Part shown: positions 1 to 64,000 of the stretch, one piece after another
Numbering within the stretch: position 1 is the stretch's first letter
Layout of the letters: the number at the start of each line of letters is the position of its first letter
Virus record (IMG/VR): IMGVR_UViG_2772190774_000001
Location: 1-64,000 of that record
From: a virus
Lineage: Duplodnaviria; Caudoviricetes
Direction: 5' to 3' (one strand)
Length of the DNA stretch: 64,000 nt
Notes under the pieces: model-generated
Told to the model about the DNA's origin: nothing
The model's database searches: none
The model's input: the letters and a program-made list of their open reading frames with translations, nothing else
Made by a program: the position numbers and the translations under genes

Positions 1-291
1 GTGACCCACCTGCACGCCTCCACAGGGCACGCCGGCCACGGCCCACACCTGCCGCCCGCGCAGCCCGAATGCGACGCCGTGGAGTGGCTGCCCCCGTCAT
101 GCGCCATGTCCCGCGCCCGCGAGCTGCTGTGGACCTGCCAGCAGTGCAAACCCGTGTACTACCTGCTGATCGGCGGTGGGCGGACCCAGATCCGGCGCGT
201 CACAGACCGCGGGTCAGCGGTGAACCACCCCATGTCGTACGCCGACGGCCGTGACCTGTGGGACCGCATCCTCAAGGGCCGCGCCCGCTAA
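1..291 (+). CDS. Hypothetical protein (start may lie outside the window)
   Basis: Open frame to TAA at 291, CxxC (CQQC), GC3-rich codons. Confidence 0.55.
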   Translation: MTHLHASTGHAGHGPHLPPAQPECDAVEWLPPSCAMSRARELLWTCQQCKPVYYLLIGGGRTQIRRVTDRGSAVNHPMSYADGRDLWDRILKGRAR

Positions 292-309
292 CACCCCCGT
301 GGAGGCACC

Positions 310-513
310 GTGAGCGGTGGCACGCTGTTCATCCTCGTCCTGGGCGGGCTCACGACGTGGCTGGCCGTGGACTACGTCCGCAACTACCTGTCCACATGCC
401 GCAAATGCAAGGGCACTGGGGTGTTGCGGGCGACGTTCTGGAGCCGCCAGTACCGGCCCTGTCCCCGCTGCAACCGCAGCGGTGAGGTCTCCCACCAGTG
501 GGGGCCGAAATAG
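310..513 (+). CDS. Small membrane protein with DnaJ-type zinc finger
   Basis: GGAGG RBS; N-terminal hydrophobic helix; CRKCKGTG and CPRCNRSG motifs. Confidence 0.7.
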   Translation: MSGGTLFILVLGGLTTWLAVDYVRNYLSTCRKCKGTGVLRATFWSRQYRPCPRCNRSGEVSHQWGPK

Positions 514-514
514 A

Positions 515-555
515 GAACGCCCCCGCGGCCCCTTCCCCAGGGCGCGGGGGCGTTC
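515..555. terminator. Bidirectional intrinsic terminator-like hairpin
   Basis: 13-bp perfect stem GAACGCCCCCGCG/CGCGGGGGCGTTC between convergent genes. Confidence 0.7.
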
Positions 556-564
556 ATGTGCAGG

Positions 565-1254
565 CTACTGGGCGACGCCTGCTACTCGCCGTCGCATCTC
601 GGCGAGGAGATCCTCATCCCCGATATCGGAGATGCCTCTCTCCACAACGACCTCGGTAACACTTGCCTCCTCGTACGTGATGGCTCCGGATGCGGCGAGG
701 GCTTCGAGCACGGGGCGCCCGTAGGCCCGCGCCAAGCGAATCGCGACCTCTGGCTTGGGAGTTGCCCGTTCGGCTCGCCAGCGCCACACGGTGACCTTGT
801 CCACGCCAGTCGCGTTTGCGATGGCCGCCTGGGTAGCCCTGTTAGTCACGTGCTCGACGTACTCCCACCACGAGTCGGCACGGATATGCGCAAGGTCGCC
901 CGTCTGCGTTGGAGGCGACCAAGTTCCTGTCTCAACGACCTTCTGGACGCAGGCAATCGGGTCCTCTTCGCCGAAGTGGAACCACTCGCCGTGGGAGCGG
1001 AGATGACCGAAGCATCGGTGCAGGCGCGTTTCCAGTTCCGCGCCACCCGGATGACTCCACAGAACCGTGAGCGGTACCGGCGACATGCGCTGGATCTCGG
1101 TGCGCCGTCTGCTCACGTCCTCTGATCGGCCGATCTTAACCAGGGCGCTCTCGGCGCACCCGATGAGATAGACGTACTCCTGGACCCCGCCCGCCTCGGC
1201 ATCGATGGAGGACGGTCCGGATCCTTCCGACGGCTGAATGGTAAGTTCGTGCAT
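565..1254 (-). CDS. GIY-YIG (T5orf172/MUG113-like) domain fused to XRE-family HTH repressor domain
   Basis: YVYLIG..VKIGRS..LE..LH..F..LR..GEWF, then TQAAIANATGVDKVTVWRW HTH and a repressor-like C-terminus. Confidence 0.75.
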   Translation of the reverse strand: MHELTIQPSEGSGPSSIDAEAGGVQEYVYLIGCAESALVKIGRSEDVSRRRTEIQRMSPVPLTVLWSHPGGAELETRLHRCFGHLRSHGEWFHFGEEDPIACVQKVVETGTWSPPTQTGDLAHIRADSWWEYVEHVTNRATQAAIANATGVDKVTVWRWRAERATPKPEVAIRLARAYGRPVLEALAASGAITYEEASVTEVVVERGISDIGDEDLLAEMRRRVAGVAQ

Positions 1255-1283
1255 GTCAATCCTCTCGTGCAGGGTTGGCCATG

Positions 1284-1312
1284 CCCCGGGACGGTTGCCT
1301 CCGTCGCCGGGG
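1284..1312 (-). terminator. Hairpin downstream of GntR gene
   Basis: CCCCGG-GACGG / CCGTC-G-CCGGGG imperfect stem in the intergenic region. Confidence 0.4.
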
Positions 1313-1328
1313 CTTCATCGTTTAGAGG

Positions 1329-2033
1329 CTACTCCGAGGGGATGTCCCGCTCGTAGTGCAACTCGTACAGGTGTGCGGGCTTCACGATAATGCTCACTTC
1401 AACAGGTCGGCGGTCATGCGAGTAGACCGTGCGGAACTGCCGGAGAACCGGCACGTTCGGCGGTACGTCAAGACCTTCGACCTCTTCCGTGGTCGGCATG
1501 CGAGCAGTGACCCGGTCGGAGAAGCTCAGCTCCGGGTACCCGAGTTCGGTCAACACTCTGGGGGCTCCGCCTGGGATCTTCGCCCGCCCAGTGAGGGGCG
1601 TCCCAGCGACAAGACTCAACGGGTAGTACGACCAGGACAGCTCAACGGCATCGCTTCCCCGGTCAGTGCGGCGATGACGAAGGGCCGCCCTGTCCTCCCC
1701 AAGGGCTGCGGCGACGTCGGCCGGCGGCTCGACCTCGCGGACGTCGAGCATCTTGTAGGTCACCCCGCGTGTGGCTGGGTCGTAGTAGGCGGATGGGTCG
1801 ATCGCGAAGACGTGGCGGTCTCTGACGAAGACGCCGACACCGTGCTCGCTGCGCAGGAAGCCCTCTTCCTTGAGCACTCCAACGGCTGCCTGGATGGTGG
1901 CGTTGGCGGCCGAGTAGCGCGTTATGAGCTGGGCCGTTGATGGGAGCTTCTCGCCTGGGTTGAGTGTTCCCGCCATGATCTGCGCTCGCAGGTCGGCTGC
2001 GATGCGCAGGTGGGCGGATCGGGCGTCGGGCAT
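1329..2033 (-). CDS. GntR-family regulator with UTRA domain (Kor/TraR-like transfer repressor)
   Basis: IAADLRAQI..G...PGEKLPS..L...Y....TIQAAV..L..EG..HGVGVFV wHTH plus UTRA-like C-terminus; divergent from the transfer genes as in pSAM2-type elements. Confidence 0.9.
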   Translation of the reverse strand: MPDARSAHLRIAADLRAQIMAGTLNPGEKLPSTAQLITRYSAANATIQAAVGVLKEEGFLRSEHGVGVFVRDRHVFAIDPSAYYDPATRGVTYKMLDVREVEPPADVAAALGEDRAALRHRRTDRGSDAVELSWSYYPLSLVAGTPLTGRAKIPGGAPRVLTELGYPELSFSDRVTARMPTTEEVEGLDVPPNVPVLRQFRTVYSHDRRPVEVSIIVKPAHLYELHYERDIPSE

Positions 2034-2215
2034 GGTGCTCCTTGATCCTCTAGGCCGGGTTATCCACTCTATCCGGGGTGCGGCAAGGGTTTTGATACTG
2101 GTCAGCTACACCCACAGCATTGCCACTCTTCGCGAACAGCAGTAGAGTTCCTTGTGTGCGGCTCCAGAGACCTGGATTACCGCGACTTCCCTACTTGTCC
2201 GTTTTGGAGGCTGAG

Positions 2216-2497
2216 GTGATCACTGATCCGTTGGAGCGCGAAGCCCTCCGCGAGCGCCTTCTCAAGCCGTCCGAGGTCGCCAAGTTCTACGGCGTCACGA
2301 CCAAGACGCTCGGCAACTGGATCCGCGCTGGACGGATCAAGGCCACCCGGACCCCCGGCGGCCAGTACCGACTCAAGGGCGCAGAGGTCGAGGCGATGCT
2401 CGCCGACGACACCGAACCCGCCGACCCCGTGAAGCGCAACGGGCTCGCCCCGGTGATGACGCACCAGGACGAGCCCTCGGTGATCCACCCGGCCTAA
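2216..2497 (+). CDS. BldC/excisionase-like (MerR-type) HTH DNA-binding protein
   Basis: LLKPSEVAKFYGVTTKTLGNWIRAGRIKATRTPGGQYR; GGAGG RBS before GTG 2216. Confidence 0.8.
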   Translation: MITDPLEREALRERLLKPSEVAKFYGVTTKTLGNWIRAGRIKATRTPGGQYRLKGAEVEAMLADDTEPADPVKRNGLAPVMTHQDEPSVIHPA

Positions 2498-2515
2498 TCA
2501 GGAGGACCGATCTGC

Positions 2516-2731
2516 ATGCTCCAGCCTAACGTCCGCGCTTTCCGTACGGAGACGCTTGTCCTCACGGAGGACGCCACCCCGCGCGCGATCGTCGCCGAGT
2601 TCCTCAACAACCTCGAAGAGTCCGAGGAGTTCGCCGTCCTGGCCTGGCTCCGCACCCCCGAGTTCAACGTGTTCGCGGTGTGCCGTGAGGTCGCGATGGA
2701 CCTGCCCGAGGAGTGGGGGGCGGCGTCGTGA
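2516..2731 (+). CDS. Hypothetical protein
   Basis: AGGAGG RBS; stop overlaps next start (GTGA). Confidence 0.65.
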   Translation: MLQPNVRAFRTETLVLTEDATPRAIVAEFLNNLEESEEFAVLAWLRTPEFNVFAVCREVAMDLPEEWGAAS

Positions 2732-2856
2732 AGCACACCTGCTCCTGCCACAGCCTGCCCCTCGCTGGTGGCCCTGTCCTCTGGTGGTGCCCCGAGACCG
2801 GCAGCAGCGTGTACGCCGCTGACCTCCCGACCGAGCGCCCGGCGGTGACCCGATGA
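2728..2856 (+). CDS. Small Cys-containing hypothetical protein (42 aa)
   Basis: GTGA/ATGA coupling on both sides; VKHTCSCH...WWCPETG. Confidence 0.55.
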   Translation: MKHTCSCHSLPLAGGPVLWWCPETGSSVYAADLPTERPAVTR

Positions 2857-3059
2857 AGCGCCTCGCCCGCGTTCTCCTGGCCCTCGCGTTCCCGTTCGTC
2901 GTGGCGCTGCTGGACTTCCTGATCCACTTGGCCGCCATAGCCGTGGCCGCCCTCGTCCTGTCGCTGTTCCTCCCGCCTCTCCCGTCGCTGCTGATCGCGC
3001 TCGTGGCCGTCGGCCTGTACCGGGGCGTCCGCCTCGGCATGCGGGGTGAGGTCCAGTGA
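2853..3059 (+). CDS. Small membrane protein
   Basis: Two hydrophobic helices; translationally coupled. Confidence 0.7.
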   Translation: MKRLARVLLALAFPFVVALLDFLIHLAAIAVAALVLSLFLPPLPSLLIALVAVGLYRGVRLGMRGEVQ

Positions 3060-3196
3060 AGATCGCCACCGACCCGCAGCCGCAGGCCAACGAGCGCCCG
3101 CAGCCCAAGCCCATCACCGTATGCCCTGAGTGCAGCGCAGAGTCCAGCGGCGGCCACATCTGCCGCGGCGCCCGCATCCCGAGGAGGACCCGATGA
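3056..3196 (+). CDS. Small hypothetical protein (46 aa)
   Basis: GTGA/ATGA coupling; CPEC...HIC. Confidence 0.5.
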   Translation: MKIATDPQPQANERPQPKPITVCPECSAESSGGHICRGARIPRRTR

Positions 3197-3483
3197 CCAG
3201 CACGCAGAGCACGACCTGGCCGGAGGGCGTTATCGCCCGCTACCTCACCGTCGGCGGCGCGGCCGTTGACGTCACGGAGGACGAACCCGGCGTGTGCACC
3301 GTCGCCAATTGCGGTGGCTGCCCGAAGTACCGGTGCATCGACTGGACGAGATCCACGGGCGCCCACTTCGACGGGTCGTACCGCGAGTACCAGGACCGGG
3401 AGTCGGCCGAGCAGCAGGCCCGCGAGTGGGCGCAGTCCCACGCCGAGAAGTGCCGGGCCATGCCCAAGCCCGACCCCCGCTGA
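3193..3483 (+). CDS. Hypothetical protein typical of actinomycete mobile elements
   Basis: GAGGAGG RBS; WPEGVIARYLTVGGA..V; AREWAQSHAEKCRAMP. Confidence 0.7.
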   Translation: MTSTQSTTWPEGVIARYLTVGGAAVDVTEDEPGVCTVANCGGCPKYRCIDWTRSTGAHFDGSYREYQDRESAEQQAREWAQSHAEKCRAMPKPDPR

Positions 3484-3564
3484 CGGTTCCCGGGCCGGGG
3501 TCCCGGATCCCAGGCCCGAGAACCACCCCCATCACAACACCTGACCACCGAGAAGGAGACCGAG

Positions 3565-3726
3565 ATGCAGTACATGCGCTGGATCAAGTGGGCGGCCATC
3601 GCGTTCGCCGCGTTCTACCTGTTCACCCGCCCGACCCACGCCGCCGACGCCGTGCGTGGCGCGGTCGGCACGGTGCAGACCGGTGCGGAGCGCGCGGCGA
3701 CGTTCGTGAGCGCCGTCGTCAAGTGA
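3565..3726 (+). CDS. Small membrane protein (53 aa)
   Basis: AAGGAG RBS; MQYMRWIKWAAIAFAAFYLFTRP..AADAV. Confidence 0.65.
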   Translation: MQYMRWIKWAAIAFAAFYLFTRPTHAADAVRGAVGTVQTGAERAATFVSAVVK

Positions 3727-3838
3727 CCAGCACCAAGCACCACATGTTCCACCTAGTCCGGCCGGTCGGCGGCTTCCCGGGTTCGATCCCCGGTGCGGAC
3801 GCGTAACGCCCGACCCAACTTTGACCAGGAGTGAACCG

Positions 3839-4018
3839 ATGACCGACACCGACCAGCGGCCGGCGCTCGACGTCCGCCCCCTGGCCTACGCCCTGCACCA
3901 CATGATCCCCGACCTGCACGCGGTGATCCTTCCCGGTGAGACCGTGACGGACCTGCGGGCCCGCCGTGACGCCGCCGCGGATATCTTCGACGACCTGCTC
4001 GCCGAGGCGGTGGCGTGA
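3839..4018 (+). CDS. Hypothetical protein
   Basis: AGGAG RBS; coupled to next gene. Confidence 0.6.
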   Translation: MTDTDQRPALDVRPLAYALHHMIPDLHAVILPGETVTDLRARRDAAADIFDDLLAEAVA

Positions 4019-5637
4019 TGACGACCTACTACGACCACCGCGCAGAGCGGACGATGGCTGAGGCCGAGGCCGACGCCCGCCGCGCTCAGGCGGAGGCGCT
4101 TCGGGTAGAGACCACGCTCCGCCTTGAGCGTGAGCGCCGCCAGATGGAAACCGACCGCGTCCAGCAGGAGCGGCGGGCCCGCGAGGAGCGTGCGCGTAGC
4201 CGCACGGCCCAGCGGGAGAACCGCCGCCGCCAGCGCGAGCAGACACGTGCCGCCCGCCGTGCGGCGATCCGCCGCGGCGCCGGAGCGCTCCGCACCGCCA
4301 CCGTGCAGCGGGTTCCGTTCCTCGTCGGCGGCGTCGCCATGGGCTCCCCCATCGCCATCGCCTGGAACGGCCAGTACCAGTTCGCCGAGCAGATCATGCA
4401 CCTCGGGGCACTGTCCCCCGCCCTGCCGATCGCCCTCGAAGGCGCCGTCTGGTACCTCGCCTACCTCACCCACCGGGCCATCACCCAGCACCTGCCCACC
4501 GTCCGCTACCGGGTCGCGACCTGGGCCCTCGCCGCGGTGGCCGCGACCATGAACTTCTGGCACGGCAGCGCCCCGAAGGGTCTGCCGGCGAACGCCCCGC
4601 AGCAGCTCATCGAGCAGGCCACCCGCGACGCCCAGCAGACCGGCGTGGCCCTGGCCCTGGCGAGTCTCCTCGGGATCGGCCTGTGGGAGCTGACCGTCGG
4701 CCTGACCCAGCACACCGCCTCCCGCCGCTCCCTGACGGAGATCCGCCGCGCCGCCTGGCGCCGCCTGCGCTACCCCCGCCTGTCCTGGCAAGCCGCGTCC
4801 ATCCGGGCCGCCCGCGGCGAGGACTGCACGATCGAGGACGCCTGGGCCGCGGCCTGGGTGGATCGGTACGGCGTCGGGCCTGACGCGCCCCGCCGGGACC
4901 GCCGCCTCGGCCGGAAGGTCACGCGCTACCAGTCGAAGGCCGACCGTAAGGCGGCGAAGGACGGTCGCCTGTCCATCGTCGGCGGGCAGATCGTCGGACG
5001 CCCCTCGCTTGACCCCGCGCCGGCCGACCCGGAAGGCGAGAAGGCCATCGAGCAGCTCCGCTCGTGGGACGGCGCCGCAGCCACCCAGCGTGCCATCGAC
5101 CGCACCGCCGTGAAGATGCTCGCGTTCGGCCACGACTTCATCAACGGGCGACGCGCAGCCTCACCCGAGGCCGTGCCCACGCTGGCACCGCTCAAGCCGC
5201 TGCCGAAGCTGGACACCGTGCGGGCCGACGCCGGCCCTGACCCCCTGTCCACCCTCACGACTCCCCTCACCGACTCCCACACGCCGAACCACCCGGCCGA
5301 CGAGGAAGAGCGTGAGGACGATCGTGAGGAGACCGGCAACCGCCGCACCCCCACTGAGCAGGTCAATCGCGCCGCAGAGGAATGGATCCGTGCAAGGTGC
5401 CGCGGCAGGAACGGCGTAGGCCGGCGCCCCTCTTACCGGGAGGTCGGCGACCGGTACGACCGCAGTGAAACCTGGGGCGGCAACCGTGTGCGTGCGGTGC
5501 AGGAGCGGATGGCGGCCCAGGGCTACGAGTTCCACGACGACGGCACGGTCACCGCGCCGCGCAAGCCCCTCACGGAGTCCGTCACCGCTGTGAACGGCTC
5601 CCGCTCCCACCCTGAGACCGCGACGGAGGTGTCGTGA
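4015..5637 (+). CDS. SpdB-like (DUF2637-like) membrane spread/transfer protein
   Basis: N-terminal coiled coil, about 4 TM segments (LPIALEG..W; N.WH), Pro-rich linker, C-terminal HTH-like segment; lies upstream of TraB. Confidence 0.65.
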   Translation: MMTTYYDHRAERTMAEAEADARRAQAEALRVETTLRLERERRQMETDRVQQERRAREERARSRTAQRENRRRQREQTRAARRAAIRRGAGALRTATVQRVPFLVGGVAMGSPIAIAWNGQYQFAEQIMHLGALSPALPIALEGAVWYLAYLTHRAITQHLPTVRYRVATWALAAVAATMNFWHGSAPKGLPANAPQQLIEQATRDAQQTGVALALASLLGIGLWELTVGLTQHTASRRSLTEIRRAAWRRLRYPRLSWQAASIRAARGEDCTIEDAWAAAWVDRYGVGPDAPRRDRRLGRKVTRYQSKADRKAAKDGRLSIVGGQIVGRPSLDPAPADPEGEKAIEQLRSWDGAAATQRAIDRTAVKMLAFGHDFINGRRAASPEAVPTLAPLKPLPKLDTVRADAGPDPLSTLTTPLTDSHTPNHPADEEEREDDREETGNRRTPTEQVNRAAEEWIRARCRGRNGVGRRPSYREVGDRYDRSETWGGNRVRAVQERMAAQGYEFHDDGTVTAPRKPLTESVTAVNGSRSHPETATEVS

Positions 5638-5876
5638 TGTCCGCCGTACTCGACACGCTCGTGACCCTCCTCCGGGAGGCCGCTGTCGCCCTCGGCGTCG
5701 GGCTTCTCCTCGGCTTGGCGATCCTCATCGCCTACTACCGCCACATCCACCCCGTCATCGTCGCCGTACAGCGGGCGTACGCCTCCTGGAAGCGCCGCCG
5801 CGCCTTCCGTAAGAAGTTCAACGCCGCCTGGGACGCGGCCTGGAAGAACCGCTCGAACCGCAAGGAGGTGTCGTGA
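5634..5876 (+). CDS. Small membrane protein (Spd-like)
   Basis: TM helix plus basic tail; coupled. Confidence 0.65.
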   Translation: MMSAVLDTLVTLLREAAVALGVGLLLGLAILIAYYRHIHPVIVAVQRAYASWKRRRAFRKKFNAAWDAAWKNRSNRKEVS

Positions 5877-6091
5877 TGTCCCCGCTCACCAGGCTCATCA
5901 GCGAAGTGACCCTAGTCGCCGTCGTCACGATCATCGACTACTCGCTCGTCGCGAGCACGGACGGCCCGACCTGGGCTGCCTGCTCGGCGCTCGCTGTCCT
6001 CGCCTTCTACGCCTGGATCTGGGTCCGGCGCTTCGCCCGCACCCGCGCTCTGCGCAGCGCCTGGCGTGAGTTCTGGAAGGAGGACCGGTGA
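5873..6091 (+). CDS. Small membrane protein (Spd-like)
   Basis: Two TM helices; coupled. Confidence 0.65.
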   Translation: MMSPLTRLISEVTLVAVVTIIDYSLVASTDGPTWAACSALAVLAFYAWIWVRRFARTRALRSAWREFWKEDR

Positions 6092-6348
6092 TGCTCACGC
6101 TCCTGCTCCTGGCCGCCCTGCTCGCGGTGTGCATCACCCGCACCAGTCGGGCCGGTATCCGGGCCGCGACCACCCGCACCGGCGGATGGGGTTCGGTCGG
6201 CCCCGCCGCCCGCACCACCACAGTCTTCGCGCTGCGCCTGCTCGTCGAGGTGTGCCACCTCATCGTGCAGACCGTCGTACTCGTCGCGCAGATCGTCTCA
6301 CTGGCCGCCCAGTGGGTGGAGACGGCCGGCGCCCGAGGGGAGGCCTAG
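6088..6348 (+). CDS. Small membrane protein
   Basis: Hydrophobic N-terminus; abuts traB. Confidence 0.6.
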   Translation: MMLTLLLLAALLAVCITRTSRAGIRAATTRTGGWGSVGPAARTTTVFALRLLVEVCHLIVQTVVLVAQIVSLAAQWVETAGARGEA

Positions 6349-8475
6349 ATGACCATCGTGATTCCCGGTGGACCGGACGCCGGCGAGGGGCGCCCGAATG
6401 TGGAACTCCTCCCCGAGGACGACGACTTCGCCCTGCCGGCCAAGCGGGACAGCCTCACCAACCCCGCGGACTTCGACCCCGACTACGACGCCGAGCGAGT
6501 CACCGAACCCGGCGAGATCATCACCGGGCGCCCCGTTGACCTGCCCGAAGACCCCCGCGTCACCCTCACCGGCAAGGCGGAAATCGCCCGCCGGCCGATC
6601 GTCCCCGCATGGGCCCGCACCCGTACGGACTTCGAGACCGCGGCCAAGCACTGGGCGGACCGCACCTGGTACCGCACTCGCTTCCACGCCGCGTACTCCC
6701 CCCTGTACGCGCTGAAGGTCCTGCGGTGGGCGCCCGTCGGAGCGGCCCGCATCATCGCCGCGGCCTGGCGGTGGACGTTCGACGCCGAGCAGGCACCCCT
6801 CCGGAAGTCGGAGGCCCGCCCCGGCGGCAACGTCGACGCGTACCTGCGGCTGGTGAACGAGCGGAACAACCGGGTCAAGCGGCGCCTGCCCATCGTGGGA
6901 GGCGGTGCTGCCGCGGTCCTCGGCACCGGGGTCGCCGCGTACGCGACGCTTCCCAGTCCCGCCCTGGCCGGCCTCGGCGCTCTAACGGCGCTGCTGCTCG
7001 CACGGCACGGGCGGCCCGCGGACAAGCCCCTCACCAGCACAGCCGTGGTACTGCAGCGGTACGAGCGCCTCACCGCCGAGCGGGTCCGCGAGGCGCTGTG
7101 CTCCATCGGCGTCTCCGGCCTGAAGGACCCGAAGCGGATCAGCTTCCCCACGGAGATCCACCGCGACGGGCCCGGCCAGCTCGCCCGGGTCAACCTGCCC
7201 CCCGGCGTGGAGGCAGTGGACGTGTGCGAGAAGCGGGGCAAGCTCTCCAGCGCTCTGCGCCTCCCCGTCGACCAGGTGTGGACCACCGCAGGCCCCGACC
7301 ACGCCGGCCAGCTTGACCTCTGGGTGGGCTACCAGCCCGCGTCGAAGATGCGCCCGCCGAAGTGGTCGCTCGCGCAGGACGGCGCCCGGACCAGCGTGTT
7401 CGAGCCCGCCGAGTTCGGCGCTGACCAGCGACAGCGGCCCGTGTCCGCGCCGCTGTTCGCCCGGAACTGGCTGATCGGAGGCGTCCCAGGGTCGGGTAAG
7501 TCGTACTTCGCGCGGGCGCTGGCACTGGCCGCCGCTCTCGACCCGACGGTCGAGTTCAAGATTGCCGAGTTCAAGGGCACCGCCGACTTCGGCGACTTCG
7601 AGCCGCTGTGCAGCGACTACTACTGCGGTGTCGACGACGAAGCGTTGGAAGGTGGCGCCCGGATCATCGCCTGGGGGCTCGCCGAGGCGGAGCGCCGCGG
7701 CAAGCGGATCAAGAAGTTCCGCGAGCAGGGCCGCGCCCCCGAGGGCAAGGTCACCCCGGAGCTCGCCGCCGAACCCGGATCCGGCCTGCACCCCGTGGTG
7801 ATCCTGATCGACGAGGCGCATGAGCTGCTGGTGGATCCGGATGTAGCCACCGCTGCCGAGCGGCTCATCAAGCGGGGTCGGGCGCTTGGGCTGATCGTCA
7901 TCTTGGCGACGCAGATCCCCGACGCCAAGTCGGTTCCGCCGATCATCACCCGGTGTGTCACCATGCGCGCCTGCCTGGCCGTTCAGGACCACATCGCAAA
8001 CGACATGATCCTGGGCACCGGCTCATACAGGCGGGGGGTCACGGCCACGTCGTACCGGCCTGGCCTGGACGCCGGGTGGGCGATGGTGACCGGCCTGGAA
8101 ACGCCGATCGCGGTGCGCTCGCAGTTCCCCGACGAGGCCACAGGCAAGAAGATCCTCAAGCGGGCGATTCAGCTCCGCGGCGGGGTCATCCCCGGCGGGG
8201 ACGACGAAGAGACCCCCCGTCTGGACGTGCTCATTGACGTTCAGCGGGTCTGGCCTGCGGAACGCGCCGGGATGCAGTGGCAGCACCTCGTGGACTTGCT
8301 CACCGAGTTCCGCCCGGAGGTCTACGGCGACCTGACCAAGGAATCGCTGTCCGCGCTGCTGCGCGGGCTTGGCGTCCCGTCGGAGGCCGTGAAGGCGAAC
8401 GGCAGCACCCTGCAGGGCTGCAAGCGGGTCGCCATCGGTGCCGCTCTGGAGCAGCGGGAGCTAGGCCGTGGGTAG
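6349..8475 (+). CDS. traB: FtsK/SpoIIIE-family conjugative dsDNA translocase (TraB-like)
   Basis: TM segment, Walker A GGVPGSGKS, Walker B VILIDEAH, RGRALG..VILATQ, C-terminal winged-helix-like domain. Confidence 0.9.
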   Translation: MTIVIPGGPDAGEGRPNVELLPEDDDFALPAKRDSLTNPADFDPDYDAERVTEPGEIITGRPVDLPEDPRVTLTGKAEIARRPIVPAWARTRTDFETAAKHWADRTWYRTRFHAAYSPLYALKVLRWAPVGAARIIAAAWRWTFDAEQAPLRKSEARPGGNVDAYLRLVNERNNRVKRRLPIVGGGAAAVLGTGVAAYATLPSPALAGLGALTALLLARHGRPADKPLTSTAVVLQRYERLTAERVREALCSIGVSGLKDPKRISFPTEIHRDGPGQLARVNLPPGVEAVDVCEKRGKLSSALRLPVDQVWTTAGPDHAGQLDLWVGYQPASKMRPPKWSLAQDGARTSVFEPAEFGADQRQRPVSAPLFARNWLIGGVPGSGKSYFARALALAAALDPTVEFKIAEFKGTADFGDFEPLCSDYYCGVDDEALEGGARIIAWGLAEAERRGKRIKKFREQGRAPEGKVTPELAAEPGSGLHPVVILIDEAHELLVDPDVATAAERLIKRGRALGLIVILATQIPDAKSVPPIITRCVTMRACLAVQDHIANDMILGTGSYRRGVTATSYRPGLDAGWAMVTGLETPIAVRSQFPDEATGKKILKRAIQLRGGVIPGGDDEETPRLDVLIDVQRVWPAERAGMQWQHLVDLLTEFRPEVYGDLTKESLSALLRGLGVPSEAVKANGSTLQGCKRVAIGAALEQRELGRG

Positions 8476-8536
8476 CGACCGGCGAACACCTCGGAACCCC
8501 GGATTCAGGCCCTCTGAAGCCGTTTCCCGGGGGCTG

Positions 8537-8625
8537 CCACAACCCGCAACCTCTGCGTGTTTCAGCAGATCAGACCGGTTGTGCCGCCAGGTTGCGGCGG
8601 CACAACCCCCGGCAAGGCCACAACC
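8537..8625. repeat. Six 8-mer repeats SCRCAACC, candidate clt/TRS transfer locus
   Basis: CCACAACC 8537, CCGCAACC 8544, GGTTGTGC 8577 (rc), GGTTGCGG 8590 (rc), GCACAACC 8600, CCACAACC 8618; directly downstream of traB. Confidence 0.6.
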
Positions 8626-8642
8626 CTCGATTGGAGTCAAGA

Positions 8643-9374
8643 TTGAGCACCCTGAAGGACGTTCTCGCCGCTTTCGTTGAGGCGGGAGTCCAGGCCGGAG
8701 ACCTCCACCGGGCACTGGACGCGGTTACTGAGGACCTGCGGCGTCAGGTGACGTACTTCGTGGAGCGGCACGGCTTCGTAAAGATCGGCACGACAAGCGA
8801 CCTAAGGTCGCGCATCGCAAGCTTGAACCGGGGTGACAGTGCGATCCCCGGGATGACCGTGTCGCCGGTCAATCTGTTGGCTGTGATGCCGGGCGGCCGG
8901 CCGGTAGAGCGGGCGATCCACCAGACCTTCGCGAAGCTCCGGTTCGATGGTGAGTGGTTCCTGTTCGACGAGCCGCTCGTCGGGTTCGTCCGCTCGGTGG
9001 CCGCTGCCGCAGAAGAGACCAACCCTGCGGTCCAGGACATCATCAACCGGGCGCACCGCGACGCTCAGGCCGCCGCGCGTGGCAGGACAACTCGGACGCA
9101 CATCCTCACCGATGTCCGCCAGATGTTCCGGGACGGCGAGAGACACCTGCCGTGGCATCTTCTCGCCGATCGCTTGTCGGAGGCCATCCCGAACGAGTAC
9201 GGCGGCATCACCCAGGAGGCGCTGAGCGCCGAGGTGCGCGCATTCAAGGTTCCGTCGGTCGACGGGAAGCGCGGCGGCGTCGTCCGGAAGGGCGTGAAGC
9301 GCCTCGACCTGGAGTCCGCAATTCAAAGACAGCAGGTGAGCGCGACCGAAGGAGAGTTTCAGTGCTTGAGCTGA
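8643..9374 (+). CDS. GIY-YIG (T5orf172-like) domain fused to TraB-type C-terminal wHTH domain
   Basis: GGAG RBS + TTG; TYFVERHGFVKIGTT..LRSR..VERAIH..F..LRFDGEWF; C-terminus aligns by eye with the TraB C-terminus. Confidence 0.75.
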   Translation: MSTLKDVLAAFVEAGVQAGDLHRALDAVTEDLRRQVTYFVERHGFVKIGTTSDLRSRIASLNRGDSAIPGMTVSPVNLLAVMPGGRPVERAIHQTFAKLRFDGEWFLFDEPLVGFVRSVAAAAEETNPAVQDIINRAHRDAQAAARGRTTRTHILTDVRQMFRDGERHLPWHLLADRLSEAIPNEYGGITQEALSAEVRAFKVPSVDGKRGGVVRKGVKRLDLESAIQRQQVSATEGEFQCLS

Positions 9375-9577
9375 TCGCCGTCGGAGCGATCTTCACCGCC
9401 GTCTATTTGATCTCTTGCTGGTTCCACCCCTACCGCGTGTGCAAGGCGTGCGAGGGGTCCGGCCGGAGCCTGTCCACCACCTTCAAAGGCGCATGGGGCG
9501 ACTGCCGGTCATGCAAGGGCACCGGCCGGAAGATCCGGTTCGGCGCGTACGTGCTCGGCCGGACCGGCGGAGCCTGA
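9362..9577 (+). CDS. Small membrane protein with DnaJ-type zinc finger
   Basis: TM helix; CKACEGSG and CRSCKGTG. Confidence 0.7.
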   Translation: MLELIAVGAIFTAVYLISCWFHPYRVCKACEGSGRSLSTTFKGAWGDCRSCKGTGRKIRFGAYVLGRTGGA

Positions 9578-9596
9578 CCCAGGAAGGAGCCCCGTG

Positions 9597-9707
9597 ATGG
9601 GCCTGATTAACGACCCGGAGATGTGCGTGGTGTGCGAGACCCGCAACTGCCAGCACCCCCGCCACCACGAGCCGCCGCAGGGCGGCACCCAGCAGACCGA
9701 GAACTGA
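9597..9707 (+). CDS. Mini protein (36 aa) with CxxC..C..H
   Basis: AAGGAG RBS; MGLINDPEMCVVCETRNCQH. Confidence 0.5.
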   Translation: MGLINDPEMCVVCETRNCQHPRHHEPPQGGTQQTEN

Positions 9708-9727
9708 CAACGAAGGAGGAACCCCTG

Positions 9728-9913
9728 ATGGGTCTGTTCAGCAAGGACGACGACAAGTACATCGTCGACATCGCCTCCGACCGCGGGAAGACGAAAAGCC
9801 CAACGGAGGCGCTCACCAGCGGACCGATCATGGTCCACGGCAAGGCCGACCTCAAGCGGCGGCAGGAGGAAGCGCGGAAGGCCGGTGTCGAGCTGACGGT
9901 CCGCAAGCTCTAG
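9728..9913 (+). CDS. Mini protein (61 aa)
   Basis: AAGGAGG RBS; MGLFSKDDDK. Confidence 0.65.
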   Translation: MGLFSKDDDKYIVDIASDRGKTKSPTEALTSGPIMVHGKADLKRRQEEARKAGVELTVRKL

Positions 9914-9946
9914 CGATTCGCTGACCCACCTCAACCCAACTCTTGT

Positions 9947-9978
9947 GCGTCCCGCCCGCGGCCAGGCGGACGGGACGC
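9947..9978 (+). repeat. Repeated intergenic hairpin, copy 1
   Basis: GCGTCCCGCCCGC-6nt-GCGGACGGGACGC. Confidence 0.65.
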
Positions 9979-10012
9979 CACCCCCTCAACCCAACGAAGG
10001 AGCACACCCATC

Positions 10013-10240
10013 ATGGGGCTTTTCAGCAGCAGGATGAGCGACGCCGAGCTGGCGAAGGCGAAGGGCCAGGCCCGCAGCGCCAACCGGGAGCAGCGCCTGG
10101 CCATGGACGCGATCAACAGCGGCAACACCCGCGCGGATCGCGCGCGGGCCCGGCAGGAGCTGGCGCGGTTGAAGGGCAGCGAGGCCGCCGCAGACAAGGC
10201 GATCAAGGCGACGGAGAAGAACGTCCGGTCCTGGTGGTAG
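10013..10240 (+). CDS. Mini helical protein (75 aa)
   Basis: AAGGAG RBS; MGLFSSR...RSWW. Confidence 0.65.
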   Translation: MGLFSSRMSDAELAKAKGQARSANREQRLAMDAINSGNTRADRARARQELARLKGSEAAADKAIKATEKNVRSWW

Positions 10241-10266
10241 TCCCCGCGACGACGAAGGAGATCGAC

Positions 10267-10437
10267 ATGGCGAAGAACAGCGTGAAGTGGTCGCCGGACC
10301 TCGGTGACTACGCGACCGGCAAGAAGGACCTCGCCCAGGTGCGGTGCGCCCTGTGCACAAAGGCGCCGTGCGAGTGCCCGGAGTTCGGCAGCGAGGCGTA
10401 CTTCAAGCTGCTCGACCGGCGTCACGGGAGGCGGTGA
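10267..10437 (+). CDS. Mini protein with CxxC..C.C (56 aa)
   Basis: AAGGAG RBS; CALCTKAPCEC. Confidence 0.65.
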   Translation: MAKNSVKWSPDLGDYATGKKDLAQVRCALCTKAPCECPEFGSEAYFKLLDRRHGRR

Positions 10438-10520
10438 GCGGTCGTTGCGGTTGCGCGACCACCCGCGGTGGTCGCGCTTCCGGAGCAGACCGCTCCCCCA
10501 CCTACGAGAAGGAGATCGAG

Positions 10521-10700
10521 ATGAGCGGCAAGACGACCCGTCAGGAGAGGGGCGTCATCGCCAGGTGGAACGACTCCTGGCTGCAGAGCGAGCGGAACGA
10601 CCGCGAAGAGCGCGTGAGGCTCGGCAAGGACACGGCCTATGACCGGGTCGTTCTCAAGGCCATCAAGGACGAGCAGGACGACCGCCGCAAGGGCCGCTGA
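10521..10700 (+). CDS. Mini charged protein (59 aa)
   Basis: AAGGAG RBS. Confidence 0.6.
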   Translation: MSGKTTRQERGVIARWNDSWLQSERNDREERVRLGKDTAYDRVVLKAIKDEQDDRRKGR

Positions 10701-10781
10701 CCGTTGCGGATCGCGCCCGGTATCCCCGGGCGCGTGTCCGGAGCAGTCAGCTCCACCACTCACTCCGACAAGGGAGAAACC

Positions 10782-11075
10782 ATGAACAAGCCCGAGCTCG
10801 CCACCGCCATCGCCGAGGCCCACAACCTGTCCAAGGCGACCGCCCTGGACATCGTCAACACCATGTGCGGCGCGATCGTCGCGGCGACCGCCGCCGGGGA
10901 CACCGTGGCCCTGCACGGCTTCGGCACCTTCGAGCGGGTCCACAAGCCCGCCCGCACGGCCCGCAACCCGCAGACCGGTGACCCGGTCGAGGTGGCGGCG
11001 AAGGACGTCCCGGTGTTCAAGCCGGCGGGGGCGTTCAAGACCGCTGTGAACGGCCGGGTGCCCGCCGACGCCTGA
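10782..11075 (+). CDS. hup: HU-family nucleoid-associated DNA-binding protein
   Basis: MNKPELATAIA...V.LHGFGTFERVHKPARTARNPQTG.PV.V.AK.VP.FKPA..FK signature. Confidence 0.95.
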   Translation: MNKPELATAIAEAHNLSKATALDIVNTMCGAIVAATAAGDTVALHGFGTFERVHKPARTARNPQTGDPVEVAAKDVPVFKPAGAFKTAVNGRVPADA

Positions 11076-11138
11076 TCCCCGTGTGGGCGGCCCGCCCCGG
11101 GGCCGCCCGCCCAACCCCAACCCGAAAGGAGCCCCGCC

Positions 11139-11285
11139 ATGGGCACGTACAGCTTCGGCACCTTCTACGTCGGACTCTGCCAGAGGTGCGGCGACCAGGT
11201 CTCAACCGTCCGCGACGACGACGGGGTACCGGCCGTCACTCGCAACTGCAAGAACGGGCACCCGACGGTGTGCCGCAAGAGCTGA
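11139..11285 (+). CDS. Mini zinc-ribbon-like protein (48 aa)
   Basis: AAAGGAG RBS; CQRCG...CKNGH. Confidence 0.55.
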   Translation: MGTYSFGTFYVGLCQRCGDQVSTVRDDDGVPAVTRNCKNGHPTVCRKS

Positions 11286-11371
11286 CCCCGGCCCTTGGTG
11301 TCCCGCCTCACCTTCCCCGGGGCGGGACACCACCCCCAACCCCACACCCACACAAGCGAGAGGAGCCCGAG

Positions 11372-11527
11372 ATGGGCAAGGACAAGTCGAAGAAGAAGCC
11401 GGTCGTCGTCACCAGCAAGGACGGCAAGTCTCAGGCGGTCTTCCACGGCAAGGTCGGCAAGACCATTGAGGCCAAGAAGATCAAGGGCGGCGTCCACCTG
11501 ACCCTCGACGAGAGCTTCTGGAAGTAG
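11372..11527 (+). CDS. Mini Lys-rich protein (51 aa)
   Basis: AGGAG RBS; MGKDKSKKKP. Confidence 0.6.
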   Translation: MGKDKSKKKPVVVTSKDGKSQAVFHGKVGKTIEAKKIKGGVHLTLDESFWK

Positions 11528-11532
11528 GCCCC

Positions 11533-11739
11533 GTGGGGTGGATATCCCCCCGCAAGGACGCCGAACACGCCAAGACCGTAGCCGAGCGCATGGCCCGCGA
11601 CTACGAGGAGCAGCTTGGCCGCCCCCTCACCCCGGACGAACTCCGCGAGGTCCACGAAGAGGCGGAGCGGACCGTCAAGAGCTGGGGCGAGCGAGCACGC
11701 GAGGCCGAACCGGATCCGCAGACAGACACAGACCGATGA
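11533..11739 (+). CDS. Mini protein (68 aa)
   Basis: In series with neighbours; ATGA overlap with next gene. Confidence 0.55.
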   Translation: MGWISPRKDAEHAKTVAERMARDYEEQLGRPLTPDELREVHEEAERTVKSWGERAREAEPDPQTDTDR

Positions 11740-11921
11740 AGGACGACCAAATGCTCAAGCCCGGGATGCCGAAGAAGAGCGAAGCCCAGCAGATCCTGCG
11801 AGACATCAAGACCAAGGCCGCGAAAGCGGCGAAGAGCGGGGACCGCCTGGCCGCCCGCCAGTACGAGGCCCACGCCGAGCTCATCACGGACAAACTCGGT
11901 CGCGGCGATTACGAGGACTGA
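11736..11921 (+). CDS. Mini helical protein (61 aa)
   Basis: ATGA coupling. Confidence 0.55.
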   Translation: MKDDQMLKPGMPKKSEAQQILRDIKTKAAKAAKSGDRLAARQYEAHAELITDKLGRGDYED

Positions 11922-11934
11922 CCCCCGCCCGTTC

Positions 11935-11964
11935 GCGTCCCGTCCGCCGCGGTGGGCGGGACGC
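11935..11964 (+). repeat. Repeated intergenic hairpin, copy 2
   Basis: GCGTCCCGTCC...GGGCGGGACGC. Confidence 0.65.
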
Positions 11965-12057
11965 CACCCCAGATCCAACCCAGCTTGAACCCAGTAGAGG
12001 CACATCCAACTTTCGGCCCGTTTAGTTGAACCTGACCCAGACCCAGAGGAGAACACC

Positions 12058-12525
12058 ATGACCGTCACCCACCCCGAGGTCGAGCACGAGGCCATCCACA
12101 GCTACTTCAGCCTGTCGTACGCCAACTACCTGGTCCTGCCCCGCACCCTGCTCCAGTCCATGCCCGACGAGTGGCAGACCCGCATGGTCGCCTGCCTCCG
12201 CGAGCTGGACGACGCGTTCCGCCACGTCCCCCAGGCCGAGGCGTACAAGGTGCAGCCCGCCCGCGAGCGCGAGGTCGGCGAGCTGACCGACGACGAGCTG
12301 CGCCAGGTCGGCTACTCCAAGAGCGGCGACGAGTGCGACTGCTACGCCGAGGTCACCGGTTCGGGTGAGGTCAGGTTCGTCCCGCCGACCTGCCCCCACG
12401 AGACGACCTACCGCGACGACAAGGGCAACGAGGTCAGCGCCGACCACATCGTGATGTGGCCGCTCGACCACGACCCGGTGCCGCACTACAACCGGGGCCG
12501 GACGTACATCAAGCCGAACCTGTGA
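12058..12525 (+). CDS. Hypothetical phage-type protein
   Basis: GAGGAG RBS; HSYFSLSYANYLVLPRTLLQSMPDEWQ; GC3 bias. Confidence 0.75.
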   Translation: MTVTHPEVEHEAIHSYFSLSYANYLVLPRTLLQSMPDEWQTRMVACLRELDDAFRHVPQAEAYKVQPAREREVGELTDDELRQVGYSKSGDECDCYAEVTGSGEVRFVPPTCPHETTYRDDKGNEVSADHIVMWPLDHDPVPHYNRGRTYIKPNL

Positions 12526-12538
12526 CCCCTACCCGTTC

Positions 12539-12570
12539 GCGTCCCGTCCGCTTAGTGGTGGGCGGGACGC
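12539..12570 (+). repeat. Repeated intergenic hairpin, copy 3
   Basis: GCGTCCCGTCC...GGGCGGGACGC. Confidence 0.65.
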
Positions 12571-12669
12571 CTCGTTTGGAGACCTGTTGGTGAAGTCACT
12601 TCACGAGCTTGTGGCAGGCGAACGGCTGGGCTATGAGAATGCCGATTCCCGCGACCAAGAAGGAGCACA

Positions 12670-13260
12670 ATGAGCCACCTGCTCGGCTACGCCAGGGTGA
12701 GCACCCCAGAACAAGACCTTGCGCTCCAGCTCGACGCGCTGGACGCGGCGGGCTGCTACAAGGTCTTCCGGGACATCGCGTCCGGCGCGAAGACCGCCCG
12801 CCCGGACCTGGACAACCTGCTCGACCAGATCCGCCCTGGGGACACCCTGGTCGTGTGGAAGCTCGACCGGCTCGGCCGCTCCATGCAGCACCTCATCGAC
12901 ACGGTGGAGATGCTCCGCGAGCGCGGGGTGCACTTCCGCAGCCTCACCGAGGGCATCGACACGAGCACCCCCACGGGGAAGCTGGTGTTCCACATCTTCG
13001 CGGCGCTGGCGGAGTTCGAGCGGGCCCGCATCATCGAGCGGACGGAGGCGGGCTTGGCCGCCGCCCGCGCTCGGGGCCGTCACGGTGGCCGGCGGAAGTC
13101 GCTGACGCAGCGGCAGGTGCTCACCCTGTACCGGATGTACGACTCGCGGGAGCACACGGTTGCGGAGATCGCGGAGACGTTGGGGACATCGAGGGCGACG
13201 GTGTACCGCGAGTTGGAGCTCCGGGAGTCTCAGAACTCGTCTGGTGCCGGGAAAGCGTGA
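12670..13260 (+). CDS. Small serine recombinase (resolvase/invertase family)
   Basis: LLGYARVST..QD...Q..AL; D.ASG....RP.L; LVVWKLDRLGRS; C-terminal HTH. Confidence 0.95.
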   Translation: MSHLLGYARVSTPEQDLALQLDALDAAGCYKVFRDIASGAKTARPDLDNLLDQIRPGDTLVVWKLDRLGRSMQHLIDTVEMLRERGVHFRSLTEGIDTSTPTGKLVFHIFAALAEFERARIIERTEAGLAAARARGRHGGRRKSLTQRQVLTLYRMYDSREHTVAEIAETLGTSRATVYRELELRESQNSSGAGKA

Positions 13261-13466
13261 CGTTGATTCCGGTCACGGGTTCCGTACGGGCTCCTTCACA
13301 GGATGGCCGACACCGGTGTCCGGGAGTCCGCAGCCGAGCGTTTTCGTACACGCGCGACACCCCGATAGCGCGGATTATCGATGCGCCGTACCGATCTTGT
13401 GTCGTGCTGGAGTTCCAACCTCTTTCATGATTCCTATTGTGTACACCATTGGCACTGTGTACTCTC

Positions 13467-13814
13467 ATGGTTGTGAGTGAGAACGAGATCGGCCTCCGGG
13501 AAGCCCGCACCCAGCTCGGCGAGATCGCCAACCGGGCGCACCTCACCGGACAGGTCACCTACCTCATGCGCAACGGCCGCAGGATCGCTGCCGTCGTCCC
13601 CGTCAACCGCGTTGCCAAGGAGCCCACGATGACCATCACCGTCACGGACCTCGCTCAGGAGCTCAACGTCTCCCGCGACGACGTGCTGGCCCTCGCCGAC
13701 CAGCTCACCACGCTCGACAGCTCCGAGGACGTGGTGGACTCCGAGGACCGGTTCGAGGTCACCCTGACCGCTGAGGCCGCCGCCGTCATCCGCGACCAGC
13801 TCCGTAACGCCTGA
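13467..13814 (+). CDS. Phd/YefM-like antitoxin domain with C-terminal extension
   Basis: IGLREARTQLGEIANRA....V.YL.RNGRRIAAVVP; start uncertain (ATG 13467 or GTG 13473). Confidence 0.75.
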   Translation: MVVSENEIGLREARTQLGEIANRAHLTGQVTYLMRNGRRIAAVVPVNRVAKEPTMTITVTDLAQELNVSRDDVLALADQLTTLDSSEDVVDSEDRFEVTLTAEAAAVIRDQLRNA

Positions 13815-13902
13815 TCAGGGCCCGCCAGTCCCCCGGCAGGCCAAGAGGAAGCACCAAGCGTAAGACCAGATCAGAACATCAACCGAGAGAAGGAGAACGA
13901 CA

Positions 13903-14040
13903 GTGAAGGTGATCAAGAGGCAGGTCCAGCAGTGCCCGAACTGCAAAGGCGTCGGCGGGCAGCAGGCGGTGAAGGACGGTCATTACATCGTCATCCCGTG
14001 CAGACCGTGTGACGGCAACGGCTGGGTCTACACGGGATGA
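13903..14040 (+). CDS. Mini DnaJ-type zinc-finger protein (45 aa)
   Basis: AAGGAG RBS; CPNCKGVG, CRPCDGNG. Confidence 0.6.
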   Translation: MKVIKRQVQQCPNCKGVGGQQAVKDGHYIVIPCRPCDGNGWVYTG

Positions 14041-14108
14041 CAATGGGGAGGGACTGCTCGTTCTGCGGCGGGTCTGGTCTGGTGCCCGCCTGGATCTACG
14101 AGAACTGA
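14037..14108 (+). CDS. Possible micro-protein with a single CxxCxGxG (23 aa)
   Basis: ATGA coupling; CSFCGGSG. Confidence 0.35.
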   Translation: MTMGRDCSFCGGSGLVPAWIYEN

Positions 14109-14114
14109 GGAACC

Positions 14115-14282
14115 ATGAGCATCGGATGGATCATCGCCATCGCCATCGTCAGCTTCGGACTCGGCTACTACGTGGCGACGGTCCGCGCGAACCGGAACTA
14201 CCTCCGCGACTACTGGGCGCGCGAGGTCGCCTCGCTGCCACCGGACCAGGTCTATCTCCTACCCGAGGACAGTCGAGAATGA
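14115..14282 (+). CDS. Mini membrane protein (55 aa)
   Basis: GAGG RBS; N-terminal TM helix. Confidence 0.6.
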   Translation: MSIGWIIAIAIVSFGLGYYVATVRANRNYLRDYWAREVASLPPDQVYLLPEDSRE

Positions 14283-14309
14283 TGATCTGAAGATGCCGGG
14301 ACGCGACGA

Positions 14310-14348
14310 AAGCGCCCCCACCCCGCACGACGCGGGATGGGGGCGCTT
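14310..14348. terminator. Bidirectional terminator at the junction of the + and - modules
   Basis: AAGCGCCCCCA/TGGGGGCGCTT stem between convergent genes. Confidence 0.7.
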
Positions 14349-14372
14349 CGCGTTGCCAGGACCTCGCGGCTG

Positions 14373-14672
14373 TCAGGAGACGCGCCGGAACGACACCGAC
14401 AGTCCCTTCCGATCGAGTTCGTGCTGGTACACCGCGTCGCAGCCGCCGCACTGCCTCGGGTCACCGTCGATGAAGAGGGTGACATCCCCGCACTCCTGGC
14501 ACTGCACGGATGAGAAACCGCAACTGTCGCAGTCGCCAGCCAGGACGACGGGGCTTTCGCCGTCTTCGCCTCGGTACTCGCTCAGGCGGACATCGCCGTG
14601 CTCACAGTTGTTCGCGGGGCAGGCGACGCGGGTCGGGTCGTCGAACGCGTCGTAGTCGGGGTCTTCGGTCAT
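14373..14672 (-). CDS. Cys-rich multi zinc-ribbon protein
   Basis: CPANNC, CDSC, CQEC, CGGC. Confidence 0.65.
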   Translation of the reverse strand: MTEDPDYDAFDDPTRVACPANNCEHGDVRLSEYRGEDGESPVVLAGDCDSCGFSSVQCQECGDVTLFIDGDPRQCGGCDAVYQHELDRKGLSVSFRRVS

Positions 14673-14709
14673 GGCCTCATCCTTACCAGGCTGCCTGGCT
14701 CCGCAGGGG

Positions 14710-14943
14710 CTACTTCTCCCTGGCGGCCTTCTTGAGTGCCATGTCCGCCGAGTGGCGGTTGTCCACGGTCTCCCAGAACGGGTGGCGGTGGAGGGCTTCG
14801 ACGGCGGCGAGGCGTTCCTGCCGGGCCGCTGCGAGCGCCTCGCGGTGCTCGTCCCCCACCAATAGCTCCTGCACCTTGGCGTCGGCCTGGTCGTAGGCGC
14901 GTTGCAGCGCGAGCAGGTCGTCTGGGATGTCGTAGTCGGCCAT
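14710..14943 (-). CDS. Hypothetical helical protein
   Basis: DIPDDLLALQRAY...HPFW; compact ORF. Confidence 0.7.
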   Translation of the reverse strand: MADYDIPDDLLALQRAYDQADAKVQELLVGDEHREALAAARQERLAAVEALHRHPFWETVDNRHSADMALKKAAREK

Positions 14944-15018
14944 CAGTCCCCCGGGTGGTTGGTGGTTCGGGGGTGATCCTACGGACCGGGTGGCGGGCCC
15001 CCACCGAGGGGAGTCACC

Positions 15019-15183
15019 ATGGCAGGCATGACGTTAAGCGCCGACGACCGCATGTACGACCTGCTCGTCCGCGTGGCCCGTGCGCAACGCCGGCGCAGGG
15101 ACTGGGGGCATGAGGAAAGCGCCGCCTCTCGCGCTGAGGACGGCGCTTCCGGTGGGACCGAGCAGGACCCGCGACGAGCATAA
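15019..15183 (+). CDS. Hypothetical protein (54 aa)
   Basis: GGGGAG RBS; divergent from 14943. Confidence 0.4.
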   Translation: MAGMTLSADDRMYDLLVRVARAQRRRRDWGHEESAASRAEDGASGGTEQDPRRA

Positions 15184-15255
15184 GTGGCAGCACCGACAAA
15201 ACGACGACGAGCGCCCGCCCCTCCCCGCTCGGGGGAAGGACGGGCGCTCACTCGT

Positions 15256-15340
15256 TGGGGTGCTCTCGGCGGGGACTCGAACCCCGCACCACGCGGCACC
15301 GGGGACAACCGCGCATCCTGCCGTTAGACGACGAGAGCAC
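15256..15340 (-). tRNA. Non-canonical tRNA-like element, isotype not assignable
   Basis: rc: GTGCTCTCG/CGAGAGCAC acceptor + C + CCA, D arm GTC-TAACGGCAG-GAT, stem CGCGG/CCGCG with 12-nt loop, T arm GCGGGG-TTCGAGT-CCCCGC. Confidence 0.6.
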
Positions 15341-15343
15341 GCA

Positions 15344-15676
15344 TCAGGCCGTGCCCTCCCCGCCCTCGGCCCGCTTCCGGCGGCTGCCCCGCCACGTTCG
15401 GACGATGACCAGCAGACGCCACGCCAGAACGACAGGCACACCAGAGAACGCCACCAGACGGGCGAAGACGAACCAGTCCCCCTCCGGGACGATCAGCCGC
15501 AGCGCCCACAAGTCCAGACACAGGGCGAACACGCCCTGGAACACGAACGTGTGCCGCCCCGCAGCGGTAACCCACCAGCGGGCCAGCACTCCCTGCGCGA
15601 TCACGCAGGCGGTGGCCAGCGCCGCCGAGGCCAGGATCAGGACAGTCCCAGCCATGTGCAGCATCAGCTCATCCAT
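15344..15676 (-). CDS. Phage membrane protein (holin-like/lysis accessory)
   Basis: Three TM segments; third gene of a trio typical of actinophage lysis regions. Confidence 0.6.
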   Translation of the reverse strand: MDELMLHMAGTVLILASAALATACVIAQGVLARWWVTAAGRHTFVFQGVFALCLDLWALRLIVPEGDWFVFARLVAFSGVPVVLAWRLLVIVRTWRGSRRKRAEGGEGTA

Positions 15677-15872
15677 GCCTGCCCCCGAAGGCTTCCTCGA
15701 ATATGGCTTGGAATCCGTTCTCCTCACGCAGCCGGCGAAGGATCGCGGCGAGGGATAACGCCCGCCTGGCGGACTCGCTGGCTCGCTGTGCCTCCTCTTC
15801 TGCGCGGCGTCTGGACGCCTCGGCTTCGCGTGCCGCCTGGTTCAGGTCGCGGCGGTCGTGCCCTCCGGTCAT
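15669..15872 (-). CDS. Small coiled-coil phage protein (lysis-region trio)
   Basis: LRRLREENGFQAIFEEAFGG C-terminus; overlaps both neighbours. Confidence 0.65.
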   Translation of the reverse strand: MTGGHDRRDLNQAAREAEASRRRAEEEAQRASESARRALSLAAILRRLREENGFQAIFEEAFGGRHG

Positions 15873-16198
15873 GGCGCCTCACTCTGCCCTGCCGCCGCTT
15901 TGATCTCCTTGAGGAGGGTCACCCCGATCTGGGTGCCCTCGGTGCTGGCGAGGAGGACGGCTCGTATCTCCTCGGCGTAGGCGCGGCGTGTCAGGTCGTG
16001 CGCCTCGTGCTCTGTTTCCCATAGACGCCGCCAGGCTTCGGCGTCTTCGTTCGCTTCTTTGACTCTGGCGTCCCTGTCGGCGCGGACGTCGTCCAGGGTG
16101 CTGCGGGGCACCAGGCGGCCCGTGTAGATCAGCCACCCGACCGCAAGGAGTACGACGACGGCGCCGCCTTGCACGATCGGCAACTGGGCGAGCTCCAC
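15869..16198 (-). CDS. TM + coiled-coil phage protein (lysis-region trio)
   Basis: GAVVVLLAVGWLIYTGRLVPRS...AEAWR. Confidence 0.7.
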   Translation of the reverse strand: MELAQLPIVQGGAVVVLLAVGWLIYTGRLVPRSTLDDVRADRDARVKEANEDAEAWRRLWETEHEAHDLTRRAYAEEIRAVLLASTEGTQIGVTLLKEIKAAAGQSEAP

Positions 16199-16335
16199 GC
16201 ATTGCCTCGCTGTCTTATCGAATGCCTACAGAAAAGGTCCGGTTCAAATGGTCTTTCTTGTAGGTAATCGACATACTTGGAGGTAATCGCCACCTAGCCC
16301 CGGGGGAAGGGCTACATGCACCAGAAGACACACCC

Positions 16336-16929
16336 ATGAGCGGGCCCTGCCCCTGCCACCAGACGATGGACTCAGCCATCACCGGGCACACCCCACTCGT
16401 CCACTCCCTCGCCCGGCGTCTCGTCCAGCCCGGCTCCGCTGACTGGGACGACGTCATCTCCGACGGGATGCTCGCCCTCTGGCAAGCCCTCCTCAGCTAT
16501 GACCCCGACCGGTGGGCGTTGGACCGGTACCTCGCCGTGCGCATCCGCCACCGCCTCATCGACGGGCTGCGGCAGCGCACCGGACGGGGGGAACGCCCCA
16601 CCGTCATCTCCTTGTCCGAAACCCTGGGCGGCGGCCAGGCCAACCTCAGCAGCATCGACAACAGGCCCGGCGACTGGCACCCCAGCGAACAGCGCGACCC
16701 CCGGGACCCGGCGTCACCCATCGACGCCGCCCACTCCCAGCTCCACACCGAAGCCCTCATCCGGCAGCTTGCGCAGGTCGACCCGCGGCTGCCGGACATC
16801 ACCCGCAAGCTCCTGGCCGGCTACACCCGCACGGAGATCGCCGCGGACTTCGGGTTGTCCCGCACCCGCGTGTGGCAGCTCCTCACCCTGGCCGCTGAAC
16901 ACCTCAACCCTGGACGCCTGAGCGCGTAG
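16336..16929 (+). CDS. Sigma-70 family RNA polymerase sigma factor (group 3/ECF-like)
   Basis: Region 2 DDVISDGMLALWQALLSYDP...YLAVRIRHRLIDGLR; region 4 GYTRTEIAADFGLSRTRVWQL. Confidence 0.8.
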   Translation: MSGPCPCHQTMDSAITGHTPLVHSLARRLVQPGSADWDDVISDGMLALWQALLSYDPDRWALDRYLAVRIRHRLIDGLRQRTGRGERPTVISLSETLGGGQANLSSIDNRPGDWHPSEQRDPRDPASPIDAAHSQLHTEALIRQLAQVDPRLPDITRKLLAGYTRTEIAADFGLSRTRVWQLLTLAAEHLNPGRLSA

Positions 16930-16944
16930 AAAGCGAGAACTGCT

Positions 16945-17934
16945 GTGCGTGTTGGCTTGACCGGCGGCGCCGGTTTCATCGGCGGCCACATCATCGAGGC
17001 CCTGGTCACCCGCGGCCATCAGGTGACCGTGTTCGACCACCAGGGCCGCATCGACCCGCAGATCATGCTCGGCCTGGACCCGTACGACCGGGACGCCATC
17101 ACGGTGATGCTCGGCGACGTCCGCGACTCCACCGCGGTCACGGAGTTGGCGGCGCATGTGGACGGCATCATCCACCTCGCCGCGGTGCTGGGGACGCAGG
17201 AGACAATCGGCAACCCCCGACCCTCGGCGGAGACGAACATCCTCGGGTCGCTGAACGTCTTCGAGGCCGCAGCGCAGTACGGCCTCCCGGTCGCGTACGC
17301 CGGCGTGGGCAACCACTGGATGCGGGAGCACGGCGCCGGGTCGTACACCATCAGCAAGACGGCGGCGGAGGACTTCGCCCGCATGTTCAACGCATACCGC
17401 GGCGGGCGCATCAGCATCGTGCGCCCAGTGAACGCCTACGGGCCCAGGCAGAGTGTGGCCGCCCCGTACGGCTCCTCGAAAGTGAGGAAAGTGCTGCCCG
17501 CGATGGCTTGCCGGGCGCTGACCGGGACGCCGATCGAGGTGTACGGCGACGGCACCCAGATCAGCGACTGCGTGTACGTCACCGACGTCGCCGCGGCGTT
17601 CACGGCTGCGTTGGAGCAGACCCGGGCGTCCATCAAGGCGCCGGCCAAGCCCATCGAGGTGGGTCCCGCGGACAGTGTGACGGTGAACGACATCGCCCGC
17701 GTGGTCGCCGCCTGCGCGGCGAAGCTGACCGGCCGCGACCCGGTGGAGATCAAGCACCTGCCGATGCGCCCCGGCGAGGTGCCCAACTCTGTGGTGTCCG
17801 CGAACGTCACCACGCTGGCGCAGATCGGCCTGGACGCCGCCCAGTTCACGCCCCTGCATGAGGGGGTCGCGGTGACGGTGGAGTGGTACGCCCGCAACTG
17901 GCTGCCTGGCTACCTCGGTAAGGCGGTCGCGTGA
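16945..17934 (+). CDS. NAD-dependent epimerase/dehydratase (extended SDR)
   Basis: TGGAGFIG, IIHLAAV, YTISK, VNAYGPRQ, VYGDGTQISDCVYV.D. Confidence 0.92.
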   Translation: MRVGLTGGAGFIGGHIIEALVTRGHQVTVFDHQGRIDPQIMLGLDPYDRDAITVMLGDVRDSTAVTELAAHVDGIIHLAAVLGTQETIGNPRPSAETNILGSLNVFEAAAQYGLPVAYAGVGNHWMREHGAGSYTISKTAAEDFARMFNAYRGGRISIVRPVNAYGPRQSVAAPYGSSKVRKVLPAMACRALTGTPIEVYGDGTQISDCVYVTDVAAAFTAALEQTRASIKAPAKPIEVGPADSVTVNDIARVVAACAAKLTGRDPVEIKHLPMRPGEVPNSVVSANVTTLAQIGLDAAQFTPLHEGVAVTVEWYARNWLPGYLGKAVA

Positions 17935-18905
17935 AGGTCTTCGGCTGGCAGGCCGACCGGGCGGGGTGCGCATGGTGGCGCATCCTGGAACCGTTCAAGT
18001 CTTTGGCCGCCCGCGGTCACGTGGTGGGGCATGACGTGCGGTACACGGCGGACTGGGACGACGCCGACACCGTCCTCGCGCAGCGGACGTGCATGCCCGG
18101 CCCCACCGGCAGGTGGCAGGAGTGGGCGCGTCAGGGGCGGTTCCTGGTGTACGACCTGGACGACGACCTGTTCAGTGTGGAGCTGTCCGCGCCGAACGGG
18201 CGGTTCTTCGCACAGCCTGAGGTGCAGCAGCGCATCCGCGACAACATCGCCACAGCGTGCCGTGTCACCGTCTGCTCGGAGCGGTTGGCGGAGGTCCTGG
18301 CCCCGCTTCATGACGACGTGCGGGTGGTGCCCAACGGTGTCCCCGCCCACCTGCTCGACCGGCCCACGCCCGCCCGGAGTGGTCGGCTGGTCGTGGGCTG
18401 GGCGGGTACGCCGTCCACCCTCCCGGAGCTGTCCCTGGCTGTTCGCCCGCTGCGCCGACTGCTGGACCGGCGCGCCGATGTCGAGGTGCACACGCTGGGC
18501 CTCCCCCGAGAGGCGATCCGTCAGGCGAGGTTGCAGCACTCGCGGGTGCGGTCCACGCCGCCGATCGCGGACCCTGACGCGTACCTCGCGGCGGTGGACT
18601 TCGACGTGTGGGTGGCGCCGTACAGGAGCACGGCATTCAACCGGGCCAAGGCGCCGACGAAGGCGTTGGAGGCTGCGGCGTTGGGGATCCCCATCGTCGC
18701 CTCCGACATCGAGCCGTACCGGCGCTTCGTCCGCCACGGGGAGACCGGCTTCTTGGTGCGGCAGGACCACGAGTGGGACGCCTACCTGCGTGAGCTGTGC
18801 GACGACGACCTGCGCCAGCGAATGGGGCAGGCGGCCCGCGAACTGGCCCGGCAACACACGACCGAGGCCATCGCCCCGCTGTGGGAGGAGGCGCTGACGC
18901 CGTGA
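17931..18905 (+). CDS. Glycosyltransferase, GT-B/GT4-like
   Basis: VYDLDDDL; KALEAAALGIPIVASD..Y...VRHGETGFLV. Confidence 0.88.
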   Translation: MKVFGWQADRAGCAWWRILEPFKSLAARGHVVGHDVRYTADWDDADTVLAQRTCMPGPTGRWQEWARQGRFLVYDLDDDLFSVELSAPNGRFFAQPEVQQRIRDNIATACRVTVCSERLAEVLAPLHDDVRVVPNGVPAHLLDRPTPARSGRLVVGWAGTPSTLPELSLAVRPLRRLLDRRADVEVHTLGLPREAIRQARLQHSRVRSTPPIADPDAYLAAVDFDVWVAPYRSTAFNRAKAPTKALEAAALGIPIVASDIEPYRRFVRHGETGFLVRQDHEWDAYLRELCDDDLRQRMGQAARELARQHTTEAIAPLWEEALTP

Positions 18906-19651
18906 AGGTCGGTGTTGCGATCCCTGCGTACAACGAGGTGCACACCATCGGGCGGTGCCTGGACAGTGTGCGAGCGCAGACTCATCAGGCGAGGGCGTAT
19001 GTCGCTGTGGACGCCTCAACGGACGGAACACTCGAACTCCTGCAACACCACCCGCAGTGGTGGGCGGGCCTGACGTGGCTACCTGAACGGTCCGGGTGGC
19101 CAACAGCCCTGAACGCCGCCGCCGAGCTGGCCATCAATGACGGCTGCGATGCGGTGATGGTGATGAACGCCGACGACTACATGCGGGCCGACGCCGTGGA
19201 ACGCCTCAGCGTGGCGTTGGAAGGCCACGACTGGGCGCTGCCCTACGCCCAGCAGGTCGGCGCTGAGAACGCCGTTCAGGTGCCGTTGAAGCGTTTCCCG
19301 TTGACGCTGAGGGACTTCTCCGGCCCGCACTGCCCGATCATTGTGTTCGGCCTGATCCGGGCCCGCGTGTGGCAGGACCTCGGCGGCTACGCGACGGACG
19401 TCTCTCTCCCCGGTTCGTACGGCTACAACGAGGACTGGGACTTCTGGATCCGGGCGTTCAAAGCGGGCTACGGGTCCGGAGCGCTCGTGAGGGAACCGCT
19501 GCTGTTCTACGTGATGAGCGACAAGCAGCTCCACAAGCAGGGGCTTCACCGCCATGCCGAGGCCCGAGCCTTGATCATGGCGAAGCACCCTGACGTGTTC
19601 GAACACCGGCAGTGGGCGCCGTGCTCCTGCGGTTGCATGGAAGGGGTTTGA
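18902..19651 (+). CDS. Glycosyltransferase family 2
   Basis: VAIPAYNE...IGRCLDSV; MNADD DxD; NEDWDFWIR. Confidence 0.88.
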   Translation: MKVGVAIPAYNEVHTIGRCLDSVRAQTHQARAYVAVDASTDGTLELLQHHPQWWAGLTWLPERSGWPTALNAAAELAINDGCDAVMVMNADDYMRADAVERLSVALEGHDWALPYAQQVGAENAVQVPLKRFPLTLRDFSGPHCPIIVFGLIRARVWQDLGGYATDVSLPGSYGYNEDWDFWIRAFKAGYGSGALVREPLLFYVMSDKQLHKQGLHRHAEARALIMAKHPDVFEHRQWAPCSCGCMEGV

Positions 19652-19652
19652 T

Positions 19653-20522
19653 GTGATCGACGCCCACCCGGTGATCTGCTGGACCCCGTACGGCCGGCGC
19701 CGGACGGTGAGCATCCTCGCTGAGTACATGAAGCGGGACCACGCTGCGGGGGTGGTGGACGAGTGGTGGCTGTACGCGAACTGCGACCCGAGCGGGCAGG
19801 AGGATGACCTGGCCTACGCGCACGAGCTCGCCGCCACCTACGACTGGGTGAAGGTGCTGGAGCGGCCGGAGGGGTACGCCCGCCAGCACCCAAAGCAGCG
19901 CAATACAGGCCTGTTTTACCTGTACTGCACGGACCCTGAGGCGGTCTACCTGAGGTTCGACGATGACATCGTGTACGTGCACGAGGCGGCCATCGAGAAC
20001 CTGGTAAGGACGAAGCTGGCGCTGCGCGACTCGGTGTTGTGCGCGTTCCCCATCATCATCAACAACGCCGTCGTGTCGTGGCACCTCCAGCAACAGCGGC
20101 GTATCCCCTGCTCGGGTGACGGATGGCAGTCGGTGCAGTTCCCGTACTGCATGGACGCCGTCGGCTGGGCGGACGGCGGGTTCGCGGTGCGCCTCCATGA
20201 GCTGCTGCTGAAGAAGATCGAGGCGGGCACGGTGGAGGACCTGTACATGCACCACACCGTGACCCTCGCCGAGCGGCAGCAGTTCTCCGTGTCGTGCTTC
20301 GCCACCATGGGCTCCGACTACACGGTGCTCGACCCGCCCGGCCATCTGGGGGCGGAGGAGGAGTTCTGGCACAGCGTGCACCGGCCTAAGCAGGCGAGCC
20401 GGGCAAACATCATCGTCGATAGTGCGGTGGTGTCGCACTGGTCGTTCTACCACCAGCACAAGGAGCTGGACGCGTCCGGCCTGCTCGACCGGTACCGGGA
20501 GCTCGCTGCCAACTTGAGCTGA
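19653..20522 (+). CDS. Putative GT-A fold glycosyltransferase
   Basis: WTPYGRRR; YLRFDDDIVY DxD; VVSHWSF; operon context. Confidence 0.65.
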   Translation: MIDAHPVICWTPYGRRRTVSILAEYMKRDHAAGVVDEWWLYANCDPSGQEDDLAYAHELAATYDWVKVLERPEGYARQHPKQRNTGLFYLYCTDPEAVYLRFDDDIVYVHEAAIENLVRTKLALRDSVLCAFPIIINNAVVSWHLQQQRRIPCSGDGWQSVQFPYCMDAVGWADGGFAVRLHELLLKKIEAGTVEDLYMHHTVTLAERQQFSVSCFATMGSDYTVLDPPGHLGAEEEFWHSVHRPKQASRANIIVDSAVVSHWSFYHQHKELDASGLLDRYRELAANLS

Positions 20523-20764
20523 TGGCGGGCACCGCTCTGCGAGACAATGGCACTATGAGAGACCTGGGCGAGTCAATGCGGCGTATGGCCGACGAGGCGA
20601 ACCGTTGCCGCGATTCTCACGACAGAATGGGCAGAGCCGCGAGCGGTGCCGCCCGCGCGTTCTCTGGCCTCATGCATGCAGCGGCGGAAGGAGACGCAGC
20701 CGACATCGCCGCTCACCCCGATCTGACCTACCTCGACCTTCAGGCGCGCGGGTTTTACGACTGA
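20522..20764 (+). CDS. Hypothetical protein
   Basis: End of operon; start uncertain. Confidence 0.45.
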   Translation: MAGTALRDNGTMRDLGESMRRMADEANRCRDSHDRMGRAASGAARAFSGLMHAAAEGDAADIAAHPDLTYLDLQARGFYD

Positions 20765-20782
20765 CCCACCCAAGCGGCACGG

Positions 20783-20817
20783 AAGCGCCTCCCACCTTTT
20801 GCAGGTGGGAGGCGCTT
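20783..20817. terminator. Bidirectional terminator
   Basis: 15-bp perfect stem AAGCGCCTCCCACCT/AGGTGGGAGGCGCTT between convergent operons. Confidence 0.8.
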
Positions 20818-20818
20818 T

Positions 20819-21010
20819 CTATGCGGCGGCGGGTTCGCCCTTGACCTCGGCCAACTGCCGCCGCAACTCCTCCCGCTCCCCGAGGAGCTGGTCCACCGCC
20901 ACACGCAACTGCGTCGCCTCATGCAGCAGGTCGTTCCGCTGCTTCTCCAGCTCCCGCGCGTACGCCCCGACATCGATCCGGAACGTCTCCCGCTGCTCGC
21001 CGTCGCTCAC
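20819..21010 (-). CDS. Small coiled-coil protein at end of tail operon
   Basis: LEKQRNDLLHEATQL...; coupled. Confidence 0.7.
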   Translation of the reverse strand: MSDGEQRETFRIDVGAYARELEKQRNDLLHEATQLRVAVDQLLGEREELRRQLAEVKGEPAAA

Positions 21011-21555
21011 CGCTGCCTCCCCATCTTCTCCATCCGAACCTGCTCCACCCTCTGGGCGCGCTCGGTCACCGCGTCGCGGTCCATCCGCTGCTCCATGTCC
21101 GCCCGGAGGATCGCGTGAATGTCCGGCACTGCCGCTGCCTTGCCCCGAGCAGCCACCATGCGCTGCGCCGCCCGGGTGGTCACCTGCGGCTCCGCCGCCT
21201 GCCCGATCGGGCGTTCCGCCTCCAACACCCGCAAAGCGGCCTGCACCCGCTCCCGAGCCTCAGCAGCGGGCATCGCGAACGGGTCGAATTGGACCTCGTC
21301 CAGGCGGCCCTCCCGGCGTAGGGTCTCCCGTGCGTACGCCAGGTAGGTGACGTGCCGCACCAAGTCCTCACGATGGTCGGGGTCGTCCACGTCGTACCCG
21401 TACACCGCCGCCACGTCGTTGACGTAGTCCTTCGGCATGCTCACGCAGTACTCACCCGAGTGGGACACCTCCGGCGGCACCTGGTACTCAATGACCCACC
21501 GCTCCCCGTCGTGCGCCTGGTCGTCGTCCGCCAGCCCAGTGACTTCCCAGCTCAT
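21007..21555 (-). CDS. Hypothetical tail-region protein
   Basis: ATG overlaps stop of upstream tail gene. Confidence 0.7.
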   Translation of the reverse strand: MSWEVTGLADDDQAHDGERWVIEYQVPPEVSHSGEYCVSMPKDYVNDVAAVYGYDVDDPDHREDLVRHVTYLAYARETLRREGRLDEVQFDPFAMPAAEARERVQAALRVLEAERPIGQAAEPQVTTRAAQRMVAARGKAAAVPDIHAILRADMEQRMDRDAVTERAQRVEQVRMEKMGRQR

Positions 21556-24500
21556 GCCCGGTGCCCGAACCAGTTGATGTGATCCACGCTGCTGGACAGG
21601 CTGGCCCCGGTCCACGCCCAGGAGAAACTGTCCTGCGAGTTGTTAGTCATACTGAACCCTCCGTTTGTACCCGCGCGGACCTGAGCCACGGGGTAAGGGT
21701 TTCCGCTGTAGGTGAGCCCATAGAAGATCGTGCCGCCCGTGCCGGACACGTTGGCCTTTCCAGCGAGGAACGCCGAGTCGGTGTTGTTGCCCCACTTGCC
21801 GTGGATGCGGACGGTGCCGACCCCGTCCATGTACATGCTCGCGCCGTTGACGTAGCCCATGGTGATCGCGCCGAACGCGGTGATGTACCCGCCCTGCCAG
21901 TCGGGGGTGGCGTCGCAGAACCCCATCTCCCACCCGCTGGACGTGAAGCGCAACCGGCTGCGGCGGTTGGACTGGATGGCCGACCCGATTTCCATCTGGT
22001 GCGTACCACCCAGGTCCTGCGTCCAATAGTGATATTGGTTGAGGTCGTACTCCTCGTACAGGCGGATCTCCGGCTCGTACGCCCCCGACGTGGGTCCGGG
22101 GTTGATGACCAGGCGTTTCTGCGCCGTCTCCGAGCTGCTGATCCGGCCGACGACAGTGACGGTGCCATCGACGGCGTTGATGTCGACCGTCCTGTCACCG
22201 CTGGAGTTGTACGCCTCGAACCCGTTCTGGTCGATGACGATCCGCGACCCGGAGGTGCCCGAGCGGAGGGTGAAACTGCCGGAGGCGTTGAGGTCGACCA
22301 GCGTGACACCGCTCCCGTTGAAGATCTTCAACCCGGTCGTGTCCAGCGAGACCCGCGCCCCGGTCGCGGCCGACCTCATGTAGAAGCTGCCGTCGCTCGT
22401 TGCGAGGTTCACCGTCTGGAACCCATCCGCCATGTAGGTACGCAAGCCCGAGGTGTCCAACTCCACCCGCGCCCCCGTGCTGCCGGAGCGCAGGGTGAAA
22501 GACCCCGACGTCGACAAGGTCACCAGCGACGTGCCGGCGGAGTTGATGATGCGCAAGCCCGTCGTGTCGAGCTCCAGCCGGGAACCTGTCGCCGCCGAGC
22601 GCAGCAGGAACGACCCATCGGCCTGGGAGATCGCCACGGTCTGGACGTTGCCTGACGTCCACGCCCCGATCCCGCCACTGTTGAGCTCGACACGGGCGCC
22701 GGTGTTGGCGGTTTTGATGCGGGCGCCGACGATCCAGTCCGCTCCGATCGTCCCCGCGGTCACCTTGGACACGGTGAGGTTGCTGATGTGCGCGTCGTCG
22801 ATCAGGTCCGCCGTGGCCACCGCGGCATCCGACGCCGTGGACTTGTTCCCGCTGGTGTCGACGGCGATGACCTTCACATACCTGGCTGTGGTCGCCGAGG
22901 TCGGGAACGTGGCCACGGCCGGCACTTCGGCGATCAGCATGCCGGCGTTCGCGGGCAGGTTCCCCACGATGGTGGTCTCGTCCGGGGTGAACGTCGACGA
23001 CGTGCCGACGTGCACCTCGAAATGGTCGAGGTCGGGCTCCAGGTTGTAGGTGCCCCCGCTGGCTTTGCCCAGCTCGTGCACCACCTGAATGGCGATCAGC
23101 GACCCGGCCACCGTGGGTGCCGCCGGGGTGGACGGGGCGAGGGTGTCCGCTGACACGGTGATGGTCTGCGTGACCGACCAAGGGGAGAAGTGCTGGTAGC
23201 GGTCCGCGGCGCGGATCCCGATGTCGTAGTCCGCGCCTGGGGACAGGTCTTGGATGAGGATGCTGTTGGTGTCCCACGCCGCGTAGACGAGTTGCCAGTC
23301 CGTGGCCGGGTGCACGGAGTATCGGATCTCGTAGTGGTCCCCGTCGAGGACCGTGCTGCCGTCGTCGTTGAACGGGGTGAGCCAGGTCAGCAGCACATTC
23401 GCCCGGGTCTGCCCAAGCGCGTCCTGATACGACTGCGTCTGGAACGGCGGATCCCAGTCGGGGGTGGCCGGCGTCGACAGGTCCTCGCTGGGGCGGGGGC
23501 CGATCGGTTCCGATCCGCCACCCGTCAGCGAGCGGGGGAGTTCGCCGATGGTGATGGACACGTCGGCCTGGTTTTCGAACTTCACGTGGTCGGTGAGGTC
23601 CCACCACACGCCGTCCCGGTCCCGGAACGCCACGGTCATGCCGTCCACGACGGGCCAGGTCATCTCGACGCAGCGGTAGCGGGCGGGGTTGATTCGCTGC
23701 CCCCGGAAGATGACCTCGTTCGCAATGTCGTACAGGCCGGTGTCGGGGTCGTACACCCACACGTACTCCCCCACGCCCAGAGTGCCCGCCACGTCGTAAT
23801 CCGAGGCGGCCAGGCGCATGCTGCGGCGGGTGGAGGAGATCGCGTTGAGTTCGATCTGCGCCCGCACCGTGGCGTTGCTGCCAGCGGTGGACGACTCGGA
23901 CACGACCTTCGTCAGGGTGACCTGGTGGCCGAACAGGTCCTTGTATGGGACCGAGACGGCGTTCGCCGCGCCCGTCGCGATCGAGCTGCCTTGCCCTTCG
24001 GCGAGGATCACCACCCGTGTGGCGTACTCCTCCACGTCCTCGGCGGAGTCGATTTTCCCCTGGTAGGCGTTCAGGGTGAGGTCCCGGCCGTAGCCGTGTT
24101 TGACCAGCATCGCCGCCTCAGTGCGGGGCGGGTACAGCTGGTCGATCGTCCCCGCATCCACAGAGGCGTCGCCGTTGACCCGCCACTCGGCGCCGAACGT
24201 GGTGCAGACGTAGTCGATGGCCTTACGCGGGGTTTGCCACTGGTGCCGGCCGCTGTACGTCCCGGCCACGCTGTGCAGGGTCCCCTCGGCCACGCTCGTC
24301 GGCAGCAGTCCGCGGATGACCTGCGCGAACGTCTTGCTAGTGAACACGGCGGTGGACTCGATGACGGGACCCTTACCTGACTCGTCGCCCAGCCAGTAGG
24401 CCATGCCGACGCCGTTGAGGCGGTAGGTGCCGTCGACGTTGTGCGTCCGGTTGTCGACGTCGTTGACCCTGTTCCGGTACACCCCGACGTACCGGGCCGA

Positions 24501-24659
24501 TGACAGCAGTTCGTCGCCGTACTCCTTCGGGTTGAGGCGGCCCTCGATGACGGCGATGTGCCCCAGGTAGGTGAGGGCGTCCAGCAGTTCCTGCGGGGTC
24601 GACGACCGCAGGCTGATGGAGAACGACCCGAGGGCTTGCTTGACCTCTGTCACCGGCAT
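21552..24659 (-). CDS. Large minor tail protein (hub/central fibre) with Fn3-like domain and beta-repeats
   Basis: LTWLTP..Y.IRY..L.PG.DY.IGIRAAD Fn3 pattern; repeats G[A/S]R[V/L]xLDTxG; position after the Dit-like gene. Confidence 0.8.
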   Translation of the reverse strand: MPVTEVKQALGSFSISLRSSTPQELLDALTYLGHIAVIEGRLNPKEYGDELLSSARYVGVYRNRVNDVDNRTHNVDGTYRLNGVGMAYWLGDESGKGPVIESTAVFTSKTFAQVIRGLLPTSVAEGTLHSVAGTYSGRHQWQTPRKAIDYVCTTFGAEWRVNGDASVDAGTIDQLYPPRTEAAMLVKHGYGRDLTLNAYQGKIDSAEDVEEYATRVVILAEGQGSSIATGAANAVSVPYKDLFGHQVTLTKVVSESSTAGSNATVRAQIELNAISSTRRSMRLAASDYDVAGTLGVGEYVWVYDPDTGLYDIANEVIFRGQRINPARYRCVEMTWPVVDGMTVAFRDRDGVWWDLTDHVKFENQADVSITIGELPRSLTGGGSEPIGPRPSEDLSTPATPDWDPPFQTQSYQDALGQTRANVLLTWLTPFNDDGSTVLDGDHYEIRYSVHPATDWQLVYAAWDTNSILIQDLSPGADYDIGIRAADRYQHFSPWSVTQTITVSADTLAPSTPAAPTVAGSLIAIQVVHELGKASGGTYNLEPDLDHFEVHVGTSSTFTPDETTIVGNLPANAGMLIAEVPAVATFPTSATTARYVKVIAVDTSGNKSTASDAAVATADLIDDAHISNLTVSKVTAGTIGADWIVGARIKTANTGARVELNSGGIGAWTSGNVQTVAISQADGSFLLRSAATGSRLELDTTGLRIINSAGTSLVTLSTSGSFTLRSGSTGARVELDTSGLRTYMADGFQTVNLATSDGSFYMRSAATGARVSLDTTGLKIFNGSGVTLVDLNASGSFTLRSGTSGSRIVIDQNGFEAYNSSGDRTVDINAVDGTVTVVGRISSSETAQKRLVINPGPTSGAYEPEIRLYEEYDLNQYHYWTQDLGGTHQMEIGSAIQSNRRSRLRFTSSGWEMGFCDATPDWQGGYITAFGAITMGYVNGASMYMDGVGTVRIHGKWGNNTDSAFLAGKANVSGTGGTIFYGLTYSGNPYPVAQVRAGTNGGFSMTNNSQDSFSWAWTGASLSSSVDHINWFGHRA

Positions 24660-24663
24660 GCGA

Positions 24664-25869
24664 CTACCTCCGGATCGCCATGGTCTGCTCGGGCAGGGCC
24701 CCGATGTACTGGTTCCGCAGGTCGGTGGCCGCGTCCCCTGACACGGCGCTGCTCCCGTCGACCACGGCGGCGAGGTAGAAGTCCAGCGCCGTCACAGACG
24801 CCTTGGAGACGCCGAGGTTGGCGTGCGCCGTGAACGACCGCGCAGAGCCGCAGGTCGCCTTATTGCCGTCGTCGTCATCGCTCGACGCCACGAGGTAGCC
24901 GCTCGACGCCGTGTTCGAATACGCCTCACCCGAAGTGAGGTACGCCGACAGGGTCGCCGATGTTGAGCGTTGCAGGTAGCACTCGACCAGGCGCGACCCC
25001 CGCCGCAGCCCGATGTCGAGCACGACCCGGCCGGTCTCGTTCGGGCCCTGCTCCCGGGTGAGGCGGAGGATGACCTGCTCGTAGTCGTTCCGCACGAGCG
25101 TCGCGCTGTCCCACGCGGTGATCGCGGTGCCGTCGGAGATGGTCCAGTCCTTGGCCTCCCACGCGGTGCCGCCCCACGCCTCCACAACCAGCGTCCCCGC
25201 AGTGGAGGGGGTGACCCTGACCAGGGCGTTCGTCAGCTCCCAGCCCGAGGCTTCCAGCTGCTGGTTGGTGCCGGTGCGTTCCAGCCCCATCGACAGCAAC
25301 CTGGCCCGGCCCATCGGATAGTCCGCGGGGGTGCACCCCCAGCGCGGGTTCGTCCCTGCGGCCAGGCCGCGGTACACGGTGATCGTGCCGTCCTGCGTGG
25401 CCCTGGTCATGGACGAGGGAATCGTGGCGCCGGCGGAATAGGCGTAGTGCCCGATGGCGGGGGCGTGCCACGCCTCCCCCGTGAGGCTGAAGTCGTTGGC
25501 CCTCTTGATCCCGGTCAGCCGGGACTGGATGTCTACCTCGCCGGGCCCGCCGAACCGCTTCAGGCTGATCGACCAGTCGCTGGTCTGGATCTCGCCCTGC
25601 TCGTTGCGGAGGACGGCGGATGCGTCGGTCACCCCGTAGTACCCGTCGAGCCCCGTCTTGTCGTCGAACGTCACCTGCACCAGCGCCCCGTGCAGCCCAA
25701 GGACGGAGTCGTGCCGGCCGCGCAGTTCTTCGGCCGGCAACGGTGGGCTCGCCTCCTGCCCGGTCAGCTTGAGCGCCCGCTCGCCGGTCTGGGCGTTCAG
25801 CGATTCCTCTCCCGTGGTGGTCTCGCGCAGGGTCAGGCGTCCGATGCGGATGGCGCCCCAGGTCGTCAC
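24664..25869 (-). CDS. Minor tail protein (distal tail/baseplate-like)
   Basis: Synteny after TMP; beta-rich composition. Confidence 0.7.
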   Translation of the reverse strand: MTTWGAIRIGRLTLRETTTGEESLNAQTGERALKLTGQEASPPLPAEELRGRHDSVLGLHGALVQVTFDDKTGLDGYYGVTDASAVLRNEQGEIQTSDWSISLKRFGGPGEVDIQSRLTGIKRANDFSLTGEAWHAPAIGHYAYSAGATIPSSMTRATQDGTITVYRGLAAGTNPRWGCTPADYPMGRARLLSMGLERTGTNQQLEASGWELTNALVRVTPSTAGTLVVEAWGGTAWEAKDWTISDGTAITAWDSATLVRNDYEQVILRLTREQGPNETGRVVLDIGLRRGSRLVECYLQRSTSATLSAYLTSGEAYSNTASSGYLVASSDDDDGNKATCGSARSFTAHANLGVSKASVTALDFYLAAVVDGSSAVSGDAATDLRNQYIGALPEQTMAIRR

Positions 25870-25882
25870 AGGTCCTCCCTGG

Positions 25883-27862
25883 TCACGCTGTCGTGGAGTC
25901 GGTCACGAGACCGAGCGCTGCGAGTGCTGTTCGGATCGCTGCCACTGACGTCGGTTCTCCGGTCCTGGAGTAGGTGAGTGAGGGGCGGGCGACCGGTGAG
26001 GTGTTGTAGAACCCCAGGCTCGATCCGAGGTGCCGGAGCGTCGCGCCGACGTGGAAGGAGTCGTCGGTCTTCAACGTGTCCGCGGCGGGCCTGTAGAGGT
26101 TCGTGTCGGCCGTTGTGCCATCGCCGAACGTCAGGGTCCCGGACGAGCTTGCGGAGGCGTCCACGGCAAGCCTGGCCACGGTGTCCCCCGTCAGGCGGAA
26201 GTCGAGCGCCCGCTTGCCGGTGGTTGGTGTCTCGACGGCCATCACAGCGATCGTGGCCGTTCCTGCTGCTGTGGCCTTGGCGAGGAGCACCTGGTTGGTC
26301 CCGGCGCCCTCAGCGTGGAACTGGGCGCTCTGCAGGCTGCTGCTGCCGACCGTGGCCCGGGTGGCCACGACCAGCGAGTCATCCGTCTTCAGGGTGTCGG
26401 CGGCCCCGCGGTACAGGTTGGTGTCCCCCGCCGCGGTCCCCGATCCCCAGGTGTGCGCGCCGGACGCGTCGATGAGGAGCCTGCGCTGGGAGTCCCCCGA
26501 CGCGTCAAGGGCGACCAGGGAGGTCGTCCCGGCCGCGCCCTGCACATGCAACGGGTTGGCCGGGGAGGTGGTGCCGATACCGACCCGGGCGTTCGCCTCG
26601 TCCAATGCGAGCGACGCCGACCCGATGAGGACCTTCCCCTTCGTCGCGTTCGACGTGCTCGACAGGGTCAGGGTGCCCGCCGAGCCGGTCCCGCCGCGGA
26701 CCGTCGGCGCCTGCACCGCCACCCCAGACGTGAAGGTGTCGTCCGTGGACAGGATGTCCGCGCCGCCGCGGTAGAGGTTGACGTCCGCCGTTGTGCCGTT
26801 GCCCCAGGTGATGGTGCCGGAGCCGGAGCCGGCCGACCCGTCCACACTCAACCTAGCAACGCTGTCCCCGGTGACGCGGTAGTCGAAGGCCCGCTTCGAG
26901 GCGCCCGAGGTCTCGACGGCGAGCACACCCTTGGCCGCGGTGCCTGTGGCGGTGGCCTTCACCAGCAGGCCCGCGTTGCTGCCGGTCGTGGCGACGGTCA
27001 CCACGTCCGAGCCGACGGTCGTGCCAACCGCGAGGCGGGTGCCGACTACGAGGGAGTCGTCGGTGGTGAGCTCGTCCAGACCCGACCGGTACAAGGTGGT
27101 GTCCCCTGTGCTGGACCCACTGCCCCAGGTGTGTTTGCCGGAGGCGTCCACGACCAGACGCGGCTGCGTGTCCCCCGACGCCCTCGTGTTGAGGGCCGTG
27201 GTGGTGCCTGTAGCGACGAGGACCTCGAACGTGTCATCCGTCCGCAGGGTGTTCGCGGTCGACCGGTAGAGAGTGGTGTCCGCTACGGCGCTACCGGAGC
27301 CCAGCGAGATCGCCCCCGACGCCCGCACCACCAGCCGAGGCTGGGCGTCCCCCGCGGCCCTCGCCTGCAGCACCACGCCTGCAAAGGAGCTGGCTTCGAG
27401 TTCAAGCATGCCGGTCATGGTGGACCCGGCCCGCTGCACATACAGGTCGGACAGGTCGACCACACCGGTACGGCCCTCAACGGAGATGACGCCGTTGATT
27501 TCCTCGATGGGCTGGTCGGGGACCAGGCCGGTGCGGATGTCCCCGACGAAGTACGGGCCGAGCGTGGCGGGGACGCCGATGTAGTACACGTGCGGGCGGC
27601 CGAGGTCGTCATTGAAGCCCTCCACCACGCGGTAGACGGTGTCGCCCCACGGGGAGTAGATGCGGGCGTTGCCGACGAGGTTCACGCTCCAGGTGCCGTC
27701 CGGGTTCGGCTGCACCCGCGTGGTCAGCGTGACCTCCTCATCAGCGTCCGTCGACCAGCCGGGGCGGACCGTGCCGTCCAACCCGACCAGGGTGATCTCC
27801 ACCTTCGGTGGGGTGCCGGTCCCCCCGGCCGGGCCCATGGATCTGCCGTACACGATCGGCAT
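25883..27862 (-). CDS. Tail fibre/spike-like repeat protein
   Basis: Five copies of D[T/V]xLYRxxADxLxTDD; Gly/Thr/Ala-rich. Confidence 0.7.
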   Translation of the reverse strand: MPIVYGRSMGPAGGTGTPPKVEITLVGLDGTVRPGWSTDADEEVTLTTRVQPNPDGTWSVNLVGNARIYSPWGDTVYRVVEGFNDDLGRPHVYYIGVPATLGPYFVGDIRTGLVPDQPIEEINGVISVEGRTGVVDLSDLYVQRAGSTMTGMLELEASSFAGVVLQARAAGDAQPRLVVRASGAISLGSGSAVADTTLYRSTANTLRTDDTFEVLVATGTTTALNTRASGDTQPRLVVDASGKHTWGSGSSTGDTTLYRSGLDELTTDDSLVVGTRLAVGTTVGSDVVTVATTGSNAGLLVKATATGTAAKGVLAVETSGASKRAFDYRVTGDSVARLSVDGSAGSGSGTITWGNGTTADVNLYRGGADILSTDDTFTSGVAVQAPTVRGGTGSAGTLTLSSTSNATKGKVLIGSASLALDEANARVGIGTTSPANPLHVQGAAGTTSLVALDASGDSQRRLLIDASGAHTWGSGTAAGDTNLYRGAADTLKTDDSLVVATRATVGSSSLQSAQFHAEGAGTNQVLLAKATAAGTATIAVMAVETPTTGKRALDFRLTGDTVARLAVDASASSSGTLTFGDGTTADTNLYRPAADTLKTDDSFHVGATLRHLGSSLGFYNTSPVARPSLTYSRTGEPTSVAAIRTALAALGLVTDSTTA

Positions 27863-30800
27863 CAGGCGTACTCCATCTCAACTTGCCGCAGGGCCTCGCG
27901 CAGGCTCAGCACCAGGGATCTCGTCATGGCCGTCGGGTTAGTGAAGTCCAGGACTCCGTTGACGTTGATGTCACCGGTGAAGGTGATCGACCGACCCGCG
28001 GAAACAGGGGCAGCAACGGGTGCGGCCATTGCTGAGGCGGCGAACCCGGCGGGGGTCACACCGACCGGGCTGGCGGCGGCGCCGATCACGCTCTGGGCCG
28101 CAGAGTGGACCGCCCCCACCCCCGAGGTCAGGCCCCGGGCCAAGCCCTGCGCGATCGACTGACCGGAATACTCCACCCAGCCCCTGCCGCTGAACGGGCC
28201 CTCCTTCGCCGGCGAGAACGGAAACAGCGACCGGATCTTGCCAAGGATGTCGGATGCGGCGTTGTAGGCGTCCTGCAGCATCGAGTACAAACCGTTGATC
28301 AGGCCTTGGATCAGCGACCGGCCCGAGTCGTACAGCATGTTTCCCAGGTTGCCGATGGCGTCCCTAATCCGGCCCGGGATACCGCGGACCGCGTCGAGCA
28401 TGCTGTTGATGCCGTTGCTGACCCCGTTGCGGATGTTGTTCCAGGCGTCTCCGAGGAAGTTCGAGACGGAGTCCCAGCCCCGGTGCCAGGTGTCTTGCAC
28501 GCTGGACAGGGCGCTGCTGATCGCGCCCCGAACGTCGCTGACTGCCCGGTCGATCGCACTGCGGATGTTCGACCAGGTCCGCGACACAAAGTCGGAGACG
28601 CTGTCCCAGGCCCGGTTCCAGCCGGAGGAGATGTCCGACAGGGTGCTGTTGATGCTGTTGCGGACGTTGCCGATCGCGTCGTTCACCCAGTTCTTGATGT
28701 TCGACCAGGTGCTAGACAGAGTGTTGCCGATCGAGTTCCAGCCGCTGTTCCAGTTGGACGAGATCCCGGACAGGAAGCCGCTGATCCCGGACTGGATGGC
28801 GTTCGTCGCGTTAGAGACGGCACCGGTAATGGTGTTCCAGGTCGACGTGAGCAGGTCCTTCGCCCCGGTCCACATCGTGCCCCATTTGTCCCCGATGTCC
28901 GACAGCCACCCGCCGACGCTGATCCTGAGCTGCTCCAGGATTCCGGTGAGAAGCCCCCGTATGGCTTCCCATGTGCCGGAGAACATTTGCTTGACCCCGT
29001 CCCAGGCGCGCTGCCAGTCTCCGGTGATCAAGCCGAGGGCAAGGTTGATGACTCCCTTGATGTAGTTCATGGCGCCATCGATGACCTGGAGAAGGGCCCC
29101 GAACATCGTTCCGATGGTGTCGAGCAGTGGGCCGCCGAAGGTGTCCCAGGCGATGCTGATGAGCTGGAACGCGCCGGAGATGATCTGACCGGCGTTGTTG
29201 ATGATCGAGATGATCCGGTCGCCCCACTGCTGCACGGTGCCCTGGTTGTTCTGGAACCAGACGATGATGTCGCTGACGATCTTGCTGATCAGGTCGCCGA
29301 TCTGCTGGAAGATCGGCATCGCGTTGTCCCGGACCGTCATGATCACCCGCGACAGCCACGAGTCCTCCGACAGTCCCTTCCCGGTCAGCCAGTCCACGGC
29401 CTGCTGAATCCAGCCGACCAGCGTGCTCAGGCCGGGCGCCACATAGTTCGTGACCACGCTGGCGAGGGCCGTCAGGATCGGCCCAGCCAGTTCGACAAGG
29501 GCGGGCAGCAGAGGAGCCACCGCGATCAGAATGTCCGCCAAGGCCATGGCGATGTCGTCCAGGGCGCCCGAGTCGGCCAGCTTCTGTACGGCCAGGCCGA
29601 GACTGTCGAACACGGCGATGATCCCCGGCGCAAGCTTGGCCAGGGCAGGCGCGAGCGCCTCGACCGCGCTAGCAAGGACCGGACCGACCGCCACTGCAAT
29701 ATCTGCGATCTTGGGTGCGAGTACGGCGACCGCACCCACCAGAGCCTCGAACACCGGCATCAACGCCAAGCCGATCCGGTGCAGCGACTGGAAGATCTCT
29801 ACCAGGACCTGCTGGCCCTTCGCCGAGTTGACCCACTTGTTCATGCCGTCGAGCAGAGTGCCGAGGATCCCGAGGGCCCCGGTGCCGGCGTCGCGGGCCG
29901 CCTTGAAGATCCCGTCGAAGATGCCCCAGAGGTCCTTGCCGACGCCCCACACCTGCCGCAGCACGTCGACGGCGTCGTCCAGCCATTTCATGGCCTGACC
30001 GGACTCGGAGATCTTGGACATCCACTGGCCGAAGGTGGTCAGAGAGTCCGTGAGTCCGCTCCGGAAGGACGCCAGCCAGTTCGACCCGACCACCGAGAGG
30101 TCGAGGAACCCGCGCAGCAGCGGCTGCAGCGCCTGCCACACCGCACCCAGCAGGCCGCGGGTGTTTTCCAGGATCGTGTTGAGCTTGACGACGCTCTCCT
30201 GTGCGGAGAAGAAGTCGAGCGCCGTGCGGACCATCCCGCCGAGAGCTGCGGCGATGTCCGCCAGCGCGGGCTTCAGCCCACCCAACGCGCTGGCCCAGAC
30301 CTGCAGCCTGCCCTCAAGCTGGAAGAAGAACGCGTCCTGCGCCGCCGCCTGGAACGACTTGAACGCGGGCAACGCTTTCTCGAACTCGCCCACGAATGCT
30401 TTGGCGGATGGGGTCAGCTTCGCCATCGCTTCTTCGAGGGCTTTGCCGTCGCCGGACCACACGGCGGCCATCGCCGAACCGACCCCGTAGGTCGCGAGTT
30501 TCCACGCGCCGAGCGCTGTGACGCCGGTCATCAGCAACCCGGGCAGGCCGGCCAGCAACCCGCTCACCGGCAACAGCTCAGCGGCCAGAGCTGTCACGTA
30601 CCCGGCGCTGCTCGCGGCGGCGCCCCCCACGGCGGCGATCCCTCCGGCGAGGGTCGCCAACCCCATGGACTTCGTCAGGGCCGACCCAAGACCGGAGAAC
30701 GCGCCGAGAAGCCGCCCCCCAATTCCACCCATCGAGGAGAGAAGACCGTCAGAGACGCCATCGCCGATGTCTTTGCCGTGGCGCCGCCCACGCTCCCGAC

Positions 30801-31188
30801 CACCTTGCATCTTCCGGTCGAGCCCGCGGTTGAACCCGTCCCCAACCGACTCGCCCAACGCTTCAGACTCGGAGACGAACCGGCCCTCTTCGTCATGCCA
30901 GCGGCCATTAGCGTCGATGCTGAACCGCCGCCCAAACGCCTGACCTGCGGCTGCCCCGGAAGCGTCGCCGATCCGCTGGCCGACCGCGACGAATGGCGAA
31001 CCGTCGTCGCCGAACTTGACGGCGCCCTCTTCGGCCATCCGCTGGCCGAACCTGCCGCCAGCCTCAGTCCCGGCAGTGTCGAAGTCGCGGTCGCCGCGGA
31101 TCGCGTCGCGGACTTCCCGCCCGACACGATCCTGCCCGCGGGCGTGGATCTCTACGTACGCGTCTGCTATGCGGAACCCGTCAGGCAT
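27862..31188 (-). CDS. Tape measure protein
   Basis: 1108 aa Ala/Gly/Leu-rich; periodic W/F repeats; LFPFSPAKEGPFSG motif; follows chaperone genes. Confidence 0.92.
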   Translation of the reverse strand: MPDGFRIADAYVEIHARGQDRVGREVRDAIRGDRDFDTAGTEAGGRFGQRMAEEGAVKFGDDGSPFVAVGQRIGDASGAAAGQAFGRRFSIDANGRWHDEEGRFVSESEALGESVGDGFNRGLDRKMQGGRERGRRHGKDIGDGVSDGLLSSMGGIGGRLLGAFSGLGSALTKSMGLATLAGGIAAVGGAAASSAGYVTALAAELLPVSGLLAGLPGLLMTGVTALGAWKLATYGVGSAMAAVWSGDGKALEEAMAKLTPSAKAFVGEFEKALPAFKSFQAAAQDAFFFQLEGRLQVWASALGGLKPALADIAAALGGMVRTALDFFSAQESVVKLNTILENTRGLLGAVWQALQPLLRGFLDLSVVGSNWLASFRSGLTDSLTTFGQWMSKISESGQAMKWLDDAVDVLRQVWGVGKDLWGIFDGIFKAARDAGTGALGILGTLLDGMNKWVNSAKGQQVLVEIFQSLHRIGLALMPVFEALVGAVAVLAPKIADIAVAVGPVLASAVEALAPALAKLAPGIIAVFDSLGLAVQKLADSGALDDIAMALADILIAVAPLLPALVELAGPILTALASVVTNYVAPGLSTLVGWIQQAVDWLTGKGLSEDSWLSRVIMTVRDNAMPIFQQIGDLISKIVSDIIVWFQNNQGTVQQWGDRIISIINNAGQIISGAFQLISIAWDTFGGPLLDTIGTMFGALLQVIDGAMNYIKGVINLALGLITGDWQRAWDGVKQMFSGTWEAIRGLLTGILEQLRISVGGWLSDIGDKWGTMWTGAKDLLTSTWNTITGAVSNATNAIQSGISGFLSGISSNWNSGWNSIGNTLSSTWSNIKNWVNDAIGNVRNSINSTLSDISSGWNRAWDSVSDFVSRTWSNIRSAIDRAVSDVRGAISSALSSVQDTWHRGWDSVSNFLGDAWNNIRNGVSNGINSMLDAVRGIPGRIRDAIGNLGNMLYDSGRSLIQGLINGLYSMLQDAYNAASDILGKIRSLFPFSPAKEGPFSGRGWVEYSGQSIAQGLARGLTSGVGAVHSAAQSVIGAAASPVGVTPAGFAASAMAAPVAAPVSAGRSITFTGDINVNGVLDFTNPTAMTRSLVLSLREALRQVEMEYA

Positions 31189-31489
31189 GGGCCACCTCGA
31201 TCAGGTCGCCCATCTCTGCGACCAGGGCGGCACGAGTCGAGGGCACCTCACGCCGCTCCCCTTGTGTGGGGGCGGTGGGGCCCTGCTGCTCTGCTGCCAT
31301 GCGTGCCGCCATCACCCCTCCGTAAGCGGGCACCCGGTGCGCCAACCGGAAGAAGGTCGGCGCGTCGAGGTCGTCAATCGCGAGCGGGCATCCCAGGCCG
31401 ATCCCGTAGAAGACCAGGAAGTCGGCTTCGAGGTCGTCGAGGTAGTCGAGGACCCAGATGACCTGGGAGACCCGCGTCAGCCGTTTCCC
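31181..31489 (-). CDS. Tail assembly chaperone, -1 frameshift extension (gpGT-like)
   Basis: Slippery G GGA AAC at 31483-31489; -1 frame open (KRLTRVSQVIWVLDYLDDLEADF...LIEVAHA*), stop overlapping the TMP start. Confidence 0.8.
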   Translation of the reverse strand, partial: GKRLTRVSQVIWVLDYLDDLEADFLVFYGIGLGCPLAIDDLDAPTFFRLAHRVPAYGGVMAARMAAEQQGPTAPTQGERREVPSTRAALVAEMGDLIEVAHA

Positions 31490-31869
31490 GCGCGCTGCTG
31501 CTCCGCCTGCCCGAGCACGTGGTCCCGGACGATCGCCATGACCTGGTTGAGCTGGTCGACGGTGAGCTGGTCGTACTCCATGAGCGCCTCGTACGCCTCA
31601 GCGCCGAGGACCTCTTCGAGCAGCCAGGCTTCGGCGACGTCGCTGCCCTGGGTGCGGACCATGCGCAGGTACTTCAGGGCGATGTTCGTGCCGATCCGGG
31701 CGGGCATGCCGTACTCGACGTCGTCGATGCTGAACAGCGGCACCTTCTCCACCTCGGCGGGCGCGGCCGTGGTGGTGAGGCGGACGATGTTCGGGGTGCC
31801 CTCGTCTCGGACGGCGGTGACCGCGCGGGGGCGGGTCTTGCCCTTGGTGGTGGTGCGGGGGGCAGCCAT
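31477..31869 (-). CDS. Tail assembly chaperone (gpG-like)
   Basis: Between major tail and TMP; ends just after the slippery site. Confidence 0.85.
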   Translation of the reverse strand: MAAPRTTTKGKTRPRAVTAVRDEGTPNIVRLTTTAAPAEVEKVPLFSIDDVEYGMPARIGTNIALKYLRMVRTQGSDVAEAWLLEEVLGAEAYEALMEYDQLTVDQLNQVMAIVRDHVLGQAEQQRAGNG

Positions 31870-32438
31870 CAGGCGTCCACCTCGTCCACGATCTTGAAGG
31901 GCTTGATGGAGGGCGACACGTAGTGCGTGGCCAGGCCCACCTCGTAGACGGTCTGGTCTTCCTTCTTGTAGGCGAACTTCACGCCCTCGACGTTGAGGAC
32001 CTTCCGGGCGATGATCCGGCGTCGCAGCCCGCCGGGGGCGTACCCGTCGAGCATCACCGCCGAGTAGGTGGGCTGCGTCGCCGCGCTGCTGTCGTCCGGC
32101 TCCAGCGACTCGAACCCGCTGCCGGTCGTCACACCGCCGGTCGCGCCGTTCAGCGCCCAGCTCAGACGCTCCAGCGTCGGCTCGGCGAGCTTCGTCTTCA
32201 GCGTCGCCTCACGCTTGGTCATCCGGCGGGCGGGGATGTCCACGATCTGGTCGACGACGAGCTCCTTGTACTCCTGGGTGATCTCCAGCTCGATGCCGTC
32301 CATCGTGCCGCCCATGTCCGTCCAGGCGGACGCGGACGGTGCGGTGTTGATGGCGGTGTCGGCCGGCTCGGTCGCGCCGAACGGGGCGGTGTAGATGTCC
32401 GCCGGGCCCTGTGTGAGGTTGGTCGTGGTGACAGCCAT
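31869..32438 (-). CDS. Major tail protein
   Basis: WTDMGGTMDG..LEITQEY..L.VDQ; synteny. Confidence 0.85.
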   Translation of the reverse strand: MAVTTTNLTQGPADIYTAPFGATEPADTAINTAPSASAWTDMGGTMDGIELEITQEYKELVVDQIVDIPARRMTKREATLKTKLAEPTLERLSWALNGATGGVTTGSGFESLEPDDSSAATQPTYSAVMLDGYAPGGLRRRIIARKVLNVEGVKFAYKKEDQTVYEVGLATHYVSPSIKPFKIVDEVDA

Positions 32439-32441
32439 CGC

Positions 32442-32639
32442 CTAGCTCTCCTTGCTGGTGTCGGTGGCGGGCTTCTGCTTGGGTGCCCTGGACGCGGGCT
32501 GGTCTGCCGCGTTCGTGGCGATGCGGACCTGCTCATCCGCGGGGTTGGGCAGGAGCAGTCCCTGCCGCTTGAGGTCGAGGTACTCGCCCTCGGATACGTC
32601 CAGCTCGCGGCCGGGTTCGATGGTTGTGCGGACCTTCAC
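32442..32639 (-). CDS. Small virion-region hypothetical protein
   Basis: VKVRTTIEPGRELDVSEGEYLDLKRQGLL; GGAGG RBS. Confidence 0.65.
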   Translation of the reverse strand: MKVRTTIEPGRELDVSEGEYLDLKRQGLLLPNPADEQVRIATNAADQPASRAPKQKPATDTSKES

Positions 32640-32845
32640 CGGAAGTCCTCCTTGCGTAGCGGCCACCGGACGGGGGCCATGTCGGGGTGCTCGGCAACGG
32701 GCAGGGTGGGGAGGTCGCCGGTGTAGGGGACGACCCTCTCGCCGGGGAACAAGTGCTCCAGCTCGCCGCGGTTGTCGTGGACGAGGACCCGGCCCTGATA
32801 GGTGAGCAGTTCACCCGAGACGGAGCCGCGCAGCGCGTACCTCAT
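32636..32845 (-). CDS. Small virion-region hypothetical protein
   Basis: Coupled at both ends. Confidence 0.65.
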   Translation of the reverse strand: MRYALRGSVSGELLTYQGRVLVHDNRGELEHLFPGERVVPYTGDLPTLPVAEHPDMAPVRWPLRKEDFR

Positions 32846-33294
32846 ACGGCCACCCAGAAGAGCTGCAGATCCAGGCTGTAGCGGGCGAACCGGGCCTCAT
32901 CGGAGGGGATCCGGCGGGGTTCCGTCAGCACGAAAGCGGACTGCACACGAGCCGCCTGGTAGCCGTCCGACAGGGTCACCACACGCTGCACCGGCAGGGC
33001 GTCATCCACCCCGCCATAGCAGTGCTGGCAGATCCGTTCGGCGAGCTGGTTCGCCTTCCCCCACGGGGGCTTCGCCCCCGAAGGGTTTGCGGCCCAGCAG
33101 TCCACCTGCACCACCGGCTGATGCTGGGGAACGTCCCGGTTCTTGCCGCCGCCGACCACGCTGATCTGCAGGAACCCATCCGGCCACGCCTTAATGTCCG
33201 CGGGCAGGGTGGTGCCGACCGCCCCATCGGGGATTCCCGGGACGCCCTTGAGCCAGGCGACGGCCACGAGCTCGGTGTGCGGGAGGAAACTCAC
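32842..33294 (-). CDS. Tail terminator protein
   Basis: ELVAVAWL; VVQVDCWA; ARYSLDLQL; synteny. Confidence 0.75.
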   Translation of the reverse strand: MSFLPHTELVAVAWLKGVPGIPDGAVGTTLPADIKAWPDGFLQISVVGGGKNRDVPQHQPVVQVDCWAANPSGAKPPWGKANQLAERICQHCYGGVDDALPVQRVVTLSDGYQAARVQSAFVLTEPRRIPSDEARFARYSLDLQLFWVAV

Positions 33295-33656
33295 AGGATC
33301 CTCCGCAGAAACAAAGCAGGACGTAAGTAAGGCTGCGCGCGGGTTCCGGGGTGGTGGACCACCTTCACCGGATGCCTGGCAGTCGGCCAGTGCAGCGCCT
33401 TCTTGCTGTTGGGGCGGATGATGTGCGGGCGGGTCCCGAGCTCCACCCACGCCGCGTAGTCCGCGTGGGCGTGGATCCGCCGCGACGTCGGCCCGATCTT
33501 GTGAACCCGGATCGACGACCTCAGGTGCCCGGTGTCGACGGGGGCGAATCGGCGGGCATCAGCGGCGATGTCATCAGCGAGGCGATCCATGGCCTTGGCC
33601 ACGTGCGCCTCAAGCTTCAGCTCCCAGCCGGGGGCCATCACAACGATGACCGCCAT
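33291..33656 (-). CDS. HK97 gp10-like neck protein
   Basis: APVDTGHLRSSI; YAAWVELGT; HHPGTRAQPYLRPAL. Confidence 0.85.
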   Translation of the reverse strand: MAVIVVMAPGWELKLEAHVAKAMDRLADDIAADARRFAPVDTGHLRSSIRVHKIGPTSRRIHAHADYAAWVELGTRPHIIRPNSKKALHWPTARHPVKVVHHPGTRAQPYLRPALFLRRIL

Positions 33657-33708
33657 ATGCCCGCCCTCCCTCTACGTCGGGGCTGCGGGCCGTGAACCGT
33701 CTACCGGT

Positions 33709-34044
33709 TCAAGAGTCGACCCGCCGGAGGGTCAGCACTACGTCCGCGGCGCCGACCACGGATGCGGTGCGGCTGACGGCCTCCACCAGGTAGATCGACC
33801 CGGCGCGTTCGTCACGCAAGCGGTCTTGCTCGCGGATGTCGGCGTGGGGGCGGACCCTGCCGGTGACGTAGCGGACGATGGTGGTTCGGTTCTCGGCGGG
33901 GACGAACACCCGCTGGTCGCGTTCGATGAGGGAGATGGGCACCCCGCCCCGGACGGGGGTGTCGGAGTCTGCGGGGTCGCCGTACTCGTCGGTGGTCTCC
34001 CCCCTGAGGACGGCGACGGTGGTGGTGGGGATGAACGCGCTCAC
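33709..34044 (-). CDS. Head-closure (head-to-tail stopper) protein
   Basis: TVAVLRG..DEYGDP; synteny. Confidence 0.7.
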   Translation of the reverse strand: MSAFIPTTTVAVLRGETTDEYGDPADSDTPVRGGVPISLIERDQRVFVPAENRTTIVRYVTGRVRPHADIREQDRLRDERAGSIYLVEAVSRTASVVGAADVVLTLRRVDS

Positions 34045-34496
34045 CGCAGGGGCTCCCACACCTGGTGGTCGTCGTACCACTCCTCAGCGCCGGTCAGCGT
34101 GCCCGGGGTGACCCGGCCACGGACGGCGAAGGCCTGGTCGGGGGTGAGCGGCTGCAACGTCCGGCTTTTCCGCCAGCTCAGCTTGTTGATGCAGCGCTTC
34201 GCCAACGGAGCGAGGACGTGCGCGTCGGGGTCGTCCTTGCTGTACTGCACGCCGTCCTGCACCACCTGCGTCACGTCCATGCGGCCGGTGACATCGGTCT
34301 GCGACGCCATCCACGCCGCCTGGTACGCCTCCGCATACCGCAGCAGCCGCACATCCCGCGGCTTGAGCGAGTCGACCGCGTCCACGGTGACGCCGGCGAA
34401 CAGCTCAACGATCGGGTACGCCGCATCTAACGCCCGCTGGTCGAGGGCGGTCCGCGTCCAGGTGCTGGCCTGATCGGGTGTCGTCCACGTGCTCAT
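34041..34496 (-). CDS. Head-to-tail adaptor protein
   Basis: Synteny; LAPLAKRCI..L. Confidence 0.65.
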   Translation of the reverse strand: MSTWTTPDQASTWTRTALDQRALDAAYPIVELFAGVTVDAVDSLKPRDVRLLRYAEAYQAAWMASQTDVTGRMDVTQVVQDGVQYSKDDPDAHVLAPLAKRCINKLSWRKSRTLQPLTPDQAFAVRGRVTPGTLTGAEEWYDDHQVWEPLR

Positions 34497-34825
34497 ACGT
34501 TCACCACCTCAAGGGGGCCGTAGAGGACGGTGTGGCGGGCGCCGCCGTCGATGAGGTCGTACCGCCAGAACGTCAAATCGGGCGTGATGAGGGTGCCGTC
34601 AATCGTCGCCTCCGCCACCCCAGCCGCGTCGTTGGTGACGACGATCTCCCCGTCGTCGCGGGTCAGGACTATCGCGTCCGCATCGTCCTGGTACTCCGTC
34701 GTCTTCAGGTACAACTCCAGGTCCGCCCCCGGGTCGATCGCCACGGGCACACCGGAGCGGGTCGCCGCGAGCTCCACGGTGACGTCGTTCCGCTCGACCA
34801 AGCTCAACTTCAGTAGCTGCGCCAA
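34493..34825 (-). CDS. Small beta-rich (BppU/Ig-like) structural protein
   Basis: Alternating beta pattern; WRYDL; VLYGPLEV. Confidence 0.55.
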   Translation of the reverse strand: MAQLLKLSLVERNDVTVELAATRSGVPVAIDPGADLELYLKTTEYQDDADAIVLTRDDGEIVVTNDAAGVAEATIDGTLITPDLTFWRYDLIDGGARHTVLYGPLEVVNV

Positions 34826-34835
34826 TTGCGGCCTC

Positions 34836-37505
34836 CTAGGTGCGGGCGGTGCCGCCGTAGCTGGTCGTGGCCGCGGCCCCCTGGTAGACGGGGGTGTCGG
34901 CGTCCCCCCTGTAGATCGACCAGGGTTTCGCCTTGCGGTACATGCGGCCGGCGGTGGTGGTCTCAGCAGCCAGCGCGAGCAGCCCCCGCTTGTCCCCGCC
35001 GGTTGCGGTTGCGGTGCTGGTGTCCGTCGGCTGGCCGAGGGTGGCGGCGCGGGTCAGCACCAGCAGGGTCCCCGCGCTGGTCTCGGAGGGTTGGGTGAGA
35101 GCGCGCCGCTTGGCCCGGTGGAGGATGCCAGCGACCGCCAGCTCTACCGGCTGGGCGAGGGCGCGGCCCTTCGCCGGCACAGCCTGTCCCCCTGTGCTGG
35201 TTTCCTGCGCCTGGGTGAGGCGGGTTGCCTTGGCCGGCGCCTCATGTGCGGCGGTGGTGGTCTCCTGCGGCTGGTTCATCCTGCGCGTCTTGGCGGGGAC
35301 GGCAGGCCGTCCCGTGTCCTGCTCGTCGGCCTGCCCGACGAGCTGGTGCTTGCGTCCGGCGGCGAGAGCGGCTGTGTCGGCCTCCACCGCTTGGGCGACC
35401 CCGCGGGCTCTGGTCCGGCCGATGGGGGCCGCTGTGGTGGTTTCAGCGGCTTGCGGGATGCCTGCGGTCTTGCGCCGTTCGGCTGAGGTCGCGGTTTCCG
35501 TCTCCGCCGCCTGGTTGAGGTGGGTGGCGCTGGCCCCCGTCAAGGGCGCGGTGGTGTCCTGCTCGACGGCGAGGGCGAGGGTGCTCGCTCCGGTTCGGTC
35601 GACGCTGCTCGCGGTGGTGGTCTCGATCGCCTGCGGTACGGCAGTGGCTTTGGTGGGTGTGGCCGCGCCGGGGGTGGCGGTCTCGCCTGCCTGATGGAGG
35701 TGGGCCGCCCGGGTGCGGATGGCCACGGTGGCGGTGTCCTGCTCGCCTGTCTGGGTGAGGGCGAGGTGGTGGTGCAAGGCGGTCTGCTGGGCGGTGTCCT
35801 GCTCGGTGGGCTGCCCAACCTGCCGGGCCTTGGTGTGTGCGACCGGCTGCCCGGTGTCGGCCTCTGCGGGCTGCTGAAGGGCGTACGCCTTCACGGGGGT
35901 GGGTGTGAGGGCGGCCCCGGTTTCGGTGGTCTGGGTGAGGGTGAGCGCCTTGGCGGGGGTCCCTGTGTGGGCTGAGGCGGTCTCGACCGGCTGGGTGAGG
36001 GCGAGGGCCTTGGTCGGGTCCGCGGGGGTGGCTGCGGCGATCTCAGCGGCCTGCGCGAGGCTGCCTCGCTTCTCCCCCGCCAGCGGGTGCGGGGTGATGG
36101 TCTCGGTGGCCGGGTCGATGAGGACGGCGCGGGCGAACGTGACCTGCTGCCCGGCGTCGGTCTCTGCGGCTTGGGTGAGGGTGACCGTGCCGACCCCTGT
36201 CAGCAGTTGCGCGGTGTCCGCCTCCGTGACCTGAGTGAGGGTGCTGGTCTTGGTGTGCGTGGCGGGTTGCGCTGTGGCGGTCTCGCTGGCCTGAGCGATC
36301 GGCCTGGTGTTGTTCGGCCGCACCGCCTGCGGGGTGCTGATCTCCACTGTCGAGGCGAGGGCGAGGGTCTTGACCGCCTCGGTGGGTGCGGCAGCGTCCG
36401 TCGTCGTCGCCTGCCCGTACGCCCGTGTGTGAGTGGGCTGGACGGTTTGCCCCGTGTCGGCCTCCACGGCGGTGGCGAGGGACTGTTCGTGGGTGCGGGT
36501 CAGCGCGGTACCGGTATCGACCTCACCGGTTTGGGTGATGGGGCGGGCGACGTTGGGCTGCACCGCCTGCCCGGTCTCCCCTGTGGTCGCGGCGTTCAGG
36601 GGGCCCGCCTTGGCCGGGGTGGCCTGGGTGGCGGTGTGCGTGGTGGTGACCTGCCCGAGCAGGCGGTTCCTCGCCTTGGCGAGGGCTGCGGCTGTGGTCG
36701 TCTCGGCGGGCTGGGCCACGGCACGGGCGTGCGTGAGCGTGAGCGGGCTGCCGGTGTGCAGGGTGGCCGCCTGCCCGATGCTGATCGCCCGGCCCAGACC
36801 GACCGGATTCGCCGTGTCCGCCTCCACCGCCTGCGAGATCGGCAGAGACACCGAGGATTGGGAGAACATCACAGGCGGGGTGAACGACCAGTTGATCGGC
36901 GGCCCGTCCTCGGTGGTTGCCCCAGAGCCGCCCGACAGGGTGTTCCCGTTCCCGCTGTAGTCGGCCGTGTCTGGGGAGGTCAGCGGATACCAGGCGGTGA
37001 GGCCACTGACCCGCTGCGGCAGGTATGTGAGCCCTTCAAGCTCCAACTCCGCCTGGGAAAGCGTGACACCAACCAGGACCTTGAATGCGGCGACGCTGCC
37101 GTCCAGCCACTGCGCACCTGCGGCGCTCTCACCGATCCGGAAGGTGCTGAACCCGGTCGAGGAGGGCCCGGACGCCCATGTGGTCGATGTGTAGCTGGAT
37201 GAGCTGGACGTGCGTGTAACGAGCGTGCCGCTAGCGCCGTTCTTGCTTAACCCGAAGTAGCGCCAGCTCCCATCCTGCGTGTGGTTCATGCTGACCACTA
37301 CGCCGCTCTGGTAGTACACGGTGGTGCCGGTCACGGTCTGGACCAGGGTGAAGTAGTTCGAGGTGGTCCCAACGTGCCAGACCGTGCTGCGCCCGATCCC
37401 GACCGTCGCCGCCCGGATCCAGCAGCAGACCGTGAAGGCGGACTGGGTGCCCAGGTTGAACGCGCGGCTGTAGTCCTCGCCGTCTGCGTCGAATCTGACC
37501 GCCAC
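34836..37505 (-). CDS. Fibre-like virion protein: LamG/concanavalin-like N-domain + about 30 repeats of 20 aa
   Basis: FTVCCWIR..W.YFG..FRIG..WLDGSVA LamG pattern; repeats [L/I]xQ[A/P]xExxTA. Confidence 0.7.
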   Translation of the reverse strand: MAVRFDADGEDYSRAFNLGTQSAFTVCCWIRAATVGIGRSTVWHVGTTSNYFTLVQTVTGTTVYYQSGVVVSMNHTQDGSWRYFGLSKNGASGTLVTRTSSSSSYTSTTWASGPSSTGFSTFRIGESAAGAQWLDGSVAAFKVLVGVTLSQAELELEGLTYLPQRVSGLTAWYPLTSPDTADYSGNGNTLSGGSGATTEDGPPINWSFTPPVMFSQSSVSLPISQAVEADTANPVGLGRAISIGQAATLHTGSPLTLTHARAVAQPAETTTAAALAKARNRLLGQVTTTHTATQATPAKAGPLNAATTGETGQAVQPNVARPITQTGEVDTGTALTRTHEQSLATAVEADTGQTVQPTHTRAYGQATTTDAAAPTEAVKTLALASTVEISTPQAVRPNNTRPIAQASETATAQPATHTKTSTLTQVTEADTAQLLTGVGTVTLTQAAETDAGQQVTFARAVLIDPATETITPHPLAGEKRGSLAQAAEIAAATPADPTKALALTQPVETASAHTGTPAKALTLTQTTETGAALTPTPVKAYALQQPAEADTGQPVAHTKARQVGQPTEQDTAQQTALHHHLALTQTGEQDTATVAIRTRAAHLHQAGETATPGAATPTKATAVPQAIETTTASSVDRTGASTLALAVEQDTTAPLTGASATHLNQAAETETATSAERRKTAGIPQAAETTTAAPIGRTRARGVAQAVEADTAALAAGRKHQLVGQADEQDTGRPAVPAKTRRMNQPQETTTAAHEAPAKATRLTQAQETSTGGQAVPAKGRALAQPVELAVAGILHRAKRRALTQPSETSAGTLLVLTRAATLGQPTDTSTATATGGDKRGLLALAAETTTAGRMYRKAKPWSIYRGDADTPVYQGAAATTSYGGTART

Positions 37506-37517
37506 CCCAAGCCCCCT

Positions 37518-38021
37518 CTACGAGTCGGAGTAGGCGAGGGTCAGCCCGAGGAGCATGGCATCACCCGTCATGGTGTCCCCGGCGTCGGATGGGAGGCGGG
37601 ACACCCGCAGCCACACCACGTCCCCAGCCGTCACACTGTCCAGGTTGCTGATGGTGACGTCCACGGTGTGGACCCGCTGCCCCGTCGTCCCCAGGTGGGT
37701 GTCGGTCGCGGTGTTCGCGGTCGCAAAGCTCTTGGTCTCCACGTCCTGCGTATCAGTGTTCGGGGTGATCGCCGCGAGCGCGGTCTCCCACGTCACCCCA
37801 CCCGACGACGCGGTGTCGGCGTACCACTCCACCGTGCACGTGATGTTCCCGCTGCCGTACCCCAGCAGCGGCACCTTCCAGTACGCCCGCTCCGTCGACG
37901 ACCCGTCGTAGGCCAGCGAGAACACCGGGAAGTTCGTCCCCTGCACCAACGACAGCCCGGGGAACGACGACCCCCCGAACCTCGCCGCCCCAGGGTCTAA
38001 CGCCACCCGCACCGTACCCAC
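37518..38021 (-). CDS. Beta-sandwich structural/hypothetical protein
   Basis: Beta-rich; WLRVSR; sits between the two fibre genes. Confidence 0.65.
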   Translation of the reverse strand: MGTVRVALDPGAARFGGSSFPGLSLVQGTNFPVFSLAYDGSSTERAYWKVPLLGYGSGNITCTVEWYADTASSGGVTWETALAAITPNTDTQDVETKSFATANTATDTHLGTTGQRVHTVDVTISNLDSVTAGDVVWLRVSRLPSDAGDTMTGDAMLLGLTLAYSDS

Positions 38022-39887
38022 TCAGACCTCCTCACTCGCCGACCCACCAAACCCGACCAGGGACACCCCGCCGCCGAACCCCGCCCCCACTGTGGGTTTG
38101 CGGAACACCCGCCCCACCCGCGACGCCTCCACCGCGACCGCGAGCAACCTGCCCTTCCCCACCCCGGCCCGGTGCGCCGTGGAGTCCTCCACCGCCTGCC
38201 CCAACTCACCGGCAACCCGCGCACCCAACAGGAGCGCCATCTCCCCCACGACGGCCTGGGCGAACTCAACCCGCCGGGCCACCCCACCCAACGGCAGACC
38301 CGCGTCCTGCTCCGTCACACGCCCCACCAGGCGGGTCTTCGCCGGCACGAGGCCAGCCGCCGCGTTCCCCTCGCCCGCGACACCCAGCCCGTACACAGTG
38401 GATCGTCCGACCGGGGCAGCAGCATCAACCTCAACCACCCGCCCGAGAGCCCCAGCCTTGGCGCCCACCGTGGGAGCCGTGGTGTCGGCCTCGACCGGCT
38501 GCCCCAACAGCCGCCCCAACGCCACCCGCAGCAGGCCCGCCGTAGCGTCCTCCACCACCGCCCCAAAAGGGAGCCGCCTCTCCCCAGCCACACCCCCGGC
38601 GACGTCCGTGCTGGCCGCCTGACCGAGCGTCCCCGCCACCTTCGACACCACCTCACCAGCAGCGTCCACCTCCACCGGCTGACCAAGGGTGCCCTGCTTG
38701 GCCCCACCCAGCAGGACCGCCGTGTCCGACTCGGCCGGCTGGCCCAGTGTCTGCGTCTTCGCGAGTGCGACCTGCCCCGCCGTGGTGGTTTCCGCTGGCT
38801 GCCCGAGACTGAGGTCTCTGCCCGCCCCGTACGCGGCAGCGGTGTCGTCCTCGAACGGCTGCGCGAGGGCGGTCGCCGTGGCTCGGCCTGCGGCGGTCGC
38901 GTCGTCGGTCTCCGTTGGCTGCCCCAGGTGCCCGGCGTGAGCGGGTGTCGTCGTCTGCCCGGTGCTCGTCTCCTCCGCCAGCCCAATGCTGGTGGTCTTC
39001 GCCCTCCCCGCGGGTATGGCGGTGTCCGCTTCCACCTGCTGGACGAGCGGCAGCACCCGCACTGGCTGCACGAGTTGCGCGCTGCCGACCTCGGCAGGCT
39101 GGCCCAACCCTGCGGCGCGAACCCGGGTGAACGCCGAACCGGTGTCGGTCTCTGCGGCCTGCCCCGCCGTTGCCGCCCTGCTCCGGCTGATGGCTGTGGC
39201 GGTATCGGTGGCGGTCGCTGCGAGGACGCCACGGGCTTTGGCCCTAGCGAGAACTTGACCGGTGTGCGTGGTGACGGCGATCGACATGCTGCGGGACTTC
39301 GCCGGGGTGATCGGCCGCGCAAGCTCCGATCCGGTGGCCTGCCCAAGCGCCACGGACGTGGAGTCGGAAAGGGTAGACGCCGAGTTGCCGGCGGTGCCCG
39401 TCCAAGACGCCCCCGGAGTCGCCCCATCGAAGTAAGACCCCAGGGACGACGACTGCTCAATCAGGCATTGAGTGAAGCTGGTGGCGTTGGCGGCGTAGTT
39501 CTCGCCGGTCACCACGAGCCGGACGCTCGCGGTACCGGACGGTGCGGTGCCGGTCTGGGAGATCCGCGTGACGGATCCGTTGGTCGCGCTGAACGACGAG
39601 TTGGTAAGGCTGATCGACCCGCCGCTGCCGTTCAGCCACTCAATCCAGACCGTCCCGTTGATCGGGAACGTCTCCGGCCTGAGATACACGCTGACCGTGT
39701 AGGCCAACCCGGGGGATGCGGCGCCCGCCGGGCTGGTGAGGAAACTGCCGGCGGTGTAGCGGGCGGCGAACTGGCGGGCGAACCCCAGCCCGGTGACGTC
39801 GGTACGTGTCGGGGTGGAGCCACCCGCCCAGCCGGTGTTGTTGTTGTGCAGTGCCGGGTTCGGGCACAGGTTGGTGCGGGTGGCCAT
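38022..39887 (-). CDS. Fibre-like virion protein: carbohydrate-binding-like N-domain + about 20 repeats of 20 aa
   Basis: RTNLCPNP..GW; YTVSVY; APSGTASVRL; SYFDG; repeats LGQPxExDxA. Confidence 0.7.
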   Translation of the reverse strand: MATRTNLCPNPALHNNNTGWAGGSTPTRTDVTGLGFARQFAARYTAGSFLTSPAGAASPGLAYTVSVYLRPETFPINGTVWIEWLNGSGGSISLTNSSFSATNGSVTRISQTGTAPSGTASVRLVVTGENYAANATSFTQCLIEQSSSLGSYFDGATPGASWTGTAGNSASTLSDSTSVALGQATGSELARPITPAKSRSMSIAVTTHTGQVLARAKARGVLAATATDTATAISRSRAATAGQAAETDTGSAFTRVRAAGLGQPAEVGSAQLVQPVRVLPLVQQVEADTAIPAGRAKTTSIGLAEETSTGQTTTPAHAGHLGQPTETDDATAAGRATATALAQPFEDDTAAAYGAGRDLSLGQPAETTTAGQVALAKTQTLGQPAESDTAVLLGGAKQGTLGQPVEVDAAGEVVSKVAGTLGQAASTDVAGGVAGERRLPFGAVVEDATAGLLRVALGRLLGQPVEADTTAPTVGAKAGALGRVVEVDAAAPVGRSTVYGLGVAGEGNAAAGLVPAKTRLVGRVTEQDAGLPLGGVARRVEFAQAVVGEMALLLGARVAGELGQAVEDSTAHRAGVGKGRLLAVAVEASRVGRVFRKPTVGAGFGGGVSLVGFGGSASEEV

Positions 39888-39899
39888 GGGTCCACGCCG

Positions 39900-40355
39900 C
39901 TACTGGGCGCGGAGAAGTCCGCTGGAGTTCACGACCGCGGTCACGTCCGTCCCGTCCGGGGTGAAGCTGAAGTCGTGCTTGGACACGGGGATGATGTTCG
40001 CGTCCGTCCCGGCGGTGGTGTCGCCGTCGTAGCACCACAGCAGCGCACCCACAGCATTGCCGGAGGTGGCGGTCCACACCTGGTCGGGGGCGTCGATGTC
40101 GACACGGTCGTTGGTGTCGTCGATCGTGACCGTCAACGGCGTGGTGATGGTCTTGCGGCCGAGCGATGTCTGCTCGTTGCTGGCCCCGGCGAGCAGGCTC
40201 GCGAGGTCGTCGTAGTCTTTCAGGGTGCCGTCGGCCTCCAGGCCGGACGCCTCCAGCGGCACCACGATGAGCGCATCGTTGGAGCCAGCCAGTTCCGCGA
40301 ACGTACGGATCCGGCCCTTCGCGTTATTGAAGACGAAATCCGACATTTCAGGCAC
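39900..40355 (-). CDS. Structural/hypothetical protein of the fibre cassette
   Basis: FVFNNAKGR; DFSFTPDGTDVT; GC3 bias. Confidence 0.7.
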   Translation of the reverse strand: MPEMSDFVFNNAKGRIRTFAELAGSNDALIVVPLEASGLEADGTLKDYDDLASLLAGASNEQTSLGRKTITTPLTVTIDDTNDRVDIDAPDQVWTATSGNAVGALLWCYDGDTTAGTDANIIPVSKHDFSFTPDGTDVTAVVNSSGLLRAQ

Positions 40356-40638
40356 CCACCTTCTTGCAGCGCCACGCCGTGAAGTTCAGCTTCGGGTCGC
40401 CGTTCTTGTCCTTCACCGGCCGCCCGTCCTGATCGAGATGCGGGTCGAACCCCTGGAACCGGTACTCCACCGGACCGTCAGCGGCGTTGATCGTGAGGGT
40501 GACGTCGACCAGACCAGCGTCGATCTCCCTGCCGAGCCAGGAGAAGGGGAAGACGTGCTCGTCGGGCCACTCCCCGCCGACGAGCTTGACGTCGCCGTCA
40601 CGGGTACGGCGCAGTACGAGGGATCGAGGCTTACCCAC
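40348..40638 (-). CDS. Hypothetical protein
   Basis: AAGGAG RBS + GTG; overlaps neighbours. Confidence 0.65.
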   Translation of the reverse strand: MGKPRSLVLRRTRDGDVKLVGGEWPDEHVFPFSWLGREIDAGLVDVTLTINAADGPVEYRFQGFDPHLDQDGRPVKDKNGDPKLNFTAWRCKKVGA

Positions 40639-41122
40639 GCTGGGCTCCTTCGGTAGGGATGGTGTAGGTGAGGACCAGCCCAGCGCCGTCCTCCGACGCC
40701 GCGGTGCCCGTGCAGCGGGCCTCAGCGGTCGGCGTGTGCCCGGCAGCCCGCGCGGCCTTGGCGGCGGCCAGACCGTTCTGCTGATGCCAGTCCGCATCGT
40801 CCAGGTACAGGGCGGGCTGCCGCACCGTGATCTGCCAGACGAAATCTCCGGCGCCGGTCGACGGGGAAGAGGCCGGCGCCGGAGGCTCGGCGGGCTCGTC
40901 GTCGTCGGTGAGCCAGTCGTCCTCGTCCGGCTCGGTCACGGCGTCGGGCTCGTCCTCGGTCACGGCGTCGGGCTCGTCCCGCTGCGGGGCAGGAACCTGC
41001 CCGCTGCCGGGACAGGTCTTACCGTCGGGGCCCGGGTGCTTGTACAGCAGGCCAGCCTTGGTCAGCGGCACATCGGTGTCGCCGCAGTCGGGGCATGCGC
41101 CCCGCTCGCGTGGCTCGCTCAT
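40631..41122 (-). CDS. Hypothetical protein with N-terminal Zn-ribbon and acidic linker
   Basis: CPDCG...H...CPGSG; EPDAVTEDEPDAVTE. Confidence 0.65.
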   Translation of the reverse strand: MSEPRERGACPDCGDTDVPLTKAGLLYKHPGPDGKTCPGSGQVPAPQRDEPDAVTEDEPDAVTEPDEDDWLTDDDEPAEPPAPASSPSTGAGDFVWQITVRQPALYLDDADWHQQNGLAAAKAARAAGHTPTAEARCTGTAASEDGAGLVLTYTIPTEGAQRG

Positions 41123-41230
41123 CCCAGGCTCCTCATGTTGTGGGTTCGTCCTGGCCCCCGGCCGTGGGCATCGGTGTGAGGGGCCAGGACGACGTGTGAC
41201 CGCTGATCACATGTCCTCTAGGACGCGTGA

Positions 41231-42148
41231 TCAGGCATCTTCAAGCACTGCGAACGCACGGGGGTGGGCCACGGCGAACGCCCGGCGAGCCCTGATCTTG
41301 ATGAGGGCCTGGTCCGTGAGGAACGCCGGGCCCGAGTCCGCGCCAGCGATGGCCGACTCCGGGCCCGACCGCACGCCCTTGTACAGGAACTCCCGGTTGC
41401 ACACGATCAGCAGCGGGTTCCCCGTGGGGTTGCTGGTGTTCGTCGCGTGGGTCTTCGCACCGAGCGTGTAGAAGATCTGGTGCCCGAACAGGGTGTCCGG
41501 GGTGCCAGCCGTACCCTGCACGAAGATCGGGGTGCCGTTGGTGTCCTTGATGCCGCGCATCTTCGCCTTGAACGACGGGTGGGCGATGACCAGGGCGGAG
41601 CCCTCGTCCCAGTAGTCGCCGGTCTCCACGCGGGACAGCGTGTCGGACAGGTTGTCGTATGACACCGCCGAGCCCGAGGCGCTGACGACGTAGTTGTCGT
41701 CGGCGGTGTAGCTCAGCCCGGACTGCGTGGTCCGGATGGACTTGTACACGCTGGTGAAGAGGACGGTCGTGCCGTTCTCCGCCGCGGTGCAGCCGAGCGC
41801 CGCCTGGTCGTAGAACTTCGCGAACGACGTCGCCCAGTCCATCTTCTTCGTGTTGATGACGTCCACGAGGGAGCTGTCGGCGAGGTCTTCCTCGTTGAGG
41901 CGGAGCGCCTGGCCCATCTTGCGAGCGGTCAGCAGGACCTCGTCGTTGGTGCTGGAGTCCTCCGCATAGGTGCCGCCGGCGGCGACACCCGCGACGTCCA
42001 TGCCCGCGCTGCGGGGGACGTGGCGGAGGTTGTTGGCCATGGGCCAGGAGCGGGCCATGGCCTCGATGACGGAGCGCTGGGTGACGCGCTGCACGACCTC
42101 GGAGGAGTATTCCTCCGGGATCCAGGTGGTGACGTCGTTGACGGCCAC
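41231..42148 (-). CDS. Major capsid protein (HK97 fold)
   Basis: WIPEEYSSEVV; GTPDTLFG; IRARRAFAVAHPRAFAVL; synteny. Confidence 0.9.
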   Translation of the reverse strand: MAVNDVTTWIPEEYSSEVVQRVTQRSVIEAMARSWPMANNLRHVPRSAGMDVAGVAAGGTYAEDSSTNDEVLLTARKMGQALRLNEEDLADSSLVDVINTKKMDWATSFAKFYDQAALGCTAAENGTTVLFTSVYKSIRTTQSGLSYTADDNYVVSASGSAVSYDNLSDTLSRVETGDYWDEGSALVIAHPSFKAKMRGIKDTNGTPIFVQGTAGTPDTLFGHQIFYTLGAKTHATNTSNPTGNPLLIVCNREFLYKGVRSGPESAIAGADSGPAFLTDQALIKIRARRAFAVAHPRAFAVLEDA

Positions 42149-42373
42149 GGTCGGTCCTCCGGTGGTGTTCGGGTCTCGTGTGTGTGGCCCGTCCGGGACC
42201 TGGTTGCCGCCGTACCGTCCGGTGCGGCTGTTCAGGAGATCGACGTCATAACGCGGTCGTGTTCAGCAGCGAAGCGGGAGAATGAGGTGGTGACCGAGCA
42301 CCAGCAGAACGCGCCCCACCGTTCCCGGATGTCCTGGGCTCCTCGCCCCCGCCCTGTACGATCCGCCGACCCG

Positions 42374-42628
42374 ATGGACGCAGTGATCACCTTCCTGCAG
42401 CGCGTGTCGCCCGCCGATGGCGATCTGATCGAGGCATACACATCTGCGAAGGAGCGAGCACATGCCTCACAGGCGAACTACAGGGCATGGCTAAACAACG
42501 AACGCGAGCCTTACCCAGTCCTGCCTGAAGGCCCCGAAGGGACCACGATCCCGGGTCTGGAACTCGTTCTGCGGATCTGTGCCGCCCGGTACGCCGATCA
42601 CCCGGACTACCCGAAGGACCAGCCGTGA
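42374..42628 (+). CDS. DUF6221-like protein, antisense in head operon (possible upstream start 42287)
   Basis: LRICAARYADHPDY C-terminal motif. Confidence 0.65.
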   Translation: MDAVITFLQRVSPADGDLIEAYTSAKERAHASQANYRAWLNNEREPYPVLPEGPEGTTIPGLELVLRICAARYADHPDYPKDQP

Positions 42629-42779
42629 CTTCGTGTCCGCCCGCAGGGGACAACTGGGAAGGGGGGTTCTACGACCAGCACGGGCGGCTCTGGACACACC
42701 TGCCGAACGTGGGCTGGAGGCTGGCCAGCACGGGTCGGCCGTTCCTCCGACCGCACCCCTGGTGGAAGCGACTTCTCCA

Positions 42780-42816
42780 CCCGTGAGGGTGTCCACGGCG
42801 TGGACACCCTCACGGG
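42780..42816. terminator. 17-bp perfect hairpin
   Basis: CCCGTGAGGGTGTCCAC-GGC-GTGGACACCCTCACGGG. Confidence 0.6.
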
Positions 42817-42843
42817 CTCCGTCACTCCTTGCCGAGCAAGGGC

Positions 42844-43002
42844 TCAGCCCCCGAGGAGCCAGATGGATGCCTTGTTGAGCACGCTCCACCTCGTCGGAGG
42901 CTTCTTCCCCAGCCCGGGGAACGTGACGTGTCTGTCGTTCCACGCGCCCAGCCACAAGCCGAGCTTCTCGCGATAGGTCACACCGCGAGCATAGGTCGGC
43001 AT
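42844..43002 (-). CDS. Small Trp/Lys-rich protein (52 aa)
   Basis: ATG overlaps scaffold stop; MPTYARGVTYREKLGLWLGAW. Confidence 0.5.
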   Translation of the reverse strand: MPTYARGVTYREKLGLWLGAWNDRHVTFPGLGKKPPTRWSVLNKASIWLLGG

Positions 43003-43748
43003 CAGCCCTTGCCGAGCAGCAGCGCCGCCTGCCGCTCCGACACCGACATCTCCTTCTTCGGCGGTGCGGGCTTGTTCGCCCCGTCCGCGCCCCGCGCCGG
43101 GCGCTTGACCTCGGGCTTCCGCTCCGGCTCCGGCTGGGTGTCGGCGAACAGCTCCGGCCACTCCTCCCGCAGGCTCGTCACCTGCGAGTCGAGGCCGGTC
43201 ACCTCGCCGTCGGGGTCGATCTCGATCTCGTCCATGTCGAGCAGCTTCAGCGCGCCCTTCACCCGGGACGGCTTCACCCCCGCTTCGAGCAGGGCGGCGC
43301 GCGCGCTGATGGGCTTGTACTTCGCGTCGGCCTTCCGCTGCGCTTCCTCGGCGGCTTCGCGGCGGGCGGTCTCGTCCGCCGTCTCGTTCGCCCGCTTCAG
43401 GTCGTCCAGCTCGCGTCGCAGGTCCCGCAGCGCCTTCTTCGCCGTGTCCCGATCGGCGATGACCTTACGCAGCTCAGCGCGGGACACGGGCTTCTCATCG
43501 GCGGGCTTGGGCTCGGGCTTCTCGTCCTCGGCCGTCTCGTCGGCGTCCGCCGAGTCGTCGGCCTCCTGCTCCGGGGTCTCCTCGTCGGCCTGCTCGCCCG
43601 GGCCCTCGTTGTCGCCCTCGCCGGACCCGCCGAGCACCGGCCACACCCAGCGCCCGGACGGCAACTGGCCGATCGCCGTCAGGCCCGTGAACGGGTGAAC
43701 CGGCAGCGTGTTCATCATCGTGTCGTCCATCCGGACTCTCCTTCTCAT
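43002..43748 (-). CDS. Capsid scaffolding protein
   Basis: Acidic N-region, coiled coil, LREEWPELFA; synteny. Confidence 0.8.
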   Translation of the reverse strand: MRRRVRMDDTMMNTLPVHPFTGLTAIGQLPSGRWVWPVLGGSGEGDNEGPGEQADEETPEQEADDSADADETAEDEKPEPKPADEKPVSRAELRKVIADRDTAKKALRDLRRELDDLKRANETADETARREAAEEAQRKADAKYKPISARAALLEAGVKPSRVKGALKLLDMDEIEIDPDGEVTGLDSQVTSLREEWPELFADTQPEPERKPEVKRPARGADGANKPAPPKKEMSVSERQAALLLGKG

Positions 43749-44701
43749 GGGCGCCGTCCAGCGCCAGTCGGTACAGCACGACCACGAGGGAACCGGCCGG
43801 CGCGGACCGCGTCCCGCCCGTACTCCTCAACGGTCTTGGGTAGTCCTGCGCCGCGGCGGAGCAGCCGGTCAGCGGCACGCAACCGGGCAGGCTCCGACTC
43901 GCTGGGCAGGGAGAAGCCGCGGACAACGGAGCGGCGGGCCTCGCGGCGGAGCGCGTCGGCGGCTCCTTGGGCGTCACCCCACACAGCCCTGACACGGCAC
44001 CGACACGAGGGGTGCCGGGGTGGGCGTCCTGTGAACCCAAGCCACAGCAACGGCTTGTCGCCGAACGTGCGGTTCTGGGGGAACCGCTCCCCCACCTTGA
44101 CGATCTGCCCGGACAGGGCCGTGCAGGTGAGGCAGGCGTCCCTCTCGGCGATCCACATGACACCGTCCGCGCCGGTCTGCCTCGCGACGGCGTCCACGCC
44201 CATGCTCGCGGCCTGGTTCACGGCGGTCGCGGCCACGGCCGACAGCCGGGAGGCGACCCGCTCGGCCGCCTCACGGGCCGCCTGCTGGTTGGGGGCGGAG
44301 CGGACAGCCGCGGCGCCCTGGTCGAGCAGGGCGCGGATCTCCTGGGCGGCGCGGGTTTCCAGGATCGTCGTCTGCGGCATCCGCGGGGACACCGGGTGTC
44401 GGGCGCGGCGGGCTCCCTGCGGTCTCCTACGGGCCGCCACACGGGCGCGGGGACCCCGGCCACGAGGACGGGCCAGTCTCGCCCCACGGGCCCCCAGAGC
44501 CGCGCCCACACGCACGGCACGCCGCACCGCGGCCCGTACCACACGAGTCACCGCATCCCGCAGCGCCAGCAGGGCGGCGGCGGTGATGCCCGCGGCGATG
44601 GCCGCCTCCACCAGATGCCGCACGGTGTGGCTGGCCTGCTCCTCCAAGGCGACGAGCGCCTGCTCCTCCGGCGGCGGCGGCTGCTCGGGTGGGGTGGTCA
44701 C
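43745..44701 (-). CDS. Head morphogenesis (Mu gpF/SPP1 gp7-like) protein
   Basis: WIAERDACLTC; PPRHPSCRCRV. Confidence 0.75.
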   Translation of the reverse strand: MTTPPEQPPPPEEQALVALEEQASHTVRHLVEAAIAAGITAAALLALRDAVTRVVRAAVRRAVRVGAALGARGARLARPRGRGPRARVAARRRPQGARRARHPVSPRMPQTTILETRAAQEIRALLDQGAAAVRSAPNQQAAREAAERVASRLSAVAATAVNQAASMGVDAVARQTGADGVMWIAERDACLTCTALSGQIVKVGERFPQNRTFGDKPLLWLGFTGRPPRHPSCRCRVRAVWGDAQGAADALRREARRSVVRGFSLPSESEPARLRAADRLLRRGAGLPKTVEEYGRDAVRAGRFPRGRAVPTGAGRRP

Positions 44702-46167
44702 TCCTCACCACCGACCGGCAGAGGCGGCACCACCTCAGGGAGCGGCGCGATGTCCAGCTGCGGTTCGGGGCCCTGGTCGAACCCGCCGCCCTCCCCGTTC
44801 GGCTGGTCCTCCGTGAACCCCCACCCCGTCACCTGCGCGTCCGTGTACCCCGCCTCAAGCAGCGTCTGCCGCACCGGGACGCCGGCGTCCTGCTTCGCCT
44901 GCACCGCCTGCCAGTATTCGAGGTCCCCGGTGGTCTGCGCGGGCGCCCACTGGATCGTGACTGTGACATCGAAGCCGAGGATCCTCATTGCGAACTCAAG
45001 CGCATCCCGCCACGTCGCGCCGAACGCCCGCTGGTACGCGCCGATCCGCTTCACCAACGGGGCATCGTCAGCCCTGATGCTCTCGCCGGACGGCGTGTCC
45101 CCGGACGGGTCGAACCACCGCATCGGCGTCGTCGTCGTCGCCGCCATCAGCCGCATGAACTGGCCCTGCGGCTTCAGGAACGCGTCCGGGTCCGCCGGGG
45201 CGAACTGCCCCACGCTCTTGTAGTTCCGCAGGATCCACATGCTTCCGGGGGCGGCGACCATCTGCGACGGGCGGTCTTCCGGGTCCGATTCGGTGTCGTC
45301 GCCCCAGTCCAGGTCGTCATCCTCCGACGCTCCCGGGTCGAGCAGGCCGTACCGCTGCGGGAACGCCGCGAAGTCCGACGCGGCCATCTGGTTCGTGATG
45401 AGCTTCGTCAACGCGTCCTGCGGACCGTACGCGTTCTTGTGGACCGGCCGGCCGTAGGGGCGGTGCGTGCGGAAGTGGAAGAACGGGATCCGGCCGTACT
45501 CGTTGGGGATGTGCCCGTTCTCGTCGGTGAAGTCGTCCACGAACGGCTCGAAGTCCAGCCCGGTCAGGGCGTCCTCGGACTTCTTGCCGGCGTCCTTCTT
45601 CGTCACCCACTTCTCGAAGTGATCCGCGTAGTACAGGTTGACCCGGGTCCGCTTGTCCTCGCCGACGCCCTCGCACCACGCCTTGATGACCAGCCTTGGG
45701 AGGCGGGGGTTCTCCTCGTCGTAGATGACCCGCACCGACAGCGGCGAGTTGTAGAACACGTGGACGCCGTCAACGTGGGCGACGGGTTCCCCGTGCTCGT
45801 CGGTGTCGCTGCTGGAGTCCGAGGGCCACACGAACAGGTACCCGTCGCCGTACGTCAGGGCGTTGTCGTGGATCTGCGGCGCCTCGATATCCAACTCGTT
45901 GGGTTCCCACACCTGCTCTATGAGGGTGGCGGTGTGCTCGTCGGGCTCGCAGACAACGGCGGCGATCTCCAACCGGTCAAGCACCGCGTCCACCGGGCGG
46001 GCAGCCAGGTTCACGTGGAAGTCCTGGGAGCCGCCCTTGAGCAGGCGCTGAATATCCGAGGACGGGAACTTCTCGGGGGCATCGCCTTCCCGGTACATCT
46101 CCGCCTGGTCATACGCCGGCCGAGCGTTGCGGAGTTCGGCGTATGCGGGGATCAGGTCCTCAATCAC
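44698..46167 (-). CDS. Portal protein (SPP1 gp6-like)
   Basis: NLAARPVDAVLDRL; GRIPFFHF; SGESIR; synteny. Confidence 0.9.
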   Translation of the reverse strand: MIEDLIPAYAELRNARPAYDQAEMYREGDAPEKFPSSDIQRLLKGGSQDFHVNLAARPVDAVLDRLEIAAVVCEPDEHTATLIEQVWEPNELDIEAPQIHDNALTYGDGYLFVWPSDSSSDTDEHGEPVAHVDGVHVFYNSPLSVRVIYDEENPRLPRLVIKAWCEGVGEDKRTRVNLYYADHFEKWVTKKDAGKKSEDALTGLDFEPFVDDFTDENGHIPNEYGRIPFFHFRTHRPYGRPVHKNAYGPQDALTKLITNQMAASDFAAFPQRYGLLDPGASEDDDLDWGDDTESDPEDRPSQMVAAPGSMWILRNYKSVGQFAPADPDAFLKPQGQFMRLMAATTTTPMRWFDPSGDTPSGESIRADDAPLVKRIGAYQRAFGATWRDALEFAMRILGFDVTVTIQWAPAQTTGDLEYWQAVQAKQDAGVPVRQTLLEAGYTDAQVTGWGFTEDQPNGEGGGFDQGPEPQLDIAPLPEVVPPLPVGGEE

Positions 46168-47222
46168 AGGGCGCTGGTCTCCTCGCTCGGGCGGTAGCCG
46201 TACCGCGAGCGGTCGGCCGTCAGGGTGGAGGCAATCGCCGCGGCGGCCACCATCGGCCAGTCGCCCGCCTCAGCGGCCTGGTCTGTCACATCCACTGCGG
46301 AGCCCCACACACTGCCGCGGTCTCCCGGCTTCGTCGGAATGCCCGGACGGGCCGACCAATCGACACTCCAGCCGTACGACTTCCGGCCCCGGCGGCGGCC
46401 GAAGGCCCGACGCTGCAACTGGAGCTCGACGTCGTGGTCGTCACCGTGTGGCATCCGTACGGTGACCATGAGCGGGTCTCCGACGTCGGTGTAGTCGTAC
46501 CGCTTGGGGCCGAGGATTCGTTCGGCGAGGTCGAGGTTGATGGAGCCGCGCATCCACCAGGGATCCGAGATGGACGATTCGTCACGTCGCGCCCAAAGTT
46601 GCCAGCGGATGCGCCAGTCGTCCACGTCGAGGCTGATCACTCGGGAGTGGTAGCCCTTGGGGACGAGGCGGCGCTGCAGCCATGTGCCGAACCGCTCGGT
46701 GTGCAGGTAGAGCGCACCGAAGGGCCAGATGCGCAGACTCGCGGCCAGGGTGTTCTCCGACCCGGCATTGCCGACCTTGACCTCGAAGCCGAACAGGCCG
46801 AAGGTCTTGCCGAGGATGAGCTGTCCGCCGATCCCCCCCTTGGGTGAGGTGGGCCATGGTCCGGGCGGTGTGTGGCGGGTCTTCACATCCTTCATCGCGG
46901 CGAGTAGTTCGGGGCCACGGAGGTTTTCCCAACCCACGCGGATGCCGTCGAACGGGCCGGCGTACGGCTGCCCGACCGCCCACTGTTCCGGGTCGAGGTT
47001 GCCCTGCGGGTCCGGCCGCACGCCGCACCGGTCGCAGCACACCCATCGGGCGGCGTCCAGGCCAGGCCGGTGCGGGCCGTAGCCGTCAACGACCGGCTTG
47101 TGGCGGCGGAGCAGGCGGCAGACGAGCATCACTCTGGGCAGGTCGTTGAGCCAGAAGCCGCGGTTGACGATCTGGCCGCGGTGTGGGTCGTCCTTGCGGT
47201 AGTCGACGGAGTGCGCGTACAT
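46164..47222 (-). CDS. Hypothetical Trp/Gly-rich protein inserted between terL and portal
   Basis: Coupled at both ends (ATG 47222); 352 aa; no recognised motif. Confidence 0.7.
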   Translation of the reverse strand: MYAHSVDYRKDDPHRGQIVNRGFWLNDLPRVMLVCRLLRRHKPVVDGYGPHRPGLDAARWVCCDRCGVRPDPQGNLDPEQWAVGQPYAGPFDGIRVGWENLRGPELLAAMKDVKTRHTPPGPWPTSPKGGIGGQLILGKTFGLFGFEVKVGNAGSENTLAASLRIWPFGALYLHTERFGTWLQRRLVPKGYHSRVISLDVDDWRIRWQLWARRDESSISDPWWMRGSINLDLAERILGPKRYDYTDVGDPLMVTVRMPHGDDHDVELQLQRRAFGRRRGRKSYGWSVDWSARPGIPTKPGDRGSVWGSAVDVTDQAAEAGDWPMVAAAAIASTLTADRSRYGYRPSEETSAL

Positions 47223-48778
47223 CACGCCGCCCCCTTCACGTAGCTGGTGGTGGTCGCCCCGGCCTTGGGCCGCTGACGGTCGAGGAAAAATCTGACGCCC
47301 GCGCCTATCGCGTCGATCAGGTCGTCGTTGAGCACGTCGGGGAACGCGCACATCTGCTCCTCCGCCTCCGGCAGAGGGACGGCGTGCAACACCCGGCCAC
47401 GCTGGTAGTGGTTCAGCAGCCACGTCGCCCGCACCTTCTTGGGCGCGGACTCGGTGTGCACCAGCAACTTGACCGGCAGGTCATGCAGCACGGCGCGCCA
47501 CGTCTGGCCGCCTTGGTTGACCTCGATCCGCACCGCCCCGATCTCCGGGAACGTCTGCAGGATCTCCAGCACCTTCGTGCGGAGCTTCTCCGGCGACATG
47601 CGGAACGCCCTCGCGTACCGGACGGCGCAGCGCGGTAGATGCCCGTCCCGGCCCGGCTCGTACGCAACGACCGCCAGCGCGTGGAAGTCCGAGGTCCGCT
47701 TGTCCGTCACAGCCGGGTCGATCTGCAGCAGGACCTTCGTGGCTTCCACGTCGCCGTAGGCGAAGTCCTCCGGCGTCCAGTAGTCGCCGTCCTCGTTGAC
47801 CGGCATGTTCTTGAACGACTTCGCGAACGCCCTGGTGTGCGCGATGGACTCCAGGTGTTCGGTGCTCCACCGTCCCGGCCATAGCGAACGCCGGGTGCCG
47901 TCTGGCAGGTCGACCAGCGGCGGGAAGTATGTGACCTGGATCTTCTGCTCGGTGAGCCACGGGGCGGGCGGGCCTGGTTCGGTGACCGCCTTGACGCATT
48001 GGTGCAGGATCCCGTTCGGCAGGTTAACGGTCCCGATCAACCTCAGGTGGGCGCGGTCATTCATCGGCATGATCCCGTCGAGGACCGTGATGAGGCGTTT
48101 CTTCGCCTGGTAGGCGGAGTAGCCCGCGCCTTCCTCGCCTTCGATGTCGTCGAGCAGCAGCATGTCGGGGCGGCGGTTCTCGGGGTCGACCAGGCCGAGG
48201 ACTTCCGTATCGATGCCTCTCGCGGCGAAGCTGAAGCCTGACTTGGTGTGAAGCATCGACTGCGAGTCCGCGACCGGTGTGCCGTTCGCCTTACGCGCCG
48301 GCGTCGCAAGGTCGGGGTAGTCGGCGCGCAGGAGCTTGTTCGTCTGCAGCTCCCTGCGCAGACCAGCCAAATGGTCCTGGGCCTGCGTGGCTGAGCTGGA
48401 GAACGCGGCGACGAAGCGGATCCACCCGTGCGCGGCAGCCCACAAGGGGATCGCGAGGAACAGGGTGGTGCTCTTCCCGGACCCGCGCGGCGCGACGTAG
48501 GCGCGGCGGGACTCTTGGGGGCCTGGTTCGCGGACGAGTTCGAGGGCGTCGCGGTACAGCTCAAGGTGAACGTCGCCGAAGGTGAGTTGCCCGTCGGGGG
48601 ATTTGAGCAGGTGGGGAACATACATGATCGCCCACAGCATCGGATCCAGCCGGGTCAGGACACGGCGGCCCTCGCTGGACTCCAGCAGCCGGGGGTTGAT
48701 GCGGCTGAGGTAGGCGTCGAGGTCGAACGTGCCAGCGTCGTACGGCTGGCCGTTGTCGTCGCAGAGGTAGCCGGTCAT
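47222..48778 (-). CDS. terL: Terminase large subunit
   Basis: APRGSGKS Walker A; LLLDDIE Walker B; IDPA..D nuclease; DDLIDA. Confidence 0.92.
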   Translation of the reverse strand: MTGYLCDDNGQPYDAGTFDLDAYLSRINPRLLESSEGRRVLTRLDPMLWAIMYVPHLLKSPDGQLTFGDVHLELYRDALELVREPGPQESRRAYVAPRGSGKSTTLFLAIPLWAAAHGWIRFVAAFSSSATQAQDHLAGLRRELQTNKLLRADYPDLATPARKANGTPVADSQSMLHTKSGFSFAARGIDTEVLGLVDPENRRPDMLLLDDIEGEEGAGYSAYQAKKRLITVLDGIMPMNDRAHLRLIGTVNLPNGILHQCVKAVTEPGPPAPWLTEQKIQVTYFPPLVDLPDGTRRSLWPGRWSTEHLESIAHTRAFAKSFKNMPVNEDGDYWTPEDFAYGDVEATKVLLQIDPAVTDKRTSDFHALAVVAYEPGRDGHLPRCAVRYARAFRMSPEKLRTKVLEILQTFPEIGAVRIEVNQGGQTWRAVLHDLPVKLLVHTESAPKKVRATWLLNHYQRGRVLHAVPLPEAEEQMCAFPDVLNDDLIDAIGAGVRFFLDRQRPKAGATTTSYVKGAA

Positions 48779-48881
48779 CGGCGCCCTCCGGCGGGGTGGA
48801 GGCGAGCCGTGCTCACCGTTCCGCGCCTGGTTGTGGTGGTCATGTGGTCTCGCCTCCCCTCGTGCTCGTCGTGGCTGGTGG

Positions 48882-49220
48882 TTAGCGCGCCTCGGCGGTG
48901 GCCGGGCTGACGTGCATGCGCATGATGAATCCGACCAGCGCCGCCAGCGCGCCGTTGACCAGCCCGACCTGCTCCGGCGACAGGTCCAGGCCGAAGCCGA
49001 CACCGAGGGCGAGCAGGGCCTGGATGGCGCCCATGAGCAGCGGGACGGGGAACGGGCGGACCGCCACGGCGGCGACGAGCGCGACCACAGCGGCGGCTGC
49101 GCCGTTGATGAGGCCGACCTGCTCACCGGTGATGCTCAGGCCGAGGCCGACGGCGAGGGCGATGACGGTCTGAATGAGGCTGAGCCACAGGGCGGGCTCG
49201 CGGCCGAGGATGTTCTTCAT
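48882..49220 (-). CDS. Holin
   Basis: ILGREPAL N-terminus; four TM segments; VSP C-terminus. Confidence 0.75.
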   Translation of the reverse strand: MKNILGREPALWLSLIQTVIALAVGLGLSITGEQVGLINGAAAAVVALVAAVAVRPFPVPLLMGAIQALLALGVGFGLDLSPEQVGLVNGALAALVGFIMRMHVSPATAEAR

Positions 49221-49275
49221 GGGTGGTGGCCCCTCCTTGGGGGACAGCCCGCCGGGGTGGCGGGAGGCTCAGGGG

Positions 49276-49782
49276 TCAGCGGACGTAGTAGCCGTTGTCG
49301 AAGTCGTAGGTGAACGAGGTGACGTTCGCCCCGTCCGCCTTATCGACGTAGACGGTGTCGCCGCCGTTGTTCAGGAAGTGGCCGTTGTAGCCCCGCTTGA
49401 AGTCCATGTAGTAGACCTGCGTCGCGTTCTGGGCGGTCTTGTCGACGCCGTTCGACGGGGTGACGATGACCAGGCCCCCGGCCTTCACGACGGTGGTCTC
49501 CGAGCCCTTCGCGCCAGGGAAGGTGTAGGCGTTGCCCCACTGGCCTTCGGCGTTCTTGTACGTGTCGTGGACGGTCCACCCGGAGATGTCCAGCGGGGTG
49601 GTGGCGGGGTTCTCCAGGTAGATGGCTTCCTGCCACCTGTTGGCGAGGGTGTCGGCGCCCATCGCGTTGTAGTTGACGCGGGTGATGTCCAGAGCCGGAG
49701 TGGAGGGCTCGCCGGCGGCCGACGCCGGGGCGGCGAGGCCGACCACGGCGAGCAGGGCGGCGGGGATCGCGAGTCGTTTCAT
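49276..49782 (-). CDS. Secreted lamin-tail-domain (LTD)-like protein
   Basis: Signal peptide MKRLAIPAALLAVVGLAAPASA; EAIYLEN...LDISGW.V.D; LNNGGDTVY. Confidence 0.7.
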   Translation of the reverse strand: MKRLAIPAALLAVVGLAAPASAAGEPSTPALDITRVNYNAMGADTLANRWQEAIYLENPATTPLDISGWTVHDTYKNAEGQWGNAYTFPGAKGSETTVVKAGGLVIVTPSNGVDKTAQNATQVYYMDFKRGYNGHFLNNGGDTVYVDKADGANVTSFTYDFDNGYYVR

Positions 49783-49815
49783 GGGTGGTTTCCTCTGTTC
49801 GCTGGTAGCGGCGGG

Positions 49816-50640
49816 TTATGACTCCGCCCCGGGGTCGACGGCGAGGCGGACGGTCACCCCCTCGATCTCCGCCTTGATGCGGCCCATCAGGGCGTCCACG
49901 TCGATCGGGGTGTCGGAGCGGACCGCGGTCAGGAGCTCGCGGATGACGGCGTCCTGCGCGTGGAGGACGGTGAGGATCTCCCTGTTCCGGGCGTAGCCGT
50001 CCTTGGTGTAGGCCCAGATCTGCCGGAACGCGGTGCGGGGGTCGATCTTCTGGCCGACGTCGAGGATGCCTTCGCGGGCGGCCCACACGTCGTCGGGGAT
50101 GGTGTGGGTGAATCGGTCGTAGACGGCGTCGGCGATCTCCTTGGCAGACGGCATGTCGTCTCCTTCGTAATCAGGGTTGAAGAAGCCAGCGACCACCTCA
50201 GGGCCGCGGATTCGGCGCAGGACGGCGCCAGTACCGCCGCCGGTGTTCGCCTCGATGGTCTGGATGCGGCCGTCGGGCAGGACCCGCTCGATGAGGCCGA
50301 CGTGGTCGATCTGGCCGATGGAGTTGCTGCCGTCCCAGTCGAAGAACACCACCGCGGCGGGCTTGGCGTAGCGCTTGATGTTGTCGGCGGTGCCCGAGTG
50401 CCAGCGGCCGATGTCCTTGGCGTCCTGGGCGTGCCACACCGTGAACGCGCGGTCCCCGTTCGGGAGGACCGCGGCGGCGTTGCCGCTCTTGTGTCCCCAT
50501 TCGGTGATGCCCTGGTCGCACCAGGGCGCGTTGAGGTACTCGTTGCCGTGCTTCTTGGCGTAGGCCCGTGTGATCCAGTTCGGGCGGCCGGTGAGTCCGA
50601 GGTCAGCGCGGGCGGCGGCGAGCATCTTCGCGGCGGTCAC
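49816..50640 (-). CDS. Endolysin, CHAP domain
   Basis: APWCDQ (Cys), IDHVGL (His), TIEANT; GTG start overlapping upstream stop. Confidence 0.85.
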   Translation of the reverse strand: MTAAKMLAAARADLGLTGRPNWITRAYAKKHGNEYLNAPWCDQGITEWGHKSGNAAAVLPNGDRAFTVWHAQDAKDIGRWHSGTADNIKRYAKPAAVVFFDWDGSNSIGQIDHVGLIERVLPDGRIQTIEANTGGGTGAVLRRIRGPEVVAGFFNPDYEGDDMPSAKEIADAVYDRFTHTIPDDVWAAREGILDVGQKIDPRTAFRQIWAYTKDGYARNREILTVLHAQDAVIRELLTAVRSDTPIDVDALMGRIKAEIEGVTVRLAVDPGAES

Positions 50641-50780
50641 TGGTCGTCCTCGCCGTCGGAGGTGCCGCGGTAGATGCCGTCGGCGTCGGGCGGGCCATAC
50701 AGCTGCCGCAGGATGGCCTCTTCGTCGTCCTCGGTGGGCCCGGCGCCGCGGGCGGGTTCGGAGGGCATGGGGCTGGTCAT
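50637..50780 (-). CDS. Small acidic protein (47 aa)
   Basis: GAGG RBS; EEAILRQLYGPPDADGIYRG; coupled to endolysin. Confidence 0.55.
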   Translation of the reverse strand: MTSPMPSEPARGAGPTEDDEEAILRQLYGPPDADGIYRGTSDGEDDQ

Positions 50781-50830
50781 GCGTCACCTCGCGGTGCTCG
50801 TGTCGATCCCCCAGACGGGAGGTGGTCGGA

Positions 50831-51025
50831 ATGGCCATGAAGCGGAAGCCGCGGCTGGGCAGCGGAAAGCGGTTCGCTTCGTTGACGAAGTCCCTGAGGT
50901 CGCGTGGGGTGAAGAACCCCAAGGCGTTGGCCGCGGCAATCGGCAGGAAGAAGTTCGGGGCGAAAAAGATGAGCGCGATGGCGGCGGCTGGTCGCCGGCG
51001 TGCGGCCAAGCGGCGGGGGCGCTGA
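50831..51025 (+). CDS. Small very basic protein, antisense to the late operon
   Basis: GGAGGT RBS; GSGKRFASL..KNPKALAAAIGRKKFG; Lys/Arg-rich 64 aa. Confidence 0.65.
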   Translation: MAMKRKPRLGSGKRFASLTKSLRSRGVKNPKALAAAIGRKKFGAKKMSAMAAAGRRRAAKRRGR

Positions 51026-51027
51026 CA

Positions 51028-51276
51028 TCAGCCGACCTCAAGCCGTGTCTGCGAGATGAGGCAGGCGACGGCCCCGCAATCGGCGGCGAACCGTTGGAAC
51101 TGCTCGAACTCGTCGTCGGGTAGGCCGCCGGCCCCGGACAGGATGAGGGCGAACCCGCCGCCGGGCAGGGGCAGCGTGTGCAGGCGGGGCGGGTCAACGT
51201 GGGCGGTGAGGGGGACGCCGGCGAGCGGGGACGGCTCAGCGTCAGCGAGCGGAGACCAGGGGCCGTGGTCGTTCAC
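51028..51276 (-). CDS. Hypothetical protein
   Basis: GTG overlaps terS stop. Confidence 0.55.
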   Translation of the reverse strand: MNDHGPWSPLADAEPSPLAGVPLTAHVDPPRLHTLPLPGGGFALILSGAGGLPDDEFEQFQRFAADCGAVACLISQTRLEVG

Positions 51277-51815
51277 TGGGCTTCGCCTCGGAGTCGGGCC
51301 TCTTCCACCTTCGCCTTGGCCTGCGCCTCCCGGATCATCTGCGCGAGTTCGATGTCCGCCGGGTCCACGGTGGTGACCTGAGCGTCGACCTTCACCGCGG
51401 CGTCCAGGCCCAACAGCTTGGACCGGCGCTCGGCGAGGCGGACGAGGGTGCCGATGGCTTGAAGGATCGGGGCGTGGTCGGGGATGGGTTCGCCGTTTTC
51501 GTCGCGGACGACTTTGCCGTGCTGGACGACGATGTGCCGGGCGGTGAGCACGGCGTAGGCCTTGGCGGTGAGGTCGTCCAGGCGGTCCAGTTCGACGGCG
51601 CGGTATTGGTCGGCGAGGGGGTCCACGCGTTCGGCCATGTAGGTGGCGATGCGTTTGTGGACGGTGCCGATGGAGATGCCGAGCTGCTCGCCGATCTGCC
51701 GGAGGGTTGCGCCGGCGAGGCGAAGTTCGTACGCCTGGGCGGCCTGCTCGGCTGTGACCGCGCTGTTGGTTTTCTTGCGTGCGGCGTCGGTTTGCTGGCG
51801 GGTGTTGCGGGACAT
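51273..51815 (-). CDS. terS: Terminase small subunit
   Basis: AYELRLAGATLRQIGEQLGIS HTH; ERRSKLLGLDAAVK. Confidence 0.8.
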   Translation of the reverse strand: MSRNTRQQTDAARKKTNSAVTAEQAAQAYELRLAGATLRQIGEQLGISIGTVHKRIATYMAERVDPLADQYRAVELDRLDDLTAKAYAVLTARHIVVQHGKVVRDENGEPIPDHAPILQAIGTLVRLAERRSKLLGLDAAVKVDAQVTTVDPADIELAQMIREAQAKAKVEEARLRGEAQ

Positions 51816-51927
51816 CCGTCCTCCTGGTCGTCCGACCCGGGGCGAAGGCTTGTCCCCTGTCCAGGGGGTGGGCCTTTCGGGAGGGAGATCGACGCCAGGA
51901 GGCGGGGACGTTCAGGCGGGGAAAAGC

Positions 51928-51963
51928 GAAGCGCCCCACTCCCTGACGGGGGTGGGGCGCTTC
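51928..51963 (-). terminator. Terminator upstream of the late operon
   Basis: GAAGCGCCCCAC/GTGGGGCGCTTC stem followed on - strand by GCTTTTC. Confidence 0.75.
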
Positions 51964-51971
51964 TGTCGTGT

Positions 51972-52181
51972 CTAGGCCTGCGGCTGGTATGGGCAATGGC
52001 AGATGCAGTCACAACCGTAGGTGTCCAGTGGATCCGTGTAGCCGCTGCACCCCTCGTGGTCGCCGTCGTCGCAGTGCCCATCATGCGGGAGATTCCAGAC
52101 GCAGACCTTTGAGTGGCAGCGGCGGCAGAGCCCAGGCGTGCTGCCGTGCTCGCACCTTCCCACGGTGAGCGGAGTCGTCAT
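51972..52181 (-). CDS. Small Cys/His-rich protein
   Basis: CEH..C..C..C; CDCICHC; GGAGG RBS. Confidence 0.55.
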   Translation of the reverse strand: MTTPLTVGRCEHGSTPGLCRRCHSKVCVWNLPHDGHCDDGDHEGCSGYTDPLDTYGCDCICHCPYQPQA

Positions 52182-52250
52182 GGTGTCCTCCGGTTGTAGG
52201 GACTGCCCCATCTCCCGCCGTTGGAGAGGGGCGCTCTCGTTGCGCCTGGC

Positions 52251-52922
52251 TCAGTTCAAGGCATGCTCGAACATCTCCACGAGGACGACGCCGCGTCGCT
52301 CCCTCGCGTTGATGTCCATGTCGTTACGCACGATGGTGCGCAGCAGGTGCATCACCGCGACCGGGTAACGCGCGTTGTCGACGGTCCCGAGCCGGACCAG
52401 GTCCATCAGCCCACGCACGTCGGCGACTCCGGTCTGCTGGACACGGCGCTGCAGCGCCAAGCCGATGCGGAGTACCTCACCGGGGTGCGCGGCTTTCTCG
52501 ACCTGCGGCCACAGGGTGCGGCGGAGCGAGTCGAGAAGGGTCTCCGTCTGCTCGTCCCAAAGCTGATCGGCGTCGCGCATGCCGGCGATGATGCCGCGGG
52601 CGGCGAGGTTGGCGGCGAGCAGGGGAATGCCGAGGTACGCGGCCTGCCATCCCTCAGCCCGGAAGCGTTCGCCGATCGCGACGGCGGCTTCGACGTACGC
52701 CTGGCGGATGTCCTCGCCACGGTCGTACGCCGCGTCGGTCTTGTCGGCCTCGATCGCGGCTGACGCCAGCAGATTGGCGCCGTAGGAGAACGCGCTGTCC
52801 GCCGTGTTGAGCTCGTACGGCACGACCCATGACGGGAGGTCGTCGCGTTTGGTGATCCAGTCGCGGATGCTGCGGTTCTCGTGGGCGGTGTAGAGCGGCT
52901 CGGTGATGTCGAAGTAATGCAT
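52251..52922 (-). CDS. Hypothetical protein
   Basis: ATG 52922; GC3 bias. Confidence 0.65.
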   Translation of the reverse strand: MHYFDITEPLYTAHENRSIRDWITKRDDLPSWVVPYELNTADSAFSYGANLLASAAIEADKTDAAYDRGEDIRQAYVEAAVAIGERFRAEGWQAAYLGIPLLAANLAARGIIAGMRDADQLWDEQTETLLDSLRRTLWPQVEKAAHPGEVLRIGLALQRRVQQTGVADVRGLMDLVRLGTVDNARYPVAVMHLLRTIVRNDMDINARERRGVVLVEMFEHALN

Positions 52923-52976
52923 GGGGCGTCCTTCCCGGCGCCGCCCCCCGGCTGCGGGGGCGGCGCCCAAGGGTGG

Positions 52977-53894
52977 TCAGGTGGAGGGCAGGAGCTTGGC
53001 GAACGTGGAGCGGCCCATGCCGAGCCATGCGGCGGCCTCGGTCTGGTTGCCGTCGTGCGCCAGCTCGACCACGCGGGCGGCCTGGCTTCGGTGCGCGCGG
53101 AGCTGTGGGGCGACGGTCAGGCGCAGCAGGTCGGAGATCGCCGCCGCGGTGTGGACGACCTCAGCGGCCTCGTCCATGACCCGGTCGGCTCGGTGGAACC
53201 GCTGGCCCATGTCGCCGTCGAACCACGGCACCTTCGGCGGGGTGAGGGCGCCGGCGATCGCGCGGGCGGCTCGGGCGGCGACGATGACCGGCGGCTGCTC
53301 GACCTCGCACACCTCGTCCTCGCCGGCGGCGTAGGCCCATTCGGCGACCTGCGCGTGGTCGAGTTCGGTCCACGTCTCGCGGTAGCCGTCGCGGAGGGTG
53401 CGGGTGTGCATGACGTACCGGCCGCCCGGGGTGCGCCACAGAGAGGACGCGGTGCTGCTCTCGCTGTACTCCAGGGGCTTCTCGTCGATGAGCTGGACGG
53501 ACTTGGCCTGGTCGAACCACCAGGCGTCCTGCCAGCCGGTCTCGGCCTCCCCCTGGTAGTCGGTCTCGGACGGGAGCAGTCGGCCGGTCCAGGTGCCGGT
53601 GACGACCTGGGGGTTGGTGCCCTCGGCGGGGTCGCCGTAGGTGCCGTTCTCGTCGGGGATGCGGTGGTCCTCGCTCGTGGCGAGGGCTTCGGCGTCGTCC
53701 TCGTCCAGCTCGTCGCCGTCCATCCAGCCGTAGGTGTCGGCCTTGGTCATGCCGACCAGGGCGGAGTCCTGGCGGCGCCCGGCCCAGGTGGCGACCTCCC
53801 ACCCATCGCTGGTGAGGACGATGCCGGTCTCGTCGGCTCGCCCGTGGTGCTCGGCCAGCTCAGTGACAGTGTCGGCGGTGATGTTCCAGTTCAC
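52977..53894 (-). CDS. Hypothetical protein with C-terminal HTH
   Basis: Acidic body; NQTEAAAWLGMGRSTFAKLL. Confidence 0.75.
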   Translation of the reverse strand: MNWNITADTVTELAEHHGRADETGIVLTSDGWEVATWAGRRQDSALVGMTKADTYGWMDGDELDEDDAEALATSEDHRIPDENGTYGDPAEGTNPQVVTGTWTGRLLPSETDYQGEAETGWQDAWWFDQAKSVQLIDEKPLEYSESSTASSLWRTPGGRYVMHTRTLRDGYRETWTELDHAQVAEWAYAAGEDEVCEVEQPPVIVAARAARAIAGALTPPKVPWFDGDMGQRFHRADRVMDEAAEVVHTAAAISDLLRLTVAPQLRAHRSQAARVVELAHDGNQTEAAAWLGMGRSTFAKLLPST

Positions 53895-53921
53895 GATCGG
53901 CTCCTGTTCGTTCAGAGGGGA

Positions 53922-54434
53922 TCAGAGGGCGGCGATGGCGGCGCGGATGCCGGAGAAGATGGCCTCGGCGATCTCGTCGCGGGTCATGGTGCGGGGGTCG
54001 CTGTTGCCCCACTGGATGTAGACCTTGCCGTCGGTGACGTCGAAGTAGACCTTGTAGACGGCGCTGGCGAGGCGGTAGGCCTCGCTGTTGGAGATCGACT
54101 CGCCGTTCAGGGTGGCGGAGGAGATGTTGCCGCTGCGGTAGTGCTCGATCTCCAGACCGAGGTACTTCGTCCAGCCGTTGATGTAGATGCGGTCCTTGCC
54201 GCCCTTGGTCCAGCGGCTGCCGCCGATGGCGGTGATGGTGTCGATGGTGAACGCGACCAGCTTGGCTGGCTTGCGGATGCCGAGGGCGATGCGGCGGGCG
54301 AGGGACGCGGCCTCGATGACCCAGCGGCCGGCGGTCTTGGTGGCGGCGACGGCGCCGCGGCGGCACCAGGTGCGGATGGTGGCGATGGAGACGCCGGCCT
54401 GCTGTGCGGCGATGGTGGCGGTGAGAGTGGTCAT
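53922..54434 (-). CDS. Xis/MerR-like HTH protein with C-terminal domain
   Basis: LTATIAAQQAGVSIATIRTWCRRGAVAATKTAGRWVI. Confidence 0.75.
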   Translation of the reverse strand: MTTLTATIAAQQAGVSIATIRTWCRRGAVAATKTAGRWVIEAASLARRIALGIRKPAKLVAFTIDTITAIGGSRWTKGGKDRIYINGWTKYLGLEIEHYRSGNISSATLNGESISNSEAYRLASAVYKVYFDVTDGKVYIQWGNSDPRTMTRDEIAEAIFSGIRAAIAAL

Positions 54435-54475
54435 GATCGGCTCCGGTTACAGAGGGGATCGTGCGTTGTCTCTAG

Positions 54476-54493
54476 TGTGGGGGTACCCCCACA
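54476..54493. promoter_or_regulatory. 18-bp perfect palindrome, candidate operator
   Basis: TGTGGGGGTACCCCCACA about 40 nt upstream of the HTH gene. Confidence 0.55.
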
Positions 54494-54587
54494 GTGATCG
54501 CAAGGGGTTCCGGGGAAAAGTTCGGAACCTGCCCAATGGGCCAGTCTGGACTGGTGCGCCGCTACCCGGCCCGCTCCTCCCCCGCGG

Positions 54588-54761
54588 TCATCGCGTCTCC
54601 AGCCGCTTGATCCCAGCCCTCATGTTGACCCTGGCGCGCACCACCGTGTCCCCCGGCACACCAGCCCGCATCGCCTCCTGCACGAAGGCGGCGAGTTCGT
54701 CCAACGTCATGCCGGTCTTCTCGTCGGCGGCGGTCGCTTCGATGCGGTTACTGATGGGCAT
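54588..54761 (-). CDS. Hypothetical protein (57 aa)
   Basis: AGGAG RBS; GMTLDELAAFVQEAMRAG. Confidence 0.6.
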   Translation of the reverse strand: MPISNRIEATAADEKTGMTLDELAAFVQEAMRAGVPGDTVVRARVNMRAGIKRLETR

Positions 54762-54818
54762 GAGGGGCTCCTGCGTGTCGGGGTTTGGCGGTGATCCTTG
54801 CGCTTCGTATTCCTGTGT

Positions 54819-54986
54819 TCACACGGCTCTGCGGCGCCGGCATGTTTGGTGCTGGTGGGCGGTTTCGAGGAGTGCTTCGGCGTCCGCGCGGCGGATGGTG
54901 ACCCGTTCGCTGACGCCGACGCCTGTGTGGGTGCCTTCGGTGATGTCGGTTTCGACGCGGGTGATGAGGTCGGTGAGGTCGTGCAT
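54819..54986 (-). CDS. Hypothetical protein (55 aa)
   Basis: AGGAG RBS; MHDLTDLITRVE. Confidence 0.45.
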   Translation of the reverse strand: MHDLTDLITRVETDITEGTHTGVGVSERVTIRRADAEALLETAHQHQTCRRRRAV

Positions 54987-55170
54987 GCCGGGTCTCCTGG
55001 GTCGTACTCTGGCGGGGACCCGACGCTGAGGGGCGGAAGGGTGGGCGGCTCCCCCGGAGGTGCAACCAGGGGAGCCGTCGGCGTGTTGGTGATCGTTCTT
55101 ACGTCCGGCCGTAGGGGCGGATCCTCACCAGAGCGTGACGAGCGCGGTCACGGTGAGCGATGCGAGCAGG

Positions 55171-55539
55171 TCACGGGTTTGTCTCCTCGGCGGTCGGTGG
55201 GACGTCGATGTCCATGAGGTCCATCGCGATCAGCAGGTCCCGGTGGAACTCCTCGCGGCGGGTGCAGTTCGGCCCGAGGTAGTTGGCGTTCAGCTCCAGG
55301 ACGTCCTCGACAATCCCGGCGTCTCCGCCGACGGTCACCTCGACGCTCAGGCCGCGCCGGCGGATCAGCGACGAGAGCAGGTCCCGCCAGCTCACGTGGA
55401 CGGTGTGGCGGACGAACGGGTCTTCGATCGGCTGCCGCCACGCGATCGGGTGTCCGTTGACGGTGGAGGTCACCCAGTAGCGGTCGCCGGTCTCCCGGTG
55501 GTCGTAGGTCGGCATGATCGACTGGCGGGTCTCAGGCAT
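55171..55539 (-). CDS. Hypothetical protein
   Basis: GAGGAG RBS; coupled. Confidence 0.65.
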   Translation of the reverse strand: MPETRQSIMPTYDHRETGDRYWVTSTVNGHPIAWRQPIEDPFVRHTVHVSWRDLLSSLIRRRGLSVEVTVGGDAGIVEDVLELNANYLGPNCTRREEFHRDLLIAMDLMDIDVPPTAEETNP

Positions 55540-55927
55540 GGGGGTTGGTCTCCTCGTTGGTGGAAGCGGGCGGGGTCTGCGGCGGGTGGTAAGCGATCTC
55601 CACCAGGCGCGTACCGGGCATCCCGTACTTGGGGTGATCGCGGCGGTACACGGTCATCTCCTGGCAGGCGGGACAGCGGGACGCCTGGTAGCGGATAACC
55701 GGGCGACGCTCCTCGACCAGGCCGAACGCGATGAGCGGCGGGCCGGGGTGGGCGCACTGGGCGCAAGCCAGGTCCACGTGGGCGAGGATCTCGGGGGCCT
55801 GCCGCCATGGCTGCCACCTGATCGCCTGACCGTCGTTCTCGCTGGGCAGGGCGGGGATGGTGCGCTGCTGGGCGGCGAGTTCAGCGCGGAGGGCTGCGAT
55901 CTCGGCGAGCAGGTCCGCGTCAGCCAT
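55532..55927 (-). CDS. Zinc-ribbon hypothetical protein
   Basis: CAQC, CPAC. Confidence 0.65.
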   Translation of the reverse strand: MADADLLAEIAALRAELAAQQRTIPALPSENDGQAIRWQPWRQAPEILAHVDLACAQCAHPGPPLIAFGLVEERRPVIRYQASRCPACQEMTVYRRDHPKYGMPGTRLVEIAYHPPQTPPASTNEETNPHA

Positions 55928-56150
55928 TGCCGCCCCCGGTCTGCTCCCCCGTGTGCGCCTGGTACATGCCGACGCGCCGGTACGGCGTCTCGTAGGTGGC
56001 GCGGAACCTGTCCGCTGCCGCGTGGGCGTCCGCCAAGGTGACACCCGTCTGGTGCCACAGCACCTCTTCGCGGAGCCACTTGTGCGGCTTCGTCTTGGTG
56101 AAGTGGTCGGCGACGACGAGGTACTCGCCCTCGATGAAGCGGATCGTCAT
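55920..56150 (-). CDS. Hypothetical protein
   Basis: Coupled; MTIRFIEGEY. Confidence 0.55.
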   Translation of the reverse strand: MTIRFIEGEYLVVADHFTKTKPHKWLREEVLWHQTGVTLADAHAAADRFRATYETPYRRVGMYQAHTGEQTGGGNG

Positions 56151-56761
56151 GGCTGGCCCCCGGTCTGCTCCTCGGAGACGGCACCCGCCCCCACCTGGGG
56201 TTCGGGGCCTTCCAACGCTGCGCGGACTTGTGCGGCGACCGCCCACCGGTCAGGGGCGTCCGGGGTGGCGAGAGCGGTGTGGCACACCTGGTGCACACGG
56301 GCGATGGCGTCCGCTGCCTGCCGGTGCTGGGTCGCGTGGTAGTCCGCGATGCGGAGCGCACGGGCCAGCTCGTCGTCCCGTACGGCCAGCACGGCGTCGA
56401 GGTGATCCGCGAAGCCTCGACGGGGTGATGAGAGCGACGCGGCAAGGGCTCGGAACATTCGCTCGCGAAGCGCTGAGAGCGTTTCTGCGGGGTTCTCGGG
56501 GGCGGGAAGATAAACGGGAGCGACCGAGGTGGTTTCGGGGCTCTGTGTGGATTCTGGGGCCGCCGAGGGGCAAGAGACAGGCGACCCCACCCCCGCATGC
56601 GCGGCGAGAGCCCGCACGATCGCCTCAGCCGCGTCGTCAGCGACGACCTGAACCACGACCTTGCCGCCGCGATTCCAGTCGGCCCACATGTCGTCAGCGG
56701 TCATGATCAGCGAGGCTTTGACGGCTTCCGCCGGAAGCTCAGGCATCGCGGGCCTCCCCAT
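56147..56761 (-). CDS. Hypothetical protein
   Basis: Coupled; start uncertain. Confidence 0.55.
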   Translation of the reverse strand: MGRPAMPELPAEAVKASLIMTADDMWADWNRGGKVVVQVVADDAAEAIVRALAAHAGVGSPVSCPSAAPESTQSPETTSVAPVYLPAPENPAETLSALRERMFRALAASLSSPRRGFADHLDAVLAVRDDELARALRIADYHATQHRQAADAIARVHQVCHTALATPDAPDRWAVAAQVRAALEGPEPQVGAGAVSEEQTGGQP

Positions 56762-56963
56762 CGGACACCAGCCGGTAGCCCGTCGAGGTCGGGCGAAACC
56801 GGTCCAAGCGGATCCGCGACTGCCGGGGCTGCCGCGTGGTGCGTCCGGTGACGACCTGCTCGACGGTCGCGTGGGTCTCCCCTACCGCGATCACGCGGAC
56901 CTTCCGCCCGCTGGATCGTTTGTCGCAGTCCTGCCAGATTTGGCCGGGCTTCACGTCAGGCAT
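56739..56963 (-). CDS. Small SH3-like hypothetical protein
   Basis: VKPGQIWQDCDKR..GRKVRV; IRLDRFRPTSTGYRL. Confidence 0.65.
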   Translation of the reverse strand: MPDVKPGQIWQDCDKRSSGRKVRVIAVGETHATVEQVVTGRTTRQPRQSRIRLDRFRPTSTGYRLVSDGEARDA

Positions 56964-57201
56964 CGGGGTTCTCCTTCGCGCAAGGGCAGGCGCAGACGTT
57001 CTTCGCGGCGACCTCCGCCGGGAGCGGCCACGGGTGCCCGGCGTGGTCGGCGTCGTCGTGGTCCATCCACGTGTGCGGCTTCGGCGGGTCGAAGTGTTCG
57101 CCGAACATGCAGGGCCAGCAGCGGGTGAGGCAGACGACCACCGAGCCCTCGGTGAACGCCTTGGTGATGGCGTCACGGTGCTCCGCCGGGATGTCAGGCA
57201 C
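56956..57201 (-). CDS. Small Cys/His-rich protein
   Basis: CLTRCWPC; CACPC; coupled. Confidence 0.6.
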   Translation of the reverse strand: MPDIPAEHRDAITKAFTEGSVVVCLTRCWPCMFGEHFDPPKPHTWMDHDDADHAGHPWPLPAEVAAKNVCACPCAKENPDA

Positions 57202-57562
57202 CGCGCTCGCCCCGGACGATCTCGGCGGCCTTCGTCGCGCACCCGCAGTCGCAGGACTCCTCGATCTGGTCCGCCAGGTGCTCGCGCAGCTTGGTCTCCG
57301 CCTCGCCGCTGCCGGTGATCGGGAACTCCAGTTGGTCGCGCACCTCTTTCGGGAGCCTCATGCTGTGCCGCCGCAGCTCGTGCTGCAGCTCGTAGCGCGC
57401 CCCGAGTGCTTCGACACCGGGGTCGGGGTGGTCCAGGACGAACGCGTCGAGGCTCGCCCAGGCGCGGGCGGCGGCGTTCATGAGGGGCATCAGTTCTGCG
57501 AGGACCTGCCTGCGCACGTCGTCGCGGATGCCTGCAATGGTGAGTTCGGTTGCGGGGGTCAT
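57194..57562 (-). CDS. Hypothetical protein
   Basis: AAGGAG RBS. Confidence 0.6.
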   Translation of the reverse strand: MTPATELTIAGIRDDVRRQVLAELMPLMNAAARAWASLDAFVLDHPDPGVEALGARYELQHELRRHSMRLPKEVRDQLEFPITGSGEAETKLREHLADQIEESCDCGCATKAAEIVRGERGA

Positions 57563-57585
57563 GGTGGTCTCCTTCGCGGGGTTGG

Positions 57586-57942
57586 TTACGTGCGGGGCTG
57601 AGATGGTCTGTGAGCGTCCGGGGATACCGAGACACGAGACGGCACCTCTGGGGGCGTCTGCGTGGCGTACAGCCCCGCACACGGGGCGCTGGGGGCGAAC
57701 AGGTGGAGGGCGGCCTCCCACGAACCACGGGCCGCGGTCTCCACCGCCAGGCGCTCCAACACCAACGCCTCATCCGCGGCCCTCGCACGGAACGAGGGCT
57801 CGAACCCCGTCACGTACATCGGCTCCGGCCGATACGAAGACGACGGCGCGCCCGGCTCCGGGTCGGTCGCGGCCGGCGCGTCCCCCGCCGAAACGGCGGT
57901 CAGGTCACGCAACACCCGGGCGGCGAAATCGATCGGGTTCAC
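57586..57942 (-). CDS. Hypothetical protein
   Basis: GGAGG RBS + GTGA coupling. Confidence 0.55.
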   Translation of the reverse strand: MNPIDFAARVLRDLTAVSAGDAPAATDPEPGAPSSSYRPEPMYVTGFEPSFRARAADEALVLERLAVETAARGSWEAALHLFAPSAPCAGLYATQTPPEVPSRVSVSPDAHRPSQPRT

Positions 57943-58670
57943 GACGCCTCCCCAAGCTCGTCGAACAGCGACGGCTGGCACACCCCGGCCGGTGCGGGCA
58001 CCTGCTCGCCGCGCAGGTGCGCTTGGACGTGCTCGCCGACCCAGCGGGAGTACGCCGGCGGGATCGCTTCCCGCAGCCCGTCACGGTTGGCCCACGGCAT
58101 GTCCATGACCTGCCGGGCGAGGGGGACACCGGAGAAGTTGCCGACGACGTGCATGAACTCCCCATCAGCGACGGGGCGGCCCATCTTCGCCGTGGGCGCC
58201 ACATGCCGCGGATGGGCGGGCTGGGTGAGGGTCAAGCCGCCGCCGGGCTCGAACAGGCGGTGCCGGTACGTCCGCAGGCCGAAGGCGGGCATGGCGCCGC
58301 AGAGCATCACCGGGTTGCGGAGTTCCGTGTGGGCTTCCTCGACGTTCTCGATCACCCACGGCAGCCCGATCGCGTTGAGCGCGTCCCGGGTGGGGCCGAT
58401 CAGGTCCGGGTGCTCGCGGCCTTGGATCTTCTGCGCCCGTGAGTAGCGCTGGCACGGCGGCGACGCGTGGACGAACACGAACTCCTCGCGGATCCAGCCG
58501 GCGTTCTGCCGGAGGAATGCGACGGCGTCCGCCTGGATGAATCGCTCCGGGCCGCCGACGTACAACGGCTGGGGGTCGATGTCCACGCCGGTCACGTCGA
58601 ACCCGGCGAGTTCGTAGCCGCGGGAGGCGCCGCCCTGGCAGCAGTACACGTCGAGCACGCGCGGGCTCAT
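57939..58670 (-). CDS. C5-cytosine DNA methyltransferase (orphan, short)
   Basis: Motif I VLDVYCCQGG, GVDI, motif IV HASPPCQ, motif VI VIENV, C-terminal EAIPPAYS. Confidence 0.85.
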   Translation of the reverse strand: MSPRVLDVYCCQGGASRGYELAGFDVTGVDIDPQPLYVGGPERFIQADAVAFLRQNAGWIREEFVFVHASPPCQRYSRAQKIQGREHPDLIGPTRDALNAIGLPWVIENVEEAHTELRNPVMLCGAMPAFGLRTYRHRLFEPGGGLTLTQPAHPRHVAPTAKMGRPVADGEFMHVVGNFSGVPLARQVMDMPWANRDGLREAIPPAYSRWVGEHVQAHLRGEQVPAPAGVCQPSLFDELGEAS

Positions 58671-58792
58671 GCGGCCACCGCCTCGTGTGCGCCCGCGTCC
58701 GCAGCCCACCCGGAGCCGCACCGGCACACCCACTCACCAGGAGCAGCGGGCGGGAACACACCCCCGCATTCGGGGTTCGGGCAGACGATCAC
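58667..58792 (-). CDS. Mini zinc-ribbon protein (41 aa)
   Basis: CPNPECG..WVCRCG; GTGA coupling. Confidence 0.55.
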   Translation of the reverse strand: MIVCPNPECGGVFPPAAPGEWVCRCGSGWAADAGAHEAVAA

Positions 58793-58986
58793 GACGCCTC
58801 CCCTGCCTGCGGCGGCTGAAGCCGCTCGAACAGGACCCACCTGCCGTCCACCCAGCGGCGGACGCTCACCCAGTGACCGAGCTCCTGCCATTGGCGGGCG
58901 ACGTGAAGAGCGGCTTCCTGGGTGGGGTAGTCGCTGCTGCCGAGCTGGGGGACAGCGACGCGCCACGGTTTCGCGGGCGCGGTCAT
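58789..58986 (-). CDS. Hypothetical protein
   Basis: GGAGG RBS; coupled. Confidence 0.6.
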   Translation of the reverse strand: MTAPAKPWRVAVPQLGSSDYPTQEAALHVARQWQELGHWVSVRRWVDGRWVLFERLQPPQAGEAS

Positions 58987-59285
58987 GACGCCTCCCCAGC
59001 GTCGAGGGCCGCCCGCATCTGCCGGTCGCCCTTGATGGCCTCGATGAGGTCCGCGGCGTCCTGCTCCGGTTCGCAGCCCGGCGGGACGAGCTTCCGCCGG
59101 ACCAGCCGCACTGCCCTGCGGCGCTCACGGATCATCGTCTGCGCTGCGATGAACGGCGCCGCGGCTTCTAGTGCCGCGCGAGCGCGGCATTCCAGGCAGG
59201 ACCGTCCCAAGGTGTGTTCACAGGCCTCTTCGCCTTGCGCTTCGATGGCAGCCCAGACGGCTTCCTCGGGAATCGGCGCGGTCAT
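58983..59285 (-). CDS. Hypothetical protein
   Basis: GGAGG RBS; CEHTLGRSCLEC. Confidence 0.6.
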   Translation of the reverse strand: MTAPIPEEAVWAAIEAQGEEACEHTLGRSCLECRARAALEAAAPFIAAQTMIRERRRAVRLVRRKLVPPGCEPEQDAADLIEAIKGDRQMRAALDAGEAS

Positions 59286-59677
59286 GACGCCTCCCGGAGG
59301 GAGGTACGAGACACCCGGCGGCCACCAGCAGACGCGGCACCCTCCAACACCGCGTTCCAGTCGGTGTGCGGGAACCAGTTCTTGGACATGAGCCGGGCGG
59401 TGGTGGTCACCAGGCGGGGCCAGGTCCGCACCTGCGCCACCGGGACGTCGTAGGCGTCGCCGCCGTCGTCCGGCGCGCACGCCATGTGGTGGGCGATCCA
59501 CGTCGGGCCCACCGGGCGGCCCATCAACGACTCCAGCGACAGGGCCGTGGTGTCCGGGTCGGCCTTCCCCGACCACAGGTCCCGCACCTTGGCGAGCTCC
59601 ACGTACAGGAAGCCCTCGCCGTCCTCGATCGGCCGGCGGCAGGCGTCGCAGATCACCTCAAGCTTTTCCTCGGTCAT
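59282..59677 (-). CDS. Hypothetical protein
   Basis: AAGGAG RBS; ICDAC..H..C. Confidence 0.6.
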   Translation of the reverse strand: MTEEKLEVICDACRRPIEDGEGFLYVELAKVRDLWSGKADPDTTALSLESLMGRPVGPTWIAHHMACAPDDGGDAYDVPVAQVRTWPRLVTTTARLMSKNWFPHTDWNAVLEGAASAGGRRVSRTSLREAS

Positions 59678-59709
59678 GGGGACTCCTTCGGAGAGGGGGG
59701 GATGGGGGG

Positions 59710-60963
59710 TTAGGCGCTGGCTTCTTCGACGGGGAAGCCGCCGTCCCACACGGCCTGCCACGGCCACGGGGACGAGCGCTGCAAGCGGTGGGGCCAGGCG
59801 CGTTCGTCGCGGTCACCGCGGAACCGCTCCACGAACACCTGCATCGGGTTGTTCGGGTCTTTGCGGAGGGCCAGGCCGAACTCCGGCCAGCGCTGCCACA
59901 CACCGGACCCGAGAGGGCGGAGGGACCGCTGCCCGGACTGCTCCATCGGGGCGTGGGTCTCCAGCCACAGGGCGACGCCGTGCCGCTGGCGGAACCCGTC
60001 GAGGACGCGGGCGACCTGCCCGTTGATCGTCTCGGCCTTCTCCCCCGATTCGAGGAACGCCTTGTACAGGGGGCCCATCGCGACGAAGTCCGGGCGGACC
60101 TGCTCGATGACGCGGTCCACGAGGTACTGGTCGTTCGGCTTACGCAGGTCGATCCCGCCGGGCATCGTCCAGCGCCAGCAGCGGTCGTCGTCCCATCCGG
60201 CATCGTTCCGGCCGAGGCTGACCAGATGGCGGGCCTTGCGGCGGATCAGGGCGGGCGGGTTCTCCAGGTCGAGGTACAGCGTCCGGAACGGCGGAATACG
60301 AGTGCCCCACGAGAACGGGTGCAGCCCCGCGGCGCCCATCACGGTGATCTGCCGCGCCCACGTGGTCTTCCCAGCGCCTTCGGACGCGACGACGATCACG
60401 CGGTCCATGCGCTCCAACACGCCAGGGATCAGCCAGTCGTGGTCCTCGTCGGTCTCGTCCACGAACGAGCCCATCGTGGACAGGCCCGACACGTCGCCGT
60501 CGTCGCCTGTGCGGCGCAGCAGGCTCAGGGAATCCTCGGCGGCCTGCACAAGGTCCTCGGGGGTGGTGTCCGCCTCGTAGGCCATCTCGCCCAGGCGGGA
60601 GAACTCCAGCGCGGCGAGCCGCTTCGACCCGAGCATCCGGACGCGGTTGACGTAGAACCCGGCGTTGGCAGCGGTCGGCACCACGGCCGACAGGTCGTGC
60701 AGGAGCATCGCTTTCTTGCCGGCCGGGTCGAGCTTGCCGATGCGCTCCAGCTCGGCGCGCACGGACACGACGTCGATCGGTTCGCCGCGGCGGCGCAGAT
60801 CCGCGATCGCGATGAAGATTTCCTGGTGGACGGGGCGGTAGAAGTCGTCGGCGCCGAGGTGCCCGAGGGCGACAGCTACGGCGTTCGGCGAGATCAGGCA
60901 CGCGCCGAGGACGCACTGTTCGGCCTCGATGTCGTGCGGCAGGGCCCGGAAGTCGTCGGTCAT
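59710..60963 (-). CDS. DnaB-like replicative helicase (DnaB N-domain + RecA-like AAA_25-type domain)
   Basis: LPHDIEAEQCVLGACL; DDFYRPVHQEIF; Walker A ASEGAGKT; YLDLENP. Confidence 0.85.
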   Translation of the reverse strand: MTDDFRALPHDIEAEQCVLGACLISPNAVAVALGHLGADDFYRPVHQEIFIAIADLRRRGEPIDVVSVRAELERIGKLDPAGKKAMLLHDLSAVVPTAANAGFYVNRVRMLGSKRLAALEFSRLGEMAYEADTTPEDLVQAAEDSLSLLRRTGDDGDVSGLSTMGSFVDETDEDHDWLIPGVLERMDRVIVVASEGAGKTTWARQITVMGAAGLHPFSWGTRIPPFRTLYLDLENPPALIRRKARHLVSLGRNDAGWDDDRCWRWTMPGGIDLRKPNDQYLVDRVIEQVRPDFVAMGPLYKAFLESGEKAETINGQVARVLDGFRQRHGVALWLETHAPMEQSGQRSLRPLGSGVWQRWPEFGLALRKDPNNPMQVFVERFRGDRDERAWPHRLQRSSPWPWQAVWDGGFPVEEASA

Positions 60964-61994
60964 CGGTGGTTGAACTCCCTCGGTGCGACCTCCTGCACGG
61001 CGTCCCACCGCCAGTGGTCGTCATTGCTTGTGGCGGTCTCGTCGTTCCAGCGCTCCCCGTTCAGCCACGTCGTGGGGTGCGGGGTGTACTCGGTGCCGCG
61101 GGCCTGCCGCATCGGGTTGTCCCGGAACCGCTCAGCCGCGGCGACGATCGCCTGCGGGTCGGCCCGCTTGACGGCCTTGACCCAGGCGGCGCGGGCGTGG
61201 CCCTTGTCGACCTTGCGGGGGTACGCCTTCCAGAACGCGACGAAGGCGGGGTCCTGGTCGCTGCCGGGCTGGAAGGTGGGTTTCTTCTGGGCGGCTTCGA
61301 GGTGGATCAAGACTCCGTCGCCGGAGGCGTCGGCATCAGCCGGGGCGGCGGCATCGTCGCCGGGTTCTACCGAAGTACGGTCTTTAACTTCTTCACCTAC
61401 AACAGCAACAACAACGGAGGGTTGGCCCATGGGTTCGCCCGAGGGTTGCTGGAAGGGTTCCGCCAAGGGTTCGCCAGGGGTTCCGGGAACCGTTCCGGGA
61501 AGGGTTGGGCTAACCCTTACGGGAACCCTTGGCCTAAGGGTTTCGATAACCCTTCCGATCGACTCCCGCATCTCGTCGGCCTTCTTGCCAGACAGGCCAG
61601 CGACCGGCAGCCGGGCGAACTCCTCAGCGAGCGTCGCCCGGATCGCCTGAGACCTGACCATCGAGGCGTCTCGGATGATGCTCTTCAGGACGTTGGGGAT
61701 CTTCCAGGCGTCGTCCCAGCGGATGTAGGTGCGGACGAGGATCTCGTCATGCTCCTCATCCACCACCACGTAACGGCGCTCGTGCAGTACCGAGAGGTCC
61801 GCCTTGAGATCGGGCACCGTGAAGTCAACGGCGCAGCCGGTGAGCCGTCGATCGGTAGTGGTGACGACGCCGGCGAAGGTGAGTTCCGGCTGACTGATCA
61901 GCGTGAAGTACAGCCACTGCTGATGGCGTGTCAGCGAGCGGAAGTCGGCGTCGGCCCAGATCTCGTTGTAGATCTTGGCGAAGCTTCCGGCCAC
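60960..61994 (-). CDS. Phage replication initiator (lambda O/DnaD-like architecture)
   Basis: N-terminal wHTH (IWADADFRSL..LYF.LIS); low-complexity linker; C-domain FVAFWKAYPRKVDKG.A..AW; PHPTTWLNGERW. Confidence 0.8.
   Translation of the reverse strand: MAGSFAKIYNEIWADADFRSLTRHQQWLYFTLISQPELTFAGVVTTTDRRLTGCAVDFTVPDLKADLSVLHERRYVVVDEEHDEILVRTYIRWDDAWKIPNVLKSIIRDASMVRSQAIRATLAEEFARLPVAGLSGKKADEMRESIGRVIETLRPRVPVRVSPTLPGTVPGTPGEPLAEPFQQPSGEPMGQPSVVVAVVGEEVKDRTSVEPGDDAAAPADADASGDGVLIHLEAAQKKPTFQPGSDQDPAFVAFWKAYPRKVDKGHARAAWVKAVKRADPQAIVAAAERFRDNPMRQARGTEYTPHPTTWLNGERWNDETATSNDDHWRWDAVQEVAPREFNHR
61418..61554. repeat. Iteron cluster (about 10 copies of AAGGGTT-like heptamer, both orientations) inside rep gene; candidate origin
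   Basis: AGGGTT 61418, 61442; AAGGGTT 61453, 61465, 61500, 61536; AACCCTT 61512, 61524, 61548; adjacent AT-richer tract 61381-61415. Confidence 0.65.
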
Positions 61995-62143
61995 GGTGGG
62001 TGCTCCAGGTGATTCGAGGTTGAGGGGACAGCCCGATTGCTGAGGGGCGGAGTGAGGGTCAGGTCGTGCGTCGGTTCTTGGGCATGGCAAATAGACCCCC
62101 TGTCGGGTGCGATTCCCCTGACCACGCGGGGACTTGCGCCCAG

Positions 62144-62216
62144 CGTGTATATCCACGAGCATAGCCATCATGGATATACACGGCAAGGTTGCTGACCAGA
62201 CCCTTGGATATGCACG
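62144..62216. promoter_or_regulatory. Divergent promoter region with operator repeats
   Basis: CGTGTATATCCA 62144-55 / TGGATATACACG 62171-82 inverted repeat plus variant TGGATATGCACG 62205-16. Confidence 0.65.
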
Positions 62217-62223
62217 GGCTACG

Positions 62224-62424
62224 ATGTGCCACGTGAAGGACACCCACACGCCGCACCGCCCCATCCGGGTCGAGGACGACCTGTGGGAGGAGTTCGGCCG
62301 TCTTGTCGGCCCCCGGAACCGCTCGGCGGTGATCCGGGAGTTCATCCGCTGGTTCGTGCGTGAGCGTGGGGCGAAGCTCCCCGAGCGTCCGCCGCGGCAG
62401 GAGCTCGCCGCCGGCGAGTCCTGA
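62224..62424 (+). CDS. Ribbon-helix-helix (Arc/ParG-like) regulator
   Basis: TPHRPIRVEDDLWEEFG..VG..NRSAVIREFIRWFV. Confidence 0.8.
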   Translation: MCHVKDTHTPHRPIRVEDDLWEEFGRLVGPRNRSAVIREFIRWFVRERGAKLPERPPRQELAAGES

Positions 62425-62483
62425 TGTGTCACCCCCGGGGCCGGTCACCAAGTGACCGGCCCCCTTCGCATGCCCGCGCCCGA

Positions 62484-62954
62484 TCACGACCGGGGCCACC
62501 TCTCGACGTGGATCCCGGCCTTCTCCGCCCGGTCGATGGCGTCGCTCGCCCCGTGTGAGCCGTGCGGTTTCGGCTTGCGGCAAGTCCGCTGCGTGCACGG
62601 CAGGACGAACGCCAAGCAGACGTCGGCGCCGAGGTCGACCATGAGCTGGTTGCGGAGATGGCCGGCCGTCGGGCAGTACGTCGACCCGTCGCGCCGCTTC
62701 AGGCGGTGGGTGGGGGTGCACTTGGGTCCGGCGCAGGTGTCCCAGTCCGCGGGGTGGCGCTCCCGGGTGATGCCCAGGTGGGTGAAGCGGCGGCACCACC
62801 AGTCGGCGATGGCGTCCGCTCCTGTGGGGCAGGCGCCGTGGACGACGACCATGGGGCCGTTCGCCTGGTAGCGGGCCTGGACAAGGGCGTCCCGGACGAC
62901 GTCGAGGTCCTTCCATGACCGGGACCCGGTGATGAGCACGCGGTAGGGGCTCAC
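62484..62954 (-). CDS. SLOG-family (DUF2493/YspA-like) protein
   Basis: RVLITGSRSW; VVHGACPTGAD; HPADW; AGHLRNQLMV; CLAF; HGA. Confidence 0.85.
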   Translation of the reverse strand: MSPYRVLITGSRSWKDLDVVRDALVQARYQANGPMVVVHGACPTGADAIADWWCRRFTHLGITRERHPADWDTCAGPKCTPTHRLKRRDGSTYCPTAGHLRNQLMVDLGADVCLAFVLPCTQRTCRKPKPHGSHGASDAIDRAEKAGIHVERWPRS

Positions 62955-62975
62955 AGAGGCCTCCTTTCAAGTTCA

Positions 62976-63703
62976 GGCGCGGGCGGGTGCGGATTGGTCA
63001 GGACAGGTCAGAGAAGGCATGTCGCGGCGGGTGTGGGAGGTCCCAGGGATGAGCCAGGGAACGGGTAGTCGGGGTGGGCCGGTCCGGGTGGGGTTGGCTT
63101 GTCGGCACGGGCCGGGTGGGGATGGCATGGCACGTCGGCGAGGACAGAGGTGGGGTGGCGAGGTCGGTGATGGCCCGGGTAGGCGAGTCGGCATGAGTCG
63201 GGTCGGGGCGCTCGTGTGCAGGACTGGCATGTCGGGTCGGGTTGCCAGGTGGTAAGGCTCGGCTCGTCGGGCTGGGCTGAGATGCGGCGGTTGTGACATG
63301 TCGGCACGTCTCGGCCTGGGTTGGGCTGTCGGCTTGGAGAGTCGAGAAGCGGCGAGGTATGTCGGCACGGCCTGGTTCGGGACGGAACGGATAGTCGCCA
63401 TGGGGTCGGGAGGTACGGCTCCGGCGCGGCTTGAGCGAGGCATGTCGGACAGGCGCGGCAGGAGTGGGCTGACTCGGGGAGACTTGGCTTGTCGGCGTGT
63501 TGAGGGAAGCCGTGGCCTGGCATGTCGCCGTGGCTAGGCAGGCGGAGGCTTGGCTTGTCGGCGAGGCTCGGCGAGGACGGGCGTGGGATGGACTGTCGGC
63601 AAGCGAAGGAAGGGTTGGGCTTGTCGGCGAGGCTGGGCCAGGACGGCGGTGGGGTGGACTGTCGGCGTGAGGCGGAGGCAGGGCTGAACAGGCTCGCGTA
63701 GTC
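62976..63703. ncRNA. Array of GGNNN pentamers punctuated by GTC (18 units); candidate guide-RNA array
   Basis: GTC at 63021, 63068, 63101, 63134, 63187, 63231, 63266, 63300, 63328, 63361, 63394, 63444, 63491, 63524, 63557, 63595, 63623, 63661, 63701; 11 of 18 spacings equal 3+5n; transcribed strand unknown. Confidence 0.6.
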
Positions 63704-63774
63704 GCATGGGCTAGCCGCACGAGCGGCGTCGCAGACGTTCACCAGAACCCCCAGGTACAGTCAGTTGGTGGGAG

Positions 63775-63799
63775 GGGCCCCAGCCGTGTGCTGGGGCCC
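63775..63799 (-). terminator. Hairpin between the RAMP-like gene and the array
   Basis: GGGCCCCAGC-CGTGT-GCTGGGGCCC, 11 nt after the stop codon. Confidence 0.6.
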
Positions 63800-63810
63800 T
63801 ACGCGTTTCG

Positions 63811-63999
63811 TCAGGCCCGGTCGAACGCGAGCAGCTCGAACCGGCCATCGGACCGGCCGCGGTCGGAGCCGATGCCGATCTGCTCGCCGGCCTGCCAGAT
63901 GCGGGACCACGCCTGCATGGGGAGGAAGTCGTCCCGGACCCGGAGGGTGAAGGTCAGCTCGGGTTCCTGGACGTACTCGACGCGGTTGATCGACGAGCG
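63811..63999 (-). CDS. 3' end of a RAMP/Cas7-like protein (5' part outside window)
   Basis: My translation: RSSINRVEYVQEPELTFTLRVRDDFLPMQAWSRIWQAGEQIGIGSDRGRSDGRFELLAFDRA*; beta-helix-G-loop G.G..R...GRF typical of RAMP C-termini. Confidence 0.6.
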   Translation of the reverse strand, partial: RSSINRVEYVQEPELTFTLRVRDDFLPMQAWSRIWQAGEQIGIGSDRGRSDGRFELLAFDRA

Positions 64000-64000
64000 C

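Follow-up and report, generated by a model that had tools for sequence, protein, structure and literature searches.

We analyzed a 64-kb stretch of DNA, referred to here as the window, that forms part of a 73.7-kb provirus record in IMG/VR. Genes for a tape measure protein, portal, large terminase, and endolysin are present in the record, no tyrosine integrase was found in it, and the carrier is a temperate siphophage-like provirus of an actinomycete. Near one end of the window lies a conjugative translocase gene, traB, which together with the genes for a GntR/UTRA regulator and a DUF2637 membrane protein makes up a typical TraB module (Table 1). The window TraB is 29–42% identical to TraB/FtsK-type proteins encoded by Streptomyces, Pseudonocardia, and Nonomuraea replicons, and one of these proteins is encoded by a 12.6-kb Streptomyces venezuelae plasmid. 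Among plasmid-borne TraBs, the closest (39% identity) is found on pPaSha2 of Pseudonocardia alni, a 41.9-kb circle that also encodes terminase, portal, capsid, holin, and Bet. Given the window provirus and the phage genes on pPaSha2, TraB modules therefore recur inside temperate phage genomes. A second T5orf172 protein of the window, encoded on the minus strand at 565–1254, has an XRE-type HTH.

The subject of this analysis is the ORF that follows traB. It starts with a TTG codon preceded by GGAG and terminates with a TGA codon at 9372–9374, and its GC3 is 0.82 vs 0.90 for traB. An equivalent start codon is present in six protein clusters that are 52–77% identical to the ORF product over nearly the full length. 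The ORF is a genuine gene, and the reading frame assigned to it in the first-pass annotation is correct. A 365-aa reading that begins at a GTG codon (8277) was rejected because the added part lies over traB in a different frame and lacks support from homologues, the relatives starting at the position equivalent to 8643. Longer fused versions of the ORF were also sought and none were found, which is in itself weak evidence. No sigma-70-type promoter or intrinsic terminator was found in the interval 8300–9800. The small membrane protein gene that overlaps the end of the ORF is a conserved neighbor of traB and its repeat region in relatives.

Table 1. Positions of the ORF, its domains, and neighboring features within the window.
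Feature	Position	Strand	Remarks
GntR/UTRA regulator	1329–2033		
DUF2637 membrane protein	4015–5637		
traB, FtsK/SpoIIIE-like conjugative DNA translocase, 708 aa	6349–8475	+	Pfam FtsK_SpoIIIE E 1.2e-5; PHROG 1358 FtsK/SpoIIIE-like
TraB C-terminal winged helix (aa 622–705), presumed clt-reading domain	8212–8463	+	alignment to ORF C-terminus; AF2 model
clt-like repeat region	8536–8626	.	CACAACC three times direct and once inverted, GCAACC variants, inverted pairs around core TTTCAGCAGATCA
Conserved core TTTCAGCAGATCA in clt-like region	8560–8572		
T5orf172–winged-helix ORF	8643–9374	+	243 aa; just 3′ of traB
T5orf172/GIY-YIG-clan nuclease domain (aa 36–122)	8748–9008	+	Pfam; conserved Y38, K47-I48-G49, R57, E89, H93
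TraB-type winged helix (aa 149–236)	9087–9350	+	predicted recognition helix aa 191–199, wing aa 206–219
Small membrane protein with two CxxC pairs	9362–9577	+	13-nt overlap with ORF end

The repeat region between traB and the ORF

Streptomyces-type conjugation employs a single FtsK-like pump, TraB, which reads 8-bp repeats in the clt locus. The gap between traB and the ORF (8476–8642) spans 167 nt and contains four copies of CACAACC within 88 nt, the 64-kb window as a whole containing 11 copies vs 7.7 expected. The consensus of the core across clt-like regions is TTT-N2-GC-N-G-R-TCA, which occurs once in the window compared to 0.1 expected. A common layout, in which element-specific 7–8-mers that differ from those of the window are found in inverted pairs around the core, was observed in six other loci (L016, L017, L019, L001, L023, and L024). 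The core is also present in loci that do not contain the ORF, and either orientation of it occurs. No known RNA family was detected in the gap, and the fold of the gap was not exceptional (z −1.5).

As stated in PMC4447253, TraB proteins recognize 8-bp repeats in clt, and for TraB of pSVH1 this recognition is assigned to the C-terminal winged helix (Vogelmann et al. 2011, cited in PMC4447253). Because TraB is known to recognize such repeats, the gap can reasonably be called clt-like and considered a candidate clt. The first-pass annotation had placed the ORF next to clt itself; the clustering of repeats in the adjoining 167-nt gap agrees with this placement, with the locus being a candidate clt by sequence only.

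Domain structure of the ORF product

Residues 41–110 of the ORF product match two Pfam families above their cut-offs, PF13455 MUG113 at 35.8 bits (cut-off 22.3) and PF10544 T5orf172 at 32.2 bits (cut-off 20). An AF2 model of aa 36–120 has a pLDDT of about 90 and the order beta-beta-alpha-beta-alpha, with the GIY-YIG domain of Slx1 as its best structural match at a middling Z of 5.2; the model of the whole ORF has a pLDDT of 84. Across all relatives, R57 and E89 show no or almost no variation. We aligned the ORF with the Odn nuclease of phage ICP1, using the Odn sequence from NC_015157. In this sequence alignment of distant domains, R57 and E89 line up with the catalytic Arg and with E180 of Odn, and the Odn E180A mutant is inactive (PMC8263062). 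Among the Pfam and NCBIfam matches of the ORF at E values up to 1 there was no relaxase family, and a sequence search of solved structures retrieved nothing. Judged from the Pfam matches and the Odn alignment, the N-terminal part of the protein is a T5orf172/GIY-YIG-clan nuclease domain in which the catalytic-type Arg and Glu are kept, in agreement with the GIY-YIG/T5orf172-like assignment of the first-pass annotation.

The same annotation had noted a parallel between the C-terminus of the ORF product and that of TraB, and had proposed pairwise alignment and structure prediction of the two winged helices as checks; both were performed and both bear out the parallel. Residues 149–232 of the ORF product align without gaps to aa 622–705 of TraB, with 33% identity over 84 residues (BLASTP E 6e-12). 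Comparison of profiles built from seven nuclease-borne and nine TraB-borne copies (hhalign) gave a probability of 99.8% and an E value of 2.4e-30. The AF2 models of the two domains have the same order of elements, H-E-H-H-H-E-E-H, that of the TraB C-terminus exhibiting a pLDDT of about 90 across the domain and a winged-helix topology. Both models retrieve PadR, Cdt1, TubR, F-93, and Rex, the Z scores (up to 6.3 for the ORF) being middling and consistent. When the winged helix alone was searched against 1.8 billion representatives, only 66 matches were obtained, and these consisted of the C-termini of TraB-like proteins of 660–780 aa, a few T5orf172 fusions, and many short fragments. By alignment and predicted fold, the C-terminal winged helix of the ORF is homologous to TraB C-termini. 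Two other candidates were set aside. P0027 (1065 aa), considered as a nuclease fusion, is a TraB-sized protein with a LAGLIDADG_3 match in its middle that is probably an intein, and a 353-aa match in G003 is a TraB truncated where the locus ends.

A further proposal was that the winged helix is a duplicate of the TraB recognition domain, and on this point the data led to a different conclusion. We calculated a tree from 80 winged-helix domains (87 columns, midpoint root). Seven of the eight nuclease-borne C-terminal domains form one clade (support 87/82, with an inner clade at 99/94), and this clade stands among the TraB domains of P0026, L022, P0027, and L016. A separate, well-supported clade (100/98) unites the resident TraBs of the window, L017, and L019. 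Nuclease-borne winged helices have 47–49% identity to other TraB lineages vs 32–33% to the resident TraB. For the window ORF, the closest TraB domains are those of P0026 and of the L022 TraB (47% for both), as compared to 32% for its own TraB. Over the predicted recognition helix and wing, the window ORF is identical to its own TraB at 12/29 positions, to P0026 at 19/29, and to the L022 TraB at 21/32. The tree and the identity tables thus rule out a recent duplicate of the adjacent TraB domain. Note that the ORF and its TraB are closer to each other in two loci, with 45% identity in L022 and 44%, involving another domain type, in L039. We infer that the winged helix was captured from a TraB of another lineage; because the tree is based on 87 columns and a midpoint root, the direction of capture, from TraB to nuclease, is read from the nesting only.

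We also compared the predicted DNA-contacting segments with the repeats found in the gap, which vary by element (CACAACC; CGCCACG/CCGCCAC; CCGCTCCC; CGTAACG/CGCTACA). The recognition helix of the ORF is almost constant across four repeat families. For example, the ORFs of the window and L016 share 24/29 positions over helix and wing, the helix being almost the same with two changes at its end. The TraBs of these two loci share 11/31 positions over the same segments, and their repeats are CACAACC and CGCCACG, respectively. The constant recognition helix provides indirect evidence against the winged helix reading the local repeats. Because specificity rules for TraB winged helices are not established, a specificity shared with the resident TraB is still compatible with the 33% identity between the two domains.

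Distribution of the gene and of related nucleases

To place the ORF in its genomic context, contigs of all full-length relatives were compared. Because most of the comparison loci are short metagenomic contigs of 1–5 kb, element boundaries and hosts lie outside the view of this comparison. The ORF is found directly after traB and the clt-like repeats in six loci (the window, L001, L016, L017/L018, L019/L020, and L022). Across these loci it follows the TraB C-terminus while the TraBs and the repeats vary, so that its position is conserved and its partners are not. Thus the ORFs of the window and L016 are 77% identical vs 34% for their TraB C-termini, and the tree topologies of the ORF and traB disagree. 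Relative to the CxxC membrane gene, the ORF comes first in the window, L016, and L022, and second in L001.

Co-occurrence with traB, proposed earlier as a check, was partial: the six loci above stand beside two close traB–clt relatives, L023 and L024 (TraB P0026), from which the ORF is absent. The TraB of L023 is most like that of L019, and in L023 a GGTGGTTGCGG-type hairpin and a gene whose product starts with MRDRMPPE join the last repeat directly. In L017 a hairpin of the same type and the 'MRDRMPPE' gene are placed after the stop codon of the ORF. L017 and L023 share both flanks, and the ORF therefore represents a clean insertion or deletion of about 720 bp. The ORF was also absent from the plasmid TraB loci examined. 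The fusion was not found in 401 sampled Actinomycetes genomes, in which TraBs alone were matched, and a pattern scan of species-representative genomes gave 11 pattern matches and no fusion. Searches of plasmid and phage collections returned matches to the T5orf172 domain only, none of which spanned the winged helix, and searches of viral contigs returned relatives of the nuclease domain only. These data indicate that the ORF is an optional cassette, present or absent after traB–clt, with a history unlike that of the genes on either side. In its behavior it resembles a mobile homing-endonuclease cassette rather than an integral component of the transfer machinery; an accessory gene of the ordinary kind, spread by recombination, would likewise account for its presence/absence and the discordant trees.

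Relatives of the nuclease domain were found in combination with other DNA-binding modules. Twelve further clusters (P0011–P0022, 165–216 aa) contain a T5orf172 domain 59–73% identical to that of the window, placed at the C-terminus. Most of these proteins start with a TraB-type winged helix, with E values of 5e-8 to the window TraB and down to 8e-11 against a two-sequence profile. The N-terminal winged helices form their own clade (94/96) beside the TraBs of the Pseudonocardia and Streptomyces plasmids L004 and L005. These permuted proteins are encoded on AICE-like contigs, where the gene for a short FtsK/SpoIIIE Tra lies one or two genes further downstream. No similarity was detectable between the winged helix of the permuted proteins and the short Tra of L002 or L003, or the full TraB of L002; this full TraB is separately encoded in L002 and has a winged helix of another clade. 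In P0023 the C-terminal domain is a different one, with 44% identity (E 3e-16) to the C-terminus of an adjacent 597-aa HerA/FtsK-like ATPase. The ATPase gene lies upstream of, and overlaps, the gene for P0023, and the contig also encodes a GH25 lysin. The N- and C-terminal winged helices and the P0023 domain imply that one nuclease lineage acquired DNA-binding modules several times, and on the basis of these similarities three modules of the lineage derive from DNA-pumping ATPases.

Comparison to known systems and proposed function

The nearest counterpart among characterized proteins is Odn (Gp88), the origin-directed nuclease of Vibrio phage ICP1 (Barth, Nguyen and Seed 2021, PMC8263062), in which a T5orf172 domain is joined to one that shares 42% identity with the origin-binding RepA_N of the satellite PLE. 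Odn cuts the PLE origin in an iteron-dependent manner and appears to drive the swapping of PLE replicon modules (PMC8263062). Both proteins are about 230 aa in length, are phage-borne, combine T5orf172 with a DNA-binding domain, and have aligning catalytic Arg and Glu residues (R57 and E89 in the ORF). In both, the borrowed domain is about 40–50% identical to the site-recognition domain of a DNA-handling protein of a mobile element, and resembles non-resident relatives more than anything required by the carrier. They differ in that Odn borrows an N-terminal RepA_N domain and targets the replication origin of a satellite, whereas the ORF borrows the C-terminal winged helix of a translocase. In addition, the ORF's carrier itself has a TraB and a clt-like region, overall identity between the T5orf172 domains is only about 21%, and the ORF is known here from sequence.

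Free-standing T5orf172 homing endonucleases of phages (Barth, Dunham and Seed 2023, bioRxiv 10.1101/2023.03.23.533998) resemble the ORF in combining this nuclease with swappable DNA-binding modules, in their location beside an essential or core gene, in their variable presence, and in marking a boundary between regions of different history. Their genes are described as modular, swapping DNA-binding regions, adjoining essential genes, and marking exchange boundaries, and 87% of the described T5orf172 members use CapR/DUF723/DUF4397 zinc-finger modules (bioRxiv 10.1101/2023.03.23.533998). The ORF differs in having a TraB-type winged helix and in its location within an actinomycete conjugation module. 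Compared to the winged helix of pSVH1 TraB, as described in PMC4447253, that of the ORF is a member of the same domain family with a matching predicted topology, and it adjoins 7–8-bp repeats after traB; it differs in lacking the translocase motor and membrane part, and in belonging to its own clade apart from the resident TraB. In the literature searched, we found no paper that joins TraB, clt, and GIY-YIG, or T5orf172 with TraB. The first-pass annotation had considered the architecture undescribed. This holds for the exact T5orf172–TraB winged-helix fusion, which is new in the literature searched, and does not hold for the principle of such a chimeric nuclease, which is already known from Odn (PMC8263062).

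Based on these comparisons, we propose that the ORF encodes a homing-endonuclease-like, Odn-like nuclease with TraB-derived targeting, aimed at the clt-type DNA of related or rival elements and not at processing DNA for its own transfer. We give this proposal about an even chance of being correct. A TraB translocase of a different lineage would have donated its clt-reading winged helix as the DNA-targeting module. The optional cassette is located in the provirus TraB module, with the clt-like repeats on one side and the next gene on the other. Through the winged helix, the protein would dock on the clt-type DNA of cassette-free TraB elements, either relatives or rivals. One candidate target would be the 8-mer repeats read by the donor TraB lineage; avoidance of the P0026-type repeat CGCTACC was not seen in the window, which has 12 copies vs 7 expected. 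A second candidate would be the conserved core within clt-like regions, a target that would suit the conserved recognition helix. The core is intact beside the ORF, so self-cutting would need to be avoided somehow. Once docked, the nuclease domain would cut near the docking site, so that repair could spread the cassette (homing), the competing element could be damaged, or both. Experiments have demonstrated this logic for Odn acting on the PLE origin. For the ORF product, binding to DNA and its cleavage are inferred, as are the target and the biological consequences. The cutting of rival elements is the best fit among three roles suggested in the first-pass annotation, and would remain conditional on these activities. 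The other two, processing of the element's own substrate and competition with TraB at its own clt, are poorly supported in view of the optional cassette, the foreign lineage of the winged helix, and the recognition helix that stays unchanged across repeats.

Three other explanations were weighed. The protein might be a domesticated, non-cutting DNA binder, which either represses or organizes the tra/spd genes or competes by masking clt-type sites, with the T5orf172 domain serving for DNA contact or oligomerization. The ORF is the first in a series of closely spaced small genes, the other T5orf172 protein of the window bears an XRE-type HTH, and T5orf172 homing endonuclease relatives have been domesticated as regulators. 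An example is CapR of PLE, which represses ICP1 capsid genes. CapR, however, lost its T5orf172 part and retained only the DNA-binding domain (bioRxiv 10.1101/2023.03.23.533998), whereas the nuclease domain is the best-conserved part of the protein studied here and its residues matching the catalytic Arg and Glu of Odn are invariant. The element furthermore already has a GntR-type regulator, like TraR/KorA systems, and we regard such a non-cutting role as unlikely.

A slightly poorer prospect is an accessory transfer factor, in which the winged helix would sit next to TraB on the repeats of its own element and the nuclease would nick or linearize the DNA for pumping by the TraB ring. How a closed circle passes through TraB is an open question in the field, and such a role would speak to it; the location of the gene directly after traB–clt in six loci, the predicted fold shared with the TraB domain, and the overlap of the ORF with a small, conserved membrane protein gene in the tra/spd region are all consistent with it. 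Against this role, the gene is optional, being absent from L023, L024, and the plasmid TraB loci examined, and was not found in the 401 sampled genomes; its winged helix comes from another TraB lineage, its recognition helix is constant across four repeat families, and its tree is discordant with that of traB. Least probable of all, and to our minds improbable, is a general defense or exclusion effector of the prophage or host directed against incoming phages or plasmids with the winged helix as a generic DNA anchor: the gene resides in a provirus, a common home of defense genes, and the T5orf172 domain matches the PADLOC candidate family PDC-S57, but this match is weak (E 6.6e-6) and confined to the nuclease domain, and the linkage to traB–clt, the repeated capture of translocase DNA-reading domains, and the conserved recognition helix point to a specific target.

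The proposed Odn-like nuclease can be set in a broader evolutionary picture, which we offer tentatively and consider possible but doubtful. A T5orf172 lineage of actinomycete phages and integrative elements would repeatedly have taken the DNA-reading heads of DNA-pumping ATPases (the TraB winged helix twice, once per terminus, and the HerA/FtsK-like C-terminus once) so as to cut the clt-type loading sites of rival conjugative elements, an Odn-like arms race waged by a TraB–clt-bearing temperate phage. We know of no nuclease that acts on clt. If the proposal is true, conflicts between mobile elements would, through a mobile nuclease with a TraB-type reader, extend to clt as a target. TraB C-termini that are 65–70% identical adjoin entirely different 7–8-mers, and the proposal, if true, would supply a testable reason for the fast turnover of TraB recognition domains and 8-mers. 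The natural variants, comprising seven nuclease-borne and many TraB-borne winged helices together with their adjacent repeats, provide material for the TraB recognition code. If the protein acts on its own clt instead, it would bear on how closed double-stranded circles pass TraB. If it acts on the clt of others, the principle represented by Odn, namely a nuclease that takes over its victim's specificity domain, would extend beyond a vibriophage and its satellite to actinomycete phages, plasmids, and AICEs.

A conserved core within the clt-like regions

Divergent TraB elements were found to carry clt-like regions of one common layout, in which inverted pairs of element-specific 7-8-mers flank a conserved core of approximately 13 nt, TTT-N2-GC-N-G-R-TCA. 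This core is present in a single copy in the window, against an expectation of 0.1. The core was found both in loci that have the nuclease gene and in loci that lack it, and in both orientations. It could serve as a loading point for TraB, a site for a host factor, a promoter element, or a target for a nuclease.

Positions of the clt-like cores, their neighbors and the related nuclease genes in the window and in comparison loci (L numbers)
Feature	Locus	Position
clt-like region	window	8536-8626
clt-like core	window	8560-8572
clt-like core	L016	615
clt-like core	L017	674
clt-like core	L019	348
clt-like core, minus strand	L001	523 (-)
clt-like core, minus strand	L021	1544 (-)
clt-like core, minus strand	L005	11660 (-)
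clt-like core variant	L023	
clt-like core variant	L024	
CxxC membrane protein gene	window	9362-9577
CxxC membrane protein gene	L016	from 1422
CxxC membrane protein gene	L022	from 1050
CxxC membrane protein gene	L001	603-893
CxxC membrane protein gene	L024	6357-6611
(M/R)PPE-LA(R/K)AKGQA-type small gene	window	10013-10240
(M/R)PPE-LA(R/K)AKGQA-type small gene	L017	1565-1792
(M/R)PPE-LA(R/K)AKGQA-type small gene	L023	from 3443
P0023 locus	L039	1139-3507
P0023 locus	L040	
Permuted-family gene	L002	8001-8567
Permuted-family gene	L003	4816-5385

Genes neighboring traB and clt

One conserved neighbor of traB-clt, in the window and four other loci, is a small membrane protein that has two CxxC pairs and gives a weak match to the DnaJ-type zinc finger. 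The position of the nuclease cassette relative to this gene varies, the cassette lying on either side of it among the elements. A small gene encoding the motif (M/R)PPE-LA(R/K)AKGQA recurs 3' of traB-clt in several elements; the related copy in the window begins MGLFSS and lies within a run of mini-genes. The window also encodes a second T5orf172/MUG113 protein (565-1254, minus strand; 229 aa), fused to an XRE-type HTH; its gene sits beside that for the GntR regulator, at the TraB module's left end. ARAGORN called a tRNA-Asp (GTC) at 15259-15338 on the minus strand.

Predicted nucleases that share domains with DNA motors

P0023 is a T5orf172 protein from the lineage to which the window nuclease also belongs, and its gene overlaps the 3' end of a gene for a 597-aa HerA/FtsK-like ATPase. 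The two proteins have a C-terminal domain in common (44% identity, E 3e-16), which is of another type than the TraB winged helix. P0023 represents a second, independent instance in which a predicted nuclease has copied the tail of its neighboring DNA motor.

The reverse domain order, with the TraB-type winged helix N-terminal and T5orf172 C-terminal, characterizes the permuted family P0011-P0022. This family is housed on AICE-like contigs in which a GntR gene and a short FtsK/SpoIIIE Tra are present, along with a tyrosine integrase in L002. The latter locus encodes two transfer proteins, a 432-aa Tra and a full TraB of 694 aa. Separately, the TraB-like protein P0027 (1065 aa) has a LAGLIDADG_3 match mid-protein (aa 577-637), this segment probably being an intein within the motor domain.

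TraB modules within or against phage genomes

The GntR regulator, DUF2637 protein and TraB of the window make up a TraB-clt conjugation module. A siphophage-like provirus with tape measure, portal, large terminase and endolysin genes either contains this module or abuts it. The plasmid TraB nearest to that of the window (39%) is found on pPaSha2 of Pseudonocardia alni (CP052773), a circular 'plasmid' of 41.9 kb that is itself a full phage genome, including terminase, portal, capsid, holin and Bet. The Streptomyces-type transfer pump thus seems to be recurrent in temperate actinophages or phage-plasmids, and a phage equipped with such a pump could spread without virions.

What the first reader, a model, noticed from the sequence alone, without database searches (positions are those of the whole stretch)
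62976..63703. Pentamer-periodic array: GTC + (GGNNN)5-10, 18 units; candidate programmable guide RNAs
Seen: e.g. GTC GGCAC GGCCT GGTTC GGGAC GGAAC GGATA GTC (63361-63396) and GTC GGCGA GGCTC GGCGA GGACG GGCGT GGGAT GGACT GTC (63557-63597). Six units are exactly 33 nt and 11 of 18 fit 3+5n. The fixed positions are interleaved with variable ones and no two units are identical, unlike CRISPR repeat-spacer arrays, satellites or coding repeats (period 5, not 3). In the gene-sense strand it reads (NNNCC)n-GAC. Inference: each unit is a small RNA whose fixed bases seat successive protein subunits while the variable bases form a gapped targeting code. This recalls recently reported phage RAMP + GGY/NN-repeat ('VIPR'-type) systems, from memory and unverified; here the third base is not restricted to pyrimidines.
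Basis: partly seen in the sequence, partly recalled or inferred. Interest (0 to 1): 0.92.

Follow-up and report, generated by a model that had tools for sequence, protein, structure and literature searches.

The report
VIPR guide-RNA array in an actinobacterial prophage
The five-base-periodic tract is real and is the guide-RNA array of a VIPR system (a phage-borne, CRISPR-like RNA-guided DNA silencer first described in 2026), lying next to its Cas7-like protein gene; it is a further example of a known kind, and which DNA strand gives the RNA is still open.

Summary
Window 62976-63703 is the only five-base-periodic tract in this 73.7-kb provirus. It is built of GTC + (GG-Y-NN)n units, mostly 28, 33 or 38 nt long (5n+3).

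The gene just upstream on the minus strand (63811-64524, running past the window end) encodes a 237-aa protein. Its AlphaFold model (pLDDT 90) matches Cas7/Csm3/Cmr4 proteins (Z up to 12.6). Its family profile matches the validated SUSP1 Vipr family (HHalign 93%, E 3e-7).

All 27 related loci fetched, and a Microcystis phage, carry the same kind of array beside the homologue. Most also carry a conserved 143-aa partner gene.

The GG positions are conserved. The NN positions have near-uniform base composition in a 69% GC genome and vary most between relatives.

Three things were not shown: transcription, processing into unit-length RNAs, and targets. Gapped-code target searches stayed at control level.

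One oddity stands out. In 43 of 44 arrays in a wider metagenome sample, and in all the close loci, the G-rich strand lies opposite the vipr gene. Arrays that lie upstream run to within 16-26 nt of the vipr start codon. The RNA may therefore be the gene-sense strand, read as RCC/NN. Polarity is unresolved.

The parts
62976..63703 (.). Pentamer-periodic array. On the + strand it reads GTC-(GG-Y-NN)n. On the gene-sense (-) strand it reads GAC-NN-(RCC-NN)n-1-RCC. It has 24 GTCG-delimited segments, 18 of them 23 nt or longer.
   Evidence: Homologous arrays lie beside every homologue of the neighbouring gene.
62976..63020 (.). Vipr-distal end of the array: nine in-phase pentamers without GTC punctuation, running to about 10 nt from the ribosome-binding site of the next minus-strand gene (start codon at 62954).
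   Evidence: Identical in the closest relative L003.
63068..63133 (.). Two well-formed 33-nt units (63068-63100 and 63101-63133), each GTC + 6 pentamers.
63361..63393 (.). 33-nt unit. It differs from its L003 counterpart at two positions, both the fifth base of a pentamer (an N position).
63491..63660 (.). Run of five regular units of 33, 33, 38, 28 and 38 nt. The two 38-nt units are 87% alike.
63709..63730 (.). Conserved box at the vipr-proximal end of the array. On the + strand it reads GGCTA-GCCGC-loop-GCGGC-GTC. It contains a 5-bp stem whose innermost pair co-varies (T-A, C-G, G-C) among loci.
   Evidence: 22 of 25 loci; one further case, L128.
63775..63799 (.). Perfect 10-bp GC-rich inverted repeat between the vipr stop codon and the array. 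It is terminator-like but has no clear U-tract on either strand.
   Evidence: Present in about half of the related loci.
63811..64000 (-). 3' part of the vipr-like gene. The whole gene is 63811-64524 on the contig and encodes 237 aa; it runs past the window end. A 143-aa partner gene at 64521-64952 overlaps its start codon (ATGA).

Best explanation
This is a VIPR (Viral Interference Programmable Repeat) locus in a provirus of a Streptosporangiaceae-type actinobacterium. It consists of a two-gene operon (a 143-aa accessory gene and a 237-aa Vipr gene) followed by an array of about 730 nt.

Inferred by homology to the SUSP1 system:
- The array transcript is coated by Vipr, one protomer per five bases.
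- The fixed trinucleotide of each pentamer is buried in the protein. The two variable bases are displayed.
- The displayed bases read double-stranded DNA in a gapped code (two bases read, one skipped).
- The bound complex silences genes of competing mobile elements.

My own inference:
- Every 5-8 pentamers, a three-base GTC/GAC punctuation breaks the lattice.
- Filaments therefore end there, and the exposed linker is cut.
- This would yield guides of about 28, 33 or 38 nt with no individual tails.

Which strand is the RNA is unresolved. I put about 50-55% on the gene-sense C-rich strand, co-transcribed with vipr and read as RCC/NN. I put about 45-50% on the G-rich antisense strand, read as canonical GGY/NN.
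For: **Protein**
- The AF2 model has pLDDT 90.4 and pTM 0.83. It shows an RRM core, a helical insert, a long beta-hairpin and a glycine-rich loop before the last strand.
- The top Foldseek and VIA-align hits are all CRISPR Cas7-type RAMPs: 6ifl_F at E 1e-7, 9g9a_D at Z 12.6, 6s6b_I at Z 11.7.
- HHalign of its family against the SUSP1-type Vipr family gives 93.2%, E 2.9e-7, over 136 columns including the G-loop.
- SUSP1 ALH47069 carries the C173-R179 motif named in the cryo-EM paper.

**Context**
- The contig is a provirus.
- No CRISPR-like repeats were found.
- The protein matches no Pfam, NCBIfam, PADLOC or PHROG family.

**Array**
- Period 5 with no period 3.
- Base composition at N4 and N5 is uniform, and C is enriched at position 3.
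- Substitution rates between close relatives by pentamer position: G1 1.2%, G2 5.8%, then 10.3%, 13.6% and 8.5%.
- Relatives differ by whole-unit insertions, deletions and replacements.

**Conserved linkage**
- 27 of 27 related loci, Microcystis phage Mae-JY09 and 44 arrays in 80 distant metagenome loci keep the protein and array together.
- The partner gene is conserved in 23 of 25 loci.

**Weak hint of expression**
- A root metatranscriptome holds array-like contigs from relatives.
Against: - No strand-resolved RNA evidence could be obtained.
- The G-loop residues that read G1 and G2 in SUSP1 Vipr (D177 and W178) are not conserved here; they align with S/A220 and a variable residue.
- The G-rich strand is opposite to vipr, unlike in SUSP1.
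- Units carry only 5-8 dinucleotides, against 9-16 in type II. That gives little specificity in a 9-Mb host genome.
- There is no 3' tail for each guide.
- The accessory protein has no detectable similarity to SUSP1 vap1.
Confidence: 0.85

Rival explanations
1. The array is a cis-acting RNA element of the operon, not a set of targeting guides. It would be a long untranslated C-rich, G-poor leader or intergenic RNA: a Rho-loading (polarity) site, or an autoregulatory binding platform that the RAMP protein coats to control its own and downstream expression.
For: - The sense strand is C-rich and G-poor in 43 of 44 arrays in the wide sample and in all close loci.
- Arrays sit in the vipr 5' leader, or between vipr and the next co-directional gene, right up to ribosome-binding sites.
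Against: - A pure binding platform gives no reason for two positions of every pentamer to have uniform, fast-changing composition, nor for cassette-like unit turnover.
- Homology to a protein shown to use such RNAs as DNA-targeting guides (papers read).
Confidence: 0.07
2. The tract acts as DNA, not RNA. It would be a replication-origin-like or G-quadruplex/R-loop-prone region of the phage early region, bound by the neighbouring protein.
For: - It lies about 0.5 kb from replication genes, a DnaB-like helicase and a replication protein at 59710-62432.
- It has strong G/C strand asymmetry and GG every 5 nt.
Against: - The array follows the RAMP gene, not the replication genes. Downstream neighbours differ among loci, and the pair also occurs in a cyanophage and in unrelated metagenome contexts.
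- The partner protein has an RNA-binding RAMP fold.
Confidence: 0.03
3. The tract is protein-coding on the minus strand (two overlapping open frames of 240 and 244 aa rich in Pro, Ser, Thr and Arg), or it is a chance composition effect.
For: Two of three minus-strand frames are open across the array.
Against: - There is no period-3 signal (lag 3 z=-2.6) against strong period 5.
- Relatives differ by gaps that are not multiples of three.
- The repeat falls in all frames.
- The pattern exceeds shuffles and the rest of the genome by more than 5 SD.
Confidence: 0.01

Closest known systems
Type II VIPR of Escherichia phage SUSP1 and the Pseudomonas fulva prophage (bioRxiv 10.64898/2026.04.26.720920; structures in 10.64898/2026.04.26.720927)
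   Same: - A single-RRM RAMP protein with a G-loop and thumb, homologous by profile.
- A five-base lattice with two conserved G, a pyrimidine-biased third base and two hypervariable bases.
- A small two-gene operon carried by a phage or prophage.
   Different: - The protein is 237 aa against 195 aa, and the G-contacting D177/W178 are not conserved.
- Units have 5-8 pentamers against 9-16.
- No guide has its own promoter or 3' tail/pseudoknot.
- Units are separated only by a 3-nt GTC.
- The G-rich strand is opposite to vipr here but the same strand in SUSP1.
- The accessory protein is unrelated to vap1.
Other VIPR types with relaxed repeats (NNNGG, YNNNG, NNNNG) and 'staggered' arrays of abutting vrRNAs (same preprint, methods and figs S17-S18)
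   Same: - The third base is relaxed.
- Guides abut, so that the end of one marks the start of the next.
- The array is long and lies beside vipr.
   Different: The figures and tables are not held here. I could not check whether this clade is one of the seven types, whether the 5n+3 GTC grammar is described, or which strand the authors assign.
Non-canonical VIPR-like period-5 arrays found with a genomic language model (bioRxiv 10.64898/2026.10.21.760802)
   Same: Period-5 arrays beside a Vipr-like fold, with fixed trinucleotides other than GGY: GAC/NN, CAC/NN, WGT/NN and TGH/NN.
   Different: An RCC/NN scaffold, which is the gene-sense reading here, is not among those named in the text.
Cas7 backbone subunits of class 1 CRISPR effectors (Csm3, Cmr4, Csf2, Cas7-11)
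   Same: The same fold (Z 10-12.6). These proteins polymerise along a guide RNA with a fixed periodicity.
   Different: There is no CRISPR repeat-spacer array and no other cas gene. The period is 5 nt rather than 6. The locus sits in a prophage early region.

Membership tests
VIPR system | Vipr protein: a single-RRM RAMP with a glycine-rich loop and thumb, found outside any CRISPR-cas locus | tested here: met
   - AF2 model pLDDT 90.4.
- Cas7-type RAMPs fill the top 30 structural hits, with Z up to 12.6.
- HHalign to the SUSP1-type Vipr family: 93.2%, E 2.9e-7.
- No CRISPR-like tandem repeats in the window.
VIPR system | Tandem five-base repeats of a fixed trinucleotide (GGY or a related consensus) plus NN, at least 4 units long, in the intergenic DNA flanking vipr | tested here: met
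   - Lag-5 z=6.4.
- Runs of 5-9 in-phase GG pentamers.
- Position 3 is C 0.48 and T 0.15.
- The array begins about 80 nt after the vipr stop codon.
VIPR system | NN positions hypervariable while the scaffold is conserved | tested here: met
   - N4 and N5 base composition is 0.22-0.28 for each base in a 69% GC genome.
- Substitution rates are 1.2% and 5.8% at G1 and G2, against 8.5-13.6% at positions 3-5, in 9 close pairs.
VIPR system | An accessory vap gene in a minimal operon with vipr | tested here: inconclusive
   - A 143-aa gene overlaps the vipr start codon and is conserved in 23 of 25 loci.
- It matches no known family and not SUSP1 vap1.
VIPR system | Viral or proviral location | tested here: met
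   - The contig is an IMG/VR provirus, 86% complete.
- 13 relatives are in IMG/VR and one is in a cultured cyanophage.
VIPR system | vrRNAs are expressed and co-purify with Vipr | not testable with these tools
   Only unstranded contigs of a root metatranscriptome cover array-like sequence from relatives.
VIPR system | NN dinucleotides match natural DNA targets under the one-base-skip rule | tested here: inconclusive
   - 85 guides against 815 kb of related proviruses, with skips of 0-3: no excess over shuffles.
- Paired adjacent units: none.
- Three guides against 5 or 401 host-family genomes: control level.
- Power is low for guides with only 12-14 informative bases.
VIPR type II (SUSP1-like) | Each vrRNA has 9-16 repeats, its own conserved 3' tail, and lies on the vipr strand | tested here: not met
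   - Units have 5-8 repeats and no tails.
- There is one conserved hairpin box per array.
- The G-rich strand is opposite to vipr.
CRISPR-Cas | A repeat-spacer array (period about 60-75 nt) with cas1/cas2 or an effector gene set | tested here: not met
   No such repeats were found. The RAMP gene stands alone with one small partner.

The most novel reading that the evidence does not exclude
In this large Vipr clade the guide is the gene-sense, C-rich transcript. It is co-transcribed with vipr as a long leader or trailer and read as GAC-NN-(RCC-NN)n, the mirror image of the canonical GGY/NN scaffold. Guides are cut out at three-base lattice breaks instead of each carrying its own promoter and tail.

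If true, this would be a VIPR variant with a different base read-out and a polycistronic, protection-defined way of maturing its guides.
Probability: 0.45. Interest if true: 0.65.

Novelty: new member of a known kind. Interest (0 to 1): 0.42.

Why it matters
VIPR is a newly described RNA-guided DNA-recognition system with a non-contiguous code. Only Escherichia and Pseudomonas phage systems have been studied in depth.

This locus belongs to a large, uncharacterised clade: 692 clusters at 50% identity. Members occur in actinobacterial prophages and in soil and sediment metagenomes, with one in a cyanophage.

The clade has a compact grammar: 5n+3 units, a single terminal hairpin and its own accessory protein. 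It also shows a strict co-orientation that questions which strand is the guide. Settling that by stranded small-RNA sequencing would show whether Vipr proteins can read a CC scaffold. It would also show how tail-less guides are matured. Both bear on using VIPR as a programmable tool in high-GC bacteria.

Tried and rejected
**Target searches, all at control level**
- 85 guides of 6 or more pentamers against 11 whole related proviruses (815 kb, arrays masked), with N4N5, N3N4 or N3-5 as the informative bases and skips of 0-3.
- 31 adjacent unit pairs joined with gaps of 0-7.
- A 22-base guide from L009 against 401 family genomes with up to 3 mismatches: one hit, chance level.
- Two of the window's own 7-unit guides against 5 host genomes: 4 hits against 6 in the control, and 36 against 29.

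**RNA evidence**
- Only Logan contigs were on offer. The metatranscriptome contigs cannot give strand or ends.

**Signals in the sequence**
- Promoter and terminator consensus scans found none.
- Rfam gave only a sub-threshold chance hit.

**Polarity by G-U pairs in the conserved hairpin**
- An IMG/VR pattern scan returned mostly chance matches and only 2 real boxes.

**Distant loci**
- Loci fetched through single representatives were too short, or none were found.

**Accessory protein**
- The protein Atlas search gave nothing above chance.
- It shows no similarity to the cyanophage's upstream protein.

**PDB**
- The sequence search found no Vipr entry.

Full report
**What is there**

The window is bases 1-64000 of a 73,672-bp IMG/VR provirus. 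Bases 62976-63703 are 48% G and 21% C on the + strand.

Identity between bases five apart is far above shuffles: z=6.4 at lag 5, 3.4 at lag 10, 4.6 at lag 33 and 4.7 at lag 66. Lag 3 is depleted. No other 300-nt window of the provirus comes near this signal. The lag-5 excess is 0.13-0.20 inside the array and -0.01 +/- 0.026 elsewhere.

Splitting at GTCG gives 24 segments. Eighteen are 23 nt or longer, five are exactly 33 nt, and ten of the 18 have length 5n+3 (p 9e-4).

**The neighbouring genes**

The window ends inside a minus-strand gene. On the full contig it runs from 63811 to 64524 and encodes 237 aa. A 143-aa gene at 64521-64952 overlaps its start codon.

The 237-aa protein matches no Pfam, PHROG, NCBIfam or PADLOC family and no PDB sequence. 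It does have 346 close relatives, all annotated as hypothetical, in Microbispora, Nonomuraea, Streptosporangium, Actinomadura and metagenomes. An exhaustive search found 692 clusters at 50% identity.

An AlphaFold2 model built on 64 diverse sequences is confident: pLDDT 90.4, pTM 0.83. It shows these elements:
- an RRM core;
- a helical insert after the first strand;
- a long beta-hairpin;
- a glycine-rich loop before the last strand.

Foldseek and the Foldseek-independent VIA-align search both return CRISPR Cas7-type RAMPs almost exclusively. Examples are Csm3 9g9a_D at Z 12.6, Cmr4 6s6b_I at Z 11.7, Cas7-11, type VII Cas7 and Csf2.

**What is known**

VIPR systems were described in 2026 preprints. 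A Vipr RAMP protein polymerises on vrRNAs made of GGY/NN pentamers, one protomer per repeat. The GGY is buried and the NN dinucleotides are displayed. The NN bases pair with double-stranded DNA while every third target base is skipped, and the bound complex silences competing phages and satellites.

The first paper reports seven types, relaxed repeats (NNNGG and others) and 'staggered' arrays of abutting vrRNAs. A fourth preprint finds 99 period-5 clusters, 21 of them with other fixed trinucleotides.

**Direct test of kinship**

I located the SUSP1 locus in KT454805.2. ALH47069 (195 aa) carries the C173-R179 G-loop residues named in the cryo-EM paper. Its GGYNN repeats flank it on the same strand.

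A profile of 33 SUSP1-type Viprs matches the profile of this family at 93.2% probability and E 2.9e-7. The match spans 136 columns, from the first RRM helix to the G-loop.
- R222 aligns with R179.
- The residues that read the two guanines in SUSP1 (D177 and W178) align with S/A220 and a variable residue.

**Comparative evidence for the array**

All 27 loci fetched through the protein have a lag-5-periodic tract starting right after the homologue. These are 13 IMG/VR proviruses and 14 genomes of six genera plus a MAG. The tracts are 320 to about 4000 nt long.

Microcystis phage Mae-JY09 has a homologue at 34% identity (E 1e-20), followed by the same kind of array.

- **Composition.** Within strict GG chains, position 3 is C 0.48, T 0.15, G 0.24, A 0.13. 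Positions 4 and 5 are 0.22-0.28 for every base, although the genome is 69% GC.
- **Unit length.** Over 24 arrays, 41% of 339 segments have length 5n+3 (p 2.5e-18). The commonest lengths are 33, 28, 38 and 43 nt. The pentamer frame stops just before GTC and restarts just after it.
- **Substitution.** Between close relatives the rate is 1.2% at G1 and 5.8% at G2, then 10.3%, 13.6% and 8.5% at positions 3-5.
- **Turnover.** Whole units are inserted, lost or replaced at the GTC borders. The same is seen in metagenome contigs.
- **Partner gene.** The 143-aa gene sits directly upstream in 23 of 25 actinobacterial loci. The downstream SLOG-family gene does not.
- **Hairpin box.** A conserved box with a co-varying 5-bp stem marks the vipr-proximal end of 22 of 25 arrays.

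**Polarity**

The G-rich strand is opposite to vipr in all close loci. SUSP1 vrRNAs share the vipr strand.

I sampled 80 distant metagenome loci of the wider family. Arrays lie downstream of the gene in 26 loci and upstream in 18. In 43 of these 44, the array is C-rich on the gene-sense strand. None is G-rich.

Evidence for gene-sense transcription:
- Upstream arrays run to within 16-26 nt of the vipr start codon, with only the ribosome-binding site in between.
- Many downstream arrays run up to the ribosome-binding site of the next co-directional gene, or are followed by a strong hairpin.
- The sense, C-rich RNA must therefore exist, and there is little room for conserved antisense promoters.

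Evidence for the G-rich strand:
- It reads exactly as the canonical G-G-Y-N-N, with G1 the most conserved base.
- The hairpin box would then be a 3' tail, as in type II.

I regard polarity as open, at about even odds. In the sense reading the grammar is GAC-NN-(RCC-NN)n-1-RCC.

**Function not shown**

No stranded RNA data could be had. Target searches under skips of 0-3 and several choices of informative bases gave nothing above shuffled or reversed controls. Guides with only 12-14 informative bases give little power. The accessory protein remains uncharacterised.

**Verdict**

The finding is real and was correctly read. It is a VIPR locus of a large, unstudied clade, so it is a new member of a known kind. 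The scan has reported VIPR arrays on other DNA before and first-stage notes exist on this same family.

Two points are of specialist interest. One is the punctuated 5n+3 grammar. The other is the strict gene-sense C-richness, which may mean a mirror-image RCC/NN scaffold.

Noticed in passing
window 62484-62954 (-): The gene just downstream of the array encodes a 156-aa SLOG-family protein (Pfam YAcAr, E 2e-14) with a Cys-rich C-terminal half. It is present after the array in only a few related loci, so it is not part of the system.
   Followed up: partly
L072 (Microcystis phage Mae-JY09, PP395641.1 37713-38976): A cultured cyanophage carries a homologue of the Vipr-like protein (34% identity). 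About 400 nt of CCGAC-punctuated C-rich array and a 12-bp hairpin follow it, at the very end of the linear genome. All are annotated as hypothetical or left unannotated.
   Followed up: partly
L022 about 4850-4930 (Streptosporangium sp. genome locus): One unit of that array is a run of ten identical GGCTT pentamers. It looks like a slipped or expanded guide of no information content.
   Followed up: no
L014 1850-5800 and L015 4831-6820: Two more distant relatives have period-5 arrays of about 2 to 4 kb, far longer than the 0.3-1 kb usual in this clade.
   Followed up: no
L201 and L202, within about 100 nt upstream of the vipr start codon: Upstream arrays in some metagenome loci contain an internal Shine-Dalgarno-like AAAGGAGAC between units. 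The meaning is unknown.
   Followed up: no
L079 1375-1772: A distant clade (29% identity) has units punctuated by TTGCGAC, with only one strongly conserved C per pentamer. This would match the NNNNG-type repeat mentioned in the VIPR preprint. A strong hairpin follows the array on the sense strand.
   Followed up: partly
window 62976-63703, minus strand: The gene-sense transcript of the array would be about 730 nt of untranslated, C-rich, G-poor RNA inside an operon. That is the composition expected of a strong Rho-loading site. Coating by the protein could therefore also control read-through into the replication genes. This is speculation.
   Followed up: no
window 61427-61506: A 35-nt tandem repeat (2.2 copies, 80% match) lies inside the 490-aa open reading frame (60960-62432, minus strand) upstream of the SLOG gene.
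   Followed up: no

What the first reader, a model, noticed from the sequence alone, without database searches (positions are those of the whole stretch)
63775..64000. Solo RAMP/Cas7-like gene in a prophage early region, linked to the array
The frame 63999-63811 encodes ...EYV..PELTFTL.V...W..IWQAGEQIGIGSDRGRSDGRFEL, a strand-helix-glycine-rich-loop ending like RAMP (Cas7/Csm3/Csf2) proteins. No CRISPR repeats or other cas genes are in the window. A terminator-like hairpin separates it from the array, suggesting the array is its own transcript. Cas7 proteins polymerise along RNA with a fixed nucleotide step (established), which would explain the periodicity. Together they are the best candidate for a minimal RNA-guided system for inter-phage competition or gene silencing (inference). 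Only 62 residues are visible.
Basis: partly seen in the sequence, partly recalled or inferred. Interest (0 to 1): 0.88.

Follow-up and report, generated by a model that had tools for sequence, protein, structure and literature searches.

The report
Phage Vipr (Cas7-like) guide-RNA protein
The gene fragment at the window's edge is the end of a 237-residue Cas7-like protein of a prophage VIPR system, a CRISPR-related RNA-guided DNA silencer first described in 2026 preprints. It is a further member of a known kind, with one open question: which DNA strand of its repeat array gives the guide RNA.

Summary
Window 63811-63999 (- strand) holds the last 62 codons of a 237-aa gene (record 63811-64524). 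Its AlphaFold model (pLDDT 89) matches Cas7-type RAMPs only (Csm3 Z 12.7). The 73.7-kb provirus has no CRISPR array, Cas1 or second RAMP.

A profile of this protein's family matches the profile of the characterised SUSP1 Vipr family (hhalign 93%, E 3.5e-7). Pentamer arrays lie beside the gene in all six lineages examined. Between close relatives, the array varies at pentamer positions 3-5 and not at GG.

This locus differs from the characterised type II:
- units are short (GTC plus 5-7 GGNNN) and have no 3' tail;
- pentamer position 3 is not restricted to pyrimidines;
- three of the four G-contacting residues of SUSP1 Vipr are not conserved;
- the partner gene lies upstream and is unrelated to vap1;
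- the G-rich strand is always antisense to the gene.

Strand, RNA ends and targets remain unshown. This scan has met the same 'antisense short-unit' form in other genomes. Verdict: new member of a known kind, moderate interest.

The parts
63811..64000 (-). 3' part (last 62 codons plus stop) of the vipr-like gene. The full gene is 63811-64524 of the record, 237 aa, and runs off the window.
   Evidence: ORF and translation; GC3 0.95; AF2 pLDDT 89; Foldseek and VIA-align top hits are all Cas7-family RAMPs; hhalign to the SUSP1 Vipr family 93%, E 3.5e-7
63775..63799 (.). G+C-rich hairpin (10-bp stem, 5-nt loop) between the gene's stop codon and the array. It is stable on both strands, and a short T run (TACGCGTTTC) follows it only on the + strand.
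   Evidence: In relative L008 the hairpin, the spacer and the array stay together as a block behind an extra inserted 96-aa ORF.
63703..63774 (.). Non-repetitive spacer between the array and the hairpin, conserved with the array block in L008.
62976..63730 (.). Pentamer array. On the + strand it holds about 20 units of GTC followed by 5-7 (some degenerate) GGNNN pentamers, giving unit lengths of 28, 33 or 38 nt. The C-rich complement is on the gene's strand. This is the candidate vrRNA array, and the strand of the RNA is unresolved.
   Evidence: variation at positions 3-5 only; hypervariable between relatives; no other such tract in the provirus

Best explanation
The gene encodes a Vipr-type RAMP, a single-RRM Cas7-like protein. 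With the adjacent pentamer array it forms a prophage-borne VIPR system. The mechanism below is inferred by analogy with the characterised type II systems. RNA from the array is cut or bounded at the GTC (GUC) motifs into short guides. Vipr protomers polymerise along each guide, one per 5-nt repeat, holding the conserved GG with helix 1, thumb and Gly-rich loop. The variable bases are left exposed to read double-stranded DNA in a gapped code. Binding silences transcription of the target, most likely in rival phages or prophages. Shown here: the fold, the profile-level kinship to SUSP1 Vipr, the conserved gene-array linkage, the scaffold/variable substitution pattern of the array, and the absence of CRISPR or other cas genes. 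Inferred: RNP formation, which strand is the guide, the processing step, the pairing rule and the targets. The upstream 143-aa all-helical gene overlaps the vipr start and is conserved in close relatives. It is a candidate accessory (vap-like) gene by position only.
For: - Fold: AF2 pLDDT 89, pTM 0.83. Foldseek against PDB gives Csm3, type VII Cas7, Cas7-11 and Cmr4 at E 1e-7 to 1e-5, prob 1.00. VIA-align against 48,161 chains gives Csm3 Z 12.7, and 29 of the top 30 rows are CRISPR RAMPs of the Cas7/Cas5 group, the rest Cmr1.
- Kinship: the profile of this family (A1, 63 sequences) against the profile of the SUSP1 Vipr family (A2, 29 sequences) gives Prob 93%, E 3.5e-7 over 127 columns, from helix 1 through the thumb to the G-loop. 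Invariant R222 aligns with SUSP1 R179.
- Published VIPR biology.
- Array: 5-nt periodicity and GTC+(GGNNN)5-7 units. Between orthologous arrays, mismatches fall on positions 3-5 (11-22%) and not on GG (3-8%) or GTC (4-7%). Only 1 of 34 clean units is shared between relatives.
- Linkage: arrays lie next to the gene in 15 close loci, in Mae-JY09, and in L020, L023, L024 and L029.
- Viral setting: provirus record, ESM Atlas nearest clusters 98-100% viral, BFVD viral RAMP-like matches.
- No CRISPR or cas genes.
Against: - No direct sequence hit to SUSP1 Vipr. Profile against the single SUSP1 sequence is weak.
- Three of the four G-contacting residues that the structure paper names for SUSP1 Vipr (H17, D177, W178) are not conserved here.
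- The G-rich strand is antisense to the gene, unlike SUSP1 and the actinobacterial type II loci.
- Units carry only 5-7 repeats, against 9-16, and have no 3' tail.
- No target enrichment: 10 perfect matches against 7.2 +/- 2.4 for shuffled guides in 240 kb; 109 against 117 IMG/VR hits for one guide and its permuted control.
- The preprint's supplementary tables were not available. I could not check whether this family is among its seven types.
Confidence: 0.85

Rival explanations
1. It is the same VIPR-like system, but the guide is the C-rich sense transcript (NNNCC pentamers bounded by GAC). It would be co-transcribed with the vipr operon, so this Vipr lineage would hold CC rather than GG.
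For: In all six lineages examined the C-rich strand is the gene's strand, whether the array is downstream (close clade, Mae-JY09, L020) or upstream (L023, L024, L029). Type II loci keep the G-rich strand on the gene strand. In both groups, therefore, orientation is constrained, as co-transcription would predict. SUSP1's H17, D177 and W178 are not conserved. Here the array runs to within about 22 nt of the next gene's start codon on the same strand, so the C-rich strand is probably transcribed as that gene's leader. In Mae-JY09 the only hairpin lies after the array on the gene strand.
Against: All published VIPR types use G-based repeats: GGY/NN, NNNGG, YNNNG, NNNNG. A stable hairpin separates gene and array here and in L020, and it carries a T run only in the G-strand direction. 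In L007 and L020 the array lies between convergent genes. No promoter could be called on either strand.
Confidence: 0.4
2. The array is a DNA element (replication-origin iterons or a partition site) of the prophage, and the RAMP-like protein has an unrelated function.
For: The 33-bp spacing is about three helical turns. The tract lies just upstream of the replication module, which includes a DnaB-like helicase at 59710-61008.
Against: Units are hypervariable between prophages whose proteins are 85-90% identical, which is not expected of sites that must match an initiator. Variation is confined to three of five positions. The array travels with the vipr-like gene into unrelated neighbourhoods and to either side of it.
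Confidence: 0.04
3. The protein is a lone Cas7 mimic acting as an anti-CRISPR, poisoning host type I/III complexes, and the array is incidental.
For: It has a Cas7 fold without any cas partner, in a phage early region.
Against: Its profile is closer to Vipr (E 3.5e-7) than to any CRISPR RAMP sequence. The best PDB profile hit is the Csm4 G-loop at E 0.054. No member reaches the Pfam RAMPs threshold. The strict linkage to pentamer arrays is left unexplained.
Confidence: 0.03
4. The tract encodes a Pro/Ser/Thr-rich repeat protein. ORFs of 240-244 aa are open on the - strand.
For: Long open frames at 62998-63720 and 63008-63742 on the - strand.
Against: There is no period-3 signal, whereas neighbouring genes show a strong one. 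Unit lengths of 28, 33 and 38 nt break any frame. The frames fail the GC3/GC2 coding test. A C-rich strand lacks stop codons by composition alone.
Confidence: 0.01

Closest known systems
Type II VIPR of Escherichia phage SUSP1 (KT454805.2: vipr 28474-29061, vap1 28031-28471) and the P. fulva prophage; bioRxiv 10.64898/2026.04.26.720920, .720927 and 10.64898/2026.10.15.759431
   Same: A small single-RRM RAMP with G-loop and thumb. Profile-level homology, with R222 matching R179. A phage or prophage location. A two-gene operon next to long non-coding tracts of 5-nt repeats with conserved GG and variable remaining bases. No CRISPR array or cas genes.
   Different: 237 aa against 195 aa, with no direct sequence hit. 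H17, D177 and W178 are not conserved. The partner gene is upstream, all-helical and unrelated to vap1. Units are GTC plus 5-7 repeats without a structured 3' tail, against 9-16 repeats plus a tail. Position 3 is C 48, G 26, A 13, T 13% and so not a strict pyrimidine. The G-rich strand is antisense to the gene.
Other VIPR forms named in the preprints: 'staggered' arrays with abutting vrRNAs, NNNGG-type repeats, and non-canonical repeat units (10.64898/2026.04.26.720920 methods and fig. S18 legend; 10.64898/2026.10.21.760802)
   Same: Units abut with no spacer or tail. There are three variable positions per pentamer.
   Different: Only legends and text were readable, so I could not verify that this family or its antisense polarity is among them.
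Csm3 / Cmr4 / type VII Cas7 / Csf2 (Cas7 backbone subunits of class 1 CRISPR effectors)
   Same: Best structural matches: Z 12.7-9.7 over about 150 aligned residues covering the RRM core, thumb hairpin and G-rich loop.
   Different: 8-18% identity. No Pfam RAMPs hit. No crRNA repeats, Cas5/6/10/11 or adaptation genes. Cas7 steps by 6 nt on an unpatterned spacer, whereas Vipr steps by 5 nt on a patterned repeat.

Membership tests
VIPR system (Vipr + vrRNA, usually + vap) | Vipr is a minimal RAMP: one RRM core, a glycine-rich loop and a thumb | tested here: met
   The AF2 model shows strand 13-22, helix 103-117, a long hairpin 161-186, helix 203-216, loop 217-228 and strand 229-236. Cas7-family matches.
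VIPR system (Vipr + vrRNA, usually + vap) | Sequence kinship to a characterised Vipr | tested here: met
   hhalign A1 against A2 (SUSP1 family, which includes the marine-sediment protein that is probably the preprint's seed): Prob 93%, E 3.5e-7, 127 columns. Single-sequence searches fail.
VIPR system (Vipr + vrRNA, usually + vap) | Tandem pentanucleotide repeats beside the gene, with conserved GG(Y) and hypervariable remaining bases | tested here: met
   Position 3 is only 61% pyrimidine, so the repeat fits NNNGG better than GGY/NN.
VIPR system (Vipr + vrRNA, usually + vap) | Non-CRISPR context: no CRISPR array, no other cas genes; viral or proviral location | tested here: met
VIPR system (Vipr + vrRNA, usually + vap) | Accessory vap gene in a two-gene operon | tested here: inconclusive
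   A 143-aa gene overlaps the vipr start and is conserved in 13 close loci. It has no similarity to vap1, to any solved fold, or to the 160-183-aa genes at the same position in distant members.
VIPR system (Vipr + vrRNA, usually + vap) | Array RNA is expressed, bound by Vipr, and directs DNA binding by the 1-nt-skip rule | not testable with these tools
   In silico target searches gave no enrichment. Guides specify only 10-14 bases under the published rule.
Type II VIPR (SUSP1 clade) | vrRNA of 9-16 YNNGG repeats followed by a conserved structured 3' tail, on the same strand as vipr; vipr followed by vap1 | tested here: not met
   There are 5-7 repeats per unit and no tail. The G-rich strand is antisense in six lineages, whereas SUSP1, Rhodococcus and Streptomyces type II loci are sense. 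The partner gene is upstream and unrelated.
Type II VIPR (SUSP1 clade) | G-contact residues H17, R138, D177, W178 and pyrimidine-pocket R179 | tested here: inconclusive
   The R179 equivalent (R222) is invariant. The D177 and W178 equivalents are S/A and variable. H17 lies outside the aligned region, and the R138 equivalent is not conserved. The alignment is remote.
CRISPR-Cas Cas7 (Csm3/Cmr4/Csf2) | Cas7 fold | tested here: met
CRISPR-Cas Cas7 (Csm3/Cmr4/Csf2) | Encoded with other cas genes and a CRISPR array; matches curated RAMP models | tested here: not met
   No Pfam hit for the protein. Only 2 of 63 relatives give weak sub-threshold PF03787 hits. There is no Cas1, RAMP or CRISPR array in the provirus.

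The most novel reading that the evidence does not exclude
In this whole Vipr lineage the functional guide would be the C-rich sense transcript (NNNCC pentamers bounded by GAC). That would mean a RAMP that has switched from holding GG to holding CC. Failing that, the lineage obligatorily makes its guides antisense to its own operon. Either would be an undescribed variant of VIPR guide biogenesis or recognition.
Probability: 0.4. Interest if true: 0.65.

Novelty: new member of a known kind. Interest (0 to 1): 0.4.

Why it matters
The locus shows that VIPR-type RNA-guided silencers are common in prophages of filamentous actinomycetes (Microbispora, Nonomuraea, Streptosporangium). This Vipr family has 692 clusters at 50% identity in the library searched and carries no Pfam or PHROG annotation. 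The lineage differs from the characterised type in unit length, in its boundary motif and, consistently, in array polarity. One strand-specific RNA experiment on it would therefore show whether the GG-holding mechanism is universal. For annotation, genes of this family should be called Vipr-like RAMPs rather than 'hypothetical'. The flanking 'ORFs' across the arrays should not be called as genes.

Tried and rejected
- Pfam and PHROGs on the protein, and Pfam on its partner: no hits.
- PDB sequence search: nothing with the single sequence, and only a Csm4 G-loop at E 0.054 with the profile.
- tblastn against cultured phages: one hit, Mae-JY09.
- A1 profile against the SUSP1 genome: no hit.
- Target search. 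34 clean guides were tested under seven pairing models (positions 4-5 with 0-3 skipped bases; positions 3-5 with 0-2) against 240 kb (the own provirus plus 14 related loci). No model beat shuffled guides.
- IMG/VR exact scans of the 7-repeat unit at 63557. There were 0 hits for both three-base models. The published NN+1-skip pattern gave 109 hits, against 117 for a permuted control.
- Promoter scans on both strands here and in two lower-GC relatives: none called.
- Hairpin positions across lineages gave conflicting hints about the strand.
- Fold search of the 143-aa partner: no match with E <= 0.001.
- Partner genes of distant members are not homologous to it.
- Rfam, including ribozymes, on the array: nothing credible.
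- The preprint's supplementary tables are not held, so the VIPR type (I-VII) could not be assigned.
- The origin/iteron, anti-CRISPR decoy and repeat-protein readings were rejected, as set out under the rival explanations.

Full report
**What is there.** The window is bases 1-64000 of a 73,672-base, 69% G+C provirus record. It has an ATG start and third-position G+C of 0.95. Its start overlaps the stop of a 143-codon gene (64521-64952, -).

On the gene's strand, the order downstream of the stop codon is:
- a 10-bp G+C hairpin (63775-63799; -24.5 kcal/mol on the - strand and -27.3 on the + strand);
- a spacer of about 70 nt;
- a non-coding tract of about 750 nt (about 62976-63730);
- immediately after it, the ribosome-binding site of a SLOG/YAcAr-domain gene (62484-62954).

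Further along lie an Arc-like gene on the opposite strand, a replication protein and a DnaB-like helicase. Upstream of the pair is a Bro-N/KilAC antirepressor. This is the early region of a temperate phage.

**The protein.** Pfam, PHROGs and PDB sequence searches give nothing for the single sequence. The family is nevertheless large. It has 346 near-length homologues, the named ones all 'hypothetical protein' of Microbispora, Nonomuraea, Streptosporangium, Actinomadura and relatives. It has 692 cluster representatives at E <= 0.001 in the 50%-identity library. Its ESM Atlas neighbours are 98-100% viral.

A 63-sequence alignment (A1) shows a conserved helix motif, EGR..KA.LKE, and a C-terminal G.G..R....G.F loop with an invariant arginine (R222). 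The AlphaFold model built on A1 is confident (pLDDT 89.3, pTM 0.83).
- Foldseek against the PDB returns Csm3, type VII Cas7, Cas7-11/gRAMP and Cmr4, at E 1e-7 to 1e-5 and probability 1.00.
- An independent all-against-all VIA-align run returns Csm3 at Z 12.7, followed by Cas7-11, Cmr4, type VII Cas7, Csf2 and type I Cas7. All but one of the first thirty rows are CRISPR RAMPs.
- A few viral predicted structures match as well, among them archaeal-virus proteins.

**No CRISPR.** Tandem Repeats Finder, Rfam, and Pfam Cas1 and RAMPs searches of the whole record find no CRISPR array and no other cas gene. The gene is single copy.

**The array.** On the + strand the tract parses into about 20 units of GTC followed by 5-7 pentamers GGNNN, some of them degenerate. 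This gives unit lengths of 28, 33 and 38 nt and explains the 5-nt-quantised spacing of the GTCGG motif.
- Identity autocorrelation is 0.44 at lag 5 and 0.39 at lag 10, against about 0.27 background. There is no period-3 signal.
- Across 14 related arrays, pentamer position 3 is C 48%, G 26%, A 13%, T 13%. Positions 4 and 5 are near-random.
- Orthologous arrays were aligned between prophages whose proteins are 87-91% identical. Mismatches are 3-8% at the two Gs, 4-7% at GTC and 11-22% at positions 3-5.
- Only one of 34 clean units is shared between loci. At 84% protein identity the arrays no longer align.

The pattern is a conserved scaffold carrying fast-changing information. That is expected of guides, and not of iterons or of a coding repeat.

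**Linkage.** All 15 close loci from IMG/VR and from Streptosporangiaceae genomes carry such an array just downstream of the gene. So do Microcystis phage Mae-JY09 (34% identity) and a metagenomic relative at 38% (L020). In three other distant relatives (L023, L024, L029; 34-36%) the array lies just upstream. The GAC/GTC boundary motif is kept at these distances.

**What it is.** A note from an earlier agent of this scan on the array itself pointed to the VIPR preprints, which I then read. VIPR systems consist of three parts:
- a Vipr protein, a minimal RAMP found by structure search and proposed to be ancestral to Cas5/6/7;
- usually one accessory gene (vap);
- vrRNAs made of tandem pentamers with conserved GGY and hypervariable NN.

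One Vipr protomer binds each repeat. The NN bases read double-stranded DNA with one base skipped per repeat. Binding silences transcription. Natural targets are rival phages, satellites and prophages. Seven types are described, including abutting ('staggered') arrays and NNNGG-type repeats.

I fetched the SUSP1 locus. The 195-aa gene at 28474-29061 of KT454805.2 fits the residue numbering in the structure paper (H17, E71, M72, R138, C173, D177, W178, R179). It is flanked by GGTNN repeats on its own strand. Direct searches do not connect that protein with ours. A profile of its family (A2) does match A1, at 93% probability and E 3.5e-7 over 127 columns. The match runs from helix 1 through the thumb to the G-loop, with R222 aligned to R179. 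Fold, context and array agree with this, so I file the locus under VIPR with about 85% confidence.

**How this lineage differs from the characterised type II.**
- Units are short and have no structured 3' tail.
- Position 3 is not restricted to pyrimidines.
- The SUSP1 residues that hold the guanines (H17, D177, W178) are not conserved.
- The partner gene is upstream. It is all-helical (pLDDT 74) with no fold match. It is related neither to vap1 nor to the 160-183-aa genes at the same position in distant members.
- In all six lineages the C-rich strand is the gene's strand, whichever side the array lies on. In SUSP1 and in type II loci of Rhodococcus and Streptomyces the G-rich strand is the gene's strand.

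Either guides are made antisense to the operon in this lineage, or the guide here is the C-rich sense RNA. The evidence is mixed.
- For antisense G-rich guides: every published type is G-based. A hairpin separates gene and array here and in L020. The hairpin travels with the array in L008, and only in the G direction is it followed by a short T run.
- For sense C-rich guides: orientation is constrained, as co-transcription would predict. The array abuts the next gene's ribosome-binding site, so it is probably transcribed as that gene's leader. Mae-JY09 has its only hairpin after the array.
- No promoter could be called on either strand.

I leave this at roughly even odds. Earlier agents of this scan reached the same open question on other genomes.

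**Targets.** Under the published rule a unit specifies only 10-14 bases.
- In 240 kb of the own provirus and related loci, 34 guides gave 10 perfect matches, against 7.2 +/- 2.4 for shuffled guides. No alternative pairing model did better.
- In IMG/VR, the 7-repeat unit gave 109 exact hits against 117 for a permuted control. It gave no hits under the three-base models.

Targets therefore remain unknown. The search was too weak to count against the model.

**Verdict.** The kind of system has been known since April 2026, and this scan has met it often. This locus is a further member, of a short-unit form whose array polarity is opposite to the characterised type. Interest is moderate. It rests on the strand question and on the breadth of this unannotated family in actinomycete prophages.

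Noticed in passing
window 57939-58733 (-): A 264-aa ORF carries cytosine-5 DNA methyltransferase-like motifs: CCQGGAS near the N-terminus and SPPCQRYS. It gave no Pfam hit at E <= 0.01. It may be a divergent phage C5-methyltransferase.
   Followed up: no
window 62484-62954 (-): A 156-aa SLOG-family protein (PF10686 YAcAr, E 1.9e-14; phrog_289) with a Cys-rich C-terminal half lies directly downstream of the array. The array runs to within about 22 nt of its GTG start.
   Followed up: partly
window 62134-62424 (+), hairpin about 62430-62465: A small gene on the opposite strand has a weak Arc-like repressor match (phrog_6506, E 0.015) and is followed by a hairpin. In relatives L005, L007 and L011 a small opposite-strand gene, or its terminator, abuts the far end of the array directly.
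   Followed up: partly
L008 6731-7021 (+): In one close relative a 96-codon ORF is inserted between the vipr stop and the hairpin. The hairpin, spacer and array are kept intact behind it.
   Followed up: partly
L018 (Microcystis phage Mae-JY09, PP395641.1): The 5.3-kb end of this record that I examined is about 67-79% G+C. From memory, Microcystis aeruginosa is near 42% G+C. The stated host may therefore be wrong, and the phage may belong to an associated high-G+C bacterium.
   Followed up: no
L023 459-1172; window 62998-63742 (-): Gene callers and ORF lists report 237-244-aa 'proteins' across the C-rich arrays. These are artefacts of a strand poor in stop codons.
   Followed up: yes
record 71361-72134 (-), outside the window (L030 7361-8134): A Bro-N plus KilAC antirepressor (E 1.5e-25 and 1.3e-16) lies at the head of the same early leftward gene block.
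   Followed up: no
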